Shown here: piece by piece, positions 1 to 14,556 of the stretch
Layout of the letters: each line of letters begins with the position of its first letter
Position numbering within the stretch: the first letter of the stretch is position 1
Assembly: GCA_051439425.1 (NCBI GenBank)
Contig: JBFRWD010000086.1
Coordinates: forward strand, 1-14,556
From: Synechococcus sp.
GTDB lineage: Bacteria > Cyanobacteriota > Cyanobacteriia > Thermostichales > PCC-7336
Length of the DNA: 14,556 nt
Direction: 5' to 3'
Program-made: the position numbers and the translations under genes
The notes under the pieces: generated by a model
Databases searched by the model: none
Told to the model about the DNA's origin: nothing
Seen by the model: only the letters and a program-made list of their open reading frames with translations

Positions 1-295
1 CTCTTATGTAATGCAGTGCGGAAAATAATAATATTCCCTCATTACATGTGAGAAATCAATTGCAAACGGGATGTAAAGAACTCAAAACTAAGAATAAAAG
101 AGCGATACATGAAGCAGAAAAGACGGCGGAATAAATTAAATTAGATACATATCAAACAGCGATGTATCAGTGTGCAAAAGGCAGGTGCTTGAGGGGGATT
201 GTCTTTTGTCATTGGAAGGATGGAGACAGTTGTGAATTTGCTTTTGATGAGAAACTGTAGCAATGAAGACATCTTCTAAGTCCCAATAATTCCCT

Positions 296-769
296 ATGCA
301 ATCAAAAGCTGAATTATTGAAGTTATGGCATTCGGCAAGTATTCTGCTCGGGAAAGATACTGCCTATCTCGATGGCATTCAAACTCATTGCGTATATTTG
401 AACGATGAAAAGACGAAGGGCTTTGATGAGCTGGTTCCCGAAATGTCTAGATCGTTTTCTTCACTCATTCGCAGTTGGCGCAAGGCGAGAGAGTGGATTC
501 AGAAAAATCTTCAAACGGATATCACAACTGCCGAGTCCGAGCGGTTTCAAACTGACTCGCGACGGCTTCTGCTTGCCATTAATCGAGACAAATCAGTTGA
601 GTTGATGACGCCGGCCATCATGGAAGCTGTCCGCCGCGATCTAGAGATGTACCGGGCGGGCAAGGCGGAGCAAGAACAGGTTGATTTCAGCTACTTGCTT
701 ACCGCCTCAAATCCCGACTGTCCAGACGCAATGCCTGACAGACGTCGATCGGACTCTCGCAGCGAATGA
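296..769 (+). CDS. Hypothetical protein, 157 aa, predicted soluble and helical
   Basis: ATG-initiated ORF after an AT-rich upstream region. Charged amphipathic-helix-like sequence with no recognisable motif. The 3' end overlaps the convergent ORF 699-1013 by 71 nt. Confidence 0.6.
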   Translation: MQSKAELLKLWHSASILLGKDTAYLDGIQTHCVYLNDEKTKGFDELVPEMSRSFSSLIRSWRKAREWIQKNLQTDITTAESERFQTDSRRLLLAINRDKSVELMTPAIMEAVRRDLEMYRAGKAEQEQVDFSYLLTASNPDCPDAMPDRRRSDSRSE

Positions 770-1013
770 TGCTGGGGCCATAGGCTCCCATCAGCATTCC
801 AGCCGCCATGCAAAGTGCGAGTGGTAAGAGCTTTAGAGGAGGATGCGATCCCTTACGCGAGTCACTATTACCCAGATGCTGTTTCATTACCGAGATGGCT
901 TGTTTTCGGAGCGAGCCTCCGATACCCAGCTCCTTGAGAGCAGCTTCAAAGGCTTGCAGGAGCGTTGTTCTTTGTATGGCAATGGAGCGTTCTAGAGTTT
1001 GCGATTGCATCAC
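699..1013 (-). CDS. Hypothetical membrane-anchored protein, at least 104 aa; start uncertain
   Basis: Helical N-terminal part, one hydrophobic segment (LKLLPLALCMAAGMLMGAYG) and a C-terminal Cys pair (RCESPIDVCQ). Last gene of the leftward cluster. The frame stays open upstream to 1223 with no further ATG/GTG/TTG. Confidence 0.55.
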   Translation of the reverse strand: MMQSQTLERSIAIQRTTLLQAFEAALKELGIGGSLRKQAISVMKQHLGNSDSRKGSHPPLKLLPLALCMAAGMLMGAYGPSIIRCESPIDVCQALRLDSRDLRR

Positions 1014-1099
1014 TGCCCGCTGGCTGCGCTGCTCCTGCTGTACCTGCAGAATGGCGTGAGACAGAGAGCGGGTGAGTTGCGTTTCAAATGCCAGGATCG

Positions 1100-1630
1100 T
1101 TAGGTCGATGGTGGTGTTGTTTCTTCTGCCGCTGGCAGTTGACTGACTGCCGAAGACGAGTCTTTTAGCCGCTTCAAGGTAGCCTGCCGCTGGAACTTTC
1201 CCAGGGCAAACGTATCGATCCCTTCAGACTGGCCGTTGATGAGCCCGCGTGCAAAGCCCTGATTAAATTTTCTTCTAATCACAGAACTGGTTAGCTCGCC
1301 GCATTCTTTGCCGGTTTGTTCGGCAAACTCACCGGCCCGAGATGTTATGTCGGCACTAATTCCAAGCGTGTAAGCGACGCTGGGGTTGCTGAAAATTTCT
1401 TGGAACTCGTCATAGACATCCTGCTCCTGCGTTCCCCCAGAGAGGTTTTTGGCGAGCGATTGAACGATAGCGAAAGCGGGCTTGAACTCCGGTTGTGCGA
1501 GCTCTTCAGGAGTCATGTTCAGCCAACCGGCAATTTTCGTAATAGCTTCCTGCTCCGTTTTAGATGGGGAGGGAGATTTCTTGGCCGCACCGGGCTGTTT
1601 AGCTTGAGTGGTGGTGGATTCGTCTGTCAT
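1100..1630 (-). CDS. Hypothetical protein, 176 aa
   Basis: ATG preceded by an AGGAG Shine-Dalgarno (1637-1641 on the - strand) that overlaps the stop codon of the upstream M23 gene. Disordered termini around a helical core. Confidence 0.8.
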   Translation of the reverse strand: MTDESTTTQAKQPGAAKKSPSPSKTEQEAITKIAGWLNMTPEELAQPEFKPAFAIVQSLAKNLSGGTQEQDVYDEFQEIFSNPSVAYTLGISADITSRAGEFAEQTGKECGELTSSVIRRKFNQGFARGLINGQSEGIDTFALGKFQRQATLKRLKDSSSAVSQLPAAEETTPPST

Positions 1631-1639
1631 GGCAAGCTC

Positions 1640-2245
1640 CTACTGTTGAGTAATGGTTTGACAGTCTGTTTGGGTGGAGGTTTGAGCTAGATAAGCAGCC
1701 GGATCGACGCGACCCCAGCCGTTAGGTAGACGTTCGTAAACCGTGAAATGTAGATGCGGGCCGGTGCTGGTGCCGGTACTTCCCACGTAGCCGATCGCGT
1801 CTCCCCGTCGGACGGACTGCCCTGGAGCGACAGCCAGTTGACTCATATGGCCGTAGATGGTTTTGTGCGAACCGTGGTTCAGCACCACCTGTAATCCAAT
1901 GGCTCCTCCGTGATTGGCCGTTTCAACGGTTCCAGCCTCGCTGCTATAAATCGGTGTCCCCATTGGAGCGGCAATATCGATGCCGCTATGGAAATTCGAG
2001 GTGCCGTAGATGGGATGAGTCCGCCAGCCGAAATCGCTAGTCACCGGCCCCGAAACTGGAGTGATAGGTGATGACTGAATGGTGGAGCCCAGAATCTCCT
2101 CAATTCGGGAGCGGTACGGAGATGGGCCAAACGAACCGGCAGCTACGCGACAAATCCAGCGATTGTTGGGTTGTGCGATTGCACTCGGGGCAACGCTCGA
2201 TAGAACGGATAACGCTATGGCAAGCGTTGCAAGTGGCTTGACCAT
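1640..2245 (-). CDS. Secreted M23-family zinc metallopeptidase (peptidoglycan endopeptidase), about 201 aa
   Basis: Signal peptide MVKPLATLAIALSVLSSVAPSAIA. M23 motifs VTSDFGWRTHP, HSGID (HxxxD), YGHM and GSTGTSTGPHLHF (HxH), and the terminal VDP..YL are intact. ATG 2245 is preferred over the track start at 2275 because it gives a normal signal peptide. Confidence 0.92.
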   Translation of the reverse strand: MVKPLATLAIALSVLSSVAPSAIAQPNNRWICRVAAGSFGPSPYRSRIEEILGSTIQSSPITPVSGPVTSDFGWRTHPIYGTSNFHSGIDIAAPMGTPIYSSEAGTVETANHGGAIGLQVVLNHGSHKTIYGHMSQLAVAPGQSVRRGDAIGYVGSTGTSTGPHLHFTVYERLPNGWGRVDPAAYLAQTSTQTDCQTITQQ

Positions 2246-2406
2246 TTGAGGGCAATTCCAAAGCGAAGAGAACACAAGCTAGCGGCAACGAGCAACAGGA
2301 CGATTGCGGTTGAGGCTGATAGCGGATTGGACAGTGCAACCTCTGCAAACGGTGCGGCCACTGCGATGCCAAGCCCACCCGTGAGGACAAAAAACCAGAT
2401 ATTCAT
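2215..2406 (-). CDS. Small hydrophobic protein, 63 aa, two predicted TM segments
   Basis: ATG at the edge of the AT-rich spacer. Two hydrophobic stretches and a basic C-terminal tail. Overlaps the M23 gene start by 31 nt. Confidence 0.55.
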   Translation of the reverse strand: MNIWFFVLTGGLGIAVAAPFAEVALSNPLSASTAIVLLLVAASLCSLRFGIALKWSSHLQRLP

Positions 2407-2746
2407 GGGCTAATTACTGTCGAACTAAGAGGTACGTGTCGAATAACTCTAGCCAGAAGACATTTCAAACCTAGCCTGAAAATCCAGATATGGATCGCAT
2501 TTTTATTCAAAAAGGAGTACGTAAAAAATTGTGAAATACAAATCTGAAGGAAATAAGCAAAAACCCATAAACAAAATACAAAGAAACCCCTAATAGAAAT
2601 ATAAAGAAACTCGTAATAGAAAGATTAAATCTGAGAAAACAAGGCGAATTTGCTTTTTTAGTTGTTCCAAAATAGATGTTCTCTGTTATCAGTAGATTAT
2701 TAGAGGAATCAATAATCATCTAACGTGCTCTTTTGGAGTAACAGAA
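2407..2746. promoter_or_regulatory. Divergent promoter/control region of the transfer locus
   Basis: 340-bp AT-rich non-coding gap between oppositely oriented gene clusters, with direct and inverted repeats. GGAG at 2735-2738 precedes ATG 2747. Exact -10/-35 elements are not assignable. Confidence 0.7.
2557..2625 (+). repeat. Three tandem 23-bp imperfect direct repeats
   Basis: GCAAAAACCCATAAACAAAATAC (2557-2579), AAAGAAACCCCTAATAGAAATAT (2580-2602), AAAGAAACTCGTAATAGAAAGAT (2603-2625). Confidence 0.65.
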
Positions 2747-3364
2747 ATGAATAGATTGCAAATAGACGGTGGGAGCCCTTATCCTCAAAAGGGCTTTCAA
2801 AAGTTGCTGAGCCCACAGTATTGGAACGAACAATTTGCCCTATTTAAACCTAGAGATATCGCCCTAACCTTTGGAGTTACAGTCAGTCTGTTTGGGGAAT
2901 GTCTATCTCAAGGGCCGCTCAAAGGTGCATTGATTCCATTGTTGCTGATTTTCAGCGCCAGCATGGTATTTCTCGCCTGTTTAGACGGCATCAACAACAA
3001 GTATCGTCGCTGGCTAGCCACGATCTATGCCGGAGGTGCGGTCGCCGCTATTCCTTTACAACCAGTGCTGGCTACCCCCATTGGTGGGGCGTCTTGCGCT
3101 TCTGGCCTGATGGGTGATTTGGCTTCCTATACCGAACAAATCATCACGGCCATCACCAACGATGCGACATTTGCCAGTCAAGCCTGTCTGATTTTTCAAT
3201 TACTGGCGGTCTTGATTGTTGTGGCCATTGTGGGCAGTTTTATCTACCTGATTTTTCAAATCAGAGATGGTTCCGAATTCCGTACCGCCGCCAATCCCCT
3301 ATTCATGACCGTGTTTGTCACGGTCGGAATTTTGCTGACCACCCGTTTGGTTCTGCAAGTGTGA
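2747..3364 (+). CDS. Multi-pass membrane protein; putative VirB2-like pilin precursor
   Basis: SD GGAG; first gene before the virB3/virB4-like gene. The C-terminal half has pilin-like topology: two hydrophobic helices separated by a short charged loop (QIRDGSEFRTAANP), following a possible signal-peptidase site (QPVLA). Confidence 0.6.
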   Translation: MNRLQIDGGSPYPQKGFQKLLSPQYWNEQFALFKPRDIALTFGVTVSLFGECLSQGPLKGALIPLLLIFSASMVFLACLDGINNKYRRWLATIYAGGAVAAIPLQPVLATPIGGASCASGLMGDLASYTEQIITAITNDATFASQACLIFQLLAVLIVVAIVGSFIYLIFQIRDGSEFRTAANPLFMTVFVTVGILLTTRLVLQV

Positions 3365-3403
3365 TCCAGTCCCGTTCTCCGCTCGCGATAGGTCTATGGG
3401 GTT

Positions 3404-6400
3404 ATGACAGAGCCCGGTAAACGACAAACACAAATCAATCCCTACATCGGTAGATCGATTGGGTTTGCCATTGTGCCGCAAAGTCAAATCTTCACCGCTG
3501 CCATCACCGTAGCGGTCGGCTGCGTGTTTCTTGCCTTGGGATTCCCCCCACAGATCTTATTTCTCACCACCCTGTGGCCGTTCGCCACCCTGTGGCTGCT
3601 GACGGGAGATCGACCCTATCTGTTTTACGAGGGCTTCTACCGCCAGCGGGTGTATGCCGTACTGCGCCTCAAAGAAGAAACCTCAGCCACCACAGGCTTA
3701 CCCGAAATCCCCAATCTAAACCGTCAGATTCGCGTACCGGAAGTAGTGGATGGACGCATGAAAACCCTTCAACGAACCGTTGCCGAAACCCGTCTCGATC
3801 TAGTCGCCTACGTGCAGTTTCCCGCCGAAAGCGTTGGAGCGGGGCAAACCAGCGATCTCGAAACGGTGGGTGCTCGGTTACTGAGAGACCACCGCAACCA
3901 ATACTTCCTGACGTTTAGCTGGTGGCTCGACGGTATTCCGGCGTCGGTGTCGGAAGCCAATGCGGATCGGTATCTGGACGATATTGGCTCTCTACTCAAG
4001 CAACTGGCGAAAGACGAGCTCCTGAGCGTCAACTACTCCTGCTTTTCCAATCTGCGGGAAACCCTGCAGCAACAGGAATTTCAAACCGCCGTTTCTCGCC
4101 ATAACCCCATATTGCAGGTGCTCGATTTGAGCCGACTGCAACGCAAGCAATCCCTTAGCCAGACCAAAACCTTCAAACGGCGGGACATTCTGCTAGAGAT
4201 TCAATTGCCGTTAGGAGAAAGTCACAGCGTTAAAGCGGATCTGTTGGGGTCCATCTTCAAGCAATTGGATCGCCTGCTGCGGATTGTGGCCGGTCAAGCG
4301 GAATCGGACACCTACTACCGGTTATTGGAACTGCTGCAATCGGGCCATCGCCGCTATTTCAACTGGTGCAACGAAATCCAAAAGCTGCCCTTTCAAGCCC
4401 ATCCCCTCACCGCCGAGCAGCTAGCGGATAACGATTACGCCGACCACCATGCGTTGAGTCGAGAGGGACAAGTTCCCAGCCTGATTGTCTGCGACCGCGA
4501 GGTGAAAGCCTTTCGTCACGTCCCGGTCAGAAACGGACTGCACGCCCGCTCGGTCATCTTCCACCCCGAACGGGGAGTTGCCGCCTTCCCACAGGTGCAT
4601 CGCCGCTATCTCTATATTCCCGCTCTGGGCAAATACGTCGGTCTGTTGGATCTGGGCAAGGTGGGTGCCGGTCAGCGGTTTAACGGAGCCCGCAAACATC
4701 TGTTGAGCCTGTGGAACGTGCAGGACTTGCCGTTCATGTACGACTACAAACTGATCACCCACGTCTCCAGCTCGTCGGATGCCAGAGCCAGATTCGAACT
4801 GGAACGTCTAACCCGCAACAGCATGCACAAAGGCGATCGCGCCAGTCAGGAGCGGACGGTAGACGTGCATTCCGATAAGCGATTGGGCCATAGTCTGGAT
4901 GCCCGCAAAGCGATTGAAGATGGGGCGACATTGATCGCCGCCACGCAAGTCTTGATTCTCTATCGCGATGACCTCAGCCAGCTCAACGATGACCTGGTCT
5001 CTGCCGCTCAAATGCTGACGCGTTATCAATCGGCTGCCCGCATCGATAGCTACGTCCTGGACTACTATCTCTCCACCCTGCCCACAACGGCCTCTGCCTC
5101 CCTAACCAAACCGTTTGACCGGCGACAGGAGTACATGACCAATGACGATCGTCCCGGAGCTGAATTTAACGGTCTGGTTCCGCTGATCAAAAACAGCAAT
5201 ACCAGTCACGATGCCACCGGACTGTTAATGCTGACGGCGAAAGGGGGCGAGCCCTATCAGCTGGACATTCTCAAGCAACCGGCTCACATCGGCATCTTTG
5301 CCACCACCCGAGGGGGCAAAAGCATTCTGATCGGCTCCTTATTTGAGGAAATGCTGCTGAATGGGGTGCCGATTGTCGCGATGGACTTTCCCAAGCCCAC
5401 CGATGGGTCATCAACGTTTCGGGACTTCACCGAAATGGTGCAGAAATTCGGAGTGAAGGCCGCTTACTACGACACGCGGCGGGTGGGAAACAATATTCTC
5501 AAGCTGCCGGATTTGCGGCAATTTGAGGCCAAGATTGCTCGATTGGACGCTCGGTTAGAGACGGCTTCTGACGATGAGCTACCGTCGATTAACCGACAAC
5601 TGGAACAGGCCAACGAGGGGTACAACAATCGCCTGCGAGCGGTGGAATCGGCCCAACTGCAATCCCTGGCAATTATCGTCAACGAGCAGGGAGAATTCGC
5701 CTCAATCGTTCGCAATACGCTGGGCAATATCCTGCGAGATTTTCATGCCGATGACACCATTTGCAGCCGCTATCGAGAGGCGATTGAAGGAGGCATTGGC
5801 AGTGCCGCTCACCAGGCCATCCCCACCCTGCACGATTTCACCGCCTTTGCCCGCGACTGGATTGCCAACTACCGCGACAACGACAGCCATCTGGATACCC
5901 CAGAGATTCAAGCGGCAATGGCCCGCATCCTGCACCAACTGAGTGCGGTGCTCAGTGGCCCGCTGGCCCACTCGATTGCCTCTCCCGGCGAGATTCCCAC
6001 CGACCTCAATTTCCTGTGTTTTGCCGTCCGCTCGGTGGACGACCCCACTGAAGTAGCGCTGACTGCCGTGAGTGCCTACAGCGCTCTACTGCTGAAGGCG
6101 TTGGAATCCCCCCGCTCCTGCTTCTGCGTGGATGAAGGGGCTATCTTCTTCCGCCATGAAGCCATCTCTAACTTGTTGGGAGAAATCAGTGCCAACGGCC
6201 TCAAGTGGGGGGCCAGGGTAGTGCTGGGGGCTCAGACGGCAGAGGATGTCAAAAAGTCCCCCTCAGCGGACAAGATTCTCAAAAACATGCAGTACAAGTT
6301 GGTGGGATTTATCACCAACGAAGCCAAACCCTCCTTCGAAGAATTCGGCTTTCCCGAGCACCTCCTGGATAAATACAGCGACACCACCACCAAGCCCTGT

Positions 6401-6691
6401 CACAAAACCATTTGCAGCAAGTGGTTGGTGTCGAACCACGGTCAGATTACCGAAGCGAAGCTCTATCCCAGTCTCACCTTGCTGGCCTTGTGCGCCAACA
6501 ATCCCGACGAACAAGACTTAAGAGATTTCTATTTCGACCGCTATCCGGGTGAGCCGTTGGTGGCGCTCAAACATTTTCGGCAGCGCTACATCCACTGCCT
6601 GCAGCATCAGCTTCCCCTGACCCCCCCCGTCACAGAACTAGAGACCCCCGCACTGGAGTCGACCAGGGAGGAGTACAGCTATGCGTCCTAA
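3404..6691 (+). CDS. virB4: VirB4-family T4SS ATPase with a fused N-terminal VirB3-like membrane domain, 1095 aa
   Basis: Walker A IFATTRGGKS (core 5300-5323), DFPKPTDGSSTF, Walker B FCVDEGA, followed by ANGLKWGARVVLGAQ. Size and position are typical. The N-terminal ~90 aa contain two hydrophobic segments. Confidence 0.85.
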   Translation: MTEPGKRQTQINPYIGRSIGFAIVPQSQIFTAAITVAVGCVFLALGFPPQILFLTTLWPFATLWLLTGDRPYLFYEGFYRQRVYAVLRLKEETSATTGLPEIPNLNRQIRVPEVVDGRMKTLQRTVAETRLDLVAYVQFPAESVGAGQTSDLETVGARLLRDHRNQYFLTFSWWLDGIPASVSEANADRYLDDIGSLLKQLAKDELLSVNYSCFSNLRETLQQQEFQTAVSRHNPILQVLDLSRLQRKQSLSQTKTFKRRDILLEIQLPLGESHSVKADLLGSIFKQLDRLLRIVAGQAESDTYYRLLELLQSGHRRYFNWCNEIQKLPFQAHPLTAEQLADNDYADHHALSREGQVPSLIVCDREVKAFRHVPVRNGLHARSVIFHPERGVAAFPQVHRRYLYIPALGKYVGLLDLGKVGAGQRFNGARKHLLSLWNVQDLPFMYDYKLITHVSSSSDARARFELERLTRNSMHKGDRASQERTVDVHSDKRLGHSLDARKAIEDGATLIAATQVLILYRDDLSQLNDDLVSAAQMLTRYQSAARIDSYVLDYYLSTLPTTASASLTKPFDRRQEYMTNDDRPGAEFNGLVPLIKNSNTSHDATGLLMLTAKGGEPYQLDILKQPAHIGIFATTRGGKSILIGSLFEEMLLNGVPIVAMDFPKPTDGSSTFRDFTEMVQKFGVKAAYYDTRRVGNNILKLPDLRQFEAKIARLDARLETASDDELPSINRQLEQANEGYNNRLRAVESAQLQSLAIIVNEQGEFASIVRNTLGNILRDFHADDTICSRYREAIEGGIGSAAHQAIPTLHDFTAFARDWIANYRDNDSHLDTPEIQAAMARILHQLSAVLSGPLAHSIASPGEIPTDLNFLCFAVRSVDDPTEVALTAVSAYSALLLKALESPRSCFCVDEGAIFFRHEAISNLLGEISANGLKWGARVVLGAQTAEDVKKSPSADKILKNMQYKLVGFITNEAKPSFEEFGFPEHLLDKYSDTTTKPCHKTICSKWLVSNHGQITEAKLYPSLTLLALCANNPDEQDLRDFYFDRYPGEPLVALKHFRQRYIHCLQHQLPLTPPVTELETPALESTREEYSYAS

Positions 6692-7637
6692 ATTCTCTGC
6701 GATCGCCATTCTCGGAGCCCTCACCCCCTTTGCGCTCGCCTCTCCCGCCGAGGCCTTCCCCATCCCGAATGTGGTGCAAGATGTCTACGACTATTTGCAA
6801 CCGATTCTGGTGGGTGGCTCCGACGACGGAGGGGGAACCGCGACCCCCGAACAACAGCAAACGATATCCACCAGCATCCAGCGCAGTTCCGACCCGTTCA
6901 GCAACTTGGTCGAATATCTGTTCGACACCAACACCGATGTCATCGCCAATTACGGCTGGTCGGAAGCAGATGTTGTTGGCTCGCTGGGCATCATCGACCC
7001 CACACTTTTGGAAGAAGGGGCCGCCGAGGAACACCTGAATGCGTTTCGGTTGCTGCGCTATCAAAACCTAGCCAGCATTTCGGATTCGGTGTTGGGCTGG
7101 GACGGTCAAAACCGACTCACCCAGCAGCAGGCCTACCACGCCTCCTATTCGGCAGCCGCCTACGCAGCTGCCGAACACAATTTCACGAAGACCGCCACCG
7201 CGCCAATTTTGCCGGTGTTGCAGCCCATGTTCGAAAGCTCCGTCACGGCGGCGGCGTCCTCCCACGAGCGCACGGCTACGCAAGATGTGTTGAAGGATAT
7301 GGCCACTCAGGATGCGTGGAGAGACAGCATCCTGACCTCGGGGCTGGGGCATCTGGGGGACAAGTTAGACCAAATCGATCTGGCCTTGCACTACTACTAT
7401 CCCCGCGCCGCCCAGCAGCGAGCGGCCACCGTCAACACGCTGCAAATACTGGGCAATCAATTGCTGGATATCCAATTGAGCAACAGCGCTCACCTGCAAC
7501 TGGGGCTGCGACAGCAGCAGCTAGAGCAGTCGGAACACGATGCCAATACCCTCAATCGGCGGGCCAGCACCCGAGCGGCCTTGCAAGCGGCCCAGCAGGT
7601 TTACATCCCCGGACTGTTTCAAGAGGAGAGGTTGTGA
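6681..7637 (+). CDS. Secreted helical protein, putative VirB5/TrbJ-like pilus-associated subunit, 318 aa
   Basis: SD GGAGGAG at 6667-6673 and an 11-nt overlap with virB4. Signal peptide ending SPAEA. Gln/Ala-rich long helices. Sits between virB4 and the virB6-like gene. Confidence 0.6.
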   Translation: MRPKFSAIAILGALTPFALASPAEAFPIPNVVQDVYDYLQPILVGGSDDGGGTATPEQQQTISTSIQRSSDPFSNLVEYLFDTNTDVIANYGWSEADVVGSLGIIDPTLLEEGAAEEHLNAFRLLRYQNLASISDSVLGWDGQNRLTQQQAYHASYSAAAYAAAEHNFTKTATAPILPVLQPMFESSVTAAASSHERTATQDVLKDMATQDAWRDSILTSGLGHLGDKLDQIDLALHYYYPRAAQQRAATVNTLQILGNQLLDIQLSNSAHLQLGLRQQQLEQSEHDANTLNRRASTRAALQAAQQVYIPGLFQEERL

Positions 7638-8863
7638 TGATGTCTTCTCATCTATTCGGTCTATTTTTATTGCCTAACCATCCAGTTCTGGCGGTGGACT
7701 TCTCCCATTCCGTCTTGGATGAAAGCCAAGACATCTTCACCAACACATCCAACTTTTGGGAAACGATGTGGCAGGAGACGTTCTTAACCGGTGGGTTCAC
7801 GGGATTCGAATTCATCGTCTACGTGGCCATCATTATTAGCATCTTCGCGCTAGGCGTCTTTTGGGTACAGCTGGCCAAGGTCAGTCTCCGAAGCAACGAT
7901 TACAGCGACACCCTGAGCCGGTTAATGATGGCAGTTCTCTTGCTGGGTCTGCTAATGAACGGTGCTAGATTCCCGGCCCGTCTCACCTACGGCATTCGAC
8001 TGGCTACTTCCGGACTGACCCAGCAAGTTTTAAACGTTCAATTTCAAGAATCAACCATCCGCTCGGTGCTGCAAGATCGCGTGCTGACCAATTCGGGTTG
8101 GGAAATCCTGTCGGCGGAATACAAGAACTGTCAGGAAATGGGCCGTCCCATCGTGCCCGTCCACGTGCAGGATTTCACCGATACCACCAGCGCCGAACAA
8201 GCGGCAGTGTTTGCCAGACACGAATGCTATGGCGAGGTGGCGGTGCTGGCCGAACAGCTTCAAACCGAAGTGGAAACCAGCGGTTTGTGCCAGGGGGAAT
8301 GCGTTGCATTTCTGCGGTTTGCCGGACAAGTCCAAGACAGAATTCGCGAGCGGGAGCAAGCCTATCAAGAGGCCGACCTAGCCGACCAAATCCTCATGGA
8401 TCAACGTGCTGGCTTGGAAATGTTTGACGTGCTGCTGGAGGATGTCTTTTCTCGCACCACCAAAGCTCTGATGGGCCATACCCAGATCGCTCTGGTCAAC
8501 TTAATGGAGCTGGTGTTTTGGCTGTCGGCGCTGATATCGCCCATTGTCATTGCCTACTCCTTGTTTCCCACACGCACGGTGCGACCGTTTTGGATTTGGT
8601 TGATGACCCTCTCCAGCACCGGCTTATCGCTGATCTATTACGTGATTTTGATTGGGGCGATGGCCCTGTTTATGTCCGGCGAACTGGGAACGGCCACCAA
8701 CGATGTTGCCTTTTCCTTAGTGTTCGGTCTATTTGGTCCGGTGCTGGCGGTTGGATTGTCCACCGGAACGGCCTTTACCGCCGTAGCGGGGATGGCCCGC
8801 ACGGGGGCGGCGTTGGCCAGTGCTGCCCTGCAAACGGCAACGCTGGTGGCCCTGCGTCGATAA
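7637..8863 (+). CDS. Polytopic inner-membrane protein, VirB6/TrbL-like, about 408 aa
   Basis: Probable start is ATG 7637 (TGATG overlap with the upstream stop, SD GAGGAG at 7623-7628), not 7316. N-terminal TM pair, a large loop with four Cys, then a C-terminal TM cluster and a Gly/Ala-rich tail. Confidence 0.72.
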   Translation: MMSSHLFGLFLLPNHPVLAVDFSHSVLDESQDIFTNTSNFWETMWQETFLTGGFTGFEFIVYVAIIISIFALGVFWVQLAKVSLRSNDYSDTLSRLMMAVLLLGLLMNGARFPARLTYGIRLATSGLTQQVLNVQFQESTIRSVLQDRVLTNSGWEILSAEYKNCQEMGRPIVPVHVQDFTDTTSAEQAAVFARHECYGEVAVLAEQLQTEVETSGLCQGECVAFLRFAGQVQDRIREREQAYQEADLADQILMDQRAGLEMFDVLLEDVFSRTTKALMGHTQIALVNLMELVFWLSALISPIVIAYSLFPTRTVRPFWIWLMTLSSTGLSLIYYVILIGAMALFMSGELGTATNDVAFSLVFGLFGPVLAVGLSTGTAFTAVAGMARTGAALASAALQTATLVALRR

Positions 8864-8864
8864 T

Positions 8865-8893
8865 CTGCCCCCTCAACCTGCCCCTTCAACCTG
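8865..8893 (+). repeat. Intergenic 13-bp tandem repeat
   Basis: CTGCCCCCTCAAC CTGCCCCTTCAAC CTG (12/13 identity between units) directly after the virB6-like stop. Confidence 0.7.
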
Positions 8894-8916
8894 TCAGTTG
8901 TGTCTTCGGTATTCCC

Positions 8917-9657
8917 ATGCTGAGTAATTTTCCTCTACCCGATCGCATCCCGCTCAAACGTCCCTCCTCCAAATGGGTAATGCCCCTGCTGACCTTGGGC
9001 AATACAGCAGCCCTCTCCATGCTCGTGCTGCTCAATATCGGCCATCTCTACTCGTTCAAATCCATCCGCGAGCAGCGGTCCACGTTTGTGCAAACCATCG
9101 ATGGCGAAGCATTACTGACCTCAGCCGTCGATCTGAATTTCCGCTCGGATGCCCTGATTCTGGGGGCGGTCAACGACTGGCTGGTGGGCTCTCTGGCTTG
9201 GAACGGCACGTACGAGGGAGAAGCCGACGAAGGGGTGCTGTTGGCCACAGACCGCAATACTCGGGTGCCCACGGATGTCTATCACCTGCAGCAATTCCTC
9301 AGTCCCAATCTGCGAGAGGGATTTTTGAGATCTCTGAGCGAGGCGATTGACTCGCGCAAAGTGCTGGATGGGTCAGTCGAGGCATATGTGGAACTGCAGT
9401 ACATCTCTCCCCCCGAACGCCATGAGGACGGCACGTTCGCGGTCAATGTGGTGGCGGAATGGGTGATTAACAATTACGCGGGTGACCGGCAGGTGCCCAC
9501 TCAAACGGTGATTCCCTTTAACCGAGTGATTCGGCTGCGGTCGGTGGTGCCCCCTCGTAGCCTGCTCACCGACCTAACGCCCGCTCAGAGTTTGGCGTTC
9601 AACATGCAAAAAAATGGCCTGCAGGTGATTGGTATCGGGAGTTTGAACGATGACTAG
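8917..9657 (+). CDS. Bitopic membrane protein, VirB8-like, about 246 aa
   Basis: Probable start is ATG 8917. Short basic N-terminus, one TM segment, then a helices-then-strands domain (YVELQYISPP, FAVNVVAEWV, FNRVIRLR, GLQVIGI) compatible with the VirB8 NTF2-like layout. Located between the virB6-like and virB10-like genes. Confidence 0.65.
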   Translation: MLSNFPLPDRIPLKRPSSKWVMPLLTLGNTAALSMLVLLNIGHLYSFKSIREQRSTFVQTIDGEALLTSAVDLNFRSDALILGAVNDWLVGSLAWNGTYEGEADEGVLLATDRNTRVPTDVYHLQQFLSPNLREGFLRSLSEAIDSRKVLDGSVEAYVELQYISPPERHEDGTFAVNVVAEWVINNYAGDRQVPTQTVIPFNRVIRLRSVVPPRSLLTDLTPAQSLAFNMQKNGLQVIGIGSLNDD

Positions 9658-9799
9658 CCAACCATTCACCGACCGGCTGCCCGCCTGGGTATTTTGGCCG
9701 CTGTTTGCCGCGCTCCTTGCCTCCTCAGCAGGCTCAGCAGTCGGACTGTACCTGCTCAATTCCTCCCCCGAACCGGTAAATTCTCATGAACAACTCTGA
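9650..9799 (+). CDS. Unannotated 49-aa single-TM microprotein
   Basis: MTSQPFTDRLPAWVFWPLFAALLASSAGSAVGLYLLNSSPEPVNSHEQL*. SD GGGAG at 9637-9641. Overlaps the upstream gene by 8 nt and the downstream gene by 14 nt. Confidence 0.6.
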   Translation: MTSQPFTDRLPAWVFWPLFAALLASSAGSAVGLYLLNSSPEPVNSHEQL

Positions 9800-11228
9800 C
9801 TCACACCATCCATTAGAAGCGGACATGGCCGCTGAACTGTCAGGATTTGACGGGTTCAATCTGGTGCAGCCAGGGGAGATGCCGGTGGACAGCGATGCGG
9901 TGCCCTGGTGGAAGCGGCCCATCTACCGGCTGGCTATTGTCGGGGTGGTGCTGTTTATCCCGATTTTCACCATCGCCAATTCTGTCACCGGGGGCGGTGC
10001 TCGGCAGGCGGCCTCTGAAGAGGCTGTGGCCTCGACTGCCTCGGAACCGTCCGAATCGGGTCAGGAAGTGGATCGGTTGCTGCAGGAGAATATGTTGCTG
10101 CAGCAGCGGGTCAATGCTTACGAAGGCACCCGTAGCGAGCTGCCGATGGACGGGCAGCCATCTGAGGCGGACGGGCAGCCTTCACTTCCTCCCATCGAGG
10201 TACCGGAAACACCGGCTGCTGCGACGGACGAGGGTATCACCGATCCGAGCGCTCCAGTGGCGACCGCTCCCAGCTTGTCTGCGAACGAGCGGTGGAGTCG
10301 AGCCTCGGGTAGCGGCAGTTTTGGCTCGATTCCTGGCGACCAAGTGGCGGCAGGTCCCTTGTCCAATCCGGCTGCGGTGACGCCCACGGACAATCCTGGG
10401 CAAGTCCCCGCTCTGACGGCTCAGCTGACCTCGGGTGAGCGGCAGCGCTACAACCCGTTCTCTGTGTCAGAGACGTTCGATACTCCCGGTTTGGATGCAA
10501 CGGGCGAGGGGGAGGCGATCTCGTCAGTTCCCGGCTCTTCAGTTCCGGGGTCTTCAGTGGCGATTGACTCCGAAGCCGAGAACTTCATCTTGCACGGTGT
10601 CATTCGCCGCACGGTTCCGGCAGGAGCAACCGCCACCGGGACCTTCGATGCCCCGTTCTACTGGGTTCCGGAGCTGGGGGATATCAGCTACCGGATCGTG
10701 ACGGATGCGGCGGTGAACGACCGACAGGGGAATGTGGCCTTCCCCACCGGGACAACGTTTGTCTCTTCGGTGGAACAAGTTTTGGACAACGGCTTGGTGC
10801 TGCTGGCTGTCCGCGAGGCAATTACCCCCGATGGTGTCACCACTCCCCTAGAAGGAGTCAGTGTCAAAGGGGAAGCGGGCCATCCCTTGGTGGCTCAACA
10901 GCAACGAATTACCGATGGGGTCGCTCGCCGCGATGTCATGACCGCTGTCTTGGGAGGGCTGTCGGCGGCGGCAGACGAATTAACCAGAGCTTCATCGTCA
11001 AGCTCCTACAGTTTCAGCTCGATTGGCAGTGCGGGCCGGACAACGATTGATGATGATTCCCGCAATCCGGGGGCGGCGTTTGTGGGGGGAGGGATTGATG
11101 CCGTGTTGCCGGATATTCAACAGCGCAACCGCGATGCGGTGCGACGGCTGCAGGAGACCGAGCAGATTTGGACGCTCGACCCCGAGCAGCCGGTGGAGAT
11201 TGTGTTTAACCAAACCGTTCAGCTTTAA
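9786..11228 (+). CDS. virB10: TrbI/VirB10-family T4SS core-complex protein, 480 aa
   Basis: Acidic N-terminal tail, one TM segment, short coiled coil and long Pro/Ser/Ala linker. C-terminal beta domain (VPAGATATG, VAFPTGTTF, VKGEAGHPLVA) with a Gly-rich helical hairpin, ending PVEIVFNQTVQL. Confidence 0.75.
   Translation: MNNSDSHHPLEADMAAELSGFDGFNLVQPGEMPVDSDAVPWWKRPIYRLAIVGVVLFIPIFTIANSVTGGGARQAASEEAVASTASEPSESGQEVDRLLQENMLLQQRVNAYEGTRSELPMDGQPSEADGQPSLPPIEVPETPAAATDEGITDPSAPVATAPSLSANERWSRASGSGSFGSIPGDQVAAGPLSNPAAVTPTDNPGQVPALTAQLTSGERQRYNPFSVSETFDTPGLDATGEGEAISSVPGSSVPGSSVAIDSEAENFILHGVIRRTVPAGATATGTFDAPFYWVPELGDISYRIVTDAAVNDRQGNVAFPTGTTFVSSVEQVLDNGLVLLAVREAITPDGVTTPLEGVSVKGEAGHPLVAQQQRITDGVARRDVMTAVLGGLSAAADELTRASSSSSYSFSSIGSAGRTTIDDDSRNPGAAFVGGGIDAVLPDIQQRNRDAVRRLQETEQIWTLDPEQPVEIVFNQTVQL
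10148..10180 (+). repeat. In-frame duplication with 21-bp period in the virB10 linker (DGQPS x2)
   Basis: GGACGGGCAGCC at 10148 and 10169. Confidence 0.7.
10521..10559 (+). repeat. In-frame 15-bp tandem repeat in the virB10 linker (SSVPG SSVPG SSV)
   Basis: TCGTCAGTTCCCGGC TCTTCAGTTCCGGGG TCTTCAGTG. Confidence 0.7.
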
Positions 11229-11243
11229 GTTTTGGAGGTCGAG

Positions 11244-12521
11244 ATGAGAGTTCAATCCTTAGGCCCGTTAGTTTGGGTGCCATTGGCTGCAACGGCGGCG
11301 GTGGGCAGTCCCATGCCTGTGTGGGCTCAGTCGTTCCAAACCACTCCAGCCACGTATGAGGCTTCGACCGCGTCGTTTGCCAATGGCGAGTACGGCACCA
11401 TCCGGCTCTATCCGGGATACGGCTTCACGCTCGATTTCTCCCAAACCGGTCAGGTGGTGCAGCGGGCCTGGCTGGATGACATGAGCGCCATCGGGATTGA
11501 CTTTTCGAATGGAACGCAGGAGACGATTGAGGCGCAATTTGTGCATTTGAAGTTGATCCCGGAGGTCAACTTTCAGGAGGTGTTGCGCAGTCTCGACGGC
11601 GGCACTCTGCTCACTCTGATTGCCTACGATCCCGTGCGCAATACCCAGCATCGCTATCAGTTCCGCATCTTCCCGGCTCAAGGGGTGCCCACCCACACGG
11701 CTTTGAATATCCAGCCGGAAGTGGCACCGATCGCCACACCGGCATCGCTATCCACAACCTTTTCGGTCAATGGCCTGGTGGATGCTCGGCCCGAGCATAT
11801 CCAAATGGGCTTGGGCAGTTTCATGAGCGAGCTGAGTCCCGACCAGATGCAACAGATTGGCGATGTCAGCGGTCGGGTAAACGAGCTGATTGCGCTGATG
11901 CATAACGGTACCGAAGCGACGGCTGCAGCGGTGCAGGTTGGCCTCTCGATGCAGATCGTGAACTACTTCGCGATGCGCGGGCTACAGGCATCACCTGCCA
12001 ATCCCCTCGGACTGATTGATGAGGTTCTCCCTCTGGAGCTGCAAGGGTATACCGATAGTGCGATTCCGGGTGAGGCGTCCAGTCCACAGCCAGCGCTGGC
12101 AGCTCCATCCATTCCCCCTCCCTTGGAGCGTTCCCAACAACCATCGACTGTCCCTCAGTTTGAAGCGACCGAGCCTGAGATACCGCCTTCAGATGACGAT
12201 CTTGTCTCGAAAGCCGACTCAGCCGCCATCTATCAAGCTCGAGTGCAAGAGTTTCAAGCGGAACTCGACCGACTGCCCGCGCCGGTTCGACTGGATGCCG
12301 ATGGCCGTCAGATGGTCAACTTCATCAAAATCGGCTCGGGAATTTATGGCAGAGACCATCACACCGACCTCACCTATCAACCTCGCGTTGTCGCTCTGCT
12401 GGCCTATCTCGAAGCCGGTCAATCACTCCCGGAAGCGTCTCGACAGGCTCAGTTTGATGAAGCCGAAACCAGCCAAATGCTGACGCTGGCTGAAGAAGCG
12501 CTAGACAGCATCGATTGGTAA
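11244..12521 (+). CDS. Secreted T4SS-associated protein, putative VirB9-like N-terminal beta domain plus two helical modules, about 425 aa
   Basis: SD GGAGG at 11234-11238 supports ATG 11244. Signal peptide ending PVWA. Beta-rich domain (TIRLYPGYGFTLDF, QRAWLDD, LLTLIA, YQFRI). Directly follows virB10. Confidence 0.6.
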   Translation: MRVQSLGPLVWVPLAATAAVGSPMPVWAQSFQTTPATYEASTASFANGEYGTIRLYPGYGFTLDFSQTGQVVQRAWLDDMSAIGIDFSNGTQETIEAQFVHLKLIPEVNFQEVLRSLDGGTLLTLIAYDPVRNTQHRYQFRIFPAQGVPTHTALNIQPEVAPIATPASLSTTFSVNGLVDARPEHIQMGLGSFMSELSPDQMQQIGDVSGRVNELIALMHNGTEATAAAVQVGLSMQIVNYFAMRGLQASPANPLGLIDEVLPLELQGYTDSAIPGEASSPQPALAAPSIPPPLERSQQPSTVPQFEATEPEIPPSDDDLVSKADSAAIYQARVQEFQAELDRLPAPVRLDADGRQMVNFIKIGSGIYGRDHHTDLTYQPRVVALLAYLEAGQSLPEASRQAQFDEAETSQMLTLAEEALDSIDW

Positions 12522-12527
12522 GCGGTG

Positions 12528-14556
12528 ATGAAGCTGGGTATCGATAGGGCATTCACAGCAACCATATCGTTGCCGATCGCGGCATCCTGCGCGATGGCGG
12601 CTGCGATTCAGTTTGGCCTGCCTGCATCAGCAGAATCGCGCCAGCGGGAGCGGGTGTGTGTCCAATTGCCTGCGGGGGTGTACGACTTAGTCGGCCGCCC
12701 GTTCAACCGGAACGGTTATTACTGTTTCGAGGATGAGCTGGACCGCAGCTACTTTTTACTGGAATATTTCCTCTCGGAATCGGGATTACCCCCCGAAGAA
12801 ACGCTGGGCATTCTTGGTGAAATTCAAGCGGTCGAGGGCGAGATCCGCGAGTTTATCGATGCCAATTCGATGTCCGAAACCATCAATGAGTACATCCAGC
12901 ATTATCAAGCGTCCACCCTAATCAAATTGGCCGATGACTATCTGTTCCCCGAGGGCTTCGATCCGACAGGGGCATTGCAAGAGGTCATTCCCGTTGATAT
13001 TGAGCAAATCGAACCGCTGGTGGATGCAGCGCTGGATGGGTCTCTCGAAGACATCGGATTCGATCTGCTGGAGGCTGCAGCTCCCACCATGACCGCTCAG
13101 ATCGATGGGGCGGTAGCACAGTATCTGGGCGGACAACTGGGAGAGGTGGTGGATGCCGACTTCATGGTGGGCTTGACCGAGACGATTGCTCCGGTGATTC
13201 AGGGGGATATTGATGGGCTACTGACCAGTGGGATTCTGGGAGATCGGTTCGACCAACTGTTGAACGAGCGCCTGAGCGCACAACTCTCCGGAGTGTTGGG
13301 AGACTCGGTAGCGGGGGAGCTGTCTTCGACACTCTCGGTACTGCTGCAGGGGGGAGATATTCAACAGACATTGGTCGCTAATGCCAGCAGTTTGGTCAGG
13401 GACAGGATTGAGGAGGTGGTCTTTGATGCGATTCAAACCAGTTTGGGGAACCAGATTGGGACGGTACTCGACAATTCGGTGCTCTCGGGTCTGGACGGTG
13501 CCTTGAATGAAGCGTTGGGGTTGGGATTGACCGATCTGCTTTCGGGGTCGCTCTCTCTGTCCGCAGGCTCGATTCGGGATGCAGCGGTGTCCACCGTCCG
13601 CACCATCGCCACCGATGCGCTGATTGCCAATACTCCGTTTGGGCAGTGGTCGGAACAGATTGGGGATTTGTTGGCCGAGCGGTTTGGGTTGGCCGGCATC
13701 GAACAGGCGATTGGTGTGGAAGGGTTGGAGTTGGTGGCGATTGCTTACGAGCTGCTTACTACACCGGGATTGTGGGCCTATTTGGATATTCCGCTGGGGT
13801 CGGCTGAGGGGGTGATTGACTACACCATCTCAGGCAGTGATGTGGAGGGGTGGTCGGTTCCTTGTTTGGAGTTATCGGATTGCGACCACATCGAGTTGGT
13901 CAGCGATATGTGGCCGGGGGTTCACGGTCGCCGCTGGGTTGCCTCCCAACAGATGGTTGAAGGGGGGCATAACTTTCCGTTGGACTTGCTGAATGGCGGG
14001 CAAGAGCCTACAGGTCGTCATTTGTTTGGCGATTTTAAGTTGGTGGTGCGCAGTGTGGATGAAGCGGCTGGGTCTGCTTCGTTTGGAATCTACATGCGTT
14101 TTTGTGTGAGCTTCTTTTTCTACGAGTCTTGCAGTCCTTATTTCATCGGGCCGTTGCCGTGGTTTTCGGCTAGGGAAAAGGATTTTGTGTTGATAGGGAA
14201 GGGAGGTTCAGCCCCGATTGATATTCCTGCTGGAGAAGGGCCACCGCCGCCACCAAATACTCCGGTCGATCCTCAGCCCACGCCAACTCCCGAGCCCATA
14301 CCGACTCCTTCGCCCGAGCCAACTCCCTCCGTTGAGGAATGTACTTCACCGCTGCATCCAGCTCCGGGTTATCCGGTTACCAGCAGCTTCGGATATCGAA
14401 CACACCCAATAACAGGTCTCGAAAGGCTTCACACAGGTATAGATTTGGGTGTCCCAGTCGGAGTTCCAATTCGGGCATCATGCTCAGGAAGTGTAGTCAT
14501 TGCTAATGAAAATGGTGGGTATGGGCTAATGGTTACCATCCAGCACGATGCTTCAT
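12528..14556 (+). CDS. Large secreted multidomain protein with a C-terminal M23 peptidase domain (3' partial, at least 676 aa; absent from the ORF track)
   Basis: Manual translation shows an uninterrupted frame from ATG 12528 to the window end. Signal peptide ending LPASA, acidic Leu/Gly-rich region, Cys-containing domain (TISGSDVEG...EPTGRH...CSPYFIGPLP), Pro/Thr linker, then PVTSSFGYRTHPITG...HTGIDLG...GGYGLMVTIQH. Confidence 0.9.
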   Translation, partial: MKLGIDRAFTATISLPIAASCAMAAAIQFGLPASAESRQRERVCVQLPAGVYDLVGRPFNRNGYYCFEDELDRSYFLLEYFLSESGLPPEETLGILGEIQAVEGEIREFIDANSMSETINEYIQHYQASTLIKLADDYLFPEGFDPTGALQEVIPVDIEQIEPLVDAALDGSLEDIGFDLLEAAAPTMTAQIDGAVAQYLGGQLGEVVDADFMVGLTETIAPVIQGDIDGLLTSGILGDRFDQLLNERLSAQLSGVLGDSVAGELSSTLSVLLQGGDIQQTLVANASSLVRDRIEEVVFDAIQTSLGNQIGTVLDNSVLSGLDGALNEALGLGLTDLLSGSLSLSAGSIRDAAVSTVRTIATDALIANTPFGQWSEQIGDLLAERFGLAGIEQAIGVEGLELVAIAYELLTTPGLWAYLDIPLGSAEGVIDYTISGSDVEGWSVPCLELSDCDHIELVSDMWPGVHGRRWVASQQMVEGGHNFPLDLLNGGQEPTGRHLFGDFKLVVRSVDEAAGSASFGIYMRFCVSFFFYESCSPYFIGPLPWFSAREKDFVLIGKGGSAPIDIPAGEGPPPPPNTPVDPQPTPTPEPIPTPSPEPTPSVEECTSPLHPAPGYPVTSSFGYRTHPITGLERLHTGIDLGVPVGVPIRASCSGSVVIANENGGYGLMVTIQHDAS

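Follow-up and report, generated by a model that had tools for sequence, protein, structure and literature searches.

Which enzyme opens the cell wall for the type IV secretion systems (T4SSs) of cyanobacteria? Conjugation is barely studied in these organisms, and their MPF_C class is the one T4SS class without an assigned wall-opening enzyme, given that homologs of VirB1 are reported in monoderm classes only in the accessible text of Guglielmini et al. (2014). A 2025 nomenclature review is silent on cyanobacteria and MPF_C in its main text. The question is posed directly by a contig of Synechococcus sp. (JBFRWD010000086.1, assembly GCA_051439425.1; 14,556 nucleotides, analyzed in full and called the window below) that ends within a gene for a long protein with an M23 peptidase domain.

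A gene cut by the end of the window

The frame in question opens with an ATG and continues for 676 stop-free codons up to the last position of the window (Table 1), and an ORF listing with open ends allowed gives it as 12525..14555 (+; 677 aa, GTG start, open 3' end). A first-pass annotation of the same DNA had described a hidden gene of at least 676 aa. The frame is real, and an identical 676-aa protein called by a public gene caller is present in the protein database (P0001), but "hidden" reflects an effect of the window edge: the gene escapes only those ORF lists in which a stop codon is obligatory, because its frame runs off the window. An exhaustive HMMER search matched 498 cluster representatives at E<=1e-10, so that this is no chance ORF, and we regard it as confirmed as a genuine gene. 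Its full length is expected to be about 734 codons because P0005, a relative with 83% identity, has its stop 58 residues beyond the point where the window ends. The top relative in a scan of genome contigs was 52% identical, and megablast of positions 11000-14556 against plasmids gave no match.

Table 1. Positions of the alr7212-family gene, its parts, and neighboring genes in the window
Feature	Position	Strand	Basis or remark
alr7212-family gene, M23-tailed form, cut by window end	12528..14556	+	676 of expected ~734 codons
Putative N-terminal export segment, aa 1-36	12528..12635	+	Read from sequence; AF2 helix at 7-29
Cys-pair hairpin (C44, C66) and helical segment, aa 37-182	12636..13073	+	Common to nearest subfamily
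Acidic Leu/Gly-rich lineage-specific insert, aa ~183-370	13074..13637	+	Not in P0006; only P0002 has the insert
Four-Cys domain, family-defining module, aa ~410-560	13755..14207	+	Alignment; AF2 model; cysteine conservation
Flexible Pro/Thr-rich linker, aa ~567-612	14226..14363	+	Composition; pLDDT <50 over aa 567-601
Peptidase_M23, N-terminal part	14427..14549	+	Pfam, Foldseek; HTGID at 14430-14444
VirB9-like gene (alr7211 family), 6 nt upstream	11244..12521	+	Same position as WP_010999766 in pCC7120alpha
TrbI/VirB10-like gene (alr7210 family)	9786..11228	+	Pfam TrbI E 8e-7, below its cut-off
VirB4-like ATPase (alr7206 family)	3404..6691	+	Weak TraC/VirB4/DUF87 matches
Second M23 peptidase, stand-alone, secreted	1640..2275	-	HSGID and HLHFT; Pfam E 4e-29

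As already recognized in the first-pass annotation, the gene is part of a T4SS operon. It is preceded, in the same orientation, by genes resembling VirB4, TrbI/VirB10 and VirB9. The VirB4-like ORF was matched by phmmer to positions 5420-8239 of a related locus (L003), that is, to alr7206 (virB4), and the homolog of the TrbI/VirB10-like gene at the same position in L003 is annotated as TrbI/VirB10. For the VirB9-like family, 8 of 39 members match Pfam CagX (PF03524; best E 4e-7) while the window copy alone has no match, and the profile found nothing among PDB sequences. The TAA of this gene (12519-12521) and the ATG that follows are separated by just 6 nt, suggesting that the two genes are probably translationally coupled.

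The gene belongs to the MPF_C marker family alr7212

In a tblastn search, the gene product aligned inside WP_010999767, which is encoded on pCC7120alpha of Nostoc PCC 7120 (E 2e-21; 38% identical residues over aa 384-561). This protein is alr7212, since virB4 = alr7206, virD4 = alr7213 and the profile list of Guglielmini et al. (2014) anchor the numbering, and its gene sits directly upstream of the coupling protein gene alr7213. Judged by this alignment, our gene belongs to the alr7212 family, the marker of cyanobacterial MPF_C systems whose usual slot is behind the VirB9-like gene and ahead of the coupling protein. The family is not novel: Guglielmini et al. (2014) already have alr7212 as a profile specific to MPF_C and list it in their supplement as "hypothetical protein" without a Pfam entry and mostly with one TMD, and RefSeq labels M23-tailed members "M23 family metallopeptidase". 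The family is thus known but uncharacterized; a literature search for alr7212 found no publication, and one combining cyanobacteria, VirB4 and M23 found nothing on the subject.

Linkage of the homologs to T4SS genes had been named beforehand as a check, and it is extensive. Among 60 related loci whose upstream flank reaches 8.8 kb or more, 56 carry T4SS genes—VirB4 in 47, VirB10 in 52, the VirB9-like gene in 51 and the coupling protein (T4CP) in 55—and 4 have none within reach.

Known plasmid-borne counterparts share the operon position and differ in architecture. The prototype WP_010999767 has the four-Cys domain, the operon slot and an N-terminal hydrophobic segment in common with the window protein, but it is only 398 aa long and ends just past the four-Cys domain without M23, and its head, ~250 aa with repeats of the IPGL type, has no homology to the 400-aa head found here. 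WP_065715472 of Picosynechococcus PCC 7003 (annotated "M23 family metallopeptidase") and BAU15905 of Leptolyngbya NIES-3755 both combine the four-Cys domain with an M23 domain at the C-terminus that has HxxxD and HxH, and their genes precede that of the T4CP in the same operon slot. Their identity to the window protein (39-43%) is nevertheless confined to the C-terminal third, the N-terminal halves being unlike, and in BAU15905 the four-Cys domain is separated from M23 by an additional "type A" domain.

An N-terminal half with a lineage-specific insert

Translation, composition and AF2 modeling place all landmarks of the protein where they had first been drawn: hydrophobic N-terminus, Cys pair, acidic region, four-Cys domain, linker and M23 domain follow each other in this order. 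The conserved core around the four cysteines (aa ~410-560) corresponds to the span of ~13780-14198 first given for it. The hydrophobic stretch covers residues 8-33 and ends in ASA/E (slash at the putative cleavage site), so the first 36 residues would constitute either a signal peptide cleaved there or an N-terminal membrane anchor. Behind it, the Cys-pair segment is modeled with pLDDT 62-86 over aa 40-130, and P0006 is 32% identical to the gene product over aa 31-182. As a phmmer query, the N-terminal half matched none of the 83 homologs from the related loci.

The first-pass annotation had called the protein a possible adhesin, in which case the acidic region would mediate contact between mating cells. 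The unusual composition of residues 76-400 (15% L, 11% G, and 53 D+E versus 9 K+R) and the sheer length of the region could be taken in favor of this, and Gram-positive T4SSs do use adhesins according to Guglielmini et al. (2014). However, Pfam and NCBIfam gave no adhesin family match, self-comparison over aa 76-400 produced no off-diagonal HSP indicative of an internal repeat, and AF2 models the region as a low-confidence helix (pLDDT 29-57). It is, moreover, an insert common to a single relative and missing from P0006, P0007 and all 83 locus homologs. We therefore do not follow the adhesin proposal, which appears extremely unlikely.

An M23 peptidase domain at the C-terminus

Behind the linker (43% P and 14% T over residues 571-612), Pfam Peptidase_M23 (PF01551) matches residues 634-674 above its cut-off (E 8e-8; 32.8 versus 28.7 bits). 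This match covers positions 2-42 of the 96 in the profile, with the window end cutting the rest, and includes the zinc-binding motif HxxxD, which is intact as HTGID at residues 635-639 and thus exactly where the first-pass annotation had seen it. The window stops before the catalytic histidine and the HxH motif. Both are present in the closest relatives P0005, P0006 and P0007 as well as in the syntenic plasmid-encoded P0003 and P0004, whose M23 domains are all full-length and keep HxxxD, the histidine of "yaHL" and HxH (HLHFE) intact, suggesting that the missing C-terminus of our protein is intact, too. In a Foldseek search with the full-length model, only the partial M23 domain was recognized, matching NMB0315 and ShyA. 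The periplasmic M23 DD-endopeptidases ShyA, MepM and TagE are the best sequence and fold matches of the catalytic domain, and each motif of P0005 has its aligned counterpart in TagE and ShyA; these proteins are, however, housekeeping growth enzymes with other N-terminal domains and no tie to secretion systems. The domain is presumably active on peptidoglycan.

Not every M23 domain of a T4SS protein is necessarily enzymatic: the LytM domain of PrgK is catalytically dead and regulatory, down-regulating the muramidase domain as stated in the accessible part of a 2024 mBio paper. The M23 domain of our protein could likewise regulate or bind the wall instead of cutting it, as in PrgK-LytM, EnvC, NlpD and DipM. 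This possibility draws on the non-catalytic EnvC, DipM and SpoIIQ, which the family's M23 domain matches in the PDB, and on the fact that the window copy displays the HxxxD half alone. It is very unlikely in our view, given the intact HxxxD in that copy, the complete set of motifs in the five relatives named above and the retention of both zinc motifs in 24 of the 27 M23-bearing tails of the loci. The accessible descriptions of PrgK have its LytM/M23 domain without HxxxD and HxH, unlike the zinc motif-bearing M23 domains of the alr7212 family.

No SLT/VirB1-type or lysozyme-like domain was detected in P0001 by Pfam and NCBIfam (E<=0.01) or by fold searches, and none of the SLT/VirB1 type among the 13 window ORFs scanned.

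A conserved core: the four-Cys domain

The four-Cys domain is the sole part present in every family member, including 14 that lack any tail behind it. Its cysteines (C446, C452, C526 and C535) are kept in 82-83 of the 83 homologs, and the AF2 model is confident (pLDDT 91.8, pTM 0.86). The domain is beta-rich and probably disulfide-bonded through these cysteines. That it recurs in cyanobacterial plasmid proteins, as stated in the first-pass annotation, is borne out by plasmids of Nostoc, Calothrix, Tolypothrix, Leptolyngbya, Picosynechococcus and others, and genomes yielded 568 confirmed stretches. As a separate observation, the second M23 peptidase of the window shares 51% identity with the M23 domain of P0005. 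A second M23 gene near the T4SS was found in 0 of 83 loci within 10-kb flanks, but the distance between the window copy and the domain is 11.4 kb and exceeds such flanks, so that this count carries no weight either way.

Fold searches had an uneven outcome, with M23 recognized as described above but the four-Cys model unmatched: Foldseek against PDB and BFVD returned 0 hits at E<=0.001 with a TM of at most 0.23, an absence of matches that does not equal a new fold. The domain has no Pfam or NCBIfam match and no usable match in the ESM Atlas, and a sequence profile run against the PDB matched the M23 part only, with nothing for the four-Cys domain. We therefore flag it as a widespread domain with a confidently predicted fold, yet without a solved structure that Foldseek finds alike.

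The four-Cys domain might itself be the working enzyme or a peptidoglycan-binding module, for example with a new glycan-cleaving fold, and M23 a mere add-on. Besides the confident model and the presence of the domain in all members, tail-less ones included, such a role could be read from its conserved charged residues, of which E427, E456, E493, R497 and K504 are invariant and D420, E512 and E550 near-invariant (81-83 of 83 homologs). Nonetheless, we judge it improbable: sequence and fold searches show no similarity to hydrolases or binding domains, much of the conservation falls on Gly, Pro and Cys as fits a structural role, and our guess of a barwin-like/DPBB transglycosylase fold was dropped when Foldseek gave no support.

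Variable tails on a conserved core

Downstream of the four-Cys domain, family members carry an M23, GH19 or VanY domain, an orphan domain, no tail or, rarely, a toxin domain. The hit sample (n=67) contained 45 M23, 13 GH19-like and 3 VanY tails, the genome sample (n=76) 23 M23 and 10 GH19 tails, and the GH19 assignment was confirmed against chitinases and endolysins in the PDB (1e-10). Nearly all tails with a recognizable domain are therefore wall hydrolases. In the related loci, the 14 tail-less homologs of 83 are joined by 26 that carry the orphan "type A" tail alone, in which no enzyme signature was detected; the universal function of the family is therefore not to cut walls with a fused enzyme. 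An SLT-like transglycosylase identity of the type A tail, suggested by a resemblance in motifs, was rejected as unsupported after a PDB profile search and Pfam gave nothing.

Such polymorphic tails on a conserved core raise the possibility, touched on already in the first-pass annotation, that the protein is directed at the recipient. The conserved part would sit at the exposed distal end of the T4SS with its interchangeable module facing the partner cell, and M23 would breach the recipient wall in parallel to phage tail lysins or "evolved" T6SS spike proteins. On the tree of the four-Cys domain, tail types need 16 changes where the minimum is 6, P0025 ends in a strong polymorphic-toxin domain (Ntox50, E 1e-25) and P0080 in a borderline CdiA_C (26.5 bits versus a cut-off of 26.6), and in the PDB the family's M23 domain matches, among others, M23 domains of phage tail and internal proteins (Gp16 9m7n, 9k2v; hub 8kea). 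Yet toxin tails are rare (1-2 of 67 relatives, P0025 being the clear case), tail-less forms exist, the starred branches of the tree force just one origin for M23 tails, and the hydrophobic N-terminus suggests Sec export or inner-membrane anchoring rather than surface display. Overall, a recipient-directed tip or carrier seems rather unlikely. In a more far-reaching version that we deem unlikely, the four-Cys domain would be an unseen fold and universal machine-bound carrier, presenting "warheads" (M23, GH19, VanY, an orphan domain and occasional nuclease-type toxins) to the envelope of a mating partner or rival; if true, MPF_C would be the T4SS counterpart of evolved VgrG spikes and phage tail-tip lysins.

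A candidate wall-opening subunit of MPF_C systems

We lean, with moderate confidence, towards the view that the gene encodes a peptidoglycan endopeptidase dedicated to the T4SS, i.e., the M23 form of the alr7212-family MPF_C subunit and a functional analog of VirB1 and PrgK. The hydrophobic N-terminus would take the protein across the inner membrane or anchor it there, followed by a long helical spacer that is mostly lineage-specific, and the conserved four-Cys domain may dock onto the machine or the wall. From there, the disordered Pro/Thr linker of ~40 residues would lead to an M23 domain that cuts peptide cross-links in peptidoglycan, opening the wall locally for a channel to be built through it, with the tail as an interchangeable tool. 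The tethered endopeptidase envisaged early on fits this layout of hydrophobic N-terminus, long spacer, disordered linker and M23 domain. For diderms, cyanobacteria have unusually thick walls with a high degree of cross-linking, which would explain a need for an endopeptidase.

The functional counterparts would be VirB1 of Proteobacteria and PrgK/TraG of Gram-positives, with endopeptidase instead of glycosidase chemistry. VirB1 of MPF_T systems is a lytic transglycosylase of SLT fold and thus resembles our protein in the proposed role, local wall opening for T4SS assembly, but cuts glycan strands, whereas the window protein has no SLT match and M23 enzymes cut peptide cross-links. Similar in build are the VirB1-like proteins PrgK (pCF10), TraG (pIP501) and Orf14 (Tn916), which the accessible literature presents as large, multi-domain, membrane-anchored wall hydrolases dedicated to a conjugative T4SS; PrgK is of this kind in the available part of the 2024 mBio paper, with PrgL bringing it to the channel. 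These proteins serve monoderm hosts and lack the four-Cys domain, unlike the protein of the diderm cyanobacterium described here. If our favored reading is right, alr7212 would be a modular carrier of wall hydrolases and a candidate VirB1 analog for MPF_C.

The open frame and its M23 domain

The first-pass annotation had described a hidden gene at the end of the window, and the open frame is real: it is found in an ORF listing that allows open ends, and translation from the ATG at position 12528, separated by a 6-nt gap from the TAA of the upstream ORF (12519-12521), gives 676 residues without a stop. It is hidden only in that no stop codon falls inside the window, and the identical 676-aa protein has already been predicted by a public gene caller (protein database). 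Translation, composition, motif and Pfam checks recovered all landmarks proposed from the sequence alone, including an M23 domain with its HxxxD motif, which scores above the Pfam cut-off at aa 634-674; the match stops at profile position 42 of 96 because the window ends there.

Coordinates of the features in the window, its protein and related loci
Feature	Position	Strand	Remarks
Stand-alone M23 peptidase	1640-2275	-	211-aa ORF, signal-like N-terminus, HSGID and HLHFT
VirB4-like ATPase	3404-6691	+	weak TraC/VirB4/DUF87 matches
TrbI/VirB10-like gene	9786-11228	+	upstream of window gene
VirB9-like gene (alr7211 family)	11244-12521	+	425 aa, directly upstream of window gene
Window gene	12525-14555	+	677 aa, 3'-open
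HTGID (HxxxD)	14430-14444	+	
Cys pair	C44, C66		window protein
Acidic stretch	aa 76-400		53 D+E vs 9 K+R; L 15%, G 11%
Four cysteines	C446, C452, C526, C535		window protein
Pro/Thr linker	aa 571-612		Pro 43%, Thr 14%
Type A domain	tails of L012, L016, L034, L046, L050 and ~20 more loci; aa ~420-640 of L001:13218-15500		
Ntox50	aa 658-755 of P0025		E 1e-25
CdiA_C	aa 649-714 of P0080		just below cut-off

In P0005, the database protein nearest to the window protein in this region (aa 404-676, 83% identity), the frame reads on through "YAHL" and "GPHLHFEV" to a stop 58 residues past the point where the window ends, and each position of these motifs lines up with its counterpart in TagE and the ShyA DD-endopeptidase. 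Because P0005 and two further relatives, P0006 (BLASTP identity 56% over aa 371-673) and P0007 (46% identical), carry full M23 domains, the active site encoded by the window gene is likely intact, as judged from these C-termini. The nearest ortholog is present as two ORFs, an N-terminal one (P0002), whose last ~57 residues are unrelated to the window protein, and P0005 itself, which begins at the position corresponding to aa 403. The longest contig reported is 4,943 bp for P0002, P0005 and the VirB9-like ortholog P0156 alike, and this shared figure suggests that they lie on one contig and that P0002 and P0005 are one gene split by a frameshift or assembly error. The window also encodes a second, complete, stand-alone M23 peptidase that shares 51% identity with the M23 domain of P0005; a second M23 ORF was seen in none of the 83 related loci (80 genome, 3 plasmid), whose flanks end short of the equivalent distance.

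In most members of the family the head is ~250 aa long and contains IPGL-type repeats. The 400-aa head of the window protein has no phmmer match in any locus; P0006 has counterparts of its aa 31-182 and 371-410, and aa ~183-370 form an insert otherwise found only in P0002. The full-length model predicts a helical, low-confidence head (pLDDT 29-57 over aa ~140-380), a disordered Pro/Thr linker and a well-formed partial M23 piece, through which its only fold matches, NMB0315 and ShyA, are obtained. Self-comparison of aa 76-400 revealed no repeats, and with this low-confidence helix the earlier suggestion of an adhesin finds no support.

Family identity and linkage to MPF_C systems

As the first-pass annotation had stated for the four-Cys domain, tblastn finds the region of aa ~384-561 on many cyanobacterial plasmids. 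Leptolyngbya NIES-3755 and Picosynechococcus PCC 7003 have syntenic genes (760 and 656 aa) with a complete C-terminal M23 domain, followed by the coupling-protein gene, and the homolog on pCC7120alpha of Nostoc PCC 7120 (WP_010999767, 398 aa) follows TrbI/VirB10 and a gene of 246 aa and immediately precedes the coupling protein. On this plasmid alr7206 is virB4 and alr7213 is virD4 (PMC8600333), and the MPF_C profiles in the supplement of Guglielmini et al. 2014 run from alr7204 to alr7212 (PMC4027160). The four-Cys protein is therefore alr7212, and the window gene belongs to this family. The family's profile is described there as a "hypothetical protein" that averages 535 aa, occurs at a frequency of 0.74 and lacks a Pfam entry. 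Both the family and its link to T4SSs were already published in that work, and M23-tailed members are labelled as M23 metallopeptidases in RefSeq. Within the limited literature collection searched, we found no functional reading of alr7212 and no account of the four-Cys domain or the modular hydrolase tails, and literature joining cyanobacteria, VirB4 and M23 concerned only an unrelated subject; "cyanobacteria" and "MPFC" are absent from the main text of a 2025 T4SS review (PMC12857230).

An exhaustive HMMER search gave 498 cluster representatives at E<=1e-10 with a common core at query aa ~410-560, and of 600 candidate stretches in a genome scan, 568 were confirmed; all 80 genome loci kept are cyanobacterial. 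We built local profiles from the T4SS proteins encoded in the window, iterated them, scored the 60 loci (57 genome, 3 plasmid) in which the gene is preceded by 8.8 kb or more of sequence, and found VirB4 in 47, VirB10 in 52, the VirB9-like protein in 51 and the coupling protein in 55. Homologs are thus mostly linked to T4SS genes, against the refuting condition of mostly unlinked homologs set in the first-pass annotation, and only four loci (L041, L049, L073 and L075, all encoding 754-810-aa forms) have none of the four within the fetched flanks; their T4SS may lie farther out, since sister loci L040 and L057 have the coupling protein 7-9 kb upstream.

The CagX/VirB9 Pfam model matches 8 of 39 members of the upstream neighbour's family, and the window copy alone gives no match. 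This copy is longer than most of the 65 family matches in the loci (240-300 aa), the surplus being a Pro-rich, acidic C-terminal extension common only to its closest relatives P0155-P0158. The VirB4-like protein (1095 aa vs 939 aa in pCC7120alpha) is barely detected by standard VirB4/TraC models (E 1e-4 to 6e-3), and it possibly contains an N-terminal fusion, as no separate small VirB3-like ORF was seen between 2747-3364 and 3404. Operon order differs in loci with 810-aa (L040, L041, L051, L057, L059) and 846-aa forms (L020, L026, L052), where the gene lies downstream of the coupling-protein gene and encodes GH19, then a weak NlpC/P60- or CHAP-like signal or weak M23-like domain. At L005:9275-11167 the four-Cys gene is on the strand opposite to the T4SS genes and has a unique 242-aa tail with a hydrophobic, membrane-anchor-like end. 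Several genomes harbor two to four locus copies, some within large chromosomes (L050/L053, L042/L071, L039 and L061 on 8-9 Mb chromosomes; L012, L015, L055 and L063 in one Nodosilinea genome), suggesting integrated MPF_C elements besides plasmids.

A constant domain with variable tails

The four-Cys domain is the constant part of the family, with head and tail varying around it. Its cysteines are conserved in 83, 83, 82 and 82 of the 83 locus proteins, and E427, E456, W470, E493, R497 and K504 in all of them. The predicted structure is mostly beta (pLDDT 91.8, pTM 0.86, 103-sequence alignment); Foldseek found no match for it in PDB or BFVD at E<=0.001 (TM at most 0.23), an Atlas search gave no usable match, and the domain lies outside the coverage of Pfam, NCBIfam and PDB sequences. 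Judged against PDB and BFVD, we provisionally regard the model as having no known fold. The invariant acidic residues would fit a domain that is itself catalytic or wall-binding, a reading that we consider quite improbable.

Tails were surveyed in two samples. Among 67 proteins scanned of the best 150 HMMER matches listed, a sample that favors M23, as part of this domain was in the query, 45 have M23, 13 GH19-like (8 below the Pfam cut-off) and 3 VanY tails; one carries Ntox50 (E 1e-25), one a borderline CdiA_C and one is fused to coupling-protein domains, and 14 have no recognised tail domain. The less biased sample of 76 complete genome ORFs (omitting the 3 plasmid loci and 4 truncated ORFs) has 23 with M23, 10 with GH19 only and 43 without a Pfam match. 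By tail length and motif, the 83 loci comprise 14 tail-less, 26 type A, 25 M23, 7 GH19, 2 GH19 plus weak M23 and 9 other forms, and one more with type A plus M23. PDB chitinases and endolysins match the GH19 tails at 1e-10, confirming that assignment. Type A, present in roughly one third of members, is an orphan domain of ~210 aa that comes after the four-Cys domain. It has three invariant cysteines, a nearly invariant fourth and a conserved "RLIERVGQ.HFGG..IPID", and no match in Pfam or PDB sequences.

On the domain tree, the window protein groups with L004 and L044 (support 98/96), all three M23-tailed, and tail types require 16 changes vs a minimum of 6; bootstrap values had yet to converge completely, and the branch of the window protein is long. 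This variety of tails, together with the rare toxin domain found in their place, would fit a C-terminus that acts on the partner cell, which seems improbable to us.

Proposed role

We instead favor that the window protein would be the dedicated wall-remodelling subunit of its MPF_C system. The N-terminus would export or anchor the protein, the four-Cys domain would fix it to the machine or to the wall (a docking role that we infer), and the M23 endopeptidase on its flexible leash would cut peptide cross-links where the channel must pass. By analogy, such a wall-opening subunit would resemble the VirB1-like hydrolases of Gram-positives, large multi-domain proteins anchored at the N-terminus (PMC4027160, PMC12857230). 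PrgL brings PrgK to the channel, and the LytM domain of PrgK is degenerate and inactive (PMC11323569), whereas the cyanobacterial tails keep both zinc motifs; a purely regulatory M23 domain is unlikely because the motifs of the relatives are intact. The window protein would thus fall among the T4SS-associated wall hydrolases, a kind already known.
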